Below, one piece after another: positions 1 through 64,000 of a DNA stretch of 64,000 bases. Source of the stretch: a bacterium (GTDB lineage: Bacteria > Cyanobacteriota > Vampirovibrionia > Gastranaerophilales > JAILCC01); assembly GCA_024680555.1 (NCBI GenBank), contig JAILCC010000018.1, forward strand, positions 49,174-113,173, written 5' to 3'. The notes beneath the pieces are model-generated. The model was not told the DNA's origin and did not search any database. It saw only the letters and a program-made list of their open reading frames with translations. The position numbers and the translations under genes were made by a program. Numbering within the stretch: position 1 is the first letter of the stretch; every line of letters starts with the position of its first letter.

Positions 1-471
1 GGAAACAATAACCTTGTATTGGTCGGCAGAGCGAAAGAAACTATCGTTCTTTCAAGCGGTGAAAATGTTGAGCCTATCCCCATTGAAGAAGCAATTCTCG
101 GCAGTCCTTATATTGACCAGATTGTACTTGTCGGACAGGATAAAAGCAGTATTGGAGCGCTGGTTGTTCCTTCTCAAAAGGCACTTGAAAAATGCGGAGT
201 TCTTGCAAAAGAATTGAAATCGGGTAAGAACCTTGAAATTAAGAACCCTGCTTTGCACGAACTTATCAAAAAAGAAATATCTTCATATATCAAAAACAAA
301 AGAGGTTTGAAGCCGTTTGAAAAAGTAAAACAGTTTGAAGTTTTGTCTGATTCGTTCAGTGTTGACAACGGTATGATGGCACAATCATTGAAAATCAAAC
401 GTAATAACGTTTTTGAAAAATATAAAGATGTAATTTCAAAAATGTTCGACAAAGAAAAAGTCGGGAAATAA
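1..471 (+). CDS. AMP-dependent acyl-CoA synthetase/ligase, C-terminal fragment (5' end outside window)
   Basis: Frame is open from base 1. 'GRAKETIVLSSGENVEPIPIEEAIL...KIKRNNVFEKY' looks like the C-terminal subdomain of long-chain fatty-acid-CoA ligases. Confidence 0.7.
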   Translation, partial: GNNNLVLVGRAKETIVLSSGENVEPIPIEEAILGSPYIDQIVLVGQDKSSIGALVVPSQKALEKCGVLAKELKSGKNLEIKNPALHELIKKEISSYIKNKRGLKPFEKVKQFEVLSDSFSVDNGMMAQSLKIKRNNVFEKYKDVISKMFDKEKVGK

Positions 472-483
472 CAATAAAGACAA

Positions 484-516
484 TAAAAAGGCTTGCGTTA
501 TCGCAAGCCTTTTTTG
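484..516. terminator. Bidirectional intrinsic terminator between convergent acyl-CoA ligase and metG
   Basis: 9-bp stem AGGCTTGCG/CGCAAGCCT with a 4-nt loop, A-run upstream and T-run downstream. Confidence 0.8.
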
Positions 517-533
517 TATTTGATAAACATTGA

Positions 534-2093
534 TTATTTCTTTTTATCTTTTGCTATTTCGGAATCTAATCTCAAAAAGACCGGGCTGATGGTATCTTTT
601 GTTGCTATTTGCCCTTCTTTTATTGTCAAGGTTTTTAGGTCAGCGAGTTTTATGCCTTTTATTTCACCCTCAAAGCCTAACTGTGTATAGATTTTTTGTG
701 CAATATTAGGAATAACCGGATATAACAGAACGCTTGCATACTTCATCACTTCAAGAACTGAATACAAAACCTTTTCGCATTCGTTAAGGTCTGTTTTTGC
801 AAGACTCCAGGGCGCTTTGTCATTAACGTACTTGTTTGCTGCATCTACGAGGGTTATGACTTTTTCAATAGCTTCGGTGACTTCGTAATAATCAAACTTC
901 CTTTCAACATCTGAGACTGTTTCGTTGCATAATTTCAATAAGTCTGCATCCATTGTGCGGTTGGAGATTTTGCCGTCAAAGTATTTAACAAGCATTGAAA
1001 GGGTGCGGTTTAAAAGGTTGCCAAGGTTGTTGGCGAGGTCGGCATTGACTTTTGACTTGAATTCTTCGTCGCTGTAATTGCCGTCTTTGCCGAATGATGC
1101 AGTTGTCATCAAGAAATATCTTATTGCATCGGCATCCTGTAATTCAAAAGTTTGCATCAGTGTGTCAATGCTTATTACGTTTCCAAGAGATTTACTCATT
1201 TTTGTTTCGTCAATAGTTATCCATCCGTGAGCAAAGATTGATTTTGGCAGCTCAATACCCAATGCCATCAAAAATGCTATCCAGTATATAGAGTGGAATT
1301 TCAAAATATCTTTGCCGATAACGTGAACATCACAAGGCCAATATTTGTTGAATTTTTCTTTGTCGTCCAGAACTCCTACGCCTGTGATGTAGTTTGTCAA
1401 AGCGTCTATCCATACATATATGCCCTGTTCGGAATCAGATGGCACGTCTATGCTCCAGCTTACGGACTCTTTTGAACGTGAAACACTTATATCTTCAATA
1501 TCTTTCAATTGGTTTAATATTTCATTTGCTCTTGACTGCGGAAGAATAAAATTCGGGTTTTTCTTTATGTGTTCTGCAATTGCATCCTTGTATTTTGAAA
1601 GCTTGAAAAAGTAGTTTTCTTCTTTAACTTCCTCGGGTTTCTTTTGGTGGATAGGGCAGCAGCCGTTTTCATCAAGTTCCCTTGGGGATAAGAAACACTC
1701 GCATCCTGCGCAATATAGTCCTGTATATGAGCTTTTGTATATATCACCTTTTTTCAAAAGTTCTTCAAATGCCCATTGAACAACTTTTTCGTGGTCGGCA
1801 TCAGTTGTTCTGATGTATCTGTCATAATCAATATCGGCTTTTTTCCACGCTTTTTTAAATTCGTTGCTTGTGTTGTCGCAGTGTTCCTTTGGCTGAATTC
1901 CGTTTTCGGCAGCTGTTTTTTGAATTTTAATACCGTGTTCATCAGAACCGGTAAGGAAAAATACATCTTTCCCTCTTTGTTTGAAATGTCTTGCGATAAC
2001 ATCTGTTGCTATTTTTTCATAAGCATGACCAATGTGGGGAAGTCCGTTCACATAGTCAATTGCGGTTGTTATATAAAAAGTTTCTTTTTCCAT
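534..2093 (-). CDS. metG: Methionyl-tRNA synthetase
   Basis: Class I HIGH motif (PHIGHAYE), KMSKS motif (KMSKSLGNV) and a zinc knuckle CAGCECF...CCPIH. Confidence 0.95.
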   Translation of the reverse strand: MEKETFYITTAIDYVNGLPHIGHAYEKIATDVIARHFKQRGKDVFFLTGSDEHGIKIQKTAAENGIQPKEHCDNTSNEFKKAWKKADIDYDRYIRTTDADHEKVVQWAFEELLKKGDIYKSSYTGLYCAGCECFLSPRELDENGCCPIHQKKPEEVKEENYFFKLSKYKDAIAEHIKKNPNFILPQSRANEILNQLKDIEDISVSRSKESVSWSIDVPSDSEQGIYVWIDALTNYITGVGVLDDKEKFNKYWPCDVHVIGKDILKFHSIYWIAFLMALGIELPKSIFAHGWITIDETKMSKSLGNVISIDTLMQTFELQDADAIRYFLMTTASFGKDGNYSDEEFKSKVNADLANNLGNLLNRTLSMLVKYFDGKISNRTMDADLLKLCNETVSDVERKFDYYEVTEAIEKVITLVDAANKYVNDKAPWSLAKTDLNECEKVLYSVLEVMKYASVLLYPVIPNIAQKIYTQLGFEGEIKGIKLADLKTLTIKEGQIATKDTISPVFLRLDSEIAKDKKK

Positions 2094-2103
2094 TTTTTTG
2101 TCC

Positions 2104-2373
2104 CTAAATATAAGCTATAAGCAATACTAAAACGTAATTTATTACATAAAGTGCAAGAAATGCAAAAATTGGTGAAAAATCCAGCCCACCTATTGGCGGA
2201 ATAAATTTTCTAAACGGTTCCAAAATAGGATCGGTAATTTCTTTTAAAGTCTTAAAAGGCTGGTCGTACCAATTTATGTTCGGGAACCATGTTAATAAAA
2301 TTCTTGCTATCAATATCCAAAAAAGTATTTGGAAAAATAAGTTTATACCTTGTATCAGCAGCGCTTTTAACAT
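2104..2373 (-). CDS. yggT: YggT/Ycf19 family membrane protein
   Basis: 89 aa with two TM segments. 'ARILLTWFP...DPILEPFRKFIPPIGGLDFSPI' is typical of the YGGT family. Confidence 0.8.
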   Translation of the reverse strand: MLKALLIQGINLFFQILFWILIARILLTWFPNINWYDQPFKTLKEITDPILEPFRKFIPPIGGLDFSPIFAFLALYVINYVLVLLIAYI

Positions 2374-2376
2374 GAT

Positions 2377-3186
2377 TTACACCCTGCCTTTCGCTAAAGT
2401 TTTTGCACATTCGCAGTGATTTTGTTCGTCGGGTATTTGTTCAACCAATTCAAACAGAACTTTTTTAAGATTTGCGATATTTGCATTAAATATATCAATA
2501 ACGGCTTTGTGGTTTACGGGTTCCGTATCGCTGACAAGTCCCGCATCATAATCAGTAACGAGCGAAATGTTCAGCGGACACATATCTAATTCTCTGACAA
2601 GGTAGCTTTCGGGGTAATTTGTCATACCAATTACGCTCCAACCTTGCGAAGTAAAGAATTTAGACTCTGCTTTTGTGCTGAATCTCGGACCGTTTATGAC
2701 GAGCATTGTTCCTGTTTCATGAACAGTTACTCCGTTATTTTTTGCAACTTTTATTGCAAGTTCCCTTAATTCGGGGCAATAAGGATCAGCTACGCTGATA
2801 TGAGTGCATATTGGACCTTCATAAAAAGTATCTTTTCTACCGGATGTAAAATTAACAAACTGGTCGCATATTACGAAATCTCCGGGGGCGATTTCTTTTT
2901 GCAAACTTCCTACGGCGCAGGGTGAAATTACTCTTTTGCAGCCGAGAGCTTTCATTGCCCATACGTTTGCTCTGAAGTTGATTTGGTGAGGCAGGATATC
3001 GTGATTTCTCCCATGTCTTGGCAAAAAGGCAACTTTTTTATTCCCGATACTGCCGAGCATAATCTTGTCAGAAGGTTTTCCGTAAGGGGTTTCCACCTTT
3101 ATTTCTTCTATATCATCCAAAAATTTATAAAAACCGCTTCCGCCAAAAATACCTATTTGGGCTCTTTCTTCACATTCAAAAACCAT
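2377..3186 (-). CDS. mtnP: S-methyl-5'-thioadenosine phosphorylase (purine nucleoside phosphorylase family)
   Basis: 'IGIFGGSGFY...LPRHGRNH...INFRANVWAMKALG' is a PNP/MTAP signature. Start moved to the internal ATG at 3186, which follows a GGAG RBS. Confidence 0.85.
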   Translation of the reverse strand: MVFECEERAQIGIFGGSGFYKFLDDIEEIKVETPYGKPSDKIMLGSIGNKKVAFLPRHGRNHDILPHQINFRANVWAMKALGCKRVISPCAVGSLQKEIAPGDFVICDQFVNFTSGRKDTFYEGPICTHISVADPYCPELRELAIKVAKNNGVTVHETGTMLVINGPRFSTKAESKFFTSQGWSVIGMTNYPESYLVRELDMCPLNISLVTDYDAGLVSDTEPVNHKAVIDIFNANIANLKKVLFELVEQIPDEQNHCECAKTLAKGRV

Positions 3187-3322
3187 AATTTTACTCCGAA
3201 ACACTTTTACGGGTTTATTATAGCACAAAATATACCAACCATTAAACCTTTAAAATACTAATAAAAAAGCAACGCATTTAGCGTTGCTTCTTATTAAATT
3301 ATTTCTGTACGTGTGCTGATTA

Positions 3323-3748
3323 TTATGCTTGCATATTGAGCGATGTGCCTTTTTGTCCGCTTGCACCGCCTGCTTGTATGTATTTTTTCTTGAGATCTGA
3401 TTCTACTGAAACTTTGCTTTCTCCTGTTTGTTTGCAAATATCTTTTACAACATCGTCGAATTTCTTTCCATTTGTTGCAAAATCTTGTCCTTTAAATTCT
3501 ACGCTGTTTGGTAATTGGATATCGTTGTTTTTGAAGCCGTTGTTGTAAACATAGTTTATCAAGCTTGATGAATCCATGTTTGCTACATCTGCTTTTTGTT
3601 CTGTTTTTTGTGATTGTGAGTTTGCGAAAATTGAATTTGTAGCACCTGATTTTTGTGCTGCACCCGATTTTTGAGTACTTTGAGTACTCATGATGTCTTT
3701 CATACCACCGATTTTGGTTTTGGATAAAAAGTCTACGCCTACTGCCAT
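3323..3748 (-). CDS. Hypothetical protein, Ser/Gln/Thr-rich low-complexity N-half
   Basis: 141-aa ORF with GAGGAG RBS-like sequence upstream and a hairpin terminator downstream (3268-3293). No recognisable domain. Confidence 0.5.
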   Translation of the reverse strand: MAVGVDFLSKTKIGGMKDIMSTQSTQKSGAAQKSGATNSIFANSQSQKTEQKADVANMDSSSLINYVYNNGFKNNDIQLPNSVEFKGQDFATNGKKFDDVVKDICKQTGESKVSVESDLKKKYIQAGGASGQKGTSLNMQA

Positions 3749-3939
3749 AGGGAATCTCCTCTCTTATAAAATTGTAAATATAGTCATGCTATCTCTCTAT
3801 ACTTCAATAAAAAATTTTATATACTCTTTATTGCTTTTTTCTTGACGTAATATGTAGTTTTGTTAAGAAAAAATTTAACACCCAAATAGCAAAATTTTTT
3901 TTGGGAAACATTATATATAAACAGCAAGAGTGGTTTTTT

Positions 3940-4248
3940 ATGAATATAAATAAAATTTGTTTAAATACAAATTTCGGTGTTCATCTGACGGACAGTGCCA
4001 AAAAAATGATGAAAGATGGCGGTGCTACCGATTTTGAATTGGATACTTTGCCGTGCAAAATGCCGACTGATGCAGTTATTGATATTGATAAAACAAACGG
4101 AAACGCATATATAAAAGGATATTATGCGACATTAAGACTTGAAAAACCGGGACTCACAATGGAAGATGTGGAAAATTTGTGTGAGGCGTACAACATAAAG
4201 AAATATTTTTCCGTAGATTCGGCTGCGGATGCACGTAAATATTTTTAA
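3940..4248 (+). CDS. Hypothetical protein
   Basis: ORF only, no recognisable domain. Start placed at the first ATG (the track start is TTG at 3901). Confidence 0.4.
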   Translation: MNINKICLNTNFGVHLTDSAKKMMKDGGATDFELDTLPCKMPTDAVIDIDKTNGNAYIKGYYATLRLEKPGLTMEDVENLCEAYNIKKYFSVDSAADARKYF

Positions 4249-4316
4249 TGTATTTCTTGCCACGTAGACTGAACATAATGTATATATAAAATTGTAGGGT
4301 ATAGAGAGGCTAAAAA

Positions 4317-4781
4317 ATGCTTATTTTAGGCATAGATCCCGGAATAGCAATAACTGGGTACGGACTGCTGGAATGCAGTGGGGATAGCGTAAAAGTAGTT
4401 GCATCTGGTTCAATTCAAACATCTAAAAGTAAAACCACACAAGAAAGATTGGCGGAATTGTATGCCGATATGATTGAAATTATTAAAACCCACAAACCCG
4501 ACATTGCCTCAATAGAACAGCTTTTTTATTTTAAAAATTTAAAAACGGTTATCCCTGTTGCGCAGGCAAGAGGGGTGATAATTATGGCTCTTGCGCAAAA
4601 TAATGTAGAACTCGCAGAATATACTCCGTTGCAGGTAAAGCAGACTATAACCGGTTTTGGGCGTGCAACAAAAGATGAAGTTAAACAAATGACTGCTATT
4701 GCGCTAAATCAAGAAATGCCAAAGCTCGATGATACGGTAGATGCAATAGCTATTGCATTATGTCATTACAGAAATTTGTGA
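4317..4781 (+). CDS. ruvC: Holliday junction resolvase RuvC
   Basis: 'ILGIDPGIAITGYG' N-terminus with catalytic Asp, and 'DDTVDAIAIALCH' C-terminal acidic motif. Confidence 0.9.
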   Translation: MLILGIDPGIAITGYGLLECSGDSVKVVASGSIQTSKSKTTQERLAELYADMIEIIKTHKPDIASIEQLFYFKNLKTVIPVAQARGVIIMALAQNNVELAEYTPLQVKQTITGFGRATKDEVKQMTAIALNQEMPKLDDTVDAIAIALCHYRNL

Positions 4782-4783
4782 TA

Positions 4784-5830
4784 TTAAACGTTGCGAAAAT
4801 TTTTTAAATTTTCAATTGCTATCTGAATTTTCTGCTTATCATCTTTGAGTTGCTTTTCGTACTCATCCCATTTTACTTCGGGTGTAGGGTATTTTTCTTT
4901 GTTTTCAGGCAGTTTTATTATATCAACTTCTATTAATTTTAGAGCTTCATTATAATCAGCTAAGGCCCCTTCATAGTCTCCGATATTTTCTTTTATGATT
5001 CCCATTTTCTGATAAGTATCGTAAAAATCTCCGATAGAGCTTTCTTTGTTTTTGCTGATATATATATCAAAATCTCTTAATGCCCTTTCATAATCGCCAA
5101 GTTCCAAATACAATGAACCTCTCTCAGAATAAGCATAATCCATGACCTCATCATCGGGTGAACATTCTATTGCTTTATTAATGCAATCAAGCGCTTCTTG
5201 TTTTTTGCCTTCTTGTGAGAAAAGGTCATACTTTCTGTAGTAAGCGGTACTATTACGGTCATTTATTTGCAAAACCTTATCATAATTTTCATGTGCCGCT
5301 TTTATATCTTTAAGTGCTTCATACGCAAGTCCCAAATGTAAATATGCATACTCATTGTCGGGATATATTTCAAGAAGCGCATTACAATCTTCAACAATTT
5401 CTTTATCACTATTCTGTTGATGCCAATTCGCTTCTATTTTTTGTTTGTATATTTCCGCCAATTCATCTTTATCGGTAGCAAGACGCATCGCCGCATATAA
5501 ATCCGTAAGTGCTCCGTCATAATCTTCTATTGAAAAAGAATTTTTAATTTTTGCACTTATAATATATCTTTGTGCGGAAGGCTCCATCTCAATTGCTTTT
5601 GTTATGTTTTCAAGGGCATCATTTTCACGATAATGTTTTAAACAAATGTCTGCCTTTTGGGTAAATTCTTCCGGTGTTTTGGGCTTGAAATTAAACATAT
5701 AATCCAATTCTGACATATAAGTTTTATCAACAGGACTACTAGTGCTCTTAGAATTTTGCCATTTTCCGAGAATAATACCTACAGGTATTGCGACTATCAA
5801 TACACATATAATTTCAAACAAATCATCCAT
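4784..5830 (-). CDS. Membrane-anchored tetratricopeptide-repeat (TPR) protein
   Basis: N-terminal TM helix (ICVLIVAIPVGIILG) followed by repeated 34-aa A/Y/L-pattern TPR units (…YAYLHLGLAYEALKDIKAAHENYDKVLQI…). Confidence 0.8.
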   Translation of the reverse strand: MDDLFEIICVLIVAIPVGIILGKWQNSKSTSSPVDKTYMSELDYMFNFKPKTPEEFTQKADICLKHYRENDALENITKAIEMEPSAQRYIISAKIKNSFSIEDYDGALTDLYAAMRLATDKDELAEIYKQKIEANWHQQNSDKEIVEDCNALLEIYPDNEYAYLHLGLAYEALKDIKAAHENYDKVLQINDRNSTAYYRKYDLFSQEGKKQEALDCINKAIECSPDDEVMDYAYSERGSLYLELGDYERALRDFDIYISKNKESSIGDFYDTYQKMGIIKENIGDYEGALADYNEALKLIEVDIIKLPENKEKYPTPEVKWDEYEKQLKDDKQKIQIAIENLKNFRNV

Positions 5831-5854
5831 ATAAAATCTTTCTTCTTGTTATTT

Positions 5855-8800
5855 TTATATTTTCATTTCAACAAGTGCATGTTTAATTTTTGCAATACAT
5901 GCCTGAGGACTATAATACCATTCTCTTGCAGTAATACGAAGTATTTTAAAGCCGCAGCGCTCTAAGATTTCTTGTTTATAACTCGGGCGAACAGGTTTTT
6001 CGATTTCATCATCAACGCCGTCGCATTCTACGGCAATTTTGTTTTCCCCATCAGAAACGATTAAATCTATTCTTAACCCTGCGGTTTCAAATCCTGAAAT
6101 GATTTCAAGACCTTCTTCAGCGCAAGTTGTTGCAACGGATTGTTCAAAACTGTTGTTGTAATCATAGTCCTGCACCTCAAGTTCGGGAGTATTTTCGTTC
6201 TTTTCTTTTAAATCTTGAATATAGTTCAAAAAGTCACGCAAAAGACCGGATGGCAGGTCTTTTGCCTCTTTTGAACAAAATACAATGAGCTTTTTCCTTG
6301 CACGAGTGATAGCCACGTTAAACAGATTGGCTTTTTGTAAAAACATCAGGCTTTGGTTGTGACTGTTATCCGCAATGGCAAATGAGAGCATCATTATATC
6401 TCTTTCATCACCCTGGAATGTATGTGCCGTACCGATATCAATTTGGTGTTTGCGTACAAATTTGTCGGGAATAATTTGTGATACGGCTTTTTTAATTTGT
6501 TCTACCTGTCCTCTAAACGGTGAAATTATACCGATAGAAACAGGGTTTTTGGGTTTAGTTTCCGCATCCTGTGCAATTATTTCCTGCAATTTTTTTATGA
6601 GTTCTTCGGTTTCGGCAAGGTTCTTTGTCGTGTCTAAATCGACTTTTGCGCCTTTGACCGTAACGAGTTCAATGACATCTTTCAGGTTTGTTTCTTTGTT
6701 CATAATTCGGAGTTTTCCGCCGTAGAATTGGTCGTTGCTGAAGTCAATAATCGGCGGCAGACTTCTGAAGTGTTCGTCCAAAAGTATCGGGCATGTTGAA
6801 TAATAGTTTGCTAAATCAAATACTGAATTTGTCCTAAATCTCCACATCAACTGGTATTTATCAGGAATATTGTATTGCGTAAAGAATGATTGCTCTTTTG
6901 CTTTTTCTAAGAACGAAAGGTGCGGTAATTGCTTGTCATCCCCTACTACAACCGTCTTTTTCGCTCTGTACATAATCGGAAAACAGCTTGCAATATCGCA
7001 TTGAGAAGCCTCATCAATAATTGCAACATCAAACATTCCCGGTTTCAGCGGTAAAGATTCGGAAATTGCAAAGGTAGTAACCGCCCAGCAAGGGAAAGCA
7101 TCCAATAGCGGCTGAAAATCTTCGTCTTCAAGAATTCTGTTTTGAAGATTTTTTTGGCGTGTTACGAGTGCTTTTGCATGCAGCATAAGACGTTGACGCT
7201 TTTCCTGATTTCGAGTCATATCAAGAAGCGCTTTGCGGCGTTTATTTTTCAAAATATCTATCGCAAGTTTTTTCTGCTTGCCTTTTAAGTTTCTTATTTC
7301 TTCAAAAAGTGCGTGTAGATTTCCGATTTTGTTTATTTTATTTTCTATATTTTTTAGTTTGTTGTATAGCGATTTTAGCTCTAATTCTTCGTTGATTTCA
7401 TTTACGGTATCGTGCGTAAATTTGATATTTTGGAGCATCAAACTTTTTTTCAAACGATAATTATATACAAAGTTCAATAACTTATTCCATGCATTCGGGT
7501 TGTTTTGAACATTTTCAATTTTTGACAAGATGGACTTCCCTACGGCGATATCGGCATCGGAAAGTTTTTTGTTAATGTATTCACCTTGAATTTTTGCGGC
7601 TTGGGCTTTATATTCTTCAAGTACGCAGAACCATTCATGTTCAAGCTTTATAATGTTGTCGCATTTTTTCTCTGTTTCTTTTATATTTTTCAGCAAGTTT
7701 TTCATATCATCAATATCTGCAAATAACGCACTTTCAAAGCCTGTATCAAAATCTTGATTATTTGATAGCATTTCTTGTAATTCGTGTTGCAATTGTCTTT
7801 GATAGTTTGCACGTCCTGCCCTCATAACAAGGTGCGGTGCGCCAAAGCCGTTTAGCCTGTCTGCTACAACATCTACGGCTTTATCCATTCTTGAAGCAAA
7901 CAAAACTGTTTTTCCTGTAGCAATTAAGTGAGTAATCAAGTTAACAATGGTTTGAGATTTACCTGTTCCCGGAGGTCCGAAAACCGTTACAAGGGTGTTA
8001 TCTTCTACTGCTTTTAATACGTTTTGTTGCGATTCACTTAATGATAAAGGTGTTATAGGATAAAAGTCTTCATCATTTCCGGCGGTAATTTTAACCTTTA
8101 CTCCGGTAAATTCATCGTTGATTGGTTTTAAAGATGTTTCTCTGAAAACACCCGAGGGCTTTTCCGACATTTGCGTTAATTCGTGCAAAACTCCTGCCGT
8201 AACAGGCGGACGTTTTGTCAAAATTACTGCGCTTTTGTTGGTTATGCCTATTTCACTGTCTGGTGTTGGCGGAATTTTGTCAAAAAAGTCTGCGCAGTCC
8301 GTAACGTCGAGTTCCGGAATAATAGATTTTATGGTGGTCAAAAAGATTTGCATCTTTTCTTTTGTTATCGGATAATCCGGCACAACGTCAAGAAGTCCGC
8401 AAAACAGGTTTTCTGCCTGGTCTTCATCTTTATATTCCATAAGTGCTGACAGAGCACCGGTATTTAGTGAAAAATTTTCTTCCGTTAAAATTAAGGCAAG
8501 GTTTGTTCCGCTGCGTTCAAGTTTGCAAGGAATATAAAGAAGCGGTGTCAAAAACTCCGGTGCTGATTTTCTTTTGCCTGATTTTCCTTCAAGGAACAAA
8601 AATCCGAAAATCATATACTTGTCTTTTTGACTTGTATCGCATTGAACCATCATTTCAGTCAGAGAGTTGTCCGAGCCGTCAAGTCTGAGCGGTGCATTTG
8701 GACTGATTAGCATGCCTGCGCCGCTTTCTAAAAATACCCATTTGTTGTCCTTGTCGCTGGCAAGGTTTCTGAAAGTTGAACTTTTAACTTCTTCTCTGAT

Positions 8801-8917
8801 GCAGTCGTGCAAGTACTGGCACAGACGCTTGGTAAAACTTTGCTGAAATGCATTGTTGACGTTGCTTATGAATTTTGAAACTTCTTGTACCATAGTTCTA
8901 TCCTTAATTTTAGTCAT
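5855..8917 (-). CDS. Superfamily-1 (Upf1/DNA2-like) helicase with N-terminal DUF4011-like region and C-terminal DUF559/Vsr-like endonuclease fold
   Basis: Walker A GPPGTGKSQT, motif II DEASQ, GDDKQLPH, QGDERD, NVAITRARKKL. C-terminal 'IAVECDG...ILERCGFKILRITAREW' looks like a restriction-endonuclease-like domain. A long coiled-coil insert lies between motifs I and II. Confidence 0.85.
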   Translation of the reverse strand: MTKIKDRTMVQEVSKFISNVNNAFQQSFTKRLCQYLHDCIREEVKSSTFRNLASDKDNKWVFLESGAGMLISPNAPLRLDGSDNSLTEMMVQCDTSQKDKYMIFGFLFLEGKSGKRKSAPEFLTPLLYIPCKLERSGTNLALILTEENFSLNTGALSALMEYKDEDQAENLFCGLLDVVPDYPITKEKMQIFLTTIKSIIPELDVTDCADFFDKIPPTPDSEIGITNKSAVILTKRPPVTAGVLHELTQMSEKPSGVFRETSLKPINDEFTGVKVKITAGNDEDFYPITPLSLSESQQNVLKAVEDNTLVTVFGPPGTGKSQTIVNLITHLIATGKTVLFASRMDKAVDVVADRLNGFGAPHLVMRAGRANYQRQLQHELQEMLSNNQDFDTGFESALFADIDDMKNLLKNIKETEKKCDNIIKLEHEWFCVLEEYKAQAAKIQGEYINKKLSDADIAVGKSILSKIENVQNNPNAWNKLLNFVYNYRLKKSLMLQNIKFTHDTVNEINEELELKSLYNKLKNIENKINKIGNLHALFEEIRNLKGKQKKLAIDILKNKRRKALLDMTRNQEKRQRLMLHAKALVTRQKNLQNRILEDEDFQPLLDAFPCWAVTTFAISESLPLKPGMFDVAIIDEASQCDIASCFPIMYRAKKTVVVGDDKQLPHLSFLEKAKEQSFFTQYNIPDKYQLMWRFRTNSVFDLANYYSTCPILLDEHFRSLPPIIDFSNDQFYGGKLRIMNKETNLKDVIELVTVKGAKVDLDTTKNLAETEELIKKLQEIIAQDAETKPKNPVSIGIISPFRGQVEQIKKAVSQIIPDKFVRKHQIDIGTAHTFQGDERDIMMLSFAIADNSHNQSLMFLQKANLFNVAITRARKKLIVFCSKEAKDLPSGLLRDFLNYIQDLKEKNENTPELEVQDYDYNNSFEQSVATTCAEEGLEIISGFETAGLRIDLIVSDGENKIAVECDGVDDEIEKPVRPSYKQEILERCGFKILRITAREWYYSPQACIAKIKHALVEMKI

Positions 8918-9063
8918 ATAGAAATATTATACAAATTTGTCAAATCTAAGTCCATAAACTATTTAGAGGAATATTCTCGAATAATGTAAACCTTTCTTTA
9001 TAAAATCTTTTATTCGACCTTTTGGCGTGATAATATTTTTACAGAGGAAGGTTTTGATAGGAT

Positions 9064-12000
9064 ATGCCGTACGTACCCTTACATTTGCACACCGAGTACA
9101 GTTTGCTCGATGGGGCAATTAAAATAAAAGAGCTGGTCAAGTTTTGCAAGGAGCATGATATGCCTGCCTGCGCAATTACTGACCATGGCGTTGTGTATGG
9201 TGCAATTCAGTTTTATAAAGAAGCAAAAGAAAACAATGTAAAACCGATTTTGGGCTGCGAATTTTATGTTCATACGGGTGATATTCAAGAAAAAAATCCG
9301 AATAACAATCCTACGTTCCACCTTGTTTTGCTGGCAAAAAACAAGCAGGGTTACAAAAATCTCGTCAAATTGGTTAGTATTGCCCATTTAGACGGATTTT
9401 ATTATAAACCGAGAATTAACCATGAACTTATTAAACAATATTCCGAAGGTTTGATTTGTTTGAGTGCTTGTCTTGGCGGGGAAATCAATTCTTATGTCCT
9501 TCAAAACAAAATAGAAAAGGCAAAAGAAACGGCGCAGTGGTACAAGGATGTTTTTGGTGAAGATTATTATATTGAGCTTCAAGACCACAATTTGCCCGAA
9601 CAAAAGATGGCAAATCCTGTTTTGATGAGTATTGCCAAAGAACTTGGTATAGAAATGGTTATCACAAACGACAGCCATTATTTGAAACCTGAAGATGCAA
9701 AGGCGCAGGATATTCTTTTGTGCCTGCAAACTAAAAAGGACTATGATGATCCTAACCGAATGAGATTTCCAAACAATGAATTTTATGTAAAAAACGAAGA
9801 TGAATTAAGACAAACGTACAGTTGGATGGAAGATGCCGTATTTAAGCGTTGCATTGAAAATACGGTTAAGGTTGCTGATAAGTGTGATTTGATACTTGAA
9901 CTGGGTAAGACACTTTTGCCTGATTACGAAGTTCCGCAGGGTTATACTATTGAAACCTATTTGACCAAGCTTGTTATTGACGGTTTGAAAAGTAGATATG
10001 GCGAAATTACACCCGAACTTGATGAGCGCTATAAGTATGAATTGAGCGTAATTGAAAGAATGGGATTTTCTGCGTATTTTCTTATAGTTTGGGATTTCAT
10101 ACACTATTCAAAAACACATGGTATTCCTATCGGACCGGGGCGTGGTTCGGCGGCAGGCAGCTTGATAGCTTATGCACTTGGAATAACCGAAATCGATCCT
10201 ATTAAACATGGTTTGATGTTTGAAAGATTTTTAAATCCCGACCGTGTAAGCATGCCTGATGTTGACGTAGATATTTGCGCTAAAAAAAGAGGGTTGGCAG
10301 TGGAATATGTTACCCAAAAGTATGGTGCGGATAAGGTTTGTCAGATTATTACGTTCGGTACATTTGCCGCAAAAGCTGCGGTAAAAGGTGTCGCAAGGGT
10401 TTTGAAATTGGATTTTACCACCTCAAACAACCTTACAAAGATGATGGTTTCTGGGCCTAAGACAGTTATAGATGATTCTCTAAAAGAAGGAATGCCGTTA
10501 AAAGAAGTTTATGATTCTGATCCGAAGATTAAAGAAATTATTGATATTGCAAAATCGATTGAGGGGCTGACCAATAATACGGGTGTGCATGCGGCGGGTG
10601 TTATTATTGCAAAAGATCCTCTTATGGATACTGTTCCTCTGCAAAGAGCAAAAGAAGGTAATATCGTTGTTACATATCCTATGGCAAACATTGATGATGT
10701 CGGACTTTTGAAGATGGACTTTTTGGGCTTGAAAAACCTTACAGTTATCCAAGCTACTGTTGATATGGTCAAAGAGCGCAAAGGTATTGAACTTGATATG
10801 GACCACTTGCCTCTTGATGATGAAAAAGTTTATGAACTTTTATCAAAAGGTGAAACAAACGGTGTATTCCAGCTTGAATCGACAGGTATGAAGCAGATGG
10901 CTAAAGCAATGCACGCTTCGGTTTTTGAAGATATTTCAGCTATCGTTGCAATTTATCGTCCCGGCCCTATAGAAGCGCAGTACGATAAATTGTTTGTTGA
11001 CAGAAAAATGGGACGTAAGCCTATTGAGTATGAACATCCTCTGCTCGAGCCTATTTTAAAAGACACGTACGGTACAATGGTTTATCAGGAACAGATTATG
11101 AAAATTGTACAGGTGCTTGCCGGCTATACAATGGGAGAAGCTGATAAATTGCGTAAGGCAATGGGCAAAAAGAAAAAGGAAATCATGGACGAAAACCGTC
11201 CAAAGTTTGTTTCCGGTGCGGTTAAAAATGGTGTAGATGAAGCAAAAGCCAACGCTCTGTTTGATAATATGACAGAGTTCGCTAAATACTGTTTTAACAG
11301 GGCTCACACGGTTTGTTATGCTTATATTGCGTATGAAACCGCATATTTGAAAGTGCATTATCCTGTAGAATACTTTTCGGCACTTCTTTCTTCGGTTCGC
11401 AACGAGCAGGAAAAAACGCAATCTTATATTGCAGAGTGCCAAAAAATCGGTGTAAAGGTTTTGCCGCCAGATGTCAATTATTCAAGAGCAGACTTCTTCC
11501 CCGACGGAGATAACATTCGTTTTGGACTTGCTTCAATTAAAAATGTCGGTGTCGCTTTTATGGAAGAAGCTGCACGAGAAAGGGATAAAAAGCCGTTTGA
11601 AGATATGTTTGATTTTTGCAAACGTGTAAGGAGCTGCAACAAAAGAACATTGGAAAGCTTGATAAAAGTCGGTGCTTTTTCATTTACCGGCAAAAGTCGA
11701 AAGCAGCTTTTTAATAACATAGATTATATTATGGCAAGGGCTGATGAGCAGGTAAGAAAAGAAGAATCAGGGCAGCTGGATATATTTAGTTCTTTTGACG
11801 AACCTCCAAAAGTAGAGCTTGTCGGGAGCGAAGAGGAATTTACCGATAGTGAAATTCAGGCTTTTGAAAAAGAATTGTTGGGATTTTACGTTACATCTCA
11901 TCCGCTTTCAAGTATTGAAAAATGTCTGCCGTTTTTGACTACCCATTCGGTTGACGAACTTGCCGATATGAAAGACGGCGATACTGTTACCATTTGCGGA

Positions 12001-12570
12001 CTTTTGACAATGGTTCAATCAAAACTTACAAAAGATAAAACCGATTCAAAAGGGAATACCATACCCGGAAAACCATATACAATCGGTACTATTGAGGATT
12101 TGACAGGAAATATTGATTTTCTGCTTTTCCCGCCCAAAAAGAAAAAAAATTCTGATGCCGAAAAAGTTGAAGACGAAAATAAACAAGATGACTATGCAAC
12201 GATGGCGGGAGATTTAAAGCCGGAGTCAAAGGTTATTATTGGCGGTAAATTGAAAAAAGAAGAAGATGAAGATAACCCGTCAATGAAAATATTTGTAAGC
12301 AGCGTGAGACCTGTTGCGAATACAAATATTGTAAATGTGAAATTGAAAAAAGACATAAAATACGAAAATATGATAGAGATGCGTGAAACTTTTGTTAAGC
12401 ATAAGGGTGAGGACCCAGTCATATTTAATGTTGACGGCAGAAAAATTCTTGCCAATCCTGCCTTGTGGGTAAATGTTACAAATGATTTTTTGGCAGAGGT
12501 AAATACAAACTGGGGAAATTATGTTGAAATAGATGCCCGTTCGCTTGATGAGGAGAGTGTTTCATTATAA
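9064..12570 (+). CDS. dnaE: DNA polymerase III alpha subunit
   Basis: PHP domain start 'YVPLHLHTEYSLLDGA', then polymerase core 'PDVDVDI', 'GLLKMDFLGLKNLT' and 'FNRAHTVCYAYIAYETAYLK'. Confidence 0.95.
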   Translation: MPYVPLHLHTEYSLLDGAIKIKELVKFCKEHDMPACAITDHGVVYGAIQFYKEAKENNVKPILGCEFYVHTGDIQEKNPNNNPTFHLVLLAKNKQGYKNLVKLVSIAHLDGFYYKPRINHELIKQYSEGLICLSACLGGEINSYVLQNKIEKAKETAQWYKDVFGEDYYIELQDHNLPEQKMANPVLMSIAKELGIEMVITNDSHYLKPEDAKAQDILLCLQTKKDYDDPNRMRFPNNEFYVKNEDELRQTYSWMEDAVFKRCIENTVKVADKCDLILELGKTLLPDYEVPQGYTIETYLTKLVIDGLKSRYGEITPELDERYKYELSVIERMGFSAYFLIVWDFIHYSKTHGIPIGPGRGSAAGSLIAYALGITEIDPIKHGLMFERFLNPDRVSMPDVDVDICAKKRGLAVEYVTQKYGADKVCQIITFGTFAAKAAVKGVARVLKLDFTTSNNLTKMMVSGPKTVIDDSLKEGMPLKEVYDSDPKIKEIIDIAKSIEGLTNNTGVHAAGVIIAKDPLMDTVPLQRAKEGNIVVTYPMANIDDVGLLKMDFLGLKNLTVIQATVDMVKERKGIELDMDHLPLDDEKVYELLSKGETNGVFQLESTGMKQMAKAMHASVFEDISAIVAIYRPGPIEAQYDKLFVDRKMGRKPIEYEHPLLEPILKDTYGTMVYQEQIMKIVQVLAGYTMGEADKLRKAMGKKKKEIMDENRPKFVSGAVKNGVDEAKANALFDNMTEFAKYCFNRAHTVCYAYIAYETAYLKVHYPVEYFSALLSSVRNEQEKTQSYIAECQKIGVKVLPPDVNYSRADFFPDGDNIRFGLASIKNVGVAFMEEAARERDKKPFEDMFDFCKRVRSCNKRTLESLIKVGAFSFTGKSRKQLFNNIDYIMARADEQVRKEESGQLDIFSSFDEPPKVELVGSEEEFTDSEIQAFEKELLGFYVTSHPLSSIEKCLPFLTTHSVDELADMKDGDTVTICGLLTMVQSKLTKDKTDSKGNTIPGKPYTIGTIEDLTGNIDFLLFPPKKKKNSDAEKVEDENKQDDYATMAGDLKPESKVIIGGKLKKEEDEDNPSMKIFVSSVRPVANTNIVNVKLKKDIKYENMIEMRETFVKHKGEDPVIFNVDGRKILANPALWVNVTNDFLAEVNTNWGNYVEIDARSLDEESVSL

Positions 12571-12634
12571 AGTAGTTGTATTTTTTTAAAAAAAATGCAA
12601 TAATTATAGTCGATATTGATATGAGGATTTTAAT

Positions 12635-13135
12635 ATGGCTCAAGATGAAAAAAATCTATTGTTTGAACAATACAAACTATATTATGAAATGAAAGAAAAG
12701 TTTGTTGACAGAAACTTTACGACAAACAAATTCTACTTGTCGTTAATCGTTGCAATTTATGTTGTAATGTTTTTCACCAGAGATATATCTTTTGACTACA
12801 ACATCTCTGCAAATTTGGTAATGGCTCTTATTGGTATGGCTGTTTCATTTTTCTGGTGGTCAAATGCTGATTCATATAACGTTATGATTAAGGTAAAACT
12901 TAAACACGTAATTGACGAAATGGAAAAACAACTTCCGTTTGCACCGCACCTTCTTGAAATGCAAAACTATGCAAATTATAAGAAACAAAATAAATTGATT
13001 ATCTTCTCTGATATTCAAAAAGGTATTGCAATTGCAATGGCATTGATATTCTTTGTATTGTTCCTTTTTGAACTTGCATATCCTTTGATTGTAATTTTCT
13101 ATGGTCCTGTAGATTCTACATTAGGCGTGTTATAG
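12635..13135 (+). CDS. Small three-TM membrane protein of unknown function
   Basis: 166 aa: amphipathic N-terminus, two central TM helices, one C-terminal TM. Followed by a strong terminator. Confidence 0.6.
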   Translation: MAQDEKNLLFEQYKLYYEMKEKFVDRNFTTNKFYLSLIVAIYVVMFFTRDISFDYNISANLVMALIGMAVSFFWWSNADSYNVMIKVKLKHVIDEMEKQLPFAPHLLEMQNYANYKKQNKLIIFSDIQKGIAIAMALIFFVLFLFELAYPLIVIFYGPVDSTLGVL

Positions 13136-13156
13136 AAAGAAACATAATTCAGAAAA

Positions 13157-13186
13157 AAGAGCGGTTTATTACCGCTCTTTTTTTAT
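13157..13186 (+). terminator. Intrinsic terminator of the 166-aa membrane protein gene
   Basis: Stem AAGAGCGGT/ACCGCTCTT, 5-nt loop, T6 run. Confidence 0.85.
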
Positions 13187-13196
13187 TTGTTTTTAA

Positions 13197-13411
13197 GATT
13201 TTCTTCCATTCCATAGAATTATTCACAGAGACGTGCTGGGTTCGCTAGGCTCACACGGCGCACTTGCCAAAATCCGCTTCTTGGATTATTGGCAGTTCAT
13301 AATTCTTCATTCCATTTCAGAAAATCAGGAGATTTTCTTCCATTCCATAGAATTATTCACAGAGACGTGCTGGGTTCGCTAGGCTCACACGGCGCACTAG
13401 CCAAAATCCGC
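13197..13411 (-). repeat. Interspersed repeat family, locus A: one full and one truncated Y unit (minus-strand orientation)
   Basis: Two copies with a 134-bp period. The reverse complement matches the Y units at 30578-30711 and 46207-46451. The first base coincides with the last base of the rel stop codon. Confidence 0.9.
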
Positions 13412-15573
13412 TACTTGCGTTTGCTGCTATTTTGTGACGAGTGAGTTCGTTTAACAGAAATGACTTCCGGCATTGCTTCGATAGAGTTCATAATTCTTGT
13501 TAAACTGTCTATGTCTTGAACTTCTAAGCCCAATTCAATAATGCCTTTTTTGCCGTATCTTGTAAAGCCGTTTGCAAAGGCGATGTTAATTTTGTTGTCC
13601 GTAACTTTTGTCAAAATTTGTTGTAAAATACCGATTTTATCTTCAGTCTCAATTTTAATCGGAACGACATAAGTTTTGTTGAGGTGAACTTCTGCCCAAC
13701 TGATTTTCATGAGCCTTTCTTCGGGAATTTCCTTTAAAGTAGGGCAATCCGCTCTATGAACGCTGACACCCCTGCTTCTTGTTATTGCTCCGACTATAGG
13801 TTCGCCCGGAATTGGAGTGCAGCATTTAGAAATGTGGTATAGCATACCTTCTAAACCGATGATATCTTTTGCGCCCGATTTGGATTTGCCGGTTGTTTTT
13901 ATAACAATGTCGCCGCCTTTATCAAGTTTTTTAAGTTTATTTATAACTTTGTGGGTGGAAGTTTCGCCGTATCCTATTGCGGCAAACAAATCTTCTTGAG
14001 AAGTGAAATTCAAGTCTTTTGCAATTCTTTCAAATTCACCGATATTTTCATATTCATCAAAATGCGCTTTTGATATTTCGTGTTCAAGCATTTCTTTGCC
14101 GAGGGTAATATATTCATCACGTTTATTCTTTTTGAACCAGAGTTTTATTTTTGATTTAGCTGCGTTTGTGGCGCAAATATTTATCCAATCCCATTTTGGA
14201 TTGGGTGTCTTTGCCGTGATAATTTCAACAATATCACCAGTGAAAAGTTTTGTTTCCAACGGAACAATTCTGCCGTTGATTTTTGCGCCGACGGTTTTGT
14301 GTCCGACTTGCGTGTGTACACGGTACGCAAAGTCGATTGGTGTTGCTCCGCTCGGTAAGTCGATAACGTCTCCCATCGGAGTGAATACAAATACTTGGTC
14401 TGAGAATAGGTCTAATTTTACTAAATCAACGTATTCTTTTGCATCTTTTGCATTTTCCTGTACTTCTGCAAGTTTTCTGAGCCATGTGAATTTTTTATCA
14501 GCTTCCGTAACTTTTACGGAGCCTGCTTCTTTGTATTTCCAGTGTGCAGCAATACCAAATTCCGCTTCTTCATGCATCTGCTGCGTACGAATTTGAATTT
14601 CAACAGGTTTACCTTTAGGACCTATTACAGATGTGTGCAAAGAGCGGTAGAGGTTGCTTTTGGGCATTGCTATGTAGTCTTTAAATCTGCCGGGGATGGG
14701 TTTAAAAATAGAGTGAATTATACCTAAAACTCCATAGCAGTCACGCAAGTTATCAACAATTACACGGACAGCAATTATGTCGAAGAGCTCGTGATAATCT
14801 TTTTGCTGACGTTTCATTTTTGCATAAATACTGTAGTAGTGCTTTGCTCTGCCGTTGATTTTTGCCTTAATATCGGCTTTTTGCAGAGAAAGTTGAATTG
14901 TTTCTATTAATGTCTGTACAACTTCATCTCTTTCGGCTTTTGTTTGAGCTACATTCTTAACTACTTCATAATATTTTTCGGGTTCGGTATATCTGAGCGA
15001 TAAATCTTCAAGCTCTGCTTTGATACGTCCGATACCGAGACGGTTTGCCAAAGGTGCAAATATTTCAAGGGTTTCTTGCGCAATGCGTTTTTGTTTTTGA
15101 ATAGGCATGTGATTAAGAGTACGCATATTATGTAATCTGTCTGCGAGTTTTAATAAAATTACCCTTACGTCTTCCGCCATAGATACAAACATTTTTCGGA
15201 AGTTTTCTGCTTGTCTGTCCTCTTTGGACTTAAATTCCAATTTCCCTAATTTTGTTACGCCGTTAACAAGCTTCAAAACTTCTTCGCCAAATTTTTCCTT
15301 AATTTCGTCTGCCGTAACCTCTGTATCTTCAAGTACATCGTGCAATAGAGATGCCATAATTGTAGGAGTGTCCGCCTTAAACTCCGCAAGAATTTTAGCA
15401 ACTTCAACAGGGTGAATGATATAGGGTTCTTCGCTGGCACGGTACTGACCTTCGTGCTTGGCAGCAGCGTATTCATACGTTTCCCTTATTTTATCAATGT
15501 CCTCTTGCGAGCGACCTTGTTTTTTTAATATAATTTCAAGAGGTTCAAATATATTTGCCGGCATGGATTTCAC
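13411..15573 (-). CDS. rel: Bifunctional (p)ppGpp synthetase/hydrolase (RelA/SpoT homologue)
   Basis: HD hydrolase motif (HPVEVA...LLHDVLEDT), RelA/SpoT synthetase region (YRSLHTSV), TGS and ACT-like C-terminus. Confidence 0.92.
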   Translation of the reverse strand: MKSMPANIFEPLEIILKKQGRSQEDIDKIRETYEYAAAKHEGQYRASEEPYIIHPVEVAKILAEFKADTPTIMASLLHDVLEDTEVTADEIKEKFGEEVLKLVNGVTKLGKLEFKSKEDRQAENFRKMFVSMAEDVRVILLKLADRLHNMRTLNHMPIQKQKRIAQETLEIFAPLANRLGIGRIKAELEDLSLRYTEPEKYYEVVKNVAQTKAERDEVVQTLIETIQLSLQKADIKAKINGRAKHYYSIYAKMKRQQKDYHELFDIIAVRVIVDNLRDCYGVLGIIHSIFKPIPGRFKDYIAMPKSNLYRSLHTSVIGPKGKPVEIQIRTQQMHEEAEFGIAAHWKYKEAGSVKVTEADKKFTWLRKLAEVQENAKDAKEYVDLVKLDLFSDQVFVFTPMGDVIDLPSGATPIDFAYRVHTQVGHKTVGAKINGRIVPLETKLFTGDIVEIITAKTPNPKWDWINICATNAAKSKIKLWFKKNKRDEYITLGKEMLEHEISKAHFDEYENIGEFERIAKDLNFTSQEDLFAAIGYGETSTHKVINKLKKLDKGGDIVIKTTGKSKSGAKDIIGLEGMLYHISKCCTPIPGEPIVGAITRSRGVSVHRADCPTLKEIPEERLMKISWAEVHLNKTYVVPIKIETEDKIGILQQILTKVTDNKINIAFANGFTRYGKKGIIELGLEVQDIDSLTRIMNSIEAMPEVISVKRTHSSQNSSKRK

Positions 15574-15614
15574 TCTATTCTTTTGAACATTATTTTACAA
15601 CTTTTTTATGGCTT

Positions 15615-15923
15615 ATGCAAAATATCGACGATTTAAAAATAACAAAAACCAATGATGGCGTGTCTTTTCGGGTAAAAGTGGTTCCGAATTCTTCTGCTTC
15701 AAAGGTTGTAGAGGCAAATGAGGAATTTGTAAAAATAAAGCTGAATTCTCCGCCTATAGAAGGCAGGGCAAATAAAGAAGTTATCGAATTGCTTTCAAAA
15801 GTTCTTGATGTCCCAAAGACATCTATAGAACTTGTAAGCGGGGATAAAAGCAAACTAAAAACGCTGAAAGTTCCTCTCAGCGAGGAGCAAGTACGTGAAA
15901 AAATACTTGAAGCGCTGAGCTAA
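15615..15923 (+). CDS. yggU: DUF167/YggU family protein
   Basis: 'VSFRVKVVPNSSASKVV...IKLNSPPIEGRANKEVIELLSKVL...LVSGDKSKLK' is a typical YggU pattern. Start moved to the internal ATG. Confidence 0.75.
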   Translation: MQNIDDLKITKTNDGVSFRVKVVPNSSASKVVEANEEFVKIKLNSPPIEGRANKEVIELLSKVLDVPKTSIELVSGDKSKLKTLKVPLSEEQVREKILEALS

Positions 15924-15924
15924 A

Positions 15925-16098
15925 TTATTCTTCAGGTTGAAGTTTACCTGTTATACTTACGTGAGTTTCGCCAACTTCTAAATTTTCTATTTCTTCCTGT
16001 TCATCAGTGAAGAAAAATTCTGCCCTGGCGAAATCACCTGTGTTTTCACGTCTTTTTACTTCATAGCTTAATTTTCTTAAAAATTCCTTTATTGCCAT
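15925..16098 (-). CDS. Small hypothetical protein, 57 aa (below the ORF-track cutoff)
   Basis: My own translation: MAIKEFLRKLSYEVKRRENTGDFARAEFFFTDEQEEIENLEVGETHVSITGKLQPEE. AAAGGTGA RBS lies 6 nt upstream and a sigma-28-type promoter 42 nt upstream. Confidence 0.5.
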   Translation of the reverse strand: MAIKEFLRKLSYEVKRRENTGDFARAEFFFTDEQEEIENLEVGETHVSITGKLQPEE

Positions 16099-16139
16099 AA
16101 TATCACCTTTCTAACAATACACTTATCCCTACGGTATCC

Positions 16140-16167
16140 TTATCGGCAGTTTTGATGAAAAACTTTA
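16140..16167 (-). promoter_or_regulatory. Sigma-28 (FliA)-type promoter, TAAAGTTT-N12-GCCGATAA
   Basis: The minus strand reads TAAAGTTT (16167-16160), a 12-nt spacer, then GCCGATAA (16147-16140). Both octamers match the consensus exactly. Confidence 0.7.
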
Positions 16168-16473
16168 GGTTTTTAGGGTAAATTGTTACAATTAGTTAAC
16201 AAATATTGCAGATGCAACATTTGATAAAGACGGTAATTTAAATCTTGTAATTGAAGATTTGTATAATTTTAATCAAGTCAGAACAAGTGTCAAAGGTAGA
16301 GTTGGCGAGAAATTTCAAAATCAGGGTGATTTAATTCCCTATTACATAAGAGTAGACGTAAAATCTCCAAAACAGAATTAGATAAATGTTAAAATAATGG
16401 GAAAAGGTTATAAGTTTTCGGATATGCACAAATGCACTCTACTTCAATAAATTTTTTTGTAGTATGATTTTAT

Positions 16474-17241
16474 ATGCAGATGAGGAATATTATGACTACA
16501 ATGCTAAGTTCACAGGTTCAGGAAATAAGTGAGTTAGTTCAAAAAACTAACCTAAAACACATTGCCATAATTATGGACGGAAACCGCCGTTGGGCAAAAA
16601 GCAAGTTTCTTCCCTCAGCCGCAGGTCATTCTCAAGGGGTAAATGCACTGAAAAGAACAGTTACCGCTGCGCAGGATGGCGGTGTTAAAACGCTTACGGT
16701 TTATGCTTTTTCGACTGAAAATTGGAACAGAAAGAAAGAAGAAGTTGATTTTTTAATGGAATTGCTTGCTCAAACTATTGCCAATGAATTATCCGAACTT
16801 TTTGAAAAAAATGTCAGAATGAAATTTATCGGCGATTTAACAAGATTTTCTGAAAGACTTCGCAAAATTTTTGATGATGCAGAAGAAAAAACAAAAAATA
16901 ATACGGGTTTGTTGTTGCAAATAGCTATAAATTACGGCGCAAGAGATGAAATTAAAAATGCGGTAAAACAGATTGCTAAAGAAGTTCAAGCAGGAACATT
17001 GCTTCCTGATGAAATAACCGAAGATACTATTTCTCAAAGACTTTATACAAAAGATGTTGAGGAGCCTGATTTGTTAATACGTACTGGTGGTGAAATGCGA
17101 ATAAGCAACTATCTTTTGTGGCAAATTGCATATAGTGAATTTTATGTGACAGATACGTTTTGGCCCGATTTTGGCGAAGATGATTTGCTTAGTGCTATAA
17201 GAGCTTTTGCAAAAAGAGAAAGAAGATTTGGTAAAAACTAA
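16474..17241 (+). CDS. uppS: Undecaprenyl-diphosphate synthase
   Basis: 'HIAIIMDGNRRWA', 'LTVYAFSTENWNR' and 'DLLIRTGGEMRISNYLLWQ' motifs. The true start could be a downstream ATG. Confidence 0.92.
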   Translation: MQMRNIMTTMLSSQVQEISELVQKTNLKHIAIIMDGNRRWAKSKFLPSAAGHSQGVNALKRTVTAAQDGGVKTLTVYAFSTENWNRKKEEVDFLMELLAQTIANELSELFEKNVRMKFIGDLTRFSERLRKIFDDAEEKTKNNTGLLLQIAINYGARDEIKNAVKQIAKEVQAGTLLPDEITEDTISQRLYTKDVEEPDLLIRTGGEMRISNYLLWQIAYSEFYVTDTFWPDFGEDDLLSAIRAFAKRERRFGKN

Positions 17242-17846
17242 TGAACGAGCTTGTTTTTGCTACATCTAACCCAAATAAAATTCTCGAGGTGCAAACAAAA
17301 ATTGATTCGGAAAAATTTCCGATAAAAATTATTCCTGTTCCGCAGCCGTTTGACCCTGTTGAGGACGGCGAAACATTTTTGGAAAATGCTTATATAAAGG
17401 CGTTTGAAGCTGCAAAAAAGACAGGCAGGCTTTCTTTTGCTGACGATACAGGACTTTGCGTTGAGGCTTTGAACGGCAGACCGGGGCTGTATAGTGCAAG
17501 ATATGCACCGACAGGTGAAGAAAAAGTTCAAAAAATGCTTTCTGAAATGGAGCCGTTTAAGACTCTTGACGAAAGAAAAGCGTATTTTACCTGTGCGATA
17601 GTCCTTGTCAGACCTGACGGAGAAACGATTTTTTCTTGTCAATCAAAGTTTGAAGGGTTTATTGATTTTTCGCCAAAAGGCTCTCACGGCTTCGGGTATG
17701 ATCCGATTTTTATGGTGAAAGAGTTGGGCAAAAACCTTGCAGAGCTTTCCACCGAAGAAAAAAATACGGTTTCTCACAGAGCTTTGGCACTAAAAGAATT
17801 TACCAATTGGCTCAGTTCTCATAACATCTTTGAAGATGCTCAATAA
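17241..17846 (+). CDS. rdgB: dITP/XTP pyrophosphatase (RdgB/HAM1 family)
   Basis: 'LVFATSNPNKILE', 'ADDTGLCVEALNGRPGLYSARY', 'GFGYDPIF' and 'SHRALAL'. The start overlaps the uppS stop (ATGA-type). Confidence 0.9.
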   Translation: MNELVFATSNPNKILEVQTKIDSEKFPIKIIPVPQPFDPVEDGETFLENAYIKAFEAAKKTGRLSFADDTGLCVEALNGRPGLYSARYAPTGEEKVQKMLSEMEPFKTLDERKAYFTCAIVLVRPDGETIFSCQSKFEGFIDFSPKGSHGFGYDPIFMVKELGKNLAELSTEEKNTVSHRALALKEFTNWLSSHNIFEDAQ

Positions 17847-18117
17847 CTTTGATTTTGTTTGTGTACAAGTATTTTATAAAGCCGATATTGTGTATTGAAA
17901 TTGATGAAATAATAACATTTATTTCAAATCCGTCTGAGCAAAAAGGTTCATAATCGTAAGTTACGTAGCTATTATATTTGCTTTTCCATTCTTTTTTTTC
18001 TATTGCGGCATTGTTTTCATAAACTATATTATCAAACCAATCGAGAAGCTCTTTGGGTACATTATAAAATTCGGCAAAGTACACATCTGAGTGCAGATTT
18101 CTTTGTCTTAATGCCAT
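17812..18117 (-). CDS. Hypothetical protein, 101 aa
   Basis: Strong AGGAGGG RBS 5 nt upstream of the ATG. No recognisable domain. The 3' end overlaps the rdgB 3' end by 35 nt. Confidence 0.45.
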   Translation of the reverse strand: MALRQRNLHSDVYFAEFYNVPKELLDWFDNIVYENNAAIEKKEWKSKYNSYVTYDYEPFCSDGFEINVIISSISIHNIGFIKYLYTNKIKVIEHLQRCYEN

Positions 18118-18216
18118 AATTCCCTCCTGAATATGTGTGGTGCTACAATTAGCACCCTACTTATTTTAAGAGGGTGTGTTCGGTTTTTTATCGCCTGTGT
18201 GGGGGGTATAGAAAAA

Positions 18217-19311
18217 CTATTTTGATATTATTTTGTGGCTTTTCTTATCCCAAATAACAAAGTCCTCTGCGCCTTTTTCAACTTCGTATTTGGGGCTCAA
18301 ACCGATACTTTCGGCGATATTTTTGCTTGCGTATCCGATAAAATCTTTAAACGGAATAAAATCTTTGATTTTTTGGTAAATATCATCAAAATATAATGTG
18401 CTGCCTGCGAGGGTTCCCTCTTTGGAGCAGGCTCTATGACCATCATAATATATTTTTTCTCCACCAAAAATTGTTTCGGTTTGGCTTGAATAACTAATCG
18501 GCAAAGCATCTGAAATCAGAAGTATTTTTTCTTTTGGTTTTAATTTCAAAACTGTTTTGATTATTTCTGCGTTTATGTGTTCAAGGTCGGCAATGATTTC
18601 TACCCCTGCATTATCGTTATTTAGGGCTGCAATAATTGCGGACGGTTCTCTATGGTGGATGGGGCGCATTGCATTAAACAGATGCGTAACGCTTTTAGCA
18701 CCGTTTTTAAAAGCGTTATTTGCTTCATCAAAAGTGCTGTTGGTATGCCCCACTGACGGAATGATATTTCTTTTTAAAAGTTCTTTTAAAAATTCGCCGT
18801 TTTCATCAAGTTCAGGGGCATAAGTCAAAATTTTTATAAAATCAGTGTCGATTTTGTTTAAGTTTTCAATTGCCGGTGAGATAATGTATTCCTCTGGGTG
18901 GATGCCTTTTTTGACAGGGTTTATAAACGGACCTTCAAGATGTATGCCCAATATCTTTGCGCCTTTTGACGAGATGTTTTTAATTAGATTTATTTGGCGA
19001 TTTATATTTTCAATACTGTCTGTCATAATTGTCGGCAAAACTGAGGTTATGCCGTGATTTTTGCAGTTAACGAGGTAAGTCTGCAATTCTTCTTCGCTGC
19101 AAGTATTAAAATTACATCCGTAGCCTCCGTGTGTATGCCTGTCAATCAGTCCGGGAGAGATGATTTTGTCTGTTCCGTCAATAATTTTTTCGCAAGAAAG
19201 ATTTTCCGAAATTTCAACAATTTTTCCGTCAGAAATTAAAACATCTGCTGAAAAACTGTCCTCAAAAGGATTTTGGACTTCAATATTCTTATAAAGAATA
19301 TTTTTCCCCAT
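18217..19311 (-). CDS. nagA: N-acetylglucosamine-6-phosphate deacetylase
   Basis: Amidohydrolase metal ligands 'IDRHTHGGYG', 'GIHLEGPFI', 'GHTNSTF' and 'THLFNAM'. Confidence 0.85.
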   Translation of the reverse strand: MGKNILYKNIEVQNPFEDSFSADVLISDGKIVEISENLSCEKIIDGTDKIISPGLIDRHTHGGYGCNFNTCSEEELQTYLVNCKNHGITSVLPTIMTDSIENINRQINLIKNISSKGAKILGIHLEGPFINPVKKGIHPEEYIISPAIENLNKIDTDFIKILTYAPELDENGEFLKELLKRNIIPSVGHTNSTFDEANNAFKNGAKSVTHLFNAMRPIHHREPSAIIAALNNDNAGVEIIADLEHINAEIIKTVLKLKPKEKILLISDALPISYSSQTETIFGGEKIYYDGHRACSKEGTLAGSTLYFDDIYQKIKDFIPFKDFIGYASKNIAESIGLSPKYEVEKGAEDFVIWDKKSHKIISK

Positions 19312-19913
19312 TATAAATCGACCTCTCTTCTTCCTTCCAGTGCACGTGTTAGCGTGAGTTCATCAACGTATTCAAGCTCTCCGCCTATCGGTAAGCCAAA
19401 GGCAATTCTTGAAATTTTTACGTTAAAGGGTTTTAATATCCTTGCTATATACATACTGGTCGCTTCACCTTCCACAGATGGGTTAAGGGCAAGAATGATT
19501 TCCTTTACGTTATTCTGCGCAACTCTTTGAACTAGCTCTTTGAGTCTCAAATCTTCCGGTCCAATTCCGTCAAGAGGAGAAATCATTCCCTGTAAAACAT
19601 GATAAACACCTTTGTATTCGTTTGTTTTTTCTATTGCAATAAGGTCTTTTGCCTCGCAGACAACGCAAATAGTTGATTTATCTCTCGTGGGGTTAGAACA
19701 AATTTCACAGGGGTTATCGGCAGAAATATTGAAGCAGGTATCGCAATATTTTATTGTTTCTTTTGCTTCAACGAGTGCAGTTGCGAACTTTTCCACCTCA
19801 TCTTTAGGCATTTTTAAAATCTGGAATGCCATACGTTGAGCAGATTTTGGACCAATGCTCGGTAATTTTTGAAAATATTCAATAAGCCTTGCGAGCGGTT
19901 TTGTGTATTGCAT
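19311..19913 (-). CDS. recR: Recombination protein RecR
   Basis: HhH '[14 protein letters not shown]', C4 zinc finger 'CDTCFNIS...CEIC', Toprim '[14 protein letters not shown]'. Confidence 0.95.
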
Positions 19914-20254
19914 TAAAATAACCCCGGAATTTTAAGATTTAAGCCGCCAGTAATTGATTTTAATTTTTCTTCAGAAACGTTAGAAGCCTTTTGTGCTGCT
20001 TCTTTCATAGCTGATGCAATCAAATCTTCCAAGGTTTCAAGAGTATCTTGGTCAACAGCAGATGGGTTTTCGGGGTTTATTGCTTCAGGTTTGATTTTGA
20101 TTGAAATAAAATCTCTTTTGCCGTTCATTGTCACATCGACAAGTCCGCCGCCGGCAACTCCGTTAACCATTATGCCTGCAAGTTCTTCCTGCATTTCTTC
20201 GGCTTTTTTCTGCATCATTTGTGCTTGTTTCATAATTTGTTGAAGATTAAACAT
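19913..20254 (-). CDS. ybaB: Nucleoid-associated protein YbaB/EbfC
   Basis: '[21 protein letters not shown]...[11 protein letters not shown]' is typical, and the gene sits in the conserved position upstream of recR. Confidence 0.9.
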
Positions 20255-20327
20255 ATAACTCTCCTTAATTGATTTATTCTCGATATATGGTTATTATAAT
20301 ATAAGTAATACTTATTAAACCACGTTT

Positions 20328-21158
20328 ATGGAAAAAAAGACATATCTTAACGAATGCTTACAAAAAAATGTGTTGATGCGTTGGACGGAAAAACTGATGC
20401 CGCTTCCTGTTTATGTTGCTCCGTTTCGTTGGTATCAGGCTAAAGATAACGGTGCGGCGCAGTATAAATATTCCGGAATGATTATAGAAGCGCTTAATAT
20501 GTGGTCGCAAGCAACAGACGGTGTTGTAAGATTTGTTATGGTTGATAAATATTATGATTCAATGATAAATATTGATTGGCGGAGAGTAGACAGAAGTTCT
20601 CTCGGAAATTGTAACTATAATTTTGACAGCCAAGGGCGTTTATACAGTGCCGAAGTTCAAATAGGACTTTCGGATGGTGTAATTCATCAGCAATATATGA
20701 GTGAAAACGAGGTAAGGCATACAATTATTCACGAAATTGGACATGCTCTCGGCTTGCAGCACAGTCCATTCCCTCAGGATATTATGTATGTTCCCCACAA
20801 GTACGGTATAGTGCAGGCATCTGAGCGAGACAAGTTGACAATGAAATGGATGTATAAGCTTCCTTGGGGGCAAACACCTCAACAGATAATTTCCGCATAT
20901 TCAAATTGTGATGCAAAATCCTTGGATGAAATGGTGTGGCTTTTGACCGAAGATATTGAACCCTCTAAATTTGAGGCAATTGCAAGAGAAATGGCGCAAT
21001 CTCAGCCGCAGAGAGATTTGGTTGAAGAAAATCAAAGACTTGCTGATTTGAAAAAATATAAAATTCAATTAGAGGGCATACAGGTTAATCAAGATGTTAA
21101 AAACTATATCAAAGATATGAAAATGAAGCGAAATCGTTTTCATGATGATATGCAATAA
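20328..21158 (+). CDS. Matrixin-like (M10-type) zinc metalloprotease with C-terminal coiled coil
   Basis: HEIGHALGLQHS zinc-binding motif (HExxHxxGxxH). Confidence 0.7.
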   Translation: MEKKTYLNECLQKNVLMRWTEKLMPLPVYVAPFRWYQAKDNGAAQYKYSGMIIEALNMWSQATDGVVRFVMVDKYYDSMINIDWRRVDRSSLGNCNYNFDSQGRLYSAEVQIGLSDGVIHQQYMSENEVRHTIIHEIGHALGLQHSPFPQDIMYVPHKYGIVQASERDKLTMKWMYKLPWGQTPQQIISAYSNCDAKSLDEMVWLLTEDIEPSKFEAIAREMAQSQPQRDLVEENQRLADLKKYKIQLEGIQVNQDVKNYIKDMKMKRNRFHDDMQ

Positions 21159-21231
21159 CCTCTTGCCGAAATTTAATGTTTGTTTACCTCTCTTTCTCTT
21201 TGTGTTTTAATTGCTATGAAAAGAGGGAAAA

Positions 21232-21960
21232 ATGAATAGAGTTTTGGTAACGGGAAGTTCAAAAGGTATTGGCGCAAAAATTGCCGAAGTATTATCCTCA
21301 AGTGGGTATCAGATATTTTTACACGGCAGAGATGAAAATGCGCTTAAAAATCTTTTCGAAAAAATCGGCGTAAAAGGGTTTTTTTCTATAGATTTGACAG
21401 AAGAAAATGCTGCACAAAAACTTTTTGATAAAGCGACAGAGGTTCTCGGCGGAGTGGATATTCTTATCAACAATGCAGGAGAGTATTTTTACGCTAAAGT
21501 CGAAGAAACTCCGAAAGAGACTCTGGACAGGCTTGTCACTATCAATACAAAAGTTCCTTATGAGTTGATTTCATTAGCCACAGTAGGGATGAAGGAAAAA
21601 AATTTCGGCAGAATAATAAATATAGGTTCAATCAGCGGTGCGGTTGGCGAGGCTAATGCTTCACTCTATTCTATGACTAAATCAGCTTTTTCGGGTTTAA
21701 CAAAGGCTTTGGCTCTTGAACTTGCGCAAAATAACATAACAGTTAATACAATAAATCCAGGATATGTGAAAACAGCCTTACTTGACGGAACTTTTGATGA
21801 TGATTTTTCGGAAAAAGAGCTTCTTGATATGATTCCGCAAAATCGTTTTATTGAGCCTGTTGAAATTGCAAATCTTGTAAAATATCTTGTTTCTGCCGAG
21901 GCAAGAGGTCTGACCGGACAATGTATAAACCTGTGTGCGGGCATGAGTGTGGGAGGATAG
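21232..21960 (+). CDS. Short-chain dehydrogenase/reductase (FabG-like)
   Basis: 'VLVTGSSKGIG' cofactor motif, 'NNAG', catalytic 'YSMTKSA'. Confidence 0.85.
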   Translation: MNRVLVTGSSKGIGAKIAEVLSSSGYQIFLHGRDENALKNLFEKIGVKGFFSIDLTEENAAQKLFDKATEVLGGVDILINNAGEYFYAKVEETPKETLDRLVTINTKVPYELISLATVGMKEKNFGRIINIGSISGAVGEANASLYSMTKSAFSGLTKALALELAQNNITVNTINPGYVKTALLDGTFDDDFSEKELLDMIPQNRFIEPVEIANLVKYLVSAEARGLTGQCINLCAGMSVGG

Positions 21961-22914
21961 ATGAAAATTTTATTTGTTATAGATAATCTTGAGTTTAAGT
22001 ATTTTGAATTTAACAAATTGGTAACATCTTTTTGGCTCATAAAAGGCTTTATTCAAAGAGGTTTTGGCGTAGATATAACTACAAAAGACAGGCTTTATCT
22101 GGATGGCAAAACTCCAATGGGTTTGACATTCAAGACCGAAATTAAAAACGAAGACATTATTAAAGAAAAAGATTGCGTAAAAACCGATTTAAATGCTTAT
22201 GACGTGATATTTTTCCGACCTGATCCGCCAGTTGACAATGACTATATCAATGCAACTTATGTTCTTGATTATTTGAACGACAAAACCATTGTTCTAAACA
22301 GTTCGCAAGGCTTGAGAAATGCAAACGAAAAGATGTTTATAAACAATTTTCCGAAAATTGTTCCCGACAACATAGTTACGGCTAATGACGAACTTATCAG
22401 AGAATTTTTGCATAAGAAAAAAGAAATTGTTATAAAACCGCTAAATTATTGTTTTAGCAGGGGTGTGTTTTATCTTAATGATACTGACAAAAATATTCAC
22501 ACAATTATTGATACTGCCACAAATTCGGGTAAAACGATGGTTATGGTGCAAGAATTTCTGCCGGATATTGCCATAGGTGATAAAAGACTCGTTTATATTG
22601 ACGGAGAAATCTTTGAAGAATGTGTATGCAAAATTCACGGCGCAGATGACTTTAAATTTAACACTCATGCTGACAAGTTTTTTAAAAAAGGCGAAATCTC
22701 CGCAGAAGAAAGGAAAATAGCCGAATATATCCGCCCGAAGCTTGAACAGGAGGGGATATATATTGCAGGTTTGGACGTTATCAACGGCAAGATGATAGAA
22801 ATTAACGTAACAAGTCCGTGTTTCTTTATCAAAGAAGTAAACGACATCTTTGGAATACGTTTTGAAGAAAAGATTTTGGATAAACTGTGCGGACTTATAC
22901 AGCATATCCGTTGA
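21961..22914 (+). CDS. Glutathione-synthetase-like ATP-grasp enzyme
   Basis: Collinear resemblance to GshB as I recall it ('FFRPDPP', 'NEKMF', 'GDKRLVYIDGE', 'EINVTSP'). Substrate-loop regions look divergent. The start abuts the SDR stop. Confidence 0.7.
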   Translation: MKILFVIDNLEFKYFEFNKLVTSFWLIKGFIQRGFGVDITTKDRLYLDGKTPMGLTFKTEIKNEDIIKEKDCVKTDLNAYDVIFFRPDPPVDNDYINATYVLDYLNDKTIVLNSSQGLRNANEKMFINNFPKIVPDNIVTANDELIREFLHKKKEIVIKPLNYCFSRGVFYLNDTDKNIHTIIDTATNSGKTMVMVQEFLPDIAIGDKRLVYIDGEIFEECVCKIHGADDFKFNTHADKFFKKGEISAEERKIAEYIRPKLEQEGIYIAGLDVINGKMIEINVTSPCFFIKEVNDIFGIRFEEKILDKLCGLIQHIR

Positions 22915-22992
22915 ATCCAACAAACAGATATGATACAATGAATATTGTGTTAGAAATTTAATACGGGTGTGTATTAAAAGAAAGGTTTAAGT

Positions 22993-23874
22993 ATGATAAA
23001 AAGAGGTTTTACATTGGCGGAAGTATTGGTTACACTTCTCGTTATTGGTGTTATTGCGGCATTAACCATTCCGCAGTTGATAAATTCTACGGAAGAAAGA
23101 CAGTATAAAACTGCATACAAAAAAGCGGTTTCTACTATTGCGAACGCAACGGAGTTAATGGAAGCAAATGAAGTAAGCTGTTCTGTTGAAACAGATGCAG
23201 ACCTTGCAAAATGTATGAAAAATGCCATAAAAGGTTCAACAATGTCAGCAAGTCTTGAAGAAAGACTAATTGGAGGGGTTTCTAATTTATTCGGAACACC
23301 TGCATTTGCATCTGCTCCGCCAGAGGAAGAAGAAAGCAATGTCCTTATTACACAAGACGGTATGGCATTTATGTTTTTCCTTTCAGATGATTATCATGAC
23401 AAGTTAGATGAAGCAGCTGCATCAACACCAAACTACAAGGCTCCGAAACGTGCATTAAGCAAAATTTGTCCTAATTTTACAACTGATGCAAACTACTTCG
23501 TTCCCGAACTTGTCGGTTTTGCAGAATCAAATTGTACTGTTGTAGTTGACTTGGACGGTTTTGGTAAAAATTCAAGAGGCTTTGCTGATTTTTCACGTCT
23601 TGAAGATTATTATAATGCAGGCGATATCCAAATTTTGGGTTTCTCAGGCAAAGGCGAAGTCAGACCTGCATATGTGCATAGCCCTGATGAAGCTTTAGAT
23701 ATCAACAAAGGTTACAAGTACCTCTATGGAGAAGAAGCATTTGAAAAGTTGGTAGAAAATTATGTACCGCCAATAGATTGTTATCAAATATGTTGTTCAA
23801 ATACACAAGATGCAGATGAATGTGAAGACAAGTGCTCTTGGTATATGGAAGAAATCGGGTCTTGTCCTAGGTAA
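22993..23874 (+). CDS. Type IV pilin-like / pseudopilin-like protein with prepilin N-terminal methylation motif
   Basis: 'MIKRGFTLAEVLVTLLVIGVIAALTIP' is a class III signal (G|FTLxE). Cys-rich C-terminus. Confidence 0.75.
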   Translation: MIKRGFTLAEVLVTLLVIGVIAALTIPQLINSTEERQYKTAYKKAVSTIANATELMEANEVSCSVETDADLAKCMKNAIKGSTMSASLEERLIGGVSNLFGTPAFASAPPEEEESNVLITQDGMAFMFFLSDDYHDKLDEAAASTPNYKAPKRALSKICPNFTTDANYFVPELVGFAESNCTVVVDLDGFGKNSRGFADFSRLEDYYNAGDIQILGFSGKGEVRPAYVHSPDEALDINKGYKYLYGEEAFEKLVENYVPPIDCYQICCSNTQDADECEDKCSWYMEEIGSCPR

Positions 23875-23902
23875 TTTAACGAATAATTTTCTATTTTAAT
23901 AG

Positions 23903-23935
23903 CAAAAAAGCAGACTCTTTTGAGTCTGCTTTTTA
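23903..23935. terminator. Bidirectional terminator between pilin-like gene and rplA
   Basis: Stem AGCAGACTC/GAGTCTGCT, TTTT loop, flanking A- and T-runs. Confidence 0.85.
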
Positions 23936-23951
23936 TACCTAATATTGGTTA

Positions 23952-24677
23952 TTAACCAACCAACGCTTTTACTTCTGCAGCAACGTTTTTGTCGTCAACT
24001 TTGATAGACGGTCCCATTGTTGTTGTCAAATAAACTGACTTAACATAAGTACCTTTTGTTGCTGACGGTTTTGCTTTAATAACCGCATCAGCTACTGCAA
24101 CAAAGTTTTTAACGAGGTCGTCTTCAGAGAAGCTCATTTTACCAAGAGGTACGTGGATGATACCTTGCTTGTCTGCACGGTATTCAACTTTACCTGCTTT
24201 AGCATCGTTGATAGCTTTTTTTACATCAAATGTAACTGTTCCTGTTTTCGGGTTCGGCATCAAGCCTTTAGGTCCTAATACTTTACCGAGTTTACCTAAC
24301 ATACCCATTGCATCAGGTGTTGCAATCAATGTATCAAAGTCTAACCAGCCGCCTGCGATTTTTTCAACTATGTCTTCAGCACCGACGAAATCAGCTCCGG
24401 CTTGAGTAGCTTCAGCCATTTTTTCACCTTTTGCAACAACGCAGATTTTTACGGCTTTACCTGTACCTGCAGGAAGAACCGTTGTGCCTCTGACTTGTTG
24501 TTCAGCGTGTTTTACGTTGATACCTAACTTCATATGAAGTTCAAGAGTTTCATCAAATTTGGAAGTTTTTGAAGCGATATCCTTCAAAACTTTAATTGCT
24601 TCAACGCCTGTAGTGGGTTGGTTTACATTTTCCAATAATTCTAATGTTTGTTTTGCTTTTTTAGTCATTTTTGTCAT
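23952..24677 (-). CDS. rplA: 50S ribosomal protein L1
   Basis: '[33 protein letters not shown]' and the rplK-rplA order. Confidence 0.95.
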
Positions 24678-24681
24678 CTTA

Positions 24682-25107
24682 CTAACCCTCCACAGTTACG
24701 CCCATGCTGTTGCATGTGCCCTTAATCATTTCTACGGCAGCTTCAAGAGTAGTTGCATTGAGGTCAGGCATTTTTGTTTTTGCAATTTCTTCAAGTTGAG
24801 CTTGAGTAATTGTAGCTACCTTTGTTTTGTTCGGAGTAGCTGATGCCTTTTCAAGACCTAACGTTTTCTTGATTAAAACAGCTGCGGGAGGTGTTTTTGT
24901 AATAAATGTGAATGAACGGTCTTCATAAACCGTGATTTCAACAGGAACAACGTAACCTGCCATGTTTTCGGTTTGTGCGTTGTACTGCTTACAAAAATCC
25001 ATGATGTTAACGCCGTGTTGACCTAAAGCAGGACCAATCGGAGGTGATGGGTTTGCTTTTCCGGCTTGGATTTGAAGTTTGATTTTACCAATGACTTTCT
25101 TTGCCAT
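24682..25107 (-). CDS. rplK: 50S ribosomal protein L11
   Basis: '[34 protein letters not shown]'. Start set at the ATG after the AGGAG RBS. Confidence 0.95.
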
Positions 25108-25157
25108 GATTTTCTCCTTTCGTGGTAATAGCGGGATAATCCCTTCCACACTATTTA

Positions 25158-25700
25158 TTATACTTTTTGAATTTGATTATATTCTAATTCAACAGGGGTT
25201 TCACGCCCGAAGATAGAAACGTTTGCACGAAGTTTTGCCTTGTCGGGATAAACTTCCGTAATAGAACCGACAAAATCTGCAAAAGGTCCTGAAATAATTC
25301 TGACTTTGTCGCCAACTTTGACGTCGAGCTCGATTTTTGCGGTTTGAACTTGTACTTTGTGAATGATTTTTCTGATTTCACTTTCCTTTGCAGGAATAGG
25401 TTTTTTGTTTGCACCGACGAATTTTGTTACACCGGCAGTATTTTGAACAACAAACCAACTGTCATCATCCATAATCATTTCAACCAAAACATATCCCGGA
25501 AATACCTTTTCGTCTTTGTCTTGTCTGCGTCCGTTTTTAACAACGGTAACGGTTTTTTGCGGGACTTCAACACGGAAGATTTTTTCTCCCAAACCAAGAT
25601 ACTCTACACGTTTTTCAAGGTTGGTTTTTACCTTGTTTTCATGTCCTGAGTATGTGTGTACAACATACCATCTTTTTTGATTTTTTTTGTTTTCGCTCAT
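25158..25700 (-). CDS. nusG: Transcription termination/antitermination factor NusG
   Basis: NGN domain '[14 protein letters not shown]', KOW '[18 protein letters not shown]'. Confidence 0.95.
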
Positions 25701-25717
25701 TTTATATTCCTACTATC

Positions 25718-25936
25718 TTATAAATGCAAAATATCTTTAAACAACCAGATAAAAGACTTGTCAACGGCATATACAAAAAGTGTAATTATAAGCACAACTA
25801 CCAATACGACACAGGTGTCTGCGATAACTAATTCTCTCATCGGCCAGGTAATTTTTCCCCATTCCGACTTTACACCCTTAAAGTATTTTTTAAGGTTAGA
25901 TACTGCTTCAGGTTGTTTTTCAATTTCGTTACTCAT
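25718..25936 (-). CDS. secE: Preprotein translocase subunit SecE
   Basis: 72 aa with a single C-terminal TM, 'EWGKITWPMRELV', in the position between rpmG and nusG. Confidence 0.85.
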   Translation of the reverse strand: MSNEIEKQPEAVSNLKKYFKGVKSEWGKITWPMRELVIADTCVVLVVVLIITLFVYAVDKSFIWLFKDILHL

Positions 25937-25977
25937 TATTTTTCCTCATCAATATCAAGGGTTGTCTTTTAGAAAAT

Positions 25978-26050
25978 CGCGCCTTGAAGGACTCGAACCC
26001 TCGACATTCGGTTTTGGAGACCGACGTTCTACCAACTGAACTAAAGACGC
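25978..26050 (-). tRNA. tRNA-Trp (anticodon CCA)
   Basis: Hand-folded cloverleaf: acceptor GCGTCTT/AAGGCGC, anticodon loop CTCCAAA, T-arm GAGGG-TTCGAGT-CCTTC. Confidence 0.9.
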
Positions 26051-26060
26051 AAACCCTCTT

Positions 26061-26225
26061 TTATTTTGTTTCTTTATGAAGTGTATGCTTTCTGTCAAAT
26101 GGGCAATACTTCTTTAATTCAAGTCTTTCGGTATTGTGTTTTTTGTTTTTTGTTGTTGTGTAGTTTCTGTTCTTGCATTCTTCGCATGCCAAAACTACCA
26201 TTTTGTCTTTTTTCTTAAGTCCCAT
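26061..26225 (-). CDS. rpmG: 50S ribosomal protein L33 (54 aa, below track cutoff)
   Basis: My translation: [54 protein letters not shown]. CxxC...C zinc-ribbon L33 pattern. Confidence 0.9.
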
Positions 26226-26425
26226 GACTTACGTCCTTCCGTTTTTAATTTCAAAACAGGCGCAAAATCGCACCAGTCCTTACCTAACAATATATTCATT
26301 TAAGTTCGCACTTAAAAAAGGGGTATCCCCCTTTATATATATGTTAAAAAGAACATTATTTATTGTCAATATTAAATTATATAATTTATAGTTTTATAAA
26401 AATTTTCTGTAACTTATGCAAACTC

Positions 26426-26454
26426 TTGACGGTAATGTTTCACCGTTTTATAAT
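26426..26454 (+). promoter_or_regulatory. Sigma-70-type promoter of rpsT
   Basis: TTGACG (26426-26431), 17-nt spacer, TATAAT (26449-26454), about 50 nt upstream of the rpsT ATG. Confidence 0.65.
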
Positions 26455-26507
26455 CATGCTACATTCTCTCAAACTACGTTTAGTAGTTTATTTAAAGGAG
26501 CATCACA

Positions 26508-26774
26508 ATGCCAAACATTAAATCAGCAAAGAAAAGAGTTTTGGTTGCAGAACGTAATCACGCAAAGAACGTAGCAGTTAAGTCAAGAATAAAAACTGCT
26601 ATCAGAAGAGTTCTTGAGGCACTTAAAGATAACACTGAAAAAGTACAAGAACTTTTAAACAATGCGTACAAAACTATCGACAAATCGGTATCAAAAGGCG
26701 TTTTGCATAAGAATACGGCAGCAAGAAAAAAATCTCGCTTGACCAAGTTCGTGAACAAAACTTTATCTAAGTAG
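26508..26774 (+). CDS. rpsT: 30S ribosomal protein S20
   Basis: 'PNIKSAKKRV...RNHAKNVAVKSRIKTAIRR...HKNTAARKKSRL'. Confidence 0.95.
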   Translation: MPNIKSAKKRVLVAERNHAKNVAVKSRIKTAIRRVLEALKDNTEKVQELLNNAYKTIDKSVSKGVLHKNTAARKKSRLTKFVNKTLSK

Positions 26775-26790
26775 AACTAAAAAATAAAAA

Positions 26791-26825
26791 TGCCGTGGGA
26801 CTTCATTAACCCCACGGTATTTTTA
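26791..26825 (+). terminator. rpsT intrinsic terminator
   Basis: Stem CCGTGGG/CCCACGG followed by TATTTTT. Confidence 0.75.
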
Positions 26826-26864
26826 TGCTTAAATATAAGAAAAGGATGTCGAAGGTAAAAGACG

Positions 26865-27581
26865 ATGAGTAAAATTCTTGTTACTGATGATGATACGGCG
26901 ATTTTAGAGCTTATAAAAATTAACCTCGAACTTATGGGACATGAGGTAATTTGTGCTGAAAATGCAATGAAGTCTTATGCTCTTCTTTTGCAAGAAAAGC
27001 CCGACCTTGTGATTCTTGATGTAATGATGCCTGAGGTGGATGGTTTTACTTTGGCGCAGCGAATAAGAAATAACCCCGATTTTGCAAATATTCCTATTTT
27101 AATGCTTACGGCATTGGGAATGCTGGATGATAAGGTAAAAGGATTTAATGCGGGAGTTGATGATTATCTTGTAAAACCTTTTGAAATAGAAGAACTAAAA
27201 CTCAGAGTCCGTGCGCTTTTAAGGCGTGGCGATTCTCTGTTGCCGTCTTTGGCAAAGCCGGAAATATATGCCATAGGCGATATTATTTTGGATCCTGACA
27301 ATCTTTCTGTAACAATAAACGGAAAGAGCGTAAAACTAACTCCGACGGAATTTGATATTATAAATATTTTAATGCAGCACAATGGGCAAATTGTTCAATC
27401 AAGCGTATTTTTAAAAGAAATTTGGGGATACGCTGAAGATGATGATGTCGAAACTGTCAGAGTTCATGTCAGACACTTGAGGGCAAAACTCGAAAAGATT
27501 GCTCCCGGTTCAAAATATATTGAAACGGTGTATGGCGGCGGTTACAAGCTTAACCCAGAGCCAAACAAACAGAAACATTAA
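26865..27581 (+). CDS. OmpR-family response regulator (no adjacent histidine kinase)
   Basis: Receiver domain 'ILVTDDD...DLVILDVMMPEVDG...LMLTA...KP', winged-helix 'LTPTEFDIINIL...VRVHVRHLRAKLE...YIETVYGGGYKL'. Confidence 0.9.
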   Translation: MSKILVTDDDTAILELIKINLELMGHEVICAENAMKSYALLLQEKPDLVILDVMMPEVDGFTLAQRIRNNPDFANIPILMLTALGMLDDKVKGFNAGVDDYLVKPFEIEELKLRVRALLRRGDSLLPSLAKPEIYAIGDIILDPDNLSVTINGKSVKLTPTEFDIINILMQHNGQIVQSSVFLKEIWGYAEDDDVETVRVHVRHLRAKLEKIAPGSKYIETVYGGGYKLNPEPNKQKH

Positions 27582-27679
27582 AAAATTATTAAAAAAAGTT
27601 TATTTCGTTATAAAATATTATAAAGTAAGATTGAAGAGCAGTAGCAAGATAAACTTGCAGAAATAGAAGGAGAATAAAC

Positions 27680-27976
27680 ATGGCTGAACCTAAAATTAGA
27701 CCATTATCAGACAGACTTTTAATCAAAATTATTGATGACACACAACAATCTCAAGGTGGAATTTTCATCCCCGACAGTGCAAAAGAAAAACCCCAAAAAG
27801 GTGAAGTTATTGCCGCAGGTCCCGGAGCTATCGGCAAAGAAGGCAACAGAGAAGAAATGGAAGTAAAAGTTGGTGACAAAGTTCTTTTTGCAAAATATGC
27901 CGGAACTGATGTTAAATTTGACAGAGAAGAATACAAAATCCTTAGCGAAAAAGACGTTTTGGCAGTAATTGAGTAA
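27680..27976 (+). CDS. groES: Co-chaperonin GroES
   Basis: 'IRPLSDRLLIK...GGIFIPDSAKEKPQKGEVIAAGPG'. Confidence 0.95.
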   Translation: MAEPKIRPLSDRLLIKIIDDTQQSQGGIFIPDSAKEKPQKGEVIAAGPGAIGKEGNREEMEVKVGDKVLFAKYAGTDVKFDREEYKILSEKDVLAVIE

Positions 27977-29647
<1,671 letters not shown>

Positions 29648-29670
29648 CGGAGCGGAGAACAATGCCAGCC

Positions 29671-29705
29671 AGCAAAATCCAAGACAGCGGATTTTGCGGT
29701 AGAGC
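29671..29705 (+). repeat. Solo junction fragment of the interspersed repeat family (X-unit 3' end plus X-unit 5' end)
   Basis: AGCAAAATCCAAGACAGCGGATTTTGCGGTAG matches the X/X junction at 30562-30590 and 30803-30833. It forms an 8-bp hairpin CAAAATCC/GGATTTTG. Confidence 0.8.
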
Positions 29706-29744
29706 GCAAACAGAAAATATGTAACATAATTTGAATAAACAGAA

Positions 29745-29778
29745 GTGGTGCGGAGTTTCGCACCACTTTTTGTTTTTT
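29745..29778 (+). terminator. groESL intrinsic terminator
   Basis: Stem GTGGTGCG/CGCACCAC, 6-nt loop, T-rich tail TTTTTGTTTTTT. Confidence 0.85.
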
Positions 29779-29811
29779 GTAACAATTCCTTAACAAAACA
29801 AATGAAAATCC

Positions 29812-29838
29812 TAAAGTTTTTTCGCATGCTGCCGATAA
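29812..29838 (+). promoter_or_regulatory. Sigma-28 (FliA)-type promoter, exact TAAAGTTT-N11-GCCGATAA
   Basis: TAAAGTTT at 29812-29819, 11-nt spacer, GCCGATAA at 29831-29838. ATG of the next ORF is 30 nt downstream. Confidence 0.75.
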
Positions 29839-37891: not shown

Positions 37892-39105
37892 AACGAAACA
37901 TAATAATAATTTCAATTTTGGCACTTTTAGGATGTCTGATGTTTTTTACATCAGGTTGTTCTAAATCTATTTATCAGTCCGCACAAATTCAAAAACGCTC
38001 TATTGTACAGACTGTTGATGCGTCCGGAACGGTAAATCCGGTAAAAACCGTTAATATTGGTTCTCAGGTATCCGGACAAATTAAAGAAATCTACGTTGAC
38101 TACAATTCGGTAGTAAAAAAAGGACAGCTGCTTGCGGAAATTGATCCCTCATTGTTCCAAGCGCAAGTAGATAAAGCCCAAGGCGATTTATGGTCGGCAC
38201 AGGCAAACTATCAAAAAATCAAAAGCACGCTTGATTTTGACAGAAAAAATTACCAAAGGTACAAAAAGCTTTATACAAAAAATTATGTATCCAAAAGCGA
38301 CCTTGACCTTGCAGAATCGACATACAATGCGGATATTGCCCAATTAAATGCAATGAGTGCATCTATTTCGCAGGCTCAAGCTAATTTGCAAAATAATTTA
38401 ACGAATTTGGGCTACACAAAAATTGTTTCTCCTGTTGACGGTGTTGTAATTTCAAAGGCGGTTGATGTAGGACAAACGGTTGCAGCCAGCTTCCAAACGC
38501 CTGAACTTTTTGTTGTTGCTCAGGATTTAAGACAAATGCAAATTGAAGTAAGTGTATCTGAAGCTGATATTGGTAAAATTAAAGCAGGACAAGATGTAAC
38601 ATATACTCTTGACGGATATCCCGATGAAGTCTTTATGGGAACGGTTAAACAGGTAAGAATTTCTCCGACAACGGTATCTAATGTCGTAACATATACCGTC
38701 ATCGTGTCCGTAGATAACGAGGATGATATTCTTATCCCCGGCATGACGGCAAATGTTTCTATAATTACCATGAAAAAAGAGGATGTTCTGTGCGTACCCA
38801 ACAGGGCTTTGAAATTTTCTCCGACAGAAATTACCGGCGGCAAAAAGTATAAAGAACAAGGAATTTGGATAGTACAAAACAGCAGAACAAATGAAAAATT
38901 ATCTTTTGGCGAAAAATTTATAAACTTATTTAAAAATAAATCAGAAAAACTTGAGAGAATTTCCGTAAAAATCGGTGCCAGCGATGGAGATTATACCGAA
39001 GTTATATCAGATGAACTTCGTGAAGGTGACAATGTTGTTACCGGCAGAATCGGAGATGAAGATAAACGAAAAGGCGATTTTATGCCTAAGATGAGGGCAT
39101 TATAG
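37888..39105 (+). CDS. macA: HlyD/MacA-type periplasmic adaptor (membrane fusion protein)
   Basis: Lipoprotein-like signal (LLGCLMFFTSGCS), 'GQIKEIYVDYNSVVKKGQLLAEIDP', coiled-coil hairpin, beta-barrel region. Confidence 0.85.
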   Translation: MKRNIIIISILALLGCLMFFTSGCSKSIYQSAQIQKRSIVQTVDASGTVNPVKTVNIGSQVSGQIKEIYVDYNSVVKKGQLLAEIDPSLFQAQVDKAQGDLWSAQANYQKIKSTLDFDRKNYQRYKKLYTKNYVSKSDLDLAESTYNADIAQLNAMSASISQAQANLQNNLTNLGYTKIVSPVDGVVISKAVDVGQTVAASFQTPELFVVAQDLRQMQIEVSVSEADIGKIKAGQDVTYTLDGYPDEVFMGTVKQVRISPTTVSNVVTYTVIVSVDNEDDILIPGMTANVSIITMKKEDVLCVPNRALKFSPTEITGGKKYKEQGIWIVQNSRTNEKLSFGEKFINLFKNKSEKLERISVKIGASDGDYTEVISDELREGDNVVTGRIGDEDKRKGDFMPKMRAL

Positions 39106-39792
39106 ATGTCTTTAATAGAGATAAAAAACCTTGTAAAGACTTATCAAACCGGTGATACATCTTTTAATGCACTTGACGGAGTATCATTGACGGTGGAAAA
39201 AGGTGAATTTGTCTGTATTATGGGAACTTCTGGTTCGGGAAAATCAACATTTATGAACATGTTAGGGTGTTTGGATAAACCGACTCAAGGAACATATTTT
39301 TTGGACGGTGTTGATGTAAGCAGACTCAACGCTGATGAACTAGCTGAAATAAGAAATTTGAAACTCGGCTTCGTTTTTCAAGGCTTCAATTTGATTTCAA
39401 GAACTTCTGCACTCGAAAATGTTGAATTACCTATGATTTATAAAGGTATCCCCAAAGAGGAAAGAATAGAAAAGGCAAGAGCAGCATTGAAGATAGTCGG
39501 ACTTGAACAAAGAGAATCTCACCACCCAAATCAAATGTCGGGTGGTCAACAGCAGCGTGTGGCAATAGCAAGAGCGATTGTCAATGATGCTCCTATTATT
39601 TTGGCAGACGAACCCACAGGAAACCTTGATACAAAAACAAGTATAGAGGTTATGGAGTTTTTTGTAAAACTCAATGAAGAGTCCGGCAAAACAATAGTGC
39701 TAGTCACTCATGAACCTGATATTGCGGAATACTCAAAGAGAGTTGTAAGGTTTAAAGACGGACGAATAATAAGTGACGAGGTGAGAGCATGA
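39106..39792 (+). CDS. macB: MacB/DevA-type ABC transporter ATP-binding protein
   Basis: Walker A GTSGSGKST, signature MSGGQQQRVAIARA, Walker B ILADEPTGNLD. Confidence 0.92.
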   Translation: MSLIEIKNLVKTYQTGDTSFNALDGVSLTVEKGEFVCIMGTSGSGKSTFMNMLGCLDKPTQGTYFLDGVDVSRLNADELAEIRNLKLGFVFQGFNLISRTSALENVELPMIYKGIPKEERIEKARAALKIVGLEQRESHHPNQMSGGQQQRVAIARAIVNDAPIILADEPTGNLDTKTSIEVMEFFVKLNEESGKTIVLVTHEPDIAEYSKRVVRFKDGRIISDEVRA

Positions 39793-41024
39793 TAGATTTT
39801 GCTTCAACATTTACGATTGCAATGCGTTCGTTAAAAATCAATAAAATGCGTTCTATGCTGACGAGTCTCGGTATTATTATAGGTGTCAGCGCCGTAATTA
39901 TAATGATGGCTATCGGAGAAGGTTCAAAACAAAGAATAGCAAAGGAAATAGAATCAACAGGTTCAAATATTATAACCGTGATGTCAGGCAGTTCCAGTTC
40001 CGGCGGTATAAGAGGCGGTGCGGGAACAAAACCTACAATTACTTTGAAAGATTCTGACGCAATTCAAAAACAATGTCCGTCGGTATTGGTTTCCGTTGGT
40101 GTGCTGAGAGATACCAAACAGGTCGTTTTTTCAAACCAAAACTGGTCAACAACAATATATGGCGTTGAGCCGGAATATTTGGCAGTTCAAAAATATGAAG
40201 TTGCTGACGGACGAAATTTTAATCAGGATGATGAAAAGAATGCCACAAAAGTAGCCATAATCGGTGAAACGGTTTCCGAAAATCTGTTTGGCGATATGGA
40301 TCCTCTTAATAAAACCATTCGTGTGGGGGGAGTACCGTTCAAGGTTGTTGGTCTTTTGAAATCAAAAGGTGAAAACGGAATGGGTATGGACCAAGATGAT
40401 GTCGTATTTGTTCCTCTTACAACTGGACAAAGAAATCTTATGGGAACGGAATTCCCCGGTACGGTAAGGCAAATTGTCGTTCAGGCAAAAGATTCCGAAA
40501 GCTTAATCAAGGCGCAGCAGGAAATAAAAAATCTTTTGAGGGAGCGTCATAATATAGGAAAAAACAAGGATGACGATTTTACAGTAAGAAGTTTTACGCA
40601 AATGCTTGAGACAATAAAAAATCAAAAAGAAGCAATGTCGACTCTGCTTATGTTTGTTGCTTTGGTTTCATTACTTATTGGCGGCATAGGAATTATGAAC
40701 ATAATGCTCGTTTCAGTAACCGAAAGAACGAGGGAAATCGGAATTCGTATGGCAATTGGTGCAAAAGGTTCGGATATTTGCATACAGTTTTTGATAGAAG
40801 CGGTTACTTTGTCCATGGTTGGCGGACTTGTCGGTGTATTTACGGGAATTATAGGTGCGGAAATAACAGGATTTTTGTGGTCTGATAACGTAACTATAAT
40901 TATATCGCTAAGTCCGATTTTAGCTTCTTTCCTCTTTGCGGGTATTGTGGGTGTGGTTTTTGGTTTTTACCCTGCGTGGAAAGCGTCCAAGCTTAATCCT
41001 ATTGATGCACTGAGGTATGAATAA
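39789..41024 (+). CDS. MacB/DevC-type ABC transporter permease (FtsX-like)
   Basis: N-terminal TM, large periplasmic domain, C-terminal FtsX-type TM bundle 'VSVTERTREIGIRMAIGA'. Overlaps the ATPase stop. Confidence 0.9.
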   Translation: MIDFASTFTIAMRSLKINKMRSMLTSLGIIIGVSAVIIMMAIGEGSKQRIAKEIESTGSNIITVMSGSSSSGGIRGGAGTKPTITLKDSDAIQKQCPSVLVSVGVLRDTKQVVFSNQNWSTTIYGVEPEYLAVQKYEVADGRNFNQDDEKNATKVAIIGETVSENLFGDMDPLNKTIRVGGVPFKVVGLLKSKGENGMGMDQDDVVFVPLTTGQRNLMGTEFPGTVRQIVVQAKDSESLIKAQQEIKNLLRERHNIGKNKDDDFTVRSFTQMLETIKNQKEAMSTLLMFVALVSLLIGGIGIMNIMLVSVTERTREIGIRMAIGAKGSDICIQFLIEAVTLSMVGGLVGVFTGIIGAEITGFLWSDNVTIIISLSPILASFLFAGIVGVVFGFYPAWKASKLNPIDALRYE

Positions 41025-41026
41025 TT

Positions 41027-42508
41027 TTAGACTTTGCTTGTGCCAAAGGAGTTTCTGACTTCTTCTCTGTCATCAAAGTGTATGGTTTTATCTCTTAGAA
41101 TTTGATAATCTTCGTGACCTTTCCCTGCAATAACCACAATGTCTGACGGTTTTGAAATTTGGGAAGCCAATTTTATGGCAAGGTGTCTGTCTGCTTCAAC
41201 CATAATTTTATCGGGTGATAACGATTTTATGCCGCTCAAAATATCCGTAATAATTTGTTGGGGATCTTCGCTTCTCGGGTTATCTGATGTAACTATGGCT
41301 ATATCGGAGAGCTTTTCTGCGATTGCACCCATTTTGGGGCGTTTGGTCGCATCTCTGTCTCCACCGCATCCGAATACGCAAAGGAGTCTGCCTTCTTTTG
41401 GCAAAATTTTTCTTGCGGCATTTAAAACATTTTCCAATCCGTCAGGAGTGTGAGCATAGTCTACTATTGTTAACGGTTCTTTTGTAATTGCTTCAAACCT
41501 GCCTGCAACACCATGGGTTTCTTCGAGAGCTTTTAGCGTTAAATTTATGTCTAAGCCTTGGGATATTGCAGTCGTTAGTGCGGCTAAAGCATTATAAATA
41601 CTGAACATACCTGTCATTTGAAGATTTACTTTGTATTTACCGAGAGGTGTTGTGCATTCAAACGAAGAACCGTAGGTGCTGAAATTCAAGTTTGTCGCTT
41701 TTACGTCAGCGTCTTTTTCAATACCGTAAGTTAAAATTCTTACTCCGTCGCAAACAGCGTCAGCAAAATCTTTTGCACGTTCGTCATCTGCATTTATTAT
41801 CGCACTTGCGCCTTTTTTGAGATTTTTAAAAAGTATTGCCTTTGCTTCAAAATAATTTTGCATAGTAATATGGTAGTCCAAATGGTCTTGTGTTAAATTT
41901 GTCATTACTGCGCAATTGAAGGAACATGCGCCGACACGGTGCTGCGCCAAAGCGTGAGAGCTGACTTCCATAACGACATTTTCAATATTATGATTTAGCA
42001 TAAGATTAAGCGTGCGTTGAAGCTCAGGAGCTTGTGGTGTTGTGTGTTTTGCATCCTTGTATGTATCGTTATAATTTAGCTTGTATCCCAGAGTCCCAAT
42101 TAAGCCGCAAGTTTTTTTGTTGTACTCAAATATTCTTTCAACAAGGTGGGTAACCGTAGTTTTGCCGTTTGTTCCGGTTATGCCGATTAAATTGAGTTTT
42201 TTGGACGGATAATCGAAAATAATTCCCGCAAGGTCGGAAATGGTTTTTTGGGTATCTTCAACCAACAAAACAGGAACGGTTATACCCTCAGGAACACATT
42301 GCGCCAAAATTGCTACTGCACCTGCTTCTTGTGCCATTTTTGCATACTTGTGTCCGTCTGTTTTTTCACCGATTAAACATACAAATATATCTCCGCTTTT
42401 TGTCGTTTTTGAATTATAGGAAATATCTAAAATATCGATTTTATCCGTGTTTTGACTATTTTTAACTTCAGTCGGTTTTAATAATTCTATTAATTTATCA
42501 AGCTTCAT
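41027..42508 (-). CDS. murE: UDP-N-acetylmuramoyl-L-alanyl-D-glutamate-2,6-diaminopimelate ligase
   Basis: 'GITGTNGKTT' P-loop and 'DNPRSEDP' MurE motif, in dcw context. Confidence 0.9.
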   Translation of the reverse strand: MKLDKLIELLKPTEVKNSQNTDKIDILDISYNSKTTKSGDIFVCLIGEKTDGHKYAKMAQEAGAVAILAQCVPEGITVPVLLVEDTQKTISDLAGIIFDYPSKKLNLIGITGTNGKTTVTHLVERIFEYNKKTCGLIGTLGYKLNYNDTYKDAKHTTPQAPELQRTLNLMLNHNIENVVMEVSSHALAQHRVGACSFNCAVMTNLTQDHLDYHITMQNYFEAKAILFKNLKKGASAIINADDERAKDFADAVCDGVRILTYGIEKDADVKATNLNFSTYGSSFECTTPLGKYKVNLQMTGMFSIYNALAALTTAISQGLDINLTLKALEETHGVAGRFEAITKEPLTIVDYAHTPDGLENVLNAARKILPKEGRLLCVFGCGGDRDATKRPKMGAIAEKLSDIAIVTSDNPRSEDPQQIITDILSGIKSLSPDKIMVEADRHLAIKLASQISKPSDIVVIAGKGHEDYQILRDKTIHFDDREEVRNSFGTSKV

Positions 42509-42520
42509 ATCAAACTCTCC

Positions 42521-44248
42521 TTATTTTTTTACATTTAATCCGGGAGCATCAGGCTTCATGCTCAAGTGCCTTGTTACAAAAGTTGCCACCTCGTTAAATA
42601 CTGGACCTGCAACCGTTGAGCCCCACACTTCCGCCCCTTTTGGACTGTCAACAACTACCATTATAAGTATTTGAGGGTCAGAGGCAGGGAAAAATGCCGC
42701 AAAAGAAGTGTATACAACACCTGTCAAATAACCTCCACCTTTCGGGTTTGGTTTTCTTGCGGTACCTGTTTTTCCTGCAACGGTAAAATTAGGAATTTTT
42801 CCCGCACTGGACTTTGAACTTTTTATACTGCCCGCCAAAAGTTTTCTCATGGCACGTGCCGTTTCCGGAGTTATAACTTGCCTTTTTACCAATTTTTCTT
42901 CAGCAATATTGTCCGGATATTTTATAACGTGAGGTGTAACCCAAACACCGTCATTTGCAATTGATGCGACTGCAGATGCCATCTGTATAGGCGTTGCGGC
43001 TAAAGAATATCCGAAACTGATGGTTGCCTGCGTAATAGTATCCCACGTAGAAGCAGGGTGCAAGATACCAGATGATTCGCCCGGTAAATCTATGCCTGTT
43101 TTTGAGCCAATTCCGAATGCCGCAATTTGATTATGAAATTCGCTCGGTGTCATTTTTAGAGCAACCTTTACACTGCCTACGTTTGAACTGTGTTCAAGAA
43201 GATACGGCAAGTCAATGTCGCCGGGACACGGTCTGATTTTTGCATCGTAATTTTCGATTTTCCAACCTTGTATCGTAATTGTACCACTATCATATACTGT
43301 ATCGTGGGGAGTCATTTTACCAGTATTAAGTGCGGAAGCAACTGTCAAAATTTTGAAGGTCGAGCCGGGTGGGTAAACATCCGTAAGTACCCAGTTTTTT
43401 ACCGTTTCATAATCATATTTATTGTATTCGTTAGGATTATAAGTAGGAGCAACCGCCATTGCAAGGATTTCGCCGTTGCGTGGGTTCATAACGATAACGG
43501 TGCCTTTGTTTGCATCAGTTGCTTCAACCATTTTATTTAATTCTTTTTCGGCAACGTGTTGAATTGCAGAATCAATTGTCAAGGTGAGTTTCTGCCCTTT
43601 TATCGGTTTTGAGATTTCTTCTGGGTTTGTCCAAAAATCAAATATAACCCTACCCCTGCCGTCTTTTTCAAGTATTTTTGATTTGACGTTTCCGACAAGA
43701 CCTCCGCCTGTTTGTTCCACTCCTGCGGCAAGTTTTGCATCGGGATTTACATAACCTAAAATATGAGAAGCCAAATCGCCTTGCGGATAGACTCTTATAC
43801 TTCTTTCGGGAGAACTGATAGAAGTCAGCTTCAATTTTCTTATTTGCATGGCGGTATCCCTATCGACACCCTTTGCAATTGAAATTGTCGAATATTCCTG
43901 CTGCAATTTTTCAAGCAGCTTTTTTTCATTCATTTTAAGTATCGGAGCCAATAGACGGGCGACATCCTGCGGGGTTTCTTCTTCTTTATAATAGTGAGGA
44001 TGGGCATATATGTCATATACGGTGCCGTCCGTTGCCAATTTTAAACCATTCCTGTCAAAGATTTCTCCCCTGTACACCTGCGCTTTTCTGGTGCGCATCT
44101 GAAATGCTTTATTTTTCAAATCGTCAAAGTCAAAAATCTGCAATCTAATCATTTGTAAAAGCAGAATGACGGCGACAAAAATAAAAATTCTTCTCACCCA
44201 TTTTACTCTTTTGCTGAATTTTTTATGGTTTATATTTAAAAGTTTCAT
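42521..44248 (-). CDS. ftsI: Penicillin-binding protein 3 / FtsI-type transpeptidase
   Basis: N-terminal TM, 'STFK' (PPGSTFKI), 'SSN' and 'KTGT' active-site motifs. Confidence 0.9.
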   Translation of the reverse strand: MKLLNINHKKFSKRVKWVRRIFIFVAVILLLQMIRLQIFDFDDLKNKAFQMRTRKAQVYRGEIFDRNGLKLATDGTVYDIYAHPHYYKEEETPQDVARLLAPILKMNEKKLLEKLQQEYSTISIAKGVDRDTAMQIRKLKLTSISSPERSIRVYPQGDLASHILGYVNPDAKLAAGVEQTGGGLVGNVKSKILEKDGRGRVIFDFWTNPEEISKPIKGQKLTLTIDSAIQHVAEKELNKMVEATDANKGTVIVMNPRNGEILAMAVAPTYNPNEYNKYDYETVKNWVLTDVYPPGSTFKILTVASALNTGKMTPHDTVYDSGTITIQGWKIENYDAKIRPCPGDIDLPYLLEHSSNVGSVKVALKMTPSEFHNQIAAFGIGSKTGIDLPGESSGILHPASTWDTITQATISFGYSLAATPIQMASAVASIANDGVWVTPHVIKYPDNIAEEKLVKRQVITPETARAMRKLLAGSIKSSKSSAGKIPNFTVAGKTGTARKPNPKGGGYLTGVVYTSFAAFFPASDPQILIMVVVDSPKGAEVWGSTVAGPVFNEVATFVTRHLSMKPDAPGLNVKK

Positions 44249-44255
44249 TTTAATT

Positions 44256-44711
44256 TTAAAATCCGGTTACCGTATTTAAATTACTTCCTTTGGGCTCTTG
44301 ATGCTCAACGGTTTTGGCATCAATTTGTTCTACCTCAATAACATTTTTTGCTTTTTCAAATGAGGCATTTGATGAAACTTTTGTATCAACTGAATAATAA
44401 GACTTCACATTTTCAAGCTTATTTTCCAAATCTATATTTTCGTAATTTAAGTTACTGATTTCGGAATGCAAATTTGCTAACCTTGTTTCTGACGTGGCTA
44501 CAAACGAATATATTACGATAAACACAAATGCAACCACGGCGCCAAGGCATACAAGGGCAAAATCAAAGGCCAAAACCTTCTCTTGAGTGGTTTTGGGTAC
44601 ACGTCTGACCTGTTGATTGTTATCTCTGTTTGGTGCAGTCTTATACTTCGCCCGTTTGGGCAAATCTTGAACCTGCTCTTCAACATTATAATTGTATTTT
44701 ACTGCGGGCAT
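44256..44711 (-). CDS. ftsL: FtsL-like cell division protein
   Basis: Single TM followed by a short coiled coil (LANLHSEISNLNYENIDLENKLE), in the conserved slot between rsmH and ftsI. Confidence 0.55.
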   Translation of the reverse strand: MPAVKYNYNVEEQVQDLPKRAKYKTAPNRDNNQQVRRVPKTTQEKVLAFDFALVCLGAVVAFVFIVIYSFVATSETRLANLHSEISNLNYENIDLENKLENVKSYYSVDTKVSSNASFEKAKNVIEVEQIDAKTVEHQEPKGSNLNTVTGF

Positions 44712-44747
44712 ATACCTCTTTCCCCTGTTCTCCTCAGTTGCTCCCCT

Positions 44748-45668
44748 TTATACTTTTTGTGCAATCCTCAATTTTGCGCTCCTTGATGGGGGATTTTCTC
44801 TAATTTCTTCATCCGTCGGAAGTATCGGTTTTTTATTTACCAGTTTAAGAACTCCCTCTCTAACCCCTCCCTCGGGTAAACTCAGCTCGGTTGAAAGTTC
44901 TTTGAATATCTTTTTCACAATTCTATCTTCCAACGAATGAAATGTGATTACAACTATTCTAGCACCTTTTTCTAAAAATGGCACAACTTTTTTTAATGTG
45001 TTCTCAACATTTTTTAACTCTCCGTTGACTTCAATTCTGATTGCCTGAAAAATCCTTGTGGCAGGGTTTGTTCGGGAGTTTTTGTAAGGCAGAGATTTTT
45101 TAATTATTTCACATAATTCAAATGTTGTTTCTATATTTTTAAGCTTTCTGGCTTGTGCTATATTCCTCGAAAGTCTTCTGGAGTAGCGTTCTTCGCCATA
45201 ATAGTAAAAGACATCTGCCAATTCTTCTTCCGAATATGAGTTTATCAAGTCGTATGCAGAAAAATCTGCACTTTTGTCAAATCTCATATCTAATTTTGCA
45301 TCACTCAAAAAGCTGAACCCTCTTGCTTTTGAGGTTAATTGATAATAAGAAGCACCAAGGTCAAGTAGCATACCGCCGGTTATTTTTTCTATTTCTAATT
45401 CACTTAAAACTTCTTCAAAATCCTGATAACCACGCTTTACAATTGTAACATTTTTATATGGCGCTAATCTTTTTTTTGCAAAATTTATTGCATCATCATC
45501 AATGTCGAAAGAAATAATTTTTCCGTCAGGCAATATTTTTTGAGCCAAAAGCTCGCTATGCCCTCCTCCTCCAAGAGTGCCGTCAAGATAAACGAGACCA
45601 TCTCGGGGATTTAGCCCATCGACGGCCTCATTTTTCATAACTGTATAATGTTTAAACTCTTCAGTCAT
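44748..45668 (-). CDS. rsmH: 16S rRNA (cytosine1402-N4)-methyltransferase
   Basis: 'HYTVMKNEAVDGL...YLDGTLGGGGHS', 'DLGASYYQL' and 'ITFHSLEDRIVK'. Confidence 0.93.
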   Translation of the reverse strand: MTEEFKHYTVMKNEAVDGLNPRDGLVYLDGTLGGGGHSELLAQKILPDGKIISFDIDDDAINFAKKRLAPYKNVTIVKRGYQDFEEVLSELEIEKITGGMLLDLGASYYQLTSKARGFSFLSDAKLDMRFDKSADFSAYDLINSYSEEELADVFYYYGEERYSRRLSRNIAQARKLKNIETTFELCEIIKKSLPYKNSRTNPATRIFQAIRIEVNGELKNVENTLKKVVPFLEKGARIVVITFHSLEDRIVKKIFKELSTELSLPEGGVREGVLKLVNKKPILPTDEEIRENPPSRSAKLRIAQKV

Positions 45669-45868
45669 TATTTTTCTATAGCAGCATTTAATTGTGCAAC
45701 CAATTCGTCAGGGTCAAAGCCATGAACTTTTGCACCGGCTTCAAGATTTTCAAATCTTGCTGCAGCACAACCGAGACACCCAAAACCCAATTGTCCGAAT
45801 ACTTCTATTGTTTCGGGGTATTGTTGCACTACGTCTAAAATACCCATGTCTTTTGTAATAGCACCCAT
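45668..45868 (-). CDS. DUF1858-like small redox/disulfide protein
   Basis: 'ILDVVQQYPETIEVFGQLGFGCLGCAAARFENLEAGAKVHG' resembles the hybrid-cluster-associated DUF1858 fold. AAGGAG RBS. Its stop overlaps the rsmH start. Confidence 0.7.
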   Translation of the reverse strand: MGAITKDMGILDVVQQYPETIEVFGQLGFGCLGCAAARFENLEAGAKVHGFDPDELVAQLNAAIEK

Positions 45869-45947
45869 TGTTTTCTCCTTAACTTTACTTACAACTACAT
45901 TATCCCACAACAAGTATTAAGAATTGTAAAAATATAGTCAAAAAACC

Positions 45948-45974
45948 TAAAGTTTTACAAAAAAATGCCGATAA
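45948..45974 (+). promoter_or_regulatory. Sigma-28 (FliA)-type promoter, exact TAAAGTTT-N11-GCCGATAA
   Basis: TAAAGTTT at 45948-45955, 11-nt spacer, GCCGATAA at 45967-45974. ATG of the 47-aa ORF is 34 nt downstream. Confidence 0.75.
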
Positions 45975-46008
45975 AAGTAGCATAAGGTAGTATATAAGGA
46001 GTTATTTC

Positions 46009-46152
46009 ATGACGGGACAACAATTTTATTGGGCTGGCACATATAGTTTTAAAGCCGAAATACCAATGTTTTTAAGAGCAATCAAAAAACAGATTGACGA
46101 AATTCTTGCCAAAATTGACAAAATGGACAAGGCGGCAGAACATCAGTTTTAA
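46009..46152 (+). CDS. Small hypothetical protein, 47 aa (below track cutoff)
   Basis: My translation: MTGQQFYWAGTYSFKAEIPMFLRAIKKQIDEILAKIDKMDKAAEHQF. Strong AAGGAG RBS 8 nt upstream and a strong terminator downstream. Confidence 0.55.
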   Translation: MTGQQFYWAGTYSFKAEIPMFLRAIKKQIDEILAKIDKMDKAAEHQF

Positions 46153-46179
46153 ATTTCCATAAAATTTTCCACATATTTT

Positions 46180-46206
46180 AGCCGACATTTATGTCGGCTT
46201 TTTATT
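46180..46206 (+). terminator. Intrinsic terminator of the 47-aa gene
   Basis: Stem AGCCGACAT/ATGTCGGCT, 2-nt loop, TTTTTATT tail. Confidence 0.85.
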
Positions 46207-46451
46207 GCGGATTTCGGCAAGTGCGCCGTGTGAGCATAGCGAACCCAGCACGTCCCTGTGAATAATTCGACGAAATGAAAGAAAATTGAAAGATTTTCTG
46301 AAATGAAGTGAAGAATTATAAACAGCCGATAATCCAAGACAGCGGATTTCGGCAAGTGCGCCGTGTGAGCATAGCGAACCCAGCACGTCCCTGTGAATAA
46401 TTCGACGAAATGAAAGAAAATTGAAAGATTTTCTGAAATGAAGTGAAGAAT
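46207..46451 (+). repeat. Interspersed repeat family, locus C: full Y unit plus 3'-truncated Y unit
   Basis: Y1 at 46207-46341 and Y2 at 46342-46451 are near-identical direct repeats and match loci A and B. Confidence 0.92.
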
Positions 46452-46586
46452 GTGAGGGATGTCGCCTTGGCGAGCAGAGCTATGGAGAGAAATTCTTCTT
46501 TTATACACACAGCACTTGCGATTTTTTTTTGTTTGTCTGATAATCGAGAATGTACCGTAATATAGTTATGACATGGAGGTAAAACC

Positions 46587-47123
46587 ATTAGCGAAGGTAG
46601 AAGCCAATCTCAATTAGGCATTGTAAATGAGAAAATCAGAGCAAAAGAAGTGAGATTGATTGATGACAACGGCGAAAATTTAGGCGTAGTAGAAACATCT
46701 AAAGCTTTAGAAATGGCTTATGATAAGGACTTAGATTTAGTTGTTATTTCCCCTAATCAAAATCCTCCGGTCGCAAAGATATTAAATTACGGCAAATTCA
46801 AATTCGAAGCTGAAAAAAAGGCGAAAGAAGCCAAAAAGAAACAAAAAACAGTCGAAATAAAGGAAATAAAGCTTCGATACAAAATCGACACGCATGACTA
46901 TAACGTTAGAATGAAAAGTATTAAAAAATTCCTTGAAGAAGGAAACAAAGTAAAGGTTGTAGTTATGTTAAGGGGCAGAGAAATGCAGCACTCGCATCTC
47001 GCCTTTGAATTGGCAAACAGGATTGTAGCTGATTTAGCGGACTTTCCTCATACGATAGAAAAGGAACCGTCTTTGGAAGGGAAAAACCTTCTTACAATAC
47101 TCGCCCCCGCAAATAGCAACTAA
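46587..47123 (+). CDS. infC: Translation initiation factor IF-3 (AUU start codon)
   Basis: The in-frame extension upstream of the track start gives 'ISEGRSQSQLGIVNEKIRAKEVRLIDDNGENLGV'. ATT at 46587 sits 6 nt after a GGAGGT RBS. A non-canonical AUU start is the classical IF3 autoregulation feature. Confidence 0.88.
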   Translation: MSEGRSQSQLGIVNEKIRAKEVRLIDDNGENLGVVETSKALEMAYDKDLDLVVISPNQNPPVAKILNYGKFKFEAEKKAKEAKKKQKTVEIKEIKLRYKIDTHDYNVRMKSIKKFLEEGNKVKVVVMLRGREMQHSHLAFELANRIVADLADFPHTIEKEPSLEGKNLLTILAPANSN

Positions 47124-47144
47124 TTTATAAAGGAGAAATATAAA

Positions 47145-47348
47145 ATGCCTAAAATGAAAACACATAGAGCAGGTGCAAAAAGATATAAAATCACTGCAAG
47201 CGGCAAAATTTTAAGATTAAAAGCAGGCAACAAGCACCTTTTGGCTCACAAAAGTGAACAAAGAAAAAGAAGATTGACAGGAATGCAAGAAATTTCAGTT
47301 TCCAACTTGGCAAAAGTTAAAGCTGAATTACCATACAGAAATAAATAA
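47145..47348 (+). CDS. rpmI: 50S ribosomal protein L35
   Basis: 'MPKMKTHRAGAKRYKITASGKILR' and the infC-rpmI-rplT order. Confidence 0.95.
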   Translation: MPKMKTHRAGAKRYKITASGKILRLKAGNKHLLAHKSEQRKRRLTGMQEISVSNLAKVKAELPYRNK

Positions 47349-47366
47349 TCAAGGAGTTAATAAATC

Positions 47367-47720
47367 ATGGCAAGAGTAAAACGTGGAAACGTATTAAAAA
47401 ACAGACACAGAAAAATATTGAAATTGGCTAAAAGCTTTATTGGCGCAAGAAGCCGAATTTTCAAAGTTGCAAATATTGCAGTTATGAAAGCATTGAAATA
47501 CCAATACAGAGACAGACGTAACAAAAAAAGATTTATGCGTCGTCTTTGGATTACAAGAATCAATGCTGCAGCAAGAGTTAATGGTTTAAGCTACAGCAGA
47601 TTAACAAATGCTCTTAAAAAAGCAAATGTTGCTATTAACAGAAAAATGTTGGCAGATGTTGCCGTCAGAGATGCAGCTGCATTTACAAAAATAGTTGAAG
47701 CAGCAAAAAAAGCTATATAG
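47367..47720 (+). CDS. rplT: 50S ribosomal protein L20
   Basis: '[29 protein letters not shown]...YRDRRNKKR'. Confidence 0.95.
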
Positions 47721-47746
47721 TTCTTTTAGGTTTACCATTGGAATAG

Positions 47747-47780
47747 AGAGGCAGAATAACACGTTTCTGCCTCTTCGTGT
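47747..47780 (+). terminator. Putative rplT terminator hairpin
   Basis: 10-bp stem AGAGGCAGAA/TTCTGCCTCT with an 8-nt loop. The T-tail is weak. Confidence 0.55.
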
Positions 47781-47836
47781 TGAAAAAATCTTTTCTTTAT
47801 TTAAAATCGATTGATGTTATAATAGTTGTGTTGGTT

Positions 47837-48949
47837 ATGAAAAAGGTTATATTTTTATTATTTTTTATATTCGTATTTTCTTTGCAGGCTTTTGCTGCGC
47901 CGGATAGTACCATTTCCGATATTATTGAAGGCGAAGTTATTGAACTTGATGAAAATGATGTAAACCAACCTTTAGAAGAAGTTCTTAAAGAAAATGAACC
48001 GTTGAAAGCCAAAATTTCTAATTTCTATACCTTTGATAAAGGGCTTTTAAGAATACATATAAACCAATATTTGAATTTCGATTTTGGCGCAATCGGTGAT
48101 GTTACTTGGTCTGTCAGTGATAGTGACCACGATTTGCATACCAAATATAAATTTCCCTCAACCGATTTTATTTTAACCGGAAAAATGAATGACCATGTTG
48201 ATTATAAAGTTCAAATGCGTGCGGAAAAGAATATTCGCAAAGAAACGATTTTTGGTGATGTTTGGGTGAGAGGAAAATACAAAAATTATACCGCTATGCT
48301 TGGACGTATGAGAAAGCCTTTTGCCGGCGAGCCGACACTGTCACCTTATGATATTGATTTTGCCACAAGAGCGCAAGTTGTAAGGCTTTTTGGTGACCAC
48401 AGAGATTCCGGCGGAAAAATAAGGGCAAGCTATAAGTGGGCAGATATTGACTTGGGGCTTTTTGCCGTTATGCAAAAGCATCCGTTCTGGTTTCACCATA
48501 AAGGGATTGAGTTTAATAGCCAATTAACTCTGAAACCCCTTGCTGAAAAGCCTGAATGGGGCGATTTAAGAGTGTCAGGCGGTATAGCCACAGGAAAACG
48601 AGATTTGGGTTATACAAATTACAACGGATATTTTATATATAAATACAAAAAGTTCGGGCTAAAGGGCGAATATATATACAAAGAGCCAACTTTTGATTCA
48701 GATAAAAAAGCAGATGGCTACTACTTTACCGGTACATATTTTTTGACTGACAAATTGCAGGCTGCGGTGAGATTTGACTCATATAACGGCGACAAAAGAC
48801 ACTCTCACAGATATACAAATGAATATACCGTTGGACTAAATTATTACTTGAACGGCTCAAACACTATGTTTGTACTGAATTATACATTTGTTGATGGAAT
48901 TATAAATACAAGCCGTATTGCCCTGCAAATGCGATACAAGACCTGGTAA
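47837..48949 (+). CDS. Putative outer-membrane beta-barrel porin
   Basis: Signal peptide MKKVIFLLFFIFVFSLQAFA|AP, alternating beta-strand pattern, aromatic C-terminus (…MRYKTW). Start moved to the ATG at 47837. Confidence 0.55.
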   Translation: MKKVIFLLFFIFVFSLQAFAAPDSTISDIIEGEVIELDENDVNQPLEEVLKENEPLKAKISNFYTFDKGLLRIHINQYLNFDFGAIGDVTWSVSDSDHDLHTKYKFPSTDFILTGKMNDHVDYKVQMRAEKNIRKETIFGDVWVRGKYKNYTAMLGRMRKPFAGEPTLSPYDIDFATRAQVVRLFGDHRDSGGKIRASYKWADIDLGLFAVMQKHPFWFHHKGIEFNSQLTLKPLAEKPEWGDLRVSGGIATGKRDLGYTNYNGYFIYKYKKFGLKGEYIYKEPTFDSDKKADGYYFTGTYFLTDKLQAAVRFDSYNGDKRHSHRYTNEYTVGLNYYLNGSNTMFVLNYTFVDGIINTSRIALQMRYKTW

Positions 48950-48961
48950 TGAGAGTTGATG

Positions 48962-49516
48962 TTATCTGTTTATCATATCCCAAAACGCTCTTTTTTGGTA
49001 TTCAAGATTTTTAGACCTTTTAATTATGTGCTCTTGTGGCAGTGAAACCTTAAAACCAAAACGCACTTTTTTGTTCAATGCAAAATAATTTTGATTCTTT
49101 AAAAATTCAGATAAATCGCCGAATGTTCGTATTCTTCCTTCTTTGAACTCTTCAAATGCCGCAGCTAATATGCTTCTGTGTATTCCGCTATTGCAATGAA
49201 CAAAGGTTCTGCCACTATTATTCCCCTGAACAAGAGAATGAATTCGTTCAAAACTGTCTGATATTAGGGGATGTCTGTCTCTAAGCTCCATCGGGATGTT
49301 GGCATAATCCAAACCGAGAAGTTTGCAGAATATGAACTCTTTTAGCTTTTTAAAAGGTCGTCCGTTTCTCAAGTCAATAACTCTGCTAACGTATTCTTCA
49401 TTTCGTAGTTGGCGAAAACTTGCAAAATCTTGTTTTGCACCAACAATAAGTTTTTCGGATATGCGGCGTGTACCTGAGGGAAGTGCGCCGAAAGAAACGT
49501 TAGAAACCATGGTCAT
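48962..49516 (-). CDS. Dual-specificity / Cys-based protein phosphatase-like protein
   Basis: CX5R active-site loop 'HCNSGIHRS'. Confidence 0.7.
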   Translation of the reverse strand: MTMVSNVSFGALPSGTRRISEKLIVGAKQDFASFRQLRNEEYVSRVIDLRNGRPFKKLKEFIFCKLLGLDYANIPMELRDRHPLISDSFERIHSLVQGNNSGRTFVHCNSGIHRSILAAAFEEFKEGRIRTFGDLSEFLKNQNYFALNKKVRFGFKVSLPQEHIIKRSKNLEYQKRAFWDMINR

Positions 49517-49554
49517 CTCCTAAACTGTATTAAAGGCGGCGGAAAAAAATTTTG

Positions 49555-50283
49555 CTATTTTACTGCGGATTTAAGCAGTAAATCAGATAAGTATTTTGCT
49601 CCGTCAAAATCAAGTGCGGCAAGTTTTTTTGCCGATGTGTTTACGTCAAAGTCAATAAATTTATGTTCAACAGAGAAACTGTTTTCCTTTTCTTCATCAA
49701 TTTCCAAAACAACGAAGCACGCTTTTTGATTTTCCGTAAATGGGCGTCCGACGCTGCCGACATTGACAACTGTTTGATTTTCTATTTGATATCCCGCAGG
49801 AAGATGTGTATGTCCGCACAAAATCAATGCCTCGCTTGTTCCCGATATCATTGGTTTTATTTCTTCTGTTGATTTTGCAGGCAAAATATTTTCATCATTT
49901 TTTCTCGGTGAACCATGCACCATAAGGATGGAGGTATTCCCGATTTTTATTGATTTTGTTTGCGGAAGAAGTTTTAAGTATGCTTTATTTTCTTCACTTA
50001 AAACTTTTTTTGCATAAAGAATTGAGTTTTTAGCGAAATCGGGTACATTTGGAAGTTCGTCATTAACAATAAAGAGGTCGGTATTGCCCTGAATGATATC
50101 AACATCATATTTTGATGCCAAATTCCTTACAAAATTTATTGTTTCATTTGGCTCAGCCCCCATAAGAGCCAAATCGCCAAGGATTAAGAGTCTTTTTATT
50201 TCTAAAAAATCGATATCTTCAAGGACCGCCCCGAGAGCTTCCATGTTTCCGTGAATATCAGACAATACACCAACTTTTATCAT
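49555..50283 (-). CDS. Metallophosphoesterase (YfcE/MJ0936-like)
   Basis: 'VLSDIHGN', 'GDLALMG', 'GNTD', 'VHGSP' and 'GHTH' motifs. Confidence 0.8.
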   Translation of the reverse strand: MIKVGVLSDIHGNMEALGAVLEDIDFLEIKRLLILGDLALMGAEPNETINFVRNLASKYDVDIIQGNTDLFIVNDELPNVPDFAKNSILYAKKVLSEENKAYLKLLPQTKSIKIGNTSILMVHGSPRKNDENILPAKSTEEIKPMISGTSEALILCGHTHLPAGYQIENQTVVNVGSVGRPFTENQKACFVVLEIDEEKENSFSVEHKFIDFDVNTSAKKLAALDFDGAKYLSDLLLKSAVK

Positions 50284-50330
50284 CGTTATTTCCTTTTTGT
50301 GCTAACATTCTTATTATAAAGGAAAAAATT

Positions 50331-51380
50331 ATGAAACAAAGACGACAAACAAAAAAAATAAATATCGGAGGGGTAGAAATCGGAGGAAATGCACCGATTA
50401 GCGTTCAATCTATGTGCAACACCGATACTCGTGATGTCAAAGCCACTGTTCGTCAAATTAATGAACTTACTGATGCAGGGTGCGAGCTTATCAGGGTTGC
50501 GGTTCTCGACAAAGAAGCTGCGCAGGCGATAGGTGCTATAAAAAAACAAATCAAGATACCGATTATTGCGGATATTCATTTTGATTACAGACTCGCAATC
50601 GAGGCTATAGAACAGGGTGTTGATGCGCTCCGCCTTAACCCCGGTAACATAGGCAGGCGTGAATTTGTTGAAAAAGTTACGACTTTGGCAAAAGAAAGAC
50701 AAATCCCCATTAGGATAGGCATAAATACAGGTTCTTTAGAAAAGGAAGTCCAAAAACTCGACCTGACCTTGCCCGAAAAAATGGTTTTAAGTGCCAAAAA
50801 ACATATAGAAATTCTTGAAAGCCTTGATTTCGATTTGATAAAAGTGTCATTGAAGTCATCCAATGTCCCTACTATGATTGAGGCTTATGAACTTTTATCG
50901 AAAGAAATTGATTATCCTTTGCATTTAGGCGTTACCGAGGCAGGTACAATGAGAGGCGGACTTATAAAGTCGGCAGTTGGCATAGGAACGCTTTTGAGTG
51001 AAGGCATAGGCGATACAATAAGAGTTTCGCTTACTGAAAACCCAATAGAGGAAGTCTATGCAGGGTTTGAAATATTAAAATCTTTGAATTTACGTAAAAA
51101 AGGCATAAATTTTGTAAGCTGCCCTACTTGCGGAAGATGCAAATATGACCTCATAGGACTTGCAAAAAAAGTCGAAGATAAATTCAAAAATGTAGATAAG
51201 CCAATAACTCTTGCCGTTATGGGGTGTCCCGTCAACGGTCCGGGGGAAGCAAAAAATGCAGATATCGGGGTAGCTGGCGGTGAAGGGTTTGTTTATATTT
51301 TCAAAAAAGGCGAAATTATAGCCAAAAGTCCCGAGAACGAAGTCCTCGGAACTTTGGAAAAACTTATTGAAGAGATGTAA
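50331..51380 (+). CDS. ispG: 4-hydroxy-3-methylbut-2-enyl-diphosphate synthase
   Basis: 'ISVQSMCNTDTRD', 'RINPGN'-like 'RLNPGNIG', C-terminal Fe-S Cys 'SCPTCGRC...GCPVNGPGE'. Confidence 0.95.
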   Translation: MKQRRQTKKINIGGVEIGGNAPISVQSMCNTDTRDVKATVRQINELTDAGCELIRVAVLDKEAAQAIGAIKKQIKIPIIADIHFDYRLAIEAIEQGVDALRLNPGNIGRREFVEKVTTLAKERQIPIRIGINTGSLEKEVQKLDLTLPEKMVLSAKKHIEILESLDFDLIKVSLKSSNVPTMIEAYELLSKEIDYPLHLGVTEAGTMRGGLIKSAVGIGTLLSEGIGDTIRVSLTENPIEEVYAGFEILKSLNLRKKGINFVSCPTCGRCKYDLIGLAKKVEDKFKNVDKPITLAVMGCPVNGPGEAKNADIGVAGGEGFVYIFKKGEIIAKSPENEVLGTLEKLIEEM

Positions 51381-51383
51381 ATT

Positions 51384-54182
51384 TTACGCATTTTTATTTG
51401 CGCCGCAACATTTTTTATACTTTAAACCGCTTCCGCATGGGCAGGGATCATTTCTGCCAATTTTCTTTCCGTCAAATTCTTCTCTTAAATTGGCTTGATT
51501 TTGCTGCTGAGTAAAGTCTTGTGCCCCCCTTGTCAGACCTGTTTCGATTTCCTTTTCCTGTGCAATATCTGCAAGTTGTACATCAAATTTTGTTCTGAAT
51601 AAATATGTTACGGTTTCGGTTTTAATGCTTTGCATCATAGCGTTAAACATCTTGAACGCTTCGTTTTTGTATTCAATAAGCGGATCTTTTTGACCGTAAG
51701 CACGAAGATTTATGCCGTCACGAAGCGCATCTATTCCGTGCAAATGGTCAATCCATTTATCATCAATAACGTGAAGTAGAATGTCACGTTCAACGTTACG
51801 CATAATGTTATCTTTCTCAAACGGATTTTGGAGAGCACCTCCTTCTGCACGAATAGCACTGTTATAAAAATTAACTATGCCAGTTTCATGCTCTTTGTAT
51901 GCTTCTTTTGCCCTTTTTATTATTTCTTCTTCAAGTGCAGTAAATTTCATTCCTCGCATTTCAATTACATCAATCGTGCATATTGGCGGGAATGTGGCAA
52001 GCAAGGACCTGTTGAGATTGAGGAAGTCTTCTGCATCCGCACCTTTAATCATATTGTCACCGTCAAAGTAGTTGTGCAATATGCGTTTTGCTTCGCTTTC
52101 AACCATAAATATAATATCTGAATACAGATTGTCGCCCTCAAGAACCTTGCGGCGTTGTTCGTAGAATATCTTACGTTGATTATTCATAACGTCGTCGTAT
52201 TCTATGACAGACTTTCTTATGTCAAAGTGGTAAACTTCGACTTTCTTTTGTGCTGATTGAATTTGTTTTGTGATAATAGGGTTTTCTATCGGCATATCGG
52301 CAGGAATATTAAACGTATCCATAATACGCATAATCTTTTCGCCGCCAAAAATTCTCATTAAGTCGTCTTCCAATGAAAGGAAAAATCTCGTTGAACCCAA
52401 GTCGCCCTGACGTGCGGCACGACCTCTGAGCTGGTTATCAATACGTCTCGATTCGTGTCTTTCTGTACCGATGACGTGCAAGCCGCCTGCTTGTACAACT
52501 TTTTCGTGTTCCTCATCGGTTACCCTGTATGCCTCTTGAAGAACATCTTCTTTTATTTTTTCATAATCGGGCATATCCTTGGTTATGCCTCGTTCTTCAA
52601 GTATGGTTTTTGCCAAATATTCGGGGTTGCCGCCCAATAAAATATCGGTACCACGACCTGCCATGTTTGTTGCAATGGTTATGGCTCCGAGTCTTCCTGC
52701 TTGTGCAATAATCATAGCTTCCTTTTCGTGCTGCTTTGCGTTTAAAACATTGTGTTCTAAACCTCGTTTTGTTAATAACGATGACAAATATTCGGATTTT
52801 TCAATACTAATTGTACCAACCAAGCACGGTCTGCCTTTTTTGTGTTCTGCTTCGATTTCGTCAACAACCGCATCATATTTGATTTTAGCGGTTTTATAAA
52901 TAACATCGGAGTAGTCAATACGGACATCCTTGCGGTTTGTCGGAATACAAGTAACCTCAAGGTTGTATATCTTGCCGAATTCCGCTTCTTCCGTAACTGC
53001 CGTACCTGTCATACCTGCGAGTTTCGGATAAAGTCTGAACAGGTTTTGGAAAGTGATACTTGCAAGAGTTTGTGTTTCATCTTGAATTTTTACGCCCTCT
53101 TTTGCTTCAATAGCCTGATGAAGTCCGTCAGACCAGCGGCGACCTTCCATAAGACGACCTGTAAACTCATCAACAATCATAATTTGACCGTCTTTTACAA
53201 TGTAGTCGGTATCTTTTATGAACAGTTCTTTTGCCCTCAAAGCTTGTACAAGATAGTGAGCATATTGAGTTTGCGGGTCATAAAGGTCTGTTACACCTAG
53301 CATTTCGCACGCTTTGTCGATACCTTCTTCGTTCAAAACGATATTTTTATTTTTTTCTTCAATAGTGTAATCTACCGGCGCATGAAGTTTCGGTGCAATT
53401 TTTGCCATTGCAATATAAGTATCAGCTGACTTGTTTAACCTGCCGCTAATGATAAGTGGAGTTCTGGCTTCATCTATAAGGATACTGTCAACTTCATCTA
53501 TGATGGCATAGTTATATGGTCTTTGGGTGCATTGCTCAATGCTTGCAGCCATATTGTCACGCAAATAATCAAAGCCGAACTCGTTATTTGTTCCGTATGT
53601 TATATCACAAGCGTAAGCTGCTTTTTTGCGTTCAAATTCGTTTTCGCCTCTGTCGTTGGAAAGAACGACACCAACGCTCAAGCCTAAAAACTTATAAATT
53701 CTGCCCATCCACTCTGCGTCACGTTTTGCAAGGTAATCGTTAACGGTTACAACGTGGACACCCTTGCCTGTAAGTGCGTTGAGGTAACACGGTAAAGTTG
53801 CAACAAGTGTTTTACCTTCACCTGTACGCATTTCAGCAATTTGACCTTTGTGAAGAAAAATACCGCCAATCAATTGAACATCAAAGTGGCGCATGTTCAA
53901 AACTCTTTTTCCTGCCTCACGAACAACTGCAAAAGCTTCAGGCAAAAGATAATCTAATTCTTCCTGTTCAAGTTTGTAGTCAGTTTTTTTATCTTTTGAT
54001 TTTTTACGTTTTGCTAATCTTTCTTTAAATTCATCCGTCTTGGCTCTCAATTCTTCATCCGATAATGCTGCCATAATCGGCTCAAGCTTGTTTATTTGGT
54101 CAACTATCGGCATAATCGTCTTGATTTTTCTTTCGTTCGGATCGCCAAGTATATTTAACAAAAATTCAATAAAATTTGACAT
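51384..54182 (-). CDS. secA: Preprotein translocase ATPase SecA
   Basis: '[10 protein letters not shown]', DEAD-like '[20 protein letters not shown]', C-terminal zinc motif '[14 protein letters not shown]'. Confidence 0.97.
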
Positions 54183-54292
54183 TTAACCTAACTCCTCTAA
54201 GTACAAATATTTTAGCATAAAAAATATGAAAGTTTGTATATTAGTTTTTATGCACAACAATATTATGTGATAAGATTATAGTGTAAAAGCAA

Positions 54293-54379
54293 GGAGAAGT
54301 GTCCGAGCGGTTTAAGGTGACGACCTCGAAAGTCGTTGTAGGGGTGACTCTACCGTGGGTTCGAATCCCACCTTCTCCG
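54293..54379 (+). tRNA. tRNA-Ser (anticodon CGA), type II with long variable arm
   Basis: Hand fold: acceptor GGAGAAG/CTTCTCC, anticodon stem ACGAC/GTCGT with loop CTCGAAA, T-arm GTGGG-TTCGAAT-CCCAC. No encoded CCA. Confidence 0.9.
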
Positions 54380-54392
54380 AATTAAAATATAG

Positions 54393-54425
54393 TAAAAAAA
54401 GACCACCGTTGCCGATGGTCTTTTA
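54393..54425. terminator. Bidirectional hairpin between convergent tRNA-Ser and tRNA-Pro
   Basis: Stem AGACCACCG/CGATGGTCT (one mismatch) flanked by an A7 run and a T4 run. Confidence 0.7.
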
Positions 54426-54427
54426 AA

Positions 54428-54504
54428 TGGTCGGAACGACAGGATTTGAACCTGCGACCCCCACCACCCCAAGGTGGTGCGCTACCAAGCTGCGCTACGT
54501 CCCG
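54428..54504 (-). tRNA. tRNA-Pro (anticodon GGG), CCA encoded
   Basis: Reverse complement: CGGGACG TA GCGC AGCTTGGTA GCGC A CCACC TTGGGGT GGTGG GGGTC GCAGG TTCAAAT CCTGT CGTTCCG A CCA. Confidence 0.9.
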
Positions 54505-54556
54505 ATATAATTTTATTATACTATCATTATGAAATTTTCAAACATTACTCTGCTTT

Positions 54557-54623
54557 ACCAAGGTGGTGCTACCTCTCGAAAAACGATACTTAATCGTTTT
54601 TCTCGGCAGAGTCAAGCTGCGCT
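54557..54623 (-). pseudogene. tRNA-Pro 5'-half fragment split by a 40-nt hairpin-containing insert
   Basis: ACCAAGGTGGTGCTACC (54557-54573) and AAGCTGCGCT (54614-54623) match tRNA-Pro 54468-54497. The insert carries a perfect 10-bp hairpin GAAAAACGAT/ATCGTTTTTC. Confidence 0.55.
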
Positions 54624-54718
54624 TTCTACCATTTATACATATTTATTTTTCAACTGTACCCCGCAGGGCGGTGCTACGCACGTAAGTATAATACCATAAC
54701 AAGACTTTATTGCAAGAT

Positions 54719-55960
54719 TTAAAATGTATCGCTTCTCCTCAACGACAAAACATATATTTTTTTTAAACGTTCGATATATGCATCTTGTGCTTTTATTTGT
54801 TCGGGAGAAACTCCTTGAGCTATCAATTTTCTTTTGAGTTGTTCGGCATCAACTAAAAACCACCTTACTCTTGCGGGCGGTTCGTTAAGAAGAATCTCCT
54901 CAATTCTTTTCGCTTTATTATGCTTTTTATGTCCGACTTTTTGTAGAGTCGGAGAGGCTTGTACTTGGGGAGCTGTTCCCCTTTTGAATGGGTTATATCT
55001 ATTCAAATTTAAAATTCTTTTGCCGTGAGTTGCTTCAGCAACCAGACGTTGAATAATTTGGGGATAATCACCCTGTCCGTTCAAATGTCCATTTGCTAAG
55101 CAGGTTATAATTTTGTCTAGCTGCCTTTGAATGTTGGAATACATGTTTGGAAACAGGTAAAATAAACTTGAAAATGGTGCATATTCACTTGCTGTTGCGC
55201 ATGGTCGGCAAACAAAAATCCCGTGCTCGTCTTTTGGATTTATAAGTTTTTTCGTCGGAGTAACAGAATTTAAAAGTTCTTGCATAATATGGGCATCAGA
55301 TTTGCCTGCCATCTGTAAAATCGCAAAATCAGGACAGGCGGGGAATGTCTGGAATTTTTTAGTGCATTCTTGTATTGTTGCTGTTGCATCTATACCTGCT
55401 TCGGATTGAAAATCAGCGTAATTTTTTGCTATCAAATATTTTTTTACTTTATCCGGAAAATTTCCTATGCTGATATTTACGGCTTTTTTATGAAACTCAG
55501 CCAGTTTTTCTTTTTGCTCGGGGGTAAGTTTAAGATTTTCCTCCATAAATTCAAATATCTGCTTGTTGGCAATATAGCCTTTTTCGTAGTATTCACGGCT
55601 TTTTTGCAGGTGGTGAGTCATGACTTCAGGCTTGGCAAATATTTCGCCGAAGCTTTTATCGGGGTACTTTCCGGCATAAATTTCCATCGTTGAAAGCAAA
55701 TCGGTATTATTGGGTTTTTGGAAATATACAGCATCAATATAGCGAGAGATGCTTTGCCTTGCGGGCATGCTCGTGTCCTGTCTGCCAAAACGGCTAACAA
55801 AGTTATCAATTTCTCCCATTCTGTACATAGGTATGCCGCACATGGCGCATCTGAGCCCTGCAAGATTGGTGAATTGTATAACTCTATGTCCGAATGTATT
55901 TTTTGTTACCCCTAATATTTCCATACTCATTTTAAATATCATAAAAAAAATTTTTGACAT
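54719..55960 (-). CDS. Orphan hypothetical protein (about 413 aa; start uncertain)
   Basis: Long uninterrupted ORF with two distant CxxC pairs (CAMC, CRPC) and a basic C-terminal region. No recognisable domain. The track's N-terminal 24 codons run into the tRNA-fragment repeat, so I trimmed to ATG 55960. No clear RBS at any candidate start. Confidence 0.55.
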   Translation of the reverse strand: MSKIFFMIFKMSMEILGVTKNTFGHRVIQFTNLAGLRCAMCGIPMYRMGEIDNFVSRFGRQDTSMPARQSISRYIDAVYFQKPNNTDLLSTMEIYAGKYPDKSFGEIFAKPEVMTHHLQKSREYYEKGYIANKQIFEFMEENLKLTPEQKEKLAEFHKKAVNISIGNFPDKVKKYLIAKNYADFQSEAGIDATATIQECTKKFQTFPACPDFAILQMAGKSDAHIMQELLNSVTPTKKLINPKDEHGIFVCRPCATASEYAPFSSLFYLFPNMYSNIQRQLDKIITCLANGHLNGQGDYPQIIQRLVAEATHGKRILNLNRYNPFKRGTAPQVQASPTLQKVGHKKHNKAKRIEEILLNEPPARVRWFLVDAEQLKRKLIAQGVSPEQIKAQDAYIERLKKIYVLSLRRSDTF

Positions 55961-56006
55961 AACGCTTGTATTGTTTGTATTTTTACGATACATTAAAAAC
56001 AGTTTA

Positions 56007-56277
56007 GGGTGATTAGCGCCAAACCGGAGCAAAGCGGAGGTATATAGATTAAACCAACTGCGCTACAGAAAATAAAATTTGAAAACAGAATAATCGGGCG
56101 ATTAGCGCCAAACCGGAGCGCAGCGGAGGTATTTAGATTAAACCAACTGCGCGAGCGATAAATGAAAAATTTTGATAATTTAATATGGGCGATTAGCGCC
56201 AAACCGAAGCGCAGCGGAGGTATTTAGATTAAACCAACTGCGCGAGCGATAAATGAAGAATTTTGATAATTTAATAT
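56007..56277 (+). repeat. Three tandem units (89, 91 and 91 bp), each starting with the first 13 nt of tRNA-Val, immediately upstream of the intact gene
   Basis: Unit starts at 56007, 56096 and 56187; the tRNA starts at 56278. Each 57-nt core = GGG(C/T)GATTAGCGC + 32 nt + AACCAACTGCGC (an inverted copy of tRNA nt 10-21). An AT-rich spacer carries GATAAT 7 nt before the next unit. Confidence 0.9.
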
Positions 56278-56353
56278 GGGCGATTAGCGCAGTTGGTAGC
56301 GCATCTGAATGACATTCAGGGGGTCACAGGTTCGAGCCCTGTATCGCCCACCA
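56278..56353 (+). tRNA. tRNA-Val (anticodon GAC), CCA encoded
   Basis: Hand fold: GGGCGAT TA GCGC AGTTGGTA GCGC A TCTGA ATGACAT TCAGG GGGTC ACAGG TTCGAGC CCTGT ATCGCCC A CCA. Confidence 0.9.
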
Positions 56354-56358
56354 TATTA

Positions 56359-56386
56359 AAGAGGGTTAAGTACCCTCTTTTTTTAT
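56359..56386 (+). terminator. tRNA-Val intrinsic terminator
   Basis: Stem AAGAGGG/CCCTCTT, 7-nt loop, T7 run. Confidence 0.85.
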
Positions 56387-56526
56387 TGAAAATGCTCGAA
56401 CCTGTGACCAAAATGCGGACAAGCCGCATTCCCTCACAAGTTCGGGAAGTCGAGCCACGCCCCTCGCACAAATTTTTGCTATTTTTTTTAAAAAAAGATA
56501 TAATTCAAGCAAATGGAGTGAGAATT

Positions 56527-57564
56527 ATGTTTGAATATTTTAAATTTTCTTTTATTACAACTGTAGTCGGACTTACGGCAGCATATTTTTGGGGAAACTA
56601 CAGAGTCCCTGGGTCAGGATTTATGGCTTTGTTTATCGTATTTGTGCTTGCCGTATTGGAAACCAGTTTATCGTTTGATAATGCAGTTATAAATGCGACT
56701 AAACTTGAAAAAATGTCCAAAGAATGGGAGCGCAGATTTTTGACTTGGGGCATAATAATAGCCGTATTTGGTATGAGATTACTATTCCCGATTTCAATTG
56801 TTTCTATTTTTGCAAATCTGCCGTTTTGGGAAACTGCAAAAATTACGCTTACGGATGTTGATAAATATACATACTACCTTCACCAAACACATGCACCTGT
56901 ATTATTTTTCGGCGCTGCATTCCTTTTGATGTTATTTTTCCATTATTTCTTTGATGAAAAAAAGGAAAATCATTGGATAAAATGGCTTGAAAAACCTTTG
57001 TCGCATTTGGGACATATCCAAGGCATAGAAACCGCTTTGACTCTTATAACCATTTATATTTTTCAAAGCATGCTTCCTGCCGAAAGTAAACTCCCTGTAG
57101 TGTTGGCGGCAATTAACGGTGTAGTGTTGTATTTGCTTGTACATGGCTTGAGCGAATGGATGAATTCGCACCAGCCCAAGGCTGAAAACTCCGCTATTAA
57201 ACAAAGTTTCAAAGCCGGTTTGGTGTCATTTTTATACCTTGAATTGATTGATGCATCATTTTCTTTAGATGGTGTGCTTGGCGCATTTGCATTGAGCAAA
57301 GACATTATAATTATTACTTTGGGGTTGGCTATCGGCGCAATGTTCGTCCGCTCGTTTACTATTATGCTTGTAGAAAAGAAAACCCTGAAACAATATGTAT
57401 ATCTTGAAAACGGTGCGCACTGGGCAATTGGAGTCTTGGCATTTATAATGTTTTATTCAACCCTGCAGGAAGTTCCCGAGGTCGTAACAGGATTAGCAGG
57501 GCTTGTTTTGATTGTCTGGTCGTTTATTTCTTCAATGATAGAAAACAAAAAGGTAAAAGAATAG
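56527..57564 (+). CDS. TerC/DUF475-family integral membrane protein
   Basis: 'VLAVLETSLSFDNAVINA' and a second 'LELIDASFSLDGVLGAFA' repeat, multiple TM helices. Start at the ATG after the GGAG RBS (the track ORF's N-terminus reads through tRNA-Val). Confidence 0.8.
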   Translation: MFEYFKFSFITTVVGLTAAYFWGNYRVPGSGFMALFIVFVLAVLETSLSFDNAVINATKLEKMSKEWERRFLTWGIIIAVFGMRLLFPISIVSIFANLPFWETAKITLTDVDKYTYYLHQTHAPVLFFGAAFLLMLFFHYFFDEKKENHWIKWLEKPLSHLGHIQGIETALTLITIYIFQSMLPAESKLPVVLAAINGVVLYLLVHGLSEWMNSHQPKAENSAIKQSFKAGLVSFLYLELIDASFSLDGVLGAFALSKDIIIITLGLAIGAMFVRSFTIMLVEKKTLKQYVYLENGAHWAIGVLAFIMFYSTLQEVPEVVTGLAGLVLIVWSFISSMIENKKVKE

Positions 57565-57648
57565 TTACATCTATATGCTTTTTGTTTGAAGTTTTAATAT
57601 TTTCGTCAGATAATATACATAGAATACGTATTTATTTTGGAGAAGAAT

Positions 57649-58788
57649 ATGAAAAAAAACAAACCTAAAGTCGCATTTCCGCACGTCGGAACGATGTATA
57701 TAGTATGGGAATCATTGATAAAAGGCTTGGGCGGAGAAGTTGTCGTTCCTCCGTATAGCAGTAAAAAAACTTTGTCTTTGGGAACAAAATATAGCCCTGA
57801 GGCTATGTGTCTTCCGTATAAATTGATTTTAGGAAACTTTATTGAAGCGATTGAACATGGCGCTGATACGGTTGTTATGATTAGTTCTCCCGGAATATGC
57901 AGACTTGGTGAATACGGCAAAACAATGAAAAATGCACTCAAAGATATGAATCTTGATGCGAGATATTATGATTTTGACCTATACAAAGGCAAATTGAAAA
58001 TTATGTACGAGGGTTTGATTGAACTTACCGGAGTCAGAAATCCTTTCAGAATAATTCATTCACTCATTGTCGGCTTGAAAAAAATCTTTGTATTGGACAG
58101 GCTTGAAACGTATCATTCATACTACAGAGCGAGAGAAATTCACCCAGGTGATACGGAAAAAGCGTTTAAAAAAGGTTTAAAATTGATAGAAAATGCTTTT
58201 ACGCTTAAAGAGCTTAAAAAAGCCGAAAAAGAAACAATTAACGAAATGAAAAAGGTAAAAATTGATGCAAACAGAGAAGTTCTGAATGTTGATATTACTG
58301 GTGAGATTTTTATGGTGCTTGATCCGTATTCAAATCAATATATAGAAAGAGAATTGGGCAGGCTCGGAGTTCAAACAAGAAGAACTCTTACAATAAGCAG
58401 TTGGATGAAGGATGCTATTATTCCGAAAATTTTTGTTAAAGGAGAAACTCACCTTCAACGTTCGACAAGGTTGGCAAAACGCTATTTGACACGTGATATT
58501 GGCGGCGACTCTATTGAAGCTATAAGTGATATTATCAATGCAAATGACAAAGGAACAGACGGAATTATTCACATTTCTCCGTTCACCTGTATGCCGGAAA
58601 TCATGTCTCAAAACATATTCCCGACTATGCGTAAGGACTGTAAAATCCCCATTCTTCCCTTGATTATGGATGAGCAGACTGGTAGAGCAGGCTATATAAC
58701 AAGGCTTGAAGCTTTTGTTGACCTGATGAGAAGAAGAAAAAGAATTCTTCAAAATAATCAAGCTGACGGAGAAACCGTAAATGCCTGA
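57649..58788 (+). CDS. Acyl-CoA dehydratase activase-related protein (DUF2229-like)
   Basis: 'KVAFPHVGTMYIVWESLIKGLGGEVVVPP...SPEAMCLPYKLILGNFIEAIEHGADTVVM' matches the DUF2229 pattern as I recall it. GGAG RBS. Confidence 0.65.
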   Translation: MKKNKPKVAFPHVGTMYIVWESLIKGLGGEVVVPPYSSKKTLSLGTKYSPEAMCLPYKLILGNFIEAIEHGADTVVMISSPGICRLGEYGKTMKNALKDMNLDARYYDFDLYKGKLKIMYEGLIELTGVRNPFRIIHSLIVGLKKIFVLDRLETYHSYYRAREIHPGDTEKAFKKGLKLIENAFTLKELKKAEKETINEMKKVKIDANREVLNVDITGEIFMVLDPYSNQYIERELGRLGVQTRRTLTISSWMKDAIIPKIFVKGETHLQRSTRLAKRYLTRDIGGDSIEAISDIINANDKGTDGIIHISPFTCMPEIMSQNIFPTMRKDCKIPILPLIMDEQTGRAGYITRLEAFVDLMRRRKRILQNNQADGETVNA

Positions 58789-59989
58789 GTTGTTGATGCC
58801 GGCTGGCAACCTTGAAAAACTTGAATATGCTGTTACGTATGGGGCTGATGCGGTATATCTCGGTATGGTTGATTTAAGCCTGAGAAGTATGAAATCAGGC
58901 GAAATTATAGACGAATTCAATATCAAATCTGCAGTTGATACGGCGCACAAACTTGGCGCAAAAGCTTATATGACGGCAAATATTTTTGCATTTGATGAAG
59001 ATATTGAAATTTTGAAAAGAAACCTCAATTTGATTAGAGAGGCAAAACCCGATGCGATAATATTTTCCGACTTTGGTATAATGAATGTTCTAAAAAAAGA
59101 ATTGCCGGAAATACCTTTGCATGTGAGCACGCAGACAAATATTTTAAATACTGAAGCCGTTAAATTTTGGCAAGATATGGGTGCAACAAGAGTAATTTTG
59201 GCAAGAGAACTTTCTTTGGAACAAATTGCGAAAATCAAGAAAAATGTTCCGGATATCGAAGTGGAAGTGTTTGTGCATGGAGCACAGTGTATGTCTTTTT
59301 CAGGAAGATGCTTGCTTAGCGATTATATGACGGCAGATGAGCGCAAAGCCAACCACGGAAACTGTGCACAACCTTGCAGGTGGAATTACAAGCTACTTGA
59401 GGAAACTCGTCCCGGTGAATATTATGACATTACCGAATATGATAAAGGAACAACAATTTTAAGCCCGAAAGACCTTTGCCTGATAGAATATATTCCACAA
59501 TTAATTGATGCGGGTGTAGACTCATTTAAGGTTGAGGGACGAACAAAAAGCACATATTACGCTTCTTGTGTGGCAAAAACGTACAGAATGGCTATTGATG
59601 AATATTTGAAGAAGGGCACATTTGACAAAGATTTTTATAAAAATGAGCTCTGGAAAGTTAGAAACAGAGGCTATACAACGGGGTTTTTCCTCGATAAATC
59701 GCAAAAAGGCAATTATACATACGCAAAAGAACCGTCAGATATCGGAAACACATTTTGTGTACAAATCCTCGGTAAAGAAGAAAAAGGGTATAAAGCACTT
59801 ATTAAAAACAATGTTGATACCTCGGAAACGTATGAATTTGTCTCCCCCAAAGACCAATTTTCAACGAAGTTGGTGAAAATATTTGACGAATTCGGCAATG
59901 AAGAAGATAAGGCAACAACAAACGACATTGTATATTTGACGTTTGAACAAGAACCCATTGAATATTCTCACGCTTTATTGAGAAAATAA
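58781..59989 (+). CDS. Peptidase U32 family protein
   Basis: 'ELLMPAGNLEKLEYAVTYGADAVYLG', Cys cluster 'GAQCMSFSGRCLLS...HGNCAQPCRW', 'FKVEGRTKS'. Overlaps the upstream gene by 8 nt. Confidence 0.85.
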   Translation: MPELLMPAGNLEKLEYAVTYGADAVYLGMVDLSLRSMKSGEIIDEFNIKSAVDTAHKLGAKAYMTANIFAFDEDIEILKRNLNLIREAKPDAIIFSDFGIMNVLKKELPEIPLHVSTQTNILNTEAVKFWQDMGATRVILARELSLEQIAKIKKNVPDIEVEVFVHGAQCMSFSGRCLLSDYMTADERKANHGNCAQPCRWNYKLLEETRPGEYYDITEYDKGTTILSPKDLCLIEYIPQLIDAGVDSFKVEGRTKSTYYASCVAKTYRMAIDEYLKKGTFDKDFYKNELWKVRNRGYTTGFFLDKSQKGNYTYAKEPSDIGNTFCVQILGKEEKGYKALIKNNVDTSETYEFVSPKDQFSTKLVKIFDEFGNEEDKATTNDIVYLTFEQEPIEYSHALLRK

Positions 59990-61180
59990 TTATTTTGCGT
60001 AGCTATATGGGCTTACAGGTTTACCGTTTACACGGACTTCAAAGTGCAAGTGTGGTCCTGTCGAGTATCCTGTTGAACCGGAACGTGCTATAACCTGACC
60101 TCTCGAAACCTTTTGCCCTTTTGCAACACTGTAACTGGACAAGTGGGCATACAATGTTGATAAGGGTTGACCTTTATAAATACCGTGGTCAACGATAACA
60201 ACCTTCCCGTATCCGCCATACCAGCCGACAAAGGTTACAACACCTGAGTTGGAGCATTTTACTGCTGTTCCCATAGGTACGCCGAGGTCAACACCGGAGT
60301 GGAACTTTCTTGTGCCGAATATTGGGTGTGTTCTCCAACCGAAAGGACTTGTTACAGGTCCGTGAGCAGGCATGATGAAATCTGATGTCGTAGTAAATCT
60401 TTCGGATTCTTTAACATTTTTTGCGTTAGAACGCAGCATTTTTTCCAATTGTTCGGATTGTTTTGCCAATTCATTTTCGGCTCTTTCGTACGTTTTTCGG
60501 TCCGTTTGAAGTTTTTTAATCAAACTCTGGCTTATTGAGATATCCTGCGCAATTTTGTCTTTTTTGCTTTGAATACGAGCCATTGTATAGAGTACATTTT
60601 GTTTTTGTTCTTCAATTTGTGAAGTGTAAGTGGATAAAAGGCTTATTTGTTGCTTTAAATCTTTTAACTGTTTGGCATCCTGTTCAGTAATTCTTTCTTG
60701 ATAATATATTTTATCAAGCATAGAATTTATGTTTTCTGCCATAAAAATTACATTGAGAAAGCTTATTCTTTCACCTTTATAAATCTCTCTAAGCCTCTTG
60801 CCGACGGCAATTTGGTCACGATTGTATTTTGCGGTGGCATTTTCCAAAGAGTTTTGTAAATTTGCCAGTTTCTTTTTTGTTTGCTCCAAATTTTGTGTTG
60901 TAATTTCCAGTTCTTTCTTGGTTATTTCCAAATTTCCTTGGCTTTTATAAAGTTGATTTATTTCTTTGGCTTCTTTTCTTTTAAGTTCTCGGATTTTTTT
61001 CTTTGTGTCATTTCTTTGGACATCAATATTTTGTTTAACGTTGTTTATTTTATCCTTGGAAACTTTGCCGCTTACGGCCTCTTTGTAAGTAGTAGAGTAT
61101 GCGCAATTGGCAATGTTTATCATGAAAACAAACATTACAAAAAGCGTAAAAATTCTCTGTATTCTTTTTATTAAAGGCAT
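59990..61180 (-). CDS. M23 (LytM-type) peptidoglycan endopeptidase with N-terminal coiled coil
   Basis: Signal/TM N-terminus, long coiled coil, 'HSGVDLGVPMGT' and 'GSTGYSTGPHLHFEV' catalytic motifs. Confidence 0.87.
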   Translation of the reverse strand: MPLIKRIQRIFTLFVMFVFMINIANCAYSTTYKEAVSGKVSKDKINNVKQNIDVQRNDTKKKIRELKRKEAKEINQLYKSQGNLEITKKELEITTQNLEQTKKKLANLQNSLENATAKYNRDQIAVGKRLREIYKGERISFLNVIFMAENINSMLDKIYYQERITEQDAKQLKDLKQQISLLSTYTSQIEEQKQNVLYTMARIQSKKDKIAQDISISQSLIKKLQTDRKTYERAENELAKQSEQLEKMLRSNAKNVKESERFTTTSDFIMPAHGPVTSPFGWRTHPIFGTRKFHSGVDLGVPMGTAVKCSNSGVVTFVGWYGGYGKVVIVDHGIYKGQPLSTLYAHLSSYSVAKGQKVSRGQVIARSGSTGYSTGPHLHFEVRVNGKPVSPYSYAK

Positions 61181-61209
61181 ACCCTCAATCCCAAACGATT
61201 ATCTGATTT

Positions 61210-61317
61210 TTAGCTGAATAATAAAGGCAATAATGCCATACCTACCATCCAAAATACAAATACTACAGCTATAAATAATATAATCGGTTTTTGGTGATTT
61301 CTAAAAAATTCTAACAT
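61210..61317 (-). CDS. Possible 35-aa single-TM mini-protein
   Basis: My translation: MLEFFRNHQKPIILFIAVVFVFWMVGMALLPLLFS. GGGAGAG RBS 5-7 nt upstream. Confidence 0.3.
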   Translation of the reverse strand: MLEFFRNHQKPIILFIAVVFVFWMVGMALLPLLFS

Positions 61318-61440
61318 TTATACTCTCCCGTATAATTTTCCTTTAACAATATAATAAATTAAAAATTGTATATTGGCAAACCTCAAGTACAAGATTTTAC
61401 ATAATACCACTGCTCTTGCATTTCGTGCTAAAATCTTGTT

Positions 61441-63144
61441 ATGAATTTTAATAAGAATTTAAAAACATTTCAAAAATTTTTATCATCTAACGGAGTTGAT
61501 TTTGCGCTCGTGTTTTCTAATGACGAGTTTTTGAAAGAATGCTCTGACCTCAATTCAAATGCAAGATATTTGTTGAGCGGCTTTACCGGCACGGCAGGAG
61601 ATATGCTCGTTTCACCCCAAGAAGCTTTCCTTTTTGTTGACGGCAGGTATCATATACAGGTTGATGAACAGACTGACAAAAATTTAATTACTCCGATAAA
61701 ACTCAAAATGGGTGAACGAAGAAATGAAAAAATTGCTGAAATCATAAAAGAAAAAAAGGTTAAAAACCCTAAAATAGCTTTGGCTTCATCAAAAATTTCC
61801 GCAAAGAGTTTTGAAATTCTAAGAGCGGATTTGAAAAGTGTTCAACCAAAGTATATTTTGGCGGACGAAGATGAGGTTTGTAAAAAATTTGAAATAAAAA
61901 ATAAAAAAAATGTTTATAAAGTCTGGCAGGCGGGTATAAAGCAGGTGGGTAAAAGTACTGCACAAAAGCTGAAAGGACTGAAAAAATATGAAAGCGATTG
62001 TTTACTGGTTTTTGCAAATGATGAGGTTTGCTACCTAGGTAATATTCGTTCGGACCAAAATCCTTATTCTTCTTCATTGAGTGCGTTTGCGCTCATCGGA
62101 GGGGGAATTGTTCAGCTGTTTTGCGATAAAAATAATATCCCAAAATCTCTTTTGGATATTTCAAAAGAGGTTGTTTTTCGTGATTTTTCGGAGTTTGAAA
62201 AGTCTGTAAAAAATATAAAATCAACAATTTTTTATGACGCAAATCAAACCCCGCTTTTGTATGTGAAAAAACTTGAAAGAGCAAAGAAAACAATAAAAAT
62301 TCTGGATAAGAGTCCGATTGCGAAAATGAAATCGCAAAAAAACAAAACAGAACTTGCTTATATCAGTGAATGCTACCGCAAGAGCGATATTGCGCTCAAT
62401 CAGGCAATAAACTTTTTGCAGGAAAAAATATTAAATAAAGAAAAAATTACTTGCGGCGATTTTATGGAAAAACTCTTGAAATTACAAAAAGCACAAGGTG
62501 TTATCGGGCTTAGCTTTACCCCGATTTTTGCCTTGAACGAGAGAAGTGCAATTATTCATTGTACCGAATATGATAAAAATGTCGTAATTAAAGACGGAGA
62601 TTTGATTTTATTGGATTTCGGAGTTTATTTTGAGGGCGGATATGCAACCGATATGACAAGAACATTTGCAGTCGGCAAAAAATACGGTAATGAACTTATG
62701 AAAAAAGTTTATACAAGTGTATTGAAGGCATTTTTAAATACTTTAAATTATCCCATAACAAAGGAAACGAAGTTTTTTGACCTTGATAAAAAAGCCAGAG
62801 ATATTATTAAAAGAGCCAAAATGCCTGATTTTAATTTTAATCACGGCACAGGTCACGGTATAGGGTTAAATGTTCATGAAATGCCGCCGACACTTTCACC
62901 GTCTAAACTTGCGCAGAAAAAATTAAAAGCCAATATGGTATTTTCTATTGAACCCGGAATGTACAAAGAGGGTGTGGGCGGAGTCAGATTAGAAAACTCG
63001 GTATGTACGATAAAAACTCCAAAAGGAATAGAAATAAAAACCTTAACGAATTTGCCTTTTGACGAAAAACTTATTATTTTAGATATGTTGACGAAAAAAG
63101 AGAAAAAATGGCTTTCTGATTATCAGGCAGGTGTTGTAAAATGA
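61441..63144 (+). CDS. pepP: Xaa-Pro aminopeptidase (M24B)
   Basis: Creatinase-like N-domains plus the M24 motifs 'DFG...YATDMTRT', 'HGTGHGIGLNVHE' and 'SIEPG'. Confidence 0.85.
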   Translation: MNFNKNLKTFQKFLSSNGVDFALVFSNDEFLKECSDLNSNARYLLSGFTGTAGDMLVSPQEAFLFVDGRYHIQVDEQTDKNLITPIKLKMGERRNEKIAEIIKEKKVKNPKIALASSKISAKSFEILRADLKSVQPKYILADEDEVCKKFEIKNKKNVYKVWQAGIKQVGKSTAQKLKGLKKYESDCLLVFANDEVCYLGNIRSDQNPYSSSLSAFALIGGGIVQLFCDKNNIPKSLLDISKEVVFRDFSEFEKSVKNIKSTIFYDANQTPLLYVKKLERAKKTIKILDKSPIAKMKSQKNKTELAYISECYRKSDIALNQAINFLQEKILNKEKITCGDFMEKLLKLQKAQGVIGLSFTPIFALNERSAIIHCTEYDKNVVIKDGDLILLDFGVYFEGGYATDMTRTFAVGKKYGNELMKKVYTSVLKAFLNTLNYPITKETKFFDLDKKARDIIKRAKMPDFNFNHGTGHGIGLNVHEMPPTLSPSKLAQKKLKANMVFSIEPGMYKEGVGGVRLENSVCTIKTPKGIEIKTLTNLPFDEKLIILDMLTKKEKKWLSDYQAGVVK

Positions 63145-63905
63145 ATGAAATAACGAGCATAAATAACGAACTCATAAAATCTGTTGCAAAATTATCACAA
63201 AAAAAATACAGGGATGAATCAGGGTTATTTATTATAGAGGGCGAGAAAGGTGTTGAAGAAGCGATTGCTTCGGGGTTGAAATTAAAGGATATTTTTATAA
63301 ATAAAACTAATGAAAAACTTATAAAAAAATACGAAAAATATCAAATAACGTTAGTAAATGAAAAAATTCTCGAAAAAATTACGGATGCAAAAACCGCACC
63401 AGATATAGCTGCAACTGCGGAAAAACTTGAAAATAAAATAAATTTATTGCCCTCCCAAAACAGTGCCGTTTTGTTATTGGAAAACATAAAGGATGCAGGC
63501 AATCTCGGTACTGCAATAAGAACTGCCGCTGCCTTTAATATGGACGGAATAATATTATTGGGCGATACGGTTGATTTATATTCCCCCAAGGTTGTACGCT
63601 CAAGTGTAGGGTATTTATGGAAAACTCCGATATATAAAACAAATGATTTCAGCGAAGTTCGCCGTTATTTTAAAAATCACAAATTTTATGCAACAAGTGT
63701 TGATAAGTCTTTGCCCTTAAAACCCTTAAAAAATGCCGATATAAAACAACCCTGCGTAATTATGTTTGGTTCTGAGGCTTTTGGGTTAAGTAAAGAGGCA
63801 GTAGAAAAATCGGATGTTTATGTCACAATACCAATAAAGGGTGATATTGAATCTTTGAATTTAAGTATTTCTATAGGAATTGTTTTGTATGAGTTTAAAA
63901 GATAA
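63141..63905 (+). CDS. TrmH/SpoU-family RNA 2'-O-methyltransferase
   Basis: 'LLENIKDAGNLGTAIRTAAAF', 'IMFGSEAFGLS' and 'IPIKGDIESLNLSISIGIVLYE'. Overlaps the pepP stop. Confidence 0.85.
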   Translation: MNEITSINNELIKSVAKLSQKKYRDESGLFIIEGEKGVEEAIASGLKLKDIFINKTNEKLIKKYEKYQITLVNEKILEKITDAKTAPDIAATAEKLENKINLLPSQNSAVLLLENIKDAGNLGTAIRTAAAFNMDGIILLGDTVDLYSPKVVRSSVGYLWKTPIYKTNDFSEVRRYFKNHKFYATSVDKSLPLKPLKNADIKQPCVIMFGSEAFGLSKEAVEKSDVYVTIPIKGDIESLNLSISIGIVLYEFKR

Positions 63906-64000
63906 CGAAAAAGATTTTATTGACAGATTTTTTGATTACTGCGACACTTACAAAGAATCGGGCATAAGATTTTTTGCCATAATTATATGTTTCTTTTTAC
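63889..64000 (+). CDS. Start of an unidentified ORF running off the window
   Basis: ATG at 63889 overlaps the trmH-like 3' end by 17 nt. MSLKDNEKDFIDRFFDYCDTYKESGIRFFAIIICFF... stays open to the window end. Confidence 0.3.
   Translation, partial: MSLKDNEKDFIDRFFDYCDTYKESGIRFFAIIICFFL

Follow-up and report, generated by a model that had tools for sequence, protein, structure and literature searches.

The window analysed here is a 64-kb stretch of bacterial DNA (64,000 nucleotides) in which an ORF track with a 60-aa cutoff leaves an ORF-free gap of 550 bp (15924-16473) between a DUF167/YggU gene and a Prenyltransf/UppS gene, as the preliminary description had stated. A 57-aa ORF lies in this gap on the minus strand, convergent with yggU (the stop codons are 1 nt apart, and relA/spoT follows beyond yggU) and divergent from uppS. 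Reading out the minus strand confirmed the two promoter octamers, the 12-nt spacer between them, and the 57-codon frame that follows a ribosome-binding site and encodes the protein previously quoted; 41 nt separate the -10 element from the ATG, a trivial departure from the 42 nt given before. The features of the locus are:

16184..16191, minus strand: upstream element TTGTAACA, with 16 nt between it and the -35 octamer
16168..16176, minus strand: A-tract CTAAAAACC abutting the -35 element, a putative proximal UP element by resemblance
16160..16167, minus strand: -35 octamer TAAAGTTT, within which CTAAAGTT is invariant in eight aligned orthologues and in L026
16148..16159, minus strand: 12-nt spacer TTCATCAAAACT, whose sequence is not conserved among orthologues
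16140..16147, minus strand: -10 octamer GCCGATAA, within which GCCGATA is invariant in all orthologues
16131..16134, minus strand: predicted transcription start, placed 6-9 nt past the -10 element by analogy with known sigma-28 promoters
16114..16120, minus strand: 5′-UTR box GTATTGT, invariant in the orthologue alignment (A2)
16104..16111, minus strand: Shine-Dalgarno sequence GAAAGGTG, preceding the ATG at 16098
15925..16098, minus strand: 57-aa ORF including the stop codon, with its ATG at 16098 and the product MAIKEFLRKLSYEVKRRENTGDFARAEFFFTDEQEEIENLEVGETHVSITGKLQPEE
15852..15882, minus strand: terminator-like hairpin CGCTGAGAGGAACTTTCAGCG (15882-15862) followed by TTTTTAGTTT, antisense in the yggU 3′ end

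The ORF is absent from the track because of its length, and in that sense it had rightly been called unannotated; NCBI, however, carries an identical product ("MAG: hypothetical protein K6A44_05540", on a 135,787-bp contig). Its frame is conserved in relatives, with about 25 homologue clusters in total. A word-indexed search returned 21 of these (53-63 aa, 55-100% identity) and a profile search three more, and across the 21 clusters 13 positions are invariant and another 13 nearly so (MAIKEFLRKLSYEVKRREN..F...EFYFP......LEVGET.VSITGKLQPE). The family is narrow, since a full HMM search of 1.84 billion representatives gave only five small relatives, together with three long repetitive proteins that are probably spurious. 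With DNA from eight distinct lineages, pairwise dN/dS was 0.04-0.34, with synonymous differences of 0.5-0.9 per site, near saturation, in most cross-lineage pairs; variable columns were distributed over the three codon positions as 28/18/49, and the ATG start is conserved in the orthologues. These patterns argue strongly that the ORF is a genuine protein-coding gene under purifying selection.

Transcription would start near 16131-16134 and yield a leader of ~35 nt that contains the GTATTGT box and the Shine-Dalgarno sequence, and the transcript would end at the hairpin and T-run in the convergent yggU 3′ end, giving a monocistronic mRNA of ~270-280 nt. The terminator-like hairpin is kept in the minimum free energy fold of the predicted transcript, and free-standing terminators follow the ORF at the corresponding position in L004 and L026. 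An SD-like GAAAGG/AAAGGG core is present in all orthologues a few nt (at most ~12) upstream of the ATG. From promoter to terminator, the sequence elements show what would be a complete monocistronic small-protein gene. Two other candidate elements in the leader were rejected: a hairpin pairing the GTATTGT box with codons 2-3 had a folding energy of -0.26 kcal/mol and no covariation, and a CsrA-type leader is not conserved, GGA motifs being present in the window, L012, L007 and L008 and missing in L001, L004, L005 and L009.

The gene usually adjoins yggU-relA/spoT, and the convergent arrangement with yggU recurs in L005, L007 and L012. Together with the 1-nt separation of the stop codons, the predicted terminator inside yggU, the resulting overlap of ~60-70 nt that the convergent 57-aa and yggU mRNAs would have at their 3′ ends, and the position of relA/spoT further downstream on the same strand, this arrangement would suit a role at the RNA level, in which the transcript acts as an antisense or 3′-overlapping partner of the yggU mRNA or on read-through into relA/spoT and the ORF is incidental. 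We consider such a role quite improbable, given the strong purifying selection on the protein and the conservation of the Shine-Dalgarno sequence and ATG. The gene and promoter also persist without yggU in L004 (and none was seen on the short L026 contig), with terminators of their own in both, and an Rfam scan of 15000-17000 (E <= 1) matched no RNA family, its sole match being a meaningless eukaryotic lncRNA. Only close relatives keep the synteny with relA, which L004 and L026 do not have.

A second conserved small ORF, 48-49 aa in length (MEQIKEKKRSKRIFSVLLDEIKKLEENIL...), lies directly 3′ of the 57-aa ORF in L001 (L001:3183-3329), L009 (L009:2039-2188) and L008 (L008:1090-1167); L005 has a degenerate copy of it, and the window has none. 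The ancestral unit may have been bicistronic.

The promoter is conserved along with the gene. For nine distinct lineages (the window, L001, L004, L005, L007, L008, L009, L012, and L026), we retrieved the gene together with the DNA preceding it, and in all nine TAAAGTT(T/C) is followed, after 11 or 12 nt, by GCCGATA(A/T), which ends 41-46 nt before the ATG. The invariant blocks of the alignment are CTAAAGTT, GCCGATA, GTATTGT, and the Shine-Dalgarno core; TTGTAAC is near-invariant, there is a conserved A-rich run that ends in (C/T)C, and the spacers and flanks are unrelated in sequence. With synonymous sites of the neighbouring coding sequence close to saturation (pS 0.5-0.9), these blocks stand out as a clear promoter footprint. 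The promoter accompanies the gene despite differing upstream neighbours (uppS in the window, yceD-rpmF-plsX in L001 and L009, 8xMP-dnaE in L005, and trypsin-flagellin in L004), and it is under strong purifying selection in all nine lineages.

Within the window, TAAAGTTT-N10-13-GCCGATAA occurs three times against 0.00 expected (100 shuffles), which bears out the earlier description of this site as a third promoter of its type, and relaxing the scan to three mismatches added only poor sites, of which those placed on the ORF map are intragenic. A sigma-70-like site at 16293-16266 matches its consensus at 11/12 bases; relatives do not keep it at this position, and such sites are no more frequent than chance would give. 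The view that a chance motif happens to lie beside a spurious short ORF could draw on the shortness of the ORF and its lack of a known domain, but three copies where none is expected, conservation of the motif in nine lineages, and dN/dS well below 1 refute it and leave it a negligible probability.

The two octamers are identical at 16/16 bases to the sigma-28 consensus, TAAAGTTT-n11-GCCGATAA (PMC2859248), and the spacer is one base longer, within the TAAA-N15±1-GCCGATAA range of such promoters. E. coli FliA sites, including that of tar, have been catalogued (PMC4183435), and the E. coli flgM class-3 promoter, which we read for comparison, is TAAAGATT-N11-GCCGATAA. By its sequence, TTGTAACA-N16-(A-tract)-TAAAGTTT-N12-GCCGATAA, the promoter shows itself to be of the FliA/SigD/WhiG (sigma-28) class, and it would be read by a sigma-28-type sigma factor. 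The earlier call of a sigma-28-type promoter is upheld by the consensus match and by the conservation in nine lineages; the link to a flagellar FliA is weaker than had been assumed. The N12 spacing, previously a source of concern, is a normal variant in this clade, since orthologous promoters alternate between N11 and N12: the spacer of the 57-aa gene promoter is 11 nt in L001, L004, L007 and L026 and 12 nt in the window, L005, L008, L009 and L012, and the 180-aa gene promoter described below has an N11 spacer in the window and an N12 spacer in the L015 orthologue.

Compared with the class-3 sigma-28 promoters of Enterobacteria and Bacillus (e.g., E. coli tar and flgM P3), the promoter has the same octamers, a spacer within one base of N11, and, like them, a short leader and a monocistronic late-type gene; its A-rich upstream region is like the UP element of the B. 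subtilis hag promoter. It differs from them in that N12 is as common here as N11, that an extra conserved TTGTAACA lies one or two helical turns upstream, and that the flagellin genes of the clade are not under a sigma-28 motif. The upstream element, TTGTAA[AC]A (TTGTAAAC in L004), is found 15-16 or 26-27 nt upstream of TAAAG in 3/3 window promoters and 9/9 orthologous promoters, two spacing classes that differ by one helical turn. It is absent from the L015 promoter of the 180-aa gene orthologue and also precedes the flagellin promoters of the clade. Together with the A-tract, it would serve as an UP element or an activator site.

The two sister promoters in the window lie on the plus strand, with the following features:

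29771-29778, plus strand: TTGTAA[AC]A, upstream of the -35 octamer of the first sister promoter
29812..29838, plus strand: first sister promoter, TAAAGTTT-N11-GCCGATAA, upstream of a 180-aa Q-rich ORF (29869-30411)
45924-45931, plus strand: TTGTAA[AC]A, upstream of the -35 octamer of the second sister promoter
45948..45974, plus strand: second sister promoter, TAAAGTTT-N11-GCCGATAA, upstream of a 47-aa ORF (46009-46152)

The 180-aa protein is an orphan with 48 homologue clusters for which no family was found, and it is predicted to be disordered (AF2 pLDDT 52). The 47-aa ORF (MTGQQFYWAGTYSF...) is followed by a hairpin (agccgacatttatgtcggct). We considered it as an equivalent of the second ORF of 48 aa that relatives carry beside the 57-aa gene, and rejected this, there being no similarity between them. 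The start that the gene caller chose for the 180-aa orthologue in L015 runs into the promoter; the true start probably lies 42 nt further downstream.

A 180-aa-family gene in L015 (L015:8480-10591) is divergent to uppS-rdgB, in the position that the 57-aa gene has in the window (15925-17846). Because the 180-aa gene of L015 occupies the position of the 57-aa gene, rearrangement breakpoints coincide with sigma-28-type promoters. Two adjoining conserved orphan genes in the window (30859-32232, minus strand), encoding 269 aa (Gly/Ser/Ala-rich) and 182 aa (coiled-coil-like) with no Pfam family, remain beside the 180-aa gene in L015 and L016.

The protein encoded by the 57-aa ORF has the charge distribution described before, a basic N-terminus and a very acidic C-half: the net charge is about +3 over residues 1-20 and about -9 over residues 21-57 (pI 4.7). 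An AF2 model built from the family alignment has a mean pLDDT of 62, in which only residues 2-28 are helical and residues 29-57, modelled at low confidence, have no secondary structure; the confidence is lowest (<50) at residues 35-41. No family had been recognised for it, and our searches bear this out: the 57-aa protein had no Pfam match at E <= 1, nor had any of the 21 family members at E <= 10; a PDB profile search found no relative (the best E-value, 0.94, was to an unrelated protein); the HMM search above gave nothing beyond the narrow family itself; and hhalign against E. coli FlgM gave a probability of 0.1%. A relationship to small flagellar chaperones or regulators, for which the preliminary description had proposed looking, was not detected in the Pfam, PDB profile and FlgM comparisons, and the protein belongs to none of the Pfam families FlgM, FliS, FliT, FlgN, FlaG, FlbT, FliW, and CsrA. 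The product is an orphan and probably a disordered protein that acts by binding a partner protein. Its conserved N-terminal helix would be basic and amphipathic, and its acidic tail, with the conserved LEVGETxVSITGKLQPE motif, would be disordered.

FlgM (PF04316), the anti-sigma-28 factor, is among the closest known counterparts. Both proteins are small and largely disordered (by prediction for the 57-aa protein), FlgM proteins as short as ~65-67 aa exist, and in both cases the gene has its own sigma-28-type promoter. The two share no sequence similarity, however; the ordered conserved helix is N-terminal in the model of the 57-aa protein and C-terminal in FlgM, and, unlike FlgM, the 57-aa protein is strongly acidic and its gene is not beside flgN, flgA or flgK. 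The most likely role of the 57-aa protein, though one that we still regard as doubtful, would be that of a regulatory or checkpoint factor or a secretion-linked accessory, FlgM-like in manner (a small disordered protein whose gene is read by the very sigma factor on which it reports) without being a FlgM homologue. The FliA-dependent E. coli genes flxA, ynjH, yjcZ and ycgR, of unknown or accessory function and scattered outside the flagellar clusters (PMC4183435), are a similar kind of gene; they are unrelated to it in sequence, and the 57-aa family is restricted to a narrow clade.

The DNA is probably from a member of the Gastranaerophilales (a gut melainabacterium), and a distant homologue of the 180-aa protein carries the name "Candidatus Gastranaerophilales bacterium". 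Melainabacteria are the nonphotosynthetic sister group of Cyanobacteria. We know of nothing on the transcriptional control of motility in Melainabacteria, nor of any genetically tractable member, and a full-text search pairing Melainabacteria with fliA or flgM found no described sigma-28 regulon. Flagella are present in some Gastranaerophilales and have been lost in others (PMC3787301, PMC4040986, PMC5877343). The 64-kb window contains no flagellar genes, and no flagellin was named for the source MAG among the search matches. In related loci, a flagellin gene is found two genes away from the 57-aa gene in L004, and in L001/L017 the 57-aa gene shares a 127-kb contig with flagellin, fliS and flaG; there, fliS is immediately preceded by a perfect GCCGATAA whose -35 element is poor.

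Flagellin genes are archetypal sigma-28 targets. Four flagellin genes of the clade lack the sigma-28 motif and share TTGTAAAA-N15/16-GAATAA-N13/14-GGGyAT, a pattern whose GAATAA-N13/14-GGGyAT part was found nowhere else in 213 kb. A tblastn search with E. coli FliA found no gene for a FliA/WhiG-family sigma factor in the window and ~150 kb of related loci (~200 kb in total); the only group-3 sigma factor found is encoded in L020. The relevant features are:

L004:1090-1240, L017:9850-10003, L020:9850-10003, and L023:9850-10003: flagellin promoter regions with the GAATAA/GGGyAT pair, SigB/SigF-like
L020:455-1231, minus strand: group-3 sigma factor of 258 aa, near a flgB-flgC-fliE-fliF-fliG-fliH-fliI-flagellin cluster and beside a prepilin peptidase gene

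The L020 factor might itself read the GCCGATAA promoters, with no separate FliA. It is the sole candidate of its group, is 26% identical to E. coli FliA, and scores 109 bits (below the cutoff) against FliA_WhiG. We find this unlikely, because its scores against SigB/F/G and cyanobacterial SigF, 180 and 179 bits, are much higher. In region 2.4 its sequence is GEIRHYLRD, with H where E. coli FliA has D81, which we take to be a SigB/F-type pattern, and the GGGyAT -10 element of the flagellin genes suits such a factor. It may instead be the flagellin sigma factor of the clade. Because no FliA was found, the flagellin promoters differ and the window has no flagellar genes, the cognate factor of the GCCGATAA promoters is one that we infer.

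Membership of the gene in a flagellar FliA regulon is plausible from these sequences. A real sigma-28-type promoter could also belong to a non-flagellar regulon, for example one that serves stress, stationary phase, the surface or pili. Sigma-28-type regulons outside flagella do exist, as with WhiG in Streptomyces and sigma-28 in Chlamydia; all three targets in the window are orphans among housekeeping genes, the flagellin genes of the clade are under a different promoter type, and the 57-aa gene is usually beside yggU-relA/spoT. Flagella have, moreover, been lost in some Gastranaerophilales (PMC4040986), and non-flagellar genes and small genes are among the members of the FliA regulon in E. 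coli (PMC4183435). Weighing against this are the contigs that the 57-aa gene shares with flagellin, fliS and flaG, the TTGTAA[AC]A element common to the flagellin promoters, the GCCGATAA upstream of fliS, and the limitation of the relA synteny to close relatives, L004 and L026 lacking it. A non-flagellar regulon is possible, though we would not call it likely.

We regard it as highly probable, overall, that the locus is a conserved small gene with a sigma-28-type promoter, which would belong to a small regulon and encode a partner-binding product. The 57-aa, 180-aa and 47-aa ORFs would form this regulon, whose link would be to the motility programme of those Gastranaerophilales that are flagellated. 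The locus provides a comparatively validated model of a sigma-28-type promoter for the clade, in which N11 and N12 are both tolerated and an extra upstream element is present, and which could serve to define the regulon across whole genomes; a second gain is a conserved small orphan whose length falls below the common 60-aa ORF-length cutoffs. As an uncharacterised small gene driven by a sigma-28-type promoter, the 57-aa gene is an entry point to the regulation of motility in Melainabacteria. If the regulon is flagellar, its three disordered orphans would be candidates for missing late-assembly regulators (e.g., a FlgM analogue), and the contrast with the SigB/F-like flagellin promoters would point to an unusual late hierarchy with two sigma factors. 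In such a hierarchy, a factor like cyanobacterial SigF/SigB would use the GAATAA-N13/14-GGGyAT promoters of flagellin and a FliA-type factor would drive the lineage-specific disordered orphans (57, 180, and 47 aa), with the 57-aa protein as a FlgM analogue, checkpoint, or adaptor that couples the two tiers; we judge this full scheme improbable.

Three of the four flagellin leaders contain ACAAGGATGT, which matches the CsrA-binding consensus and hints at FliW-CsrA control of flagellin. In the window, intergenic repeats that resemble REP or MITE elements or terminators occur just downstream of groEL and of both plus-strand ORFs with sigma-28-type promoters, at these positions:

29672-29697
30471-30585
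30712-30826
46207-46316
46342-46451

They comprise two tandem pairs of 110-115-nt units, and the hairpin GCAAAATCC-N8-GGATTTTGC occurs three times.

Follow-up and report, generated by a model that had tools for sequence, protein, structure and literature searches.

A conserved 47-residue protein gene behind a putative sigma-28-type promoter in Gastranaerophilales

Background

Is a 47-codon open reading frame (ORF) lying behind a flagellar-type promoter string, in a region of housekeeping genes, a gene, and if so, to which cellular programme could its product belong? The question is raised by a locus in the 64-kb window (the whole stretch of 64,000 nucleotides analysed here) from a member of the Gastranaerophilales. 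These uncultured gut relatives of cyanobacteria have a flagellar system whose composition and regulation are known from gene inventories only. Complete flagellar sets are present in ~25% of Gastranaerophilales genomes, whereas flhB, fliI and flgG persist in the others (bioRxiv 10.64898/2026.04.24.720558; PMC4040986), these retained genes being postulated to serve secretion (bioRxiv 10.64898/2026.04.24.720558). No paper linking Melainabacteria with sigma-28, FliA or FlgM was found in a literature search.

Results

Organisation of the transcription unit

The promoter with its 11-nt spacer, the AAGGAG, the 47-codon ORF and the terminator were all found where a preliminary description of the locus had placed them, with the ORF sequence as given there (Table 1).

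Table 1. Coordinates of the features of the 47-aa gene and of associated elements in the window
Feature	Position	Strand	Remarks
Third sigma-28 promoter with 57-aa ORF	16167-15925	-	upstream of relA/spoT
TTGTAAAA element	45924-45931	+	TGTAA core begins 23 nt before the -35
-35 element, sigma-28 (FliA/SigD-type)	45948-45955	+	TAAAGTTT, exact consensus match
-10 element, sigma-28	45967-45974	+	GCCGATAA, exact match, 11-nt spacer from the -35
5' leader, short (putative)	45981-46008	+	predicted start ~7 nt after the -10; motif CATAAGGTAG at 45981-45990
Shine-Dalgarno AAGGAG	45996-46001	+	7 nt before ATG; seen in the sequence
CDS, 47-aa protein	46009-46152	+	MTGQQFYWAGTYSFKAEIPMFLRAIKKQIDEILAKIDKMDKAAEHQF; ATG 46009, TAA 46150-46152; GenBank MCR4881434.1
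Rho-independent terminator	46180-46206	+	AGCCGACA-TTTA-TGTCGGCT then TTTTATT
Y-repeat copies	46207-46339 and 46342-46474		directly after the terminator

In Bacillus subtilis, the sigma-28-type consensus is TAAA-N15-GCCGATAT. The Escherichia coli sigma-28 consensus is TAAAGTTT-N11-GCCGATAA (consensus promoters are listed in PMC4183435), and it is matched at 16 of 16 positions by 45948-45974. This exact 16-base bipartite pattern occurs twice in the window, at 29812 and 45948, the calculated estimate from base composition being ~1e-4 exact matches; when up to 3 mismatches were allowed, 6 matches were obtained vs 1.66 expected, a count reached by none of 100 shuffles. The locus had been described as the second exact sigma-28 promoter, which holds for the exact pattern, but the sigma-28-type promoters of the window number three and not two. 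A TGTAA(A/C) sequence is located 23 or 33-34 nt 5' of the -35 at all three of them (chance ~6e-8) and is also present upstream in most homologous loci of the 47-aa gene; TTGTAAAA is a candidate for a UP-like element or activator site common to the sigma-28 promoters of this lineage.

The leader sequence contains CAUAAGGUAG...AUAAGGAG, and 29-41 nt separate the end of the -10 from the ATG in every locus. An AAGGTAG/AGGG motif is conserved 5' of the Shine-Dalgarno across homologous loci, and (A)TAAGGAG is itself conserved in nearly all of them. In 17 of 18 loci, the leader together with the early coding region has less structure than shuffled sequences (z from -0.6 to +2.2). The terminator, with a hairpin at 46180-46199 (8-bp stem including 5 G-C pairs, 4-nt loop) and a T-run after it, has a folding energy of -15.4 kcal/mol (z = -5.07 vs shuffles). 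A hairpin with T-run is found at the same place in most homologous loci, with divergent stem sequences, and conservation of the 3' UTR is restricted to close relatives.

Coding sequence and protein family

The ORF had been presented as unannotated. This was not the case, as an identical protein is deposited in GenBank (MCR4881434.1, K6A44_05720, 'MAG: hypothetical protein [bacterium]', on a 135,787-nt contig). The protein belongs to an uncharacterised family of small proteins. Homologues come from metagenome assemblies of Gastranaerophilales, 16 of them close, with ~198 clusters in the family as a whole, and the family was found only in this order of gut non-photosynthetic cyanobacteria. Its members are 41-50 aa long and are encoded by one gene copy per locus, without paralogues in the locus check. 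The aromatic N-terminal head, W-x-G-x-Y-S-F-K-x-E followed by I, is highly conserved, with W8, G10 and Y12 invariant in 100 sequences, and the helical part carries the conserved charged residues K26, K35, E37 and E40.

Testing the frame against synonymous drift, as had been suggested in the preliminary description, revealed strong purifying selection: pS was 0.67 (synonymous sites saturated) vs a pN of 0.15, and the pair formed by the window and the related locus L010 gave 0.76 and 0.02, respectively. Variable columns were distributed as 18, 8 and 33 of 36 over codon positions 1, 2 and 3. The ATG is kept in all loci and the frame in ~200 family clusters. Judged by this comparison of sequences, the 47-aa ORF is almost certainly a real protein gene.

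Searches of Pfam and NCBIfam with the peptide and 45 members returned no family above threshold, the sub-threshold matches (CdaS_N, CutA1, Rlip) being driven by the coiled coil. The supplements consulted of a human-microbiome small-protein survey did not contain the family motif.

Conservation of the promoter across genomic contexts

TAAAG[T/A]TT is kept as the -35 in all 19 distinct family loci, and a -10 of the form nCCGATA[A/T/G] with a spacer of 11-12 nt in 17 of the 19. The exceptions at the -10 are GTCGATAG (L024) and GTCGTATT (L020), so that a weakened -10 is seen in two lineages, L020/L021 and L024/L025. The promoter is retained by members only 33-50% identical that lie in unrelated neighbourhoods: after two large unknown ORFs (L003), adjoining nifU/nifS (L018), with TPR and histidine-kinase genes (L022), or with secDF and a PBP gene (L026). 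A relaxed scan for the sigma-28 motif over 291 kb of DNA of related loci gave almost no other matches. The promoter is conserved though the synonymous sites of the adjoining ORF are saturated, and within the family no other feature is as conserved. The compact unit of promoter, ribosome-binding site, ORF and terminator that had been proposed is borne out, since promoter, Shine-Dalgarno and terminator are conserved with the gene across genomic contexts. At the level of sequence comparison, the gene is shown to be real, under purifying selection and linked to its promoter across contexts. Transcription from the sigma-28-type promoter is very probable; we infer sigma-28 dependence and expression of the 47-aa gene.

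A sigma factor of the corresponding family is encoded on contig L026, which bears a family member: its gene lies at 1236-2060 of L026 and its product scores 234.8 bits on TIGR02479 (FliA/WhiG; cut-off 189.6), and the 47-aa family gene lies ~8 kb downstream of this fliA, with several unrelated genes between. Homologues 80-88% identical to it are abundant in the database, the few named ones being FliA, fliA/whiG family, and RNA polymerase sigma factor of Clostridium sp. CAG:967. No FliA gene was detected in the 64-kb window, and among the related loci one was found on L026 only.

On the 5' side, the gene is flanked by DUF1858, rsmH, ftsL-like and PBP genes on the minus strand, and on the 3' side by infC, rpmI and rplT. 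The DUF1858-rsmH synteny is limited to close relatives, the downstream gene varies (infC, CHASE2 cyclase, mgtE), and no neighbour gene is conserved across the examined loci. Flagellar, chemotaxis or export genes were found neither in the window nor within 3-10 kb in any related locus (~20 distinct contexts), in agreement with the earlier view that a setting between the dcw cluster and infC is not a motility neighbourhood.

Predicted structure

AlphaFold predicts a single helix over residues 18-46 (pLDDT ~96), the same in two runs (with 45 and 100 sequences), and leaves residues 1-17 of the monomer unstructured (pLDDT 58-79). The earlier prediction of one helix after an aromatic N-terminus is thereby matched, the N-terminus being unstructured. 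Residues I18, L22, I25, I29, I32, I36 and M39 form a heptad core with Ile/Leu at positions a/d; from the heptad pattern alone, the protein is probably a homo-oligomer, from dimer to tetramer, with an Ile-rich core favouring the trimer. Signal peptide, lipobox and transmembrane segment are all lacking, and the protein is predicted to be cytoplasmic. Foldseek gave 0 matches in the PDB, and a sequence-profile search of the PDB gave similarity only to trimeric zipper adaptors of the GCN4-pII type. The statement that the protein falls in no recognised family thus stands (Pfam, NCBIfam, PDB and Foldseek without match).

Comparison with known systems

Like the 47-aa gene, orphan genes belonging to FliA/SigD regulons are in many cases small, with a regulatory role or none assigned. 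DegR (60 aa) and YjfB (~55 aa) are sigmaD-dependent small proteins of B. subtilis. The E. coli FliA regulon includes flxA, ynjH, modA and ves, dispensable for motility, which like the gene described here stand alone behind a consensus sigma-28 promoter, away from flagellar clusters (PMC4183435). The 47-aa family differs from such orphan members in having no sequence relation to them (no match above threshold in Pfam or NCBIfam), in being confined to Gastranaerophilales and in carrying a W-x-G-x-Y-S-F-K-x-E head of its own. PflE of Campylobacter jejuni, a protein of 57 aa essential for flagellar motor assembly (bioRxiv 10.1101/2025.04.02.646747), offers a precedent for an essential flagellar accessory factor of less than 60 aa; it is a lipoprotein with a lipobox, whereas the 47-aa protein has neither signal peptide nor lipobox and is unrelated in sequence.

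In the GCN4-pII zippers, the similarity concerns residues 22-43 (consensus KEQIDE(I/L)LKKIEETEK), which align with IEDKIEEILSKIYHIENEI in zipper-fused PDB constructs (E 0.018-1). These zippers are trimeric coiled coils, engineered as adaptors from a yeast protein, and the resemblance is compositional and structural only. CutA1 (PF03091) shares a Y-x-W-x-G followed by a helix, and 8 of 45 members matched it sub-threshold (best E 0.0045); membership was rejected, since none of the matches reaches the gathering score, CutA1 is a ~110-aa ferredoxin-like domain, and the AlphaFold model contains no hairpin. WXG100/ESAT-6-like proteins are helix-turn-helix proteins of ~100 aa with W-x-G at the hairpin bend. 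In the 47-aa single-helix protein the W-x-G (W8, G10) is N-terminal, and WXG100 (PF06013) gave no Pfam match. Together with ribbon-helix-helix, toxin-antitoxin and bacteriocin assignments, WXG100 was ruled out by the length, the single helix, the lack of a leader peptide and genomic contexts that include neither a partner nor a processing gene.

Discussion

The region 45948-46206 is best explained as a self-contained monocistronic gene. RNA polymerase with a FliA/WhiG-family (sigma-28) sigma factor would recognise TAAAGTTT-N11-GCCGATAA and begin transcription ~7 nt after the -10; the transcript, of ~225 nt, would run from a short leader without structure through a strong Shine-Dalgarno and the 47-codon ORF to its end at the intrinsic terminator. 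The helix probably zips the protein into a homo-oligomer in which the conserved heads are presented to a partner, and the product may serve the flagellum, or a flagellum-derived export apparatus retained by Gastranaerophilales, as an accessory or regulatory subunit. A probability of roughly 0.5 is given to this reading, i.e. a late-class sigma-28 monocistronic gene whose small product is cytoplasmic, probably oligomeric, and has an accessory or regulatory role. The gene is placed in the sigma-28 programme of Gastranaerophilales because the late-flagellar-type promoter is the only regulatory feature conserved family-wide; for a functional tie to a flagellar or export programme, we infer about even odds.

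A tentative alternative, clearly less probable, retains regulation of the sigma-28 type and lets the protein act outside motility (envelope, division or stress), in a broader or repurposed FliA/WhiG regulon. Sigma factors of the WhiG type, from the same family, direct sporulation and not flagella. In none of the ~20 distinct contexts do motility genes neighbour the 47-aa gene, and the two other sigma-28 promoters of the window likewise drive orphan genes amid housekeeping genes; flxA, ynjH, modA and ves are the non-motility precedents in E. coli (PMC4183435). Full flagellar sets, in only ~25% of Gastranaerophilales (bioRxiv 10.64898/2026.04.24.720558), contrast with the ~198 clusters of the family: since most Gastranaerophilales have no complete flagella yet the family is seemingly widespread, the regulon may not concern motility. 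This has to be weighed against a promoter that is an exact flagellar class-3 consensus, a sigma factor on L026 that passes the FliA/WhiG cut-off, the retention of flagellar export genes even without complete flagellar sets, and the absence of positive support for any other process.

It is unlikely that the protein is a minimal anti-sigma or sigma-modulating factor, an analogue of FlgM whose helix would bind FliA/WhiG in a negative feedback loop. Anti-sigma genes typically belong to the regulon of their own sigma factor, as flgM does with its class-3 promoter, and a family whose most conserved feature is its promoter would conform to this; K26, K35, E37 and E40 suggest a partner surface beyond that of a plain zipper, and the literature search, as mentioned, found FlgM/FliA associated with Melainabacteria in no paper. 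FlgM (PF04316) is also small and helical, is made from a sigma-28 promoter, and could similarly close a feedback loop. It is, however, ~85-100 aa long, about twice the length of the 47-aa protein, and disordered until it folds on binding, in contrast with the predicted rigid heptad helix. No similarity to it is detectable (hhalign probability of 0.07% vs Salmonella FlgM; none of 45 members matched Pfam FlgM, even at an E-value limit of 10), and the gene on L026 is separated from fliA by the unrelated genes noted above. Slightly less likely still is a role outside the cell, the protein being exported as a late substrate by the flagellar type III system or secreted as a peptide of another kind. 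Small secreted proteins dependent on sigma-28 exist elsewhere (Fed and Cia of C. jejuni), and the protein is small and has no Sec signal peptide. Its N-terminus is conserved and aromatic, whereas type III signals are degenerate and disordered; a stable coiled-coil oligomer would need unfolding, and none of the contexts includes a linked gene for a chaperone, for processing or for a transporter. The retention of flhB, fliI and flgG with a postulated secretion role (bioRxiv 10.64898/2026.04.24.720558) speaks for export.

A transcript acting mainly as a sigma-28-dependent regulatory RNA, with the ORF secondary, is very unlikely. Such RNAs are documented in E. coli (MotR, FliX, UhpU and FlgO; PMC10578931), where they are likewise short sigma-28 transcripts ending at an intrinsic terminator, and the transcript predicted here is short with a strong terminator. 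The E. coli RNAs differ in being non-coding and UTR-derived, whereas here an ORF is under purifying selection in an RNA without conserved structure: replacement changes are strongly suppressed and synonymous sites saturated, frame, start codon and Shine-Dalgarno are kept in ~200 clusters, leader and early coding region have less structure than shuffles in 17 of 18 loci, and the 3' UTR is not kept beyond close relatives. The preliminary description had regarded loss of the frame in relatives as a pointer to an sRNA; the frame is conserved, so this pointer is not seen. Rfam at gathering thresholds identified tRNAs only in the whole window, and a permissive scan of 45850-46650 gave only sub-threshold sRNA models, of Hfq-type and overlapping the terminator (best rseX, 34 bits vs a gathering score of 50). 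As for a chance ORF beside a chance promoter-like string, the small size of the ORF is all that speaks for it and practically no weight can be given to it: the expectation for the 16-base exact match is ~1e-4, and the conservation of promoter, ORF and terminator together across the order refutes it.

Under the preferred flagellar or export reading, the family adds one more orphan small protein to a known type of regulon and does not constitute a new kind of system. As a strongly conserved, order-restricted family of ~200 clusters annotated only as 'hypothetical', it is a good candidate for a missing accessory or regulatory component of the flagellum or of its secretion-only derivative. With the two other promoters of the window, it provides a first sequence-level handle on the FliA/WhiG regulon in Gastranaerophilales, one that comprises a consensus exactly of the enterobacterial type together with flanking elements specific to the lineage. 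A more far-reaching and doubtful version would make the family the core conserved target of an undescribed sigma-28 regulon in non-photosynthetic cyanobacteria, the protein being a new kind of minimal oligomeric factor, built of one helix, with the sigma factor or the flagellar export gate as its direct target; it would replace FlgM-type control, even in lineages whose flagella are reduced to a secretion apparatus. In that version the regulon would be marked by shared upstream TTGTAA(A/C)A sequences set one helical turn apart, by AAAnCC immediately preceding the -35 and by a GG (45986-45987 in this locus) close to where the leader begins, and the protein would serve as a feedback or checkpoint device.

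Other elements

The family profile matched ten times in P0020, a tandem-repeat protein of 710 aa, which was judged a spurious low-complexity resemblance. The 180-aa orphan ORF after groEL is also driven by one of the sigma-28 promoters of the window. An array of the Y repeat had been reported to follow the terminator. Two copies do follow it directly, but they are not part of the unit: the repeat is absent from 27 of 27 related loci, and its membership of the transcription unit was rejected. By this comparison of loci, the array was inserted in a lineage-specific manner. Between gene and infC the orthologous spacer measures ~210 nt vs ~435 nt here.

Coding status of the small ORF

The small ORF was shown to be a monocistronic gene for a small protein that is conserved and under selection, and it is linked to a promoter of the sigma-28 type. 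Its product is identical to MCR4881434.1 (K6A44_05720, "MAG: hypothetical protein [bacterium]", on a 135.8-kb contig); the ORF, described as unannotated in the preliminary description, was thus already in GenBank and was absent only from the ORF track with a 60-aa cut-off used there. Re-reading of positions 45600-46800, together with the ORF list, placed the promoter, spacer, ribosome-binding site, ORF and terminator exactly where that description had put them. Its account of the neighbourhood was also recovered, with dcw-type genes on one side (DUF1858, rsmH, an ftsL-like gene and PBP, minus strand) and infC, rpmI and rplT on the 3' side. The terminator hairpin folds at -15.4 kcal/mol (z = -5.07).

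Features of the small-ORF unit, of the other sigma-28 units and of related loci
Feature	Position	Strand	Sequence or remark
Small-ORF promoter, -35 element	45948-45955	+	TAAAGTTT; direct reading
Small-ORF promoter, spacer		+	11 nt; direct reading
Small-ORF promoter, -10 element	45967-45974	+	GCCGATAA; direct reading
Shine-Dalgarno	45996-46001	+	AAGGAG, 7 nt ahead of start codon
Small ORF	ATG 46009 to TAA 46150-46152	+	MTGQQFYWAGTYSFKAEIPMFLRAIKKQIDEILAKIDKMDKAAEHQF; direct reading and ORF list
Terminator hairpin	46180-46199	+	8 bp (5 G-C pairs), 4-nt loop, then T-run; direct reading
Third promoter, -35 element	16167..16160	minus	TAAAGTTT; motif match
Third promoter, -10 element	16147..16140	minus	GCCGATAA, after N12; motif match
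57-aa ORF	16098..15925	minus	MAIKEFLRKLSYEVKRRENTGDFARAEFFFTDEQEEIENLEVGETHVSITGKLQPEE, SD ahead; MCR4881399.1, hypothetical protein
Flanking-element regions	45924-45947, 29777-29811	+	
Flanking-element region	16191-16168	minus	
GG motif	45981-45990, ~29848-29852	+	near predicted mRNA 5' end
GG motif	~16129-16125	minus	near predicted mRNA 5' end
Y/X arrays	46207-46474, 30471-30849	+	
Y/X array	13411-13198	minus	
182-aa protein	32232..31684	minus	MGIAASQARYLYLTARQTNVEF..., C-terminal coiled coil
269-aa Gly/Ala/Ser-rich protein	31668-30859	minus	next after 182-aa gene
Relatives of 182-aa protein	L018 1162-488 and 6965-6213		
L018 promoter			TAAAGTTT-N11-TCCGATAT; distant family member
L020 promoter			TAAAGTTT and degenerate -10 only (GTCGTATT); distant family member
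L022 promoter			TAAAGTTT-N11-ACCGATAA; distant family member
L024 promoter			TAAAGTTT-N11-GTCGATAG; distant family member
L026 promoter			TAAAGATT-N12-ACCGATAT; distant family member

A word-indexed search returned 16 homologues of 45-60 aa (60-96% identity), among which the F6-K15 segment is close to invariant; matches in species-representative genomes were limited to two Candidatus Gastranaerophilales MAGs and one "uncultured bacterium" record. DNA was recovered for 17 loci, and selection was tested on 14 distinct coding sequences over 36 gap-free codons. Mean pS was 0.67, essentially saturated, versus a pN of 0.15 (0.76 and 0.02 for the window and locus L010), and variable columns at codon positions 1, 2 and 3 numbered 18, 8 and 33 of 36. 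Saturated pS, low pN and third-position variation indicate that the small ORF is translated and under strong purifying selection.

Two observations were made on the neighbouring genes. The DUF1858 gene (66 aa with a CxxC motif, 45868-45668, minus strand) lies directly 5' of rsmH in the same orientation and heads the dcw cluster, an order kept in close relatives. Judged from the sequence, the infC start is probably AUU at 46587, preceded by a GGAGG Shine-Dalgarno (46575-46579) and in frame with the GTG at 46650 proposed by the ORF finder; IF3 usually has AUU as its autoregulatory start codon.

Promoter conservation and candidate cognate sigma factor

The exact bipartite sigma-28 pattern, expected about 1e-4 times from base composition (an estimate), occurs twice in the window (29812 and 45948); with at most 3 mismatches it occurs 6 times versus 1.66 expected, a number reached in 0 of 100 shuffles. 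The family comprises 42 clusters at 50% identity (exhaustive profile search) and about 198 at 90% identity (second indexed search), almost without exception 41-50 aa long, with one gene copy per locus. Its named members belong to Gastranaerophilales, Gastranaerophilaceae, "Clostridium sp. CAG:306" or unclassified "bacterium"; the family is restricted to a single uncultured order, lacks any characterised relative and has "hypothetical" as its sole annotation.

All close relatives carry CTAAAGTTT-N11/12-GCCGATA[A/T/G] upstream of the small ORF, the leader motif CATAAGGTAG, the Shine-Dalgarno ATAAGGAG and, 3' of the stop codon, a hairpin and T-run whose stem sequence varies by lineage. Promoters were also read in a distant set of 5 members, 33-50% identical and located in wholly different neighbourhoods (see the table). 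Over 19 distinct loci, nCCGATA is found at the correct spacing in 17, and the distance from the -10 element to the ATG is constant (29-41 nt). A relaxed scan of 291 kb (window and related loci) found the motif essentially only 5' of the family gene, the exceptions being the other two promoters of the window and one further L018 gene. Since the promoter is kept over distances at which synonymous sites are saturated, this conservation implies that it is under selection.

A sigma factor of the FliA/WhiG family is encoded on the L026 contig, about 8 kb 5' of the family member (TIGR02479, 234.8 bits for a cut-off of 189.6). Homologues 80-88% identical to it are abundant, and the few with a name appear as FliA, as fliA/whiG family or as RNA polymerase sigma factor (Clostridium sp. 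CAG:967). No FliA/WhiG gene was found within the 64-kb window.

The 47-aa protein

W8, G10 and Y12 are invariant in 100 family members, and S13, F14, K15, E17, I18, F21, K35, I36 and E/D37 are at least 90% conserved, giving the signature M-Y-x-x-x-V-W-P-G-A-Y-S-F-K-x-E-I-K-L-F-x-x-(W/Y)-F-K-x-Q-x-D-x-(I/V/L)-L-K-K-I-E-E-T-E-K. As anticipated from the sequence, a single helix follows an aromatic N-terminus: AlphaFold runs with 45 and 100 sequences place it at residues 17/18-46 (pLDDT about 96), residues 1-17 being without regular structure (pLDDT 58-79). A clean heptad core (I18, L22, I25, I29, I32, I36, M39) runs along the helix, and beta-branched residues at a and d favour trimers under established coiled-coil rules. 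Pfam, NCBIfam, PDB and Foldseek gave no family, in agreement with the preliminary description, and the only PDB entries similar in sequence are GCN4-pII-type isoleucine zippers (E 0.018-1). The protein has a net charge of about +1 and no signal peptide, lipobox or transmembrane segment.

Outside the window, the 710-aa tandem-repeat protein P0020 has 10 repeats that match the family profile (…QPFWTGSYKWSEVPLFLPAILD…, E 4e-9). This protein was rejected as a family member, since it is probably a translated repeat that resembles the W-x-G-x-Y…F-L core by chance.

Proposed role

Because the promoter class is the sole functional clue conserved across the family, the 47-aa protein is provisionally placed in the late flagellar programme, or in a flagellum-derived export programme. 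About one quarter of Gastranaerophilales genomes have complete flagellar sets, and the rest keep flhB, fliI and flgG (bioRxiv 10.64898/2026.04.24.720558; PMC4040986; PMC5877343). RNA polymerase with FliA/WhiG would start the transcript about 7 nt past the -10 element, the open leader and strong Shine-Dalgarno would allow efficient translation, and the helix would oligomerise, displaying the invariant aromatic heads to a partner. Orphan small genes of this kind are familiar in FliA/SigD regulons. The literature search yielded no link of Melainabacteria with sigma-28, FliA or FlgM.

The main competing explanation is that the regulon, or the small ORF within it, may be unrelated to motility: no flagellar gene is linked to the family gene in any context examined, and FliA of E. 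coli also drives flxA, ynjH, ves and modA (PMC4183435). A FlgM-like feedback factor is less likely, the comparison with FlgM being negative, and so is an exported type III substrate. An sRNA has a precedent (PMC10578931) but is also less likely given the conserved frame, which bears out the earlier reading as a protein gene; in 17 of 18 loci the leader and early coding region have less structure than shuffles (z -0.6 to +2.2), and no Rfam family matches the transcript at threshold.

Other sigma-28 units and repeats in the window

The 57-aa ORF lies just upstream of relA/spoT (15573..13411), and the promoter at 29812 precedes a 180-aa Gln-rich protein (ATG 29869, stop 30409-30411; MCR4881419.1, hypothetical protein in GenBank); neither product matches Pfam or NCBIfam. 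TTGTAA(A/C)A is common to the three promoters of the window, where it lies 23 or 34 nt ahead of the -35 start (offsets differing by about one helical turn), and so is AAAnCC immediately 5' of TAAAGTTT. TGTAA would be placed in this way at the three promoters by chance with a probability of about 6e-8, and it recurs at 23, 33 or 34 nt in most family loci (L001-L026 upstream regions); it may serve as an UP-like element or as a site for an activator. The three leaders also carry a GG motif 10-13 nt past the -10 element (cauaAGGuag, ugugGUcg, cguaGGGaua), kept in the small-ORF family 10-16 nt upstream of the Shine-Dalgarno; the motif may serve as a second ribosome standby site or as a site of the CsrA type.

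The 182-aa protein is 33% identical (E 1e-17) to a 224-aa L018 protein with its own sigma-28-like promoter (TAAAGAAT-N11-TTCCGATA), and also matches a 250-aa L018 gene convergent with the L018 small ORF. The proteins of this group have conserved terminal helices on either side of a variable middle, a layout similar to that of flagellin but without flagellin homology. Searches gave no Pfam or PDB match for the 182-aa protein, only weak FliH and paraflagellar-rod coiled-coil noise, and no match for the 269-aa protein.

The Y (133-nt) and X (115-nt) repeats, whose units begin GCGGATTT, form short arrays, each of the three lying 3' of a sigma-28-driven unit and in its orientation. Both repeats are absent from all 27 related loci, which indicates that the arrays, including the one 3' of the small-ORF terminator, are lineage-specific insertions; the spacer between the small ORF and infC is about 435 nt in the window versus about 210 nt in L011 and L013. 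The relA-side Y array precedes a terminator (13190-13155), instead of following it as elsewhere. GCCGATAA occurs, with no -35 element to match, in Y copies 46207-46339 and 30578-30710, the copy after relA reads GCCAATAA at this point, and the second copy of the small-ORF array, truncated to 110 nt, ends before it. Another repeat, of 91 nt in 3 tandem copies (56007-56277), directly abuts a tRNA gene (56278-56350).

Follow-up and report, generated by a model that had tools for sequence, protein, structure and literature searches.

In bacteria, the amount of a tRNA is usually attributed to its transcription and to general processing enzymes. Still, sequence that is co-transcribed with a tRNA can have a role of its own, as in the glyW-cysT-leuZ operon of Escherichia coli, where the 3′ external transcribed spacer is an sRNA sponge. 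Archaea and red algae have split and permuted tRNA genes, in which the pieces of a tRNA are encoded apart and joined via complementary flanks; bacteria, to our knowledge, have no bulge-helix-bulge splicing endonuclease. In type III toxin-antitoxin systems, the RNA antitoxin is encoded by structured units that are repeated in a short tandem array under one promoter. We know of no natural counterpart of RNase P riboswitches that sequester a leader. Synthetic RNase P riboswitches sequester the 5′ leader of a pre-tRNA and are both engineered and ligand-dependent (PMC7897497). Finally, integrative elements classically leave partial tRNA copies beside tRNA genes (PMC9897764).

The locus that we describe here shares something with each of these systems. 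It lies in a gut Gastranaerophilales genome, of which a stretch of 64,000 nucleotides (hereafter, the window) was analyzed. Directly upstream of an intact tRNA-Val(GAC) gene, positions 56007–56277 form a tandem array of three units of 89, 91, and 91 bp, each consisting of tRNA nt 1–13 (the stub proper), a 44-nt core, and an AT-rich spacer (Table 1). Tandem Repeats Finder reported a period of 91 nt with 3.1 copies at 56007–56290 (90% matches, score 431). The 13-mer GGG(C/T)GATTAGCGC is present in four copies at spacings of 89, 91, and 91 nt, the fourth copy being the start of tRNA-Val itself. Similarly, GGGCGATTAGCGC occurs four times (one occurrence reads GGGTG...), a number of matches reached by 0 of 100 shuffles, and the core occurs three times, with 3, 0, and 1 mismatches, where 0 occurrences are expected. 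Along with the repeat search and the ARAGORN and Rfam calls for the tRNA, these results bear out the original prediction of a three-unit array in register with tRNA-Val. The array does not have the makeup of a CRISPR array, as the whole 91-bp unit repeats, spacers included, and there are no unique spacers between repeats. Unit 3 is 98% identical to unit 2 across its whole length, including the spacer, and unit 1 is 69% identical in the ungapped comparison of the repeat search.

In its final 11 nt, the core is antisense to the D-arm of tRNA-Val. This inverted copy had been described as covering tRNA nt 10–21; in units 2 and 3, it is exact for nt 10–20 (11 nt), and the twelfth base is a mismatch. 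In unit 1, the exact match extends over nt 8–20 (13 nt).

Table 1. Features of the tRNA-Val(GAC) and tRNA-Pro(GGG) loci in the window (positions are those of the window).
Feature	Coordinates	Strand	Description
tRNA-Pro(GGG)	54428..54504	-	Divergent from tRNA-Val; D-arm almost the same; ARAGORN, Rfam
tRNA-Pro leader with 5′-half fragments	54558..54681	-	Copy of nt 9–19 at 54613–54623; copy of nt 25–36 at 54558–54569
413-aa orphan gene	54719..55960	-	Between the two stub-bearing tRNA genes
Promoter-like site	55954..55983	+	TTGACA, 18-nt spacer, TATTTT; upstream of the array; consensus scan
Unit 1	56007..56095	+	Stub GGGTGATTAGCGC 56007–56019; core 56020–56063; spacer 56064–56095; older copy
Unit 2	56096..56186	+	Stub 56096–56108; core 56109–56152; spacer 56153–56186
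Unit 3	56187..56277	+	Stub 56187–56199; core 56200–56243; spacer 56244–56277; recent copy
tRNA-Val(GAC)	56278..56353	+	Intact, CCA encoded; ARAGORN; Rfam tRNA model, 65 bits
Intrinsic terminator of tRNA-Val	56358..56380	+	Predicted
3′ counterpart unit	56394..56456	+	Beyond the tRNA-Val terminator; mirror image of the 5′ unit

For comparison, we used related contigs that were reached via two proteins encoded near the array (a 413-aa orphan and a DUF475 protein) and via a pattern scan for the core; these are referred to as L001, L002, L004, and L006/L007. Several familiar identities of the element were considered and rejected. Searches of Rfam 15 with E values up to 10 (window, L004, and L007) returned weak chance matches far below the gathering scores, in line with the earlier view that no described family has this shape. 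A tRNA or tRNA pseudogene within the stubs was rejected because there was no match to RF00005 at E values up to 10, and ARAGORN found no hidden tRNA on either strand of the stubs even with thresholds lowered to 60% and in mitochondrial mode. The overall similarity of the stub to inverted tRNA-Val is significant, but it is owed to both extremities; a central stretch of 33 nt in the core is dissimilar (847 of 2000 shuffles score as well), and the whole stub is thus not an inverted degenerate tRNA-Val. A small open reading frame was rejected because frames differ between lineages (by eye) and the L004 core contains a 1-nt insertion. An invertible promoter was rejected as well, given inverted repeats of 11–13 nt lying 43 nt apart, no recombinase, and the same orientation in five lineages. 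Lastly, the covariance model of the stub found no further copies of the element in 174 kb comprising the window and related loci, which argues against a dispersed repeat family.

The 57-nt element made up of the 13-nt stub and the 44-nt core is found upstream of tRNA-Val(GAC) in four other Gastranaerophilales lineages, in one or two copies each. There is one copy in L001, one in L002, two in L004 (a Candidatus Gastranaerophilales MAG), and one somewhat degenerate copy in L006/L007, compared to three in the window, all copy numbers, including the three 5′ units here, being as assembled in scaffolds. Copy number therefore varies from 1 to 3 across five lineages, which answers the earlier suggestion to compare the locus among relatives. 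The DUF475 homologues also carry Gastranaerophilales names. Judging from this distribution, the element is older than the split of at least five Gastranaerophilales lineages. As a side observation, the window tRNA-Val encodes its 3′ CCA (56351–56353, …GCCCACCA), and the tRNA-Val genes of L001, L002, L004, and L007 do not (…GCCCAAAT, …GCCCAAGT).

Across eight aligned copies, 43 of the 57 positions are invariant, as are about 41 of 44 within the core. Variation within the core maps to loop positions of a small hairpin predicted there, and one of these positions also differs in length. The D-arm-like GCGC/GCGC stem that had been ascribed to every unit is not kept in unit 1 (GCAA) or in relatives (GCTT in L001, GCAG in L004). 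The 13-nt sense part is less conserved than the core: it reads AGGCGATTAGC- in L007, and GGGC-ATTAGCGC and ...GCAC in L004. Given this damage to the sense copy in two lineages, the 5′ end of the tRNA need not be mimicked exactly. In every lineage, by comparison, the antisense end matches tRNA nt 10–20 without error.

The gene adjoining the locus gives a measure of how far these genomes have diverged. Its DUF475 protein is 86–88% identical among relatives, and its fourfold-degenerate sites are only 36–37% identical (window, L001, and L007), meaning that neutral sites are saturated. A near-invariant core despite such saturation indicates that the core is kept by purifying selection, and it speaks against the possibility, raised earlier, that the units are mere slippage debris. 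In a pattern scan covering one genome per species, the core was present in 1 of 185,579 species genomes, that of L004, at a single locus. A metagenome scan returned a sole match, by chance, in a high-GC kinase gene, and homologues of DUF475 and cas9 were mostly found in other contexts without tRNA-Val. The element is thus lineage-specific, tRNA-derived, and under selection. On these comparisons, we regard it as a lineage-restricted new variant of tRNA-linked non-coding sequence with a putative function.

The spacers tell a more recent history. They are alike within genomes (the two L004 units are also 98% identical to each other) and poorly conserved between genomes, a pattern that points to unequal crossing-over or slippage. 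From this comparison of units and spacers, one copy probably became three in the window by either process. Exchange would have taken place between the repeated 13-nt-plus-flank segments, that is, the tRNA 5′ segment and its flank, in two amplification steps, of which the one seen in unit 1 is old and the one seen in units 2 and 3 is recent. Serial slippage, as first proposed, is therefore a good explanation of the amplification, given the near-identity of units 2 and 3, spacers included, and the one or two copies carried by relatives.

A second set of tRNA-derived sequence lies beyond the terminator. The 3′ counterpart unit opens with an inverted copy of tRNA nt 45–60 (56394–56409, 16 of 16 matching), followed by hairpin 1, AATGCGGACAAGCCGCATT (56412–56430), and hairpin 2, TTCCC...GGGAA (56429–56448), whose loop is variable. 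It closes with TCGAGCC (56450–56456), the start of a direct copy running from the T loop to the 3′ end. In L001 and L006/L007, where alignment shows the unit to be conserved, this direct copy continues through the 3′ end and the terminator, and the unit, terminator included, occurs in tandem copies. These 3′ arrays contain stretches of N in the scaffolds (L001, 5482–5581; L006, 463–562), indicating that assemblers could not resolve them. Hairpin 1 shows one compensatory change from G-C to A-U, but 49 of 500 shuffles score as high, making this weak evidence. Moreover, the unit sits behind a strong terminator, and a role as RNA would need read-through. The locus shares with split and permuted tRNA genes the presence of separate tRNA pieces and complementary flanks. 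However, the tRNA gene here is intact, and the 5′ and 3′ units are not complementary to each other.

An earlier suggestion was to look for other tRNAs with 5′ stubs. When each tRNA was compared with its own flanks by BLAST, significant flank copies were found for tRNA-Val and tRNA-Pro(GGG) and none for tRNA-Trp, Ser, Ala, or Leu. tRNA-Pro(GGG) does carry comparable 5′ fragments. In its leader, the copies of nt 9–19 and nt 25–36 are split by a conserved 39-nt hairpin insertion (D-loop), and a degenerate start, GTGCGTAGCAC, lies at 54671–54681. The same hairpin-bearing Pro stub is found in L001 (7316–7560), together with a second stub that has an inverted D-arm. In L007 (88–149), the Pro stub is laid out like the Val stub, with a Pro-specific antisense D-arm (AACCAAGCTGCGC). 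It scores only 13 bits against the covariance model of the Val stub, compared to 91 bits for unit 2 of the window; unit 3 is also matched by this model.

We note two further arrangements around these genes. In L007 (88–298), the Pro and Val stubs are inverted copies lying 91 bp apart and sharing GGT(T)AT.TAGATT..ACCAA(G)CTGCGC. As a pair, they make up a long inverted repeat, hairpin-like in layout, in the interval that separates the divergent tRNA genes. In the window (54293–54504), tRNA-Ser(CGA) and tRNA-Pro(GGG) converge on a common hairpin terminator (54397–54424), and the A and T runs on its two sides suggest that it is bidirectional.

The presence of copies at both ends of tRNA-Val raises the question of whether they have any function as RNA. 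The element could be a by-product of recombination: replication would have switched template at short palindromic stems in tRNA genes, which are highly transcribed, and the resulting duplication-inversion-duplication structures would then have been homogenized and amplified by unequal crossing-over and gene conversion. This account, which we consider unlikely, would explain why tRNA-Val has, at either end, a direct copy of that end together with an inverted copy of the internal segment next to it. It also fits the occurrence of the pattern at tRNA-Pro, which has the same GCGC D-stem, but not at tRNA-Trp, Ser, Ala, or Leu, as well as the assembly gaps inside the 3′ arrays. Homogenization is indeed ongoing in L001, where flanks are identical within the genome: the stub and the tRNA have a further 27 upstream bases in common, and whole terminators are the same. 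The tRNA-like ends could be kept identical by gene conversion from the tRNA, without selection. However, the central 33 nt of the core have no significant similarity to the tRNA, and for them there is no gene-conversion donor. That this part is nearly invariant across lineages with saturated neutral sites, and that boundaries are identical in five lineages, both speak against a by-product. As to how the arrangement arose, the duplication-inversion-duplication layout at both gene ends leads us to speculate that it began as a replication template switch at the tRNA's own stems.

The genes next to the array vary. Upstream of the stubs lies the 413-aa orphan gene in the window, L001, and L002, cas9-cas1 in L004, and no gene in L006/L007. 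The 413-aa protein matches a hypothetical protein of an unclassified MAG at full identity, has only three homologues (about 51% identity) among 5.8 billion proteins, has no relative in Pfam, NCBIfam, or PDB, and gave a poor, all-helical AlphaFold model (pLDDT 53). Without a family, a solved relative, or a good model, it was rejected as a recombinase or binding partner of the element, and its homologues have no recombinase features. We conclude that the 413-aa gene is variable cargo and separate from the element. The gene is also present in L003, in another context. In L004, the gene divergent from the stubs encodes a 1030-aa Cas9 and is followed by Cas1 (3940–7919); the interval between cas9 and the stubs (3700–3940) contains a promoter and a terminator hairpin and could be a tracrRNA.

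Such variable neighbors, along with a direct repeat of part of a tRNA gene beside the intact gene, are also seen at att-site duplications (PMC9897764). The copies could accordingly be scars of att sites, or a cis-mobilizable miniature element, left by repeated integration through a tRNA-targeting recombinase that crosses over in the D-arm (5′) and in the T loop (3′). The partial tRNA copies do resemble the classic footprint of integrative elements (PMC9897764), gene content upstream of the stubs differs among lineages, and the cas9 orthologues of other genomes are located elsewhere, not beside tRNA-Val. Even so, we find this explanation quite improbable. No integrase occurs in any locus examined, the neighbors being the 413-aa orphan, DUF475, and, in L004, cas9, and the homologues of the 413-aa protein offer no recombinase in its place. 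The stub-tRNA repeats do not flank the variable cargo, which is located beyond them, and what the repeats enclose is just 78 bp of core and spacer with the same ends in five lineages. In addition, the core and the 3′ unit are absent from 2.9 million viral contigs in three pattern scans, a result on which a phage or element origin was rejected, and the sole species genome holding the core has it at a single locus. Unlike att-site duplications, the locus has a copied 5′ end as well as a copied 3′ end, each unit includes an inverted tRNA segment, and the non-tRNA core is under purifying selection. The original prediction that this is not a 3′-end att duplication thus stands, whereas its suggestion of scars from a 5′-targeting element does not, as there is no cargo between stub and tRNA, the boundaries are shared by five lineages, and no viral copy was found.

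If the element is not a scar of integration, its position relative to transcription becomes important. The promoter-like site upstream of the array agrees with the consensus at 10 of 12 positions and ranks first among + strand sites in 54200–56700; it is likely the start of a transcript containing the stubs and tRNA-Val. Comparable −35/−10 pairs are seen by eye upstream of the first stub in L001, L002, L004, and L007. The consensus scan found no such pair inside the units, and no terminator lies between the stubs and tRNA-Val. With the sole consensus promoter upstream of the whole array and no intervening terminator, the stubs are probably the 5′ leader of pre-tRNA-Val rather than separate genes. 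As would be expected of a leader, the element is on the same strand as the tRNA, between the promoter-like site and the gene, and is conserved beyond neutral expectation.

This organization differs from the one proposed originally, in which each stub had its own promoter, with GATAAT placed 7 nt before every GGGCG. The motif is present before unit 3 and before the tRNA, but it is missing before units 1 and 2, which are preceded by ...AACAGTTTA and ...AGAATAATC; that is, it occurs at two of four start points. Each unit would then be a small gene with its own −10 box, yielding decoy RNAs of 60–90 nt that begin like tRNA-Val. The two GATAAT motifs that are in place agree with such genes, as do the tRNA-Pro stubs of L001, each of which follows a good copy of the tRNA-Pro promoter (TTGAAA, 16-nt spacer, TAAAAT), and the upstream promoter of L004, which would initiate at about the first base of stub 1. 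We nevertheless give little credence to separate genes. Not only do the Val units lack an internal −35/−10 pair and half of the expected GATAAT motifs, but the spacers of relatives have no promoter in common, and, with no terminator between units, any such transcripts would continue into the tRNA.

As a candidate leader, the element resembles two of the systems introduced above. Similar to the glyW-cysT-leuZ spacer, it would be non-tRNA sequence that is co-transcribed with a tRNA (its transcription being inferred) and conserved for a function of its own. However, that spacer pairs with other small RNAs, whereas the element here complements its cognate tRNA and has a sense copy of the 5′ end. 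Similar to the antitoxins of type III systems, it is a short tandem array downstream of one promoter, here a predicted one, but the array is not followed by a toxin gene, and its units derive from a tRNA and are single in most lineages.

We then considered how such a leader would fold. The stub alone folds no better than shuffled sequence on the + strand (z about −1), but the precursor from stub to tRNA folds far better than shuffles (L002, z = −7.1). In the RNAalifold consensus for five lineages, stub nt 1–7 pair with tRNA nt 66–72, stub nt 10–13 pair with tRNA nt 22–25, and the antisense end pairs with tRNA nt 10–20, which leaves a small core hairpin with the variable positions in its loops. 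Compared with the best fold in which the cloverleaf was enforced, the leader:tRNA fold gains 7.6–13.5 kcal/mol in stability in all five lineages, in nearest-neighbor energies that leave out tRNA tertiary structure and modifications. Sequence changes in L001 also agree with pairing to the tRNA: its tRNA-Val departs from that of the window by A9G and by a paired T-stem change, G52A/C62T, and corresponding bases are present in the L001 stub, in its two antisense T-arm copies, and in its two direct 3′ copies. Covariation was found in 0 of 38 pairs. Both pairing partners are invariant at these positions, so the argument for RNA structure comes from conservation. Folding the core and looking for covariation, as had been advised, thus returned a predicted hairpin in the consensus but no covarying pairs, and no stability of the stub itself above that of shuffles.

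Conserved sequence without covariation is also what a DNA-level protein-binding site would show, whether it served a regulator of tRNA-Val or of the divergent promoter or acted as iterons, with more units giving more binding. Tandem repetition and a position within 50–300 bp of divergent promoters are likewise in keeping with such a site. Nonetheless, we consider a binding site very unlikely. A contiguous 44-nt block whose variable positions fit loops would make a long operator, the position of the element is downstream of the promoter rather than upstream, and the element is single-copy in most lineages. Furthermore, it is kept whatever the upstream gene, and thus does not serve the 413-aa gene. 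For the same reason, the iterons shared with that gene that were first suggested are not supported, as the element persists in L004, where cas9 takes its place, and in L006/L007, where no gene does.

We therefore return to the leader. Placed between the operon promoter and the tRNA, the element would be transcribed as the 5′ leader of the pre-tRNA, and its antisense end would capture the D-arm region as it emerges. In the acceptor stem and D-stem, the sense copy could then substitute for the tRNA's own 5′ strand, and the resulting alternative fold would compete with the cloverleaf. By this route, the leader may influence in cis how pre-tRNA-Val folds, how accessible it is to RNase P, or how stable it is. 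The leader position, the exact complementarity to the cognate D-arm for both Val and Pro, and the consistent energy advantage point to this mechanism. We propose it tentatively, with somewhat less than even confidence. Among the possibilities offered originally, a regulatory RNA is the best reading in light of purifying selection on the core, and a regulatory role is plausible. In synthetic RNase P riboswitches, leader structure controls RNase P access, as in the mechanism proposed here (PMC7897497). Those devices are engineered and ligand-dependent (PMC7897497), whereas the element at this locus is natural, with a proposed role that invokes no ligand or switch.

A broader version of this mechanism would include both ends of the gene and both tRNAs. 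The sense copies of the ends and the antisense copies of the D- and T-arms would together make up an “anti-tRNA” control module that holds pre-tRNA-Val and, in a related form, pre-tRNA-Pro in an alternative fold. Such a module would gate how two G34 isoacceptors are processed by RNase P, or how stable they are, and its copy number would be tunable by slippage. We regard this version as doubtful, but if true, it would constitute a new class of cis-regulation of bacterial tRNA maturation.

If the leader does outcompete the cloverleaf, the locus would be a natural example of tRNA-specific maturation control, which has so far only been engineered. Even if the element is neutral, the locus shows that duplication-inversion structures can build up at both ends of tRNA genes with no integrase involved, which bears on the annotation of tRNA fragments and on the use of such fragments as markers of genomic islands. 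In either case, the element is a concrete, testable candidate RNA element in the uncultured Gastranaerophilales.
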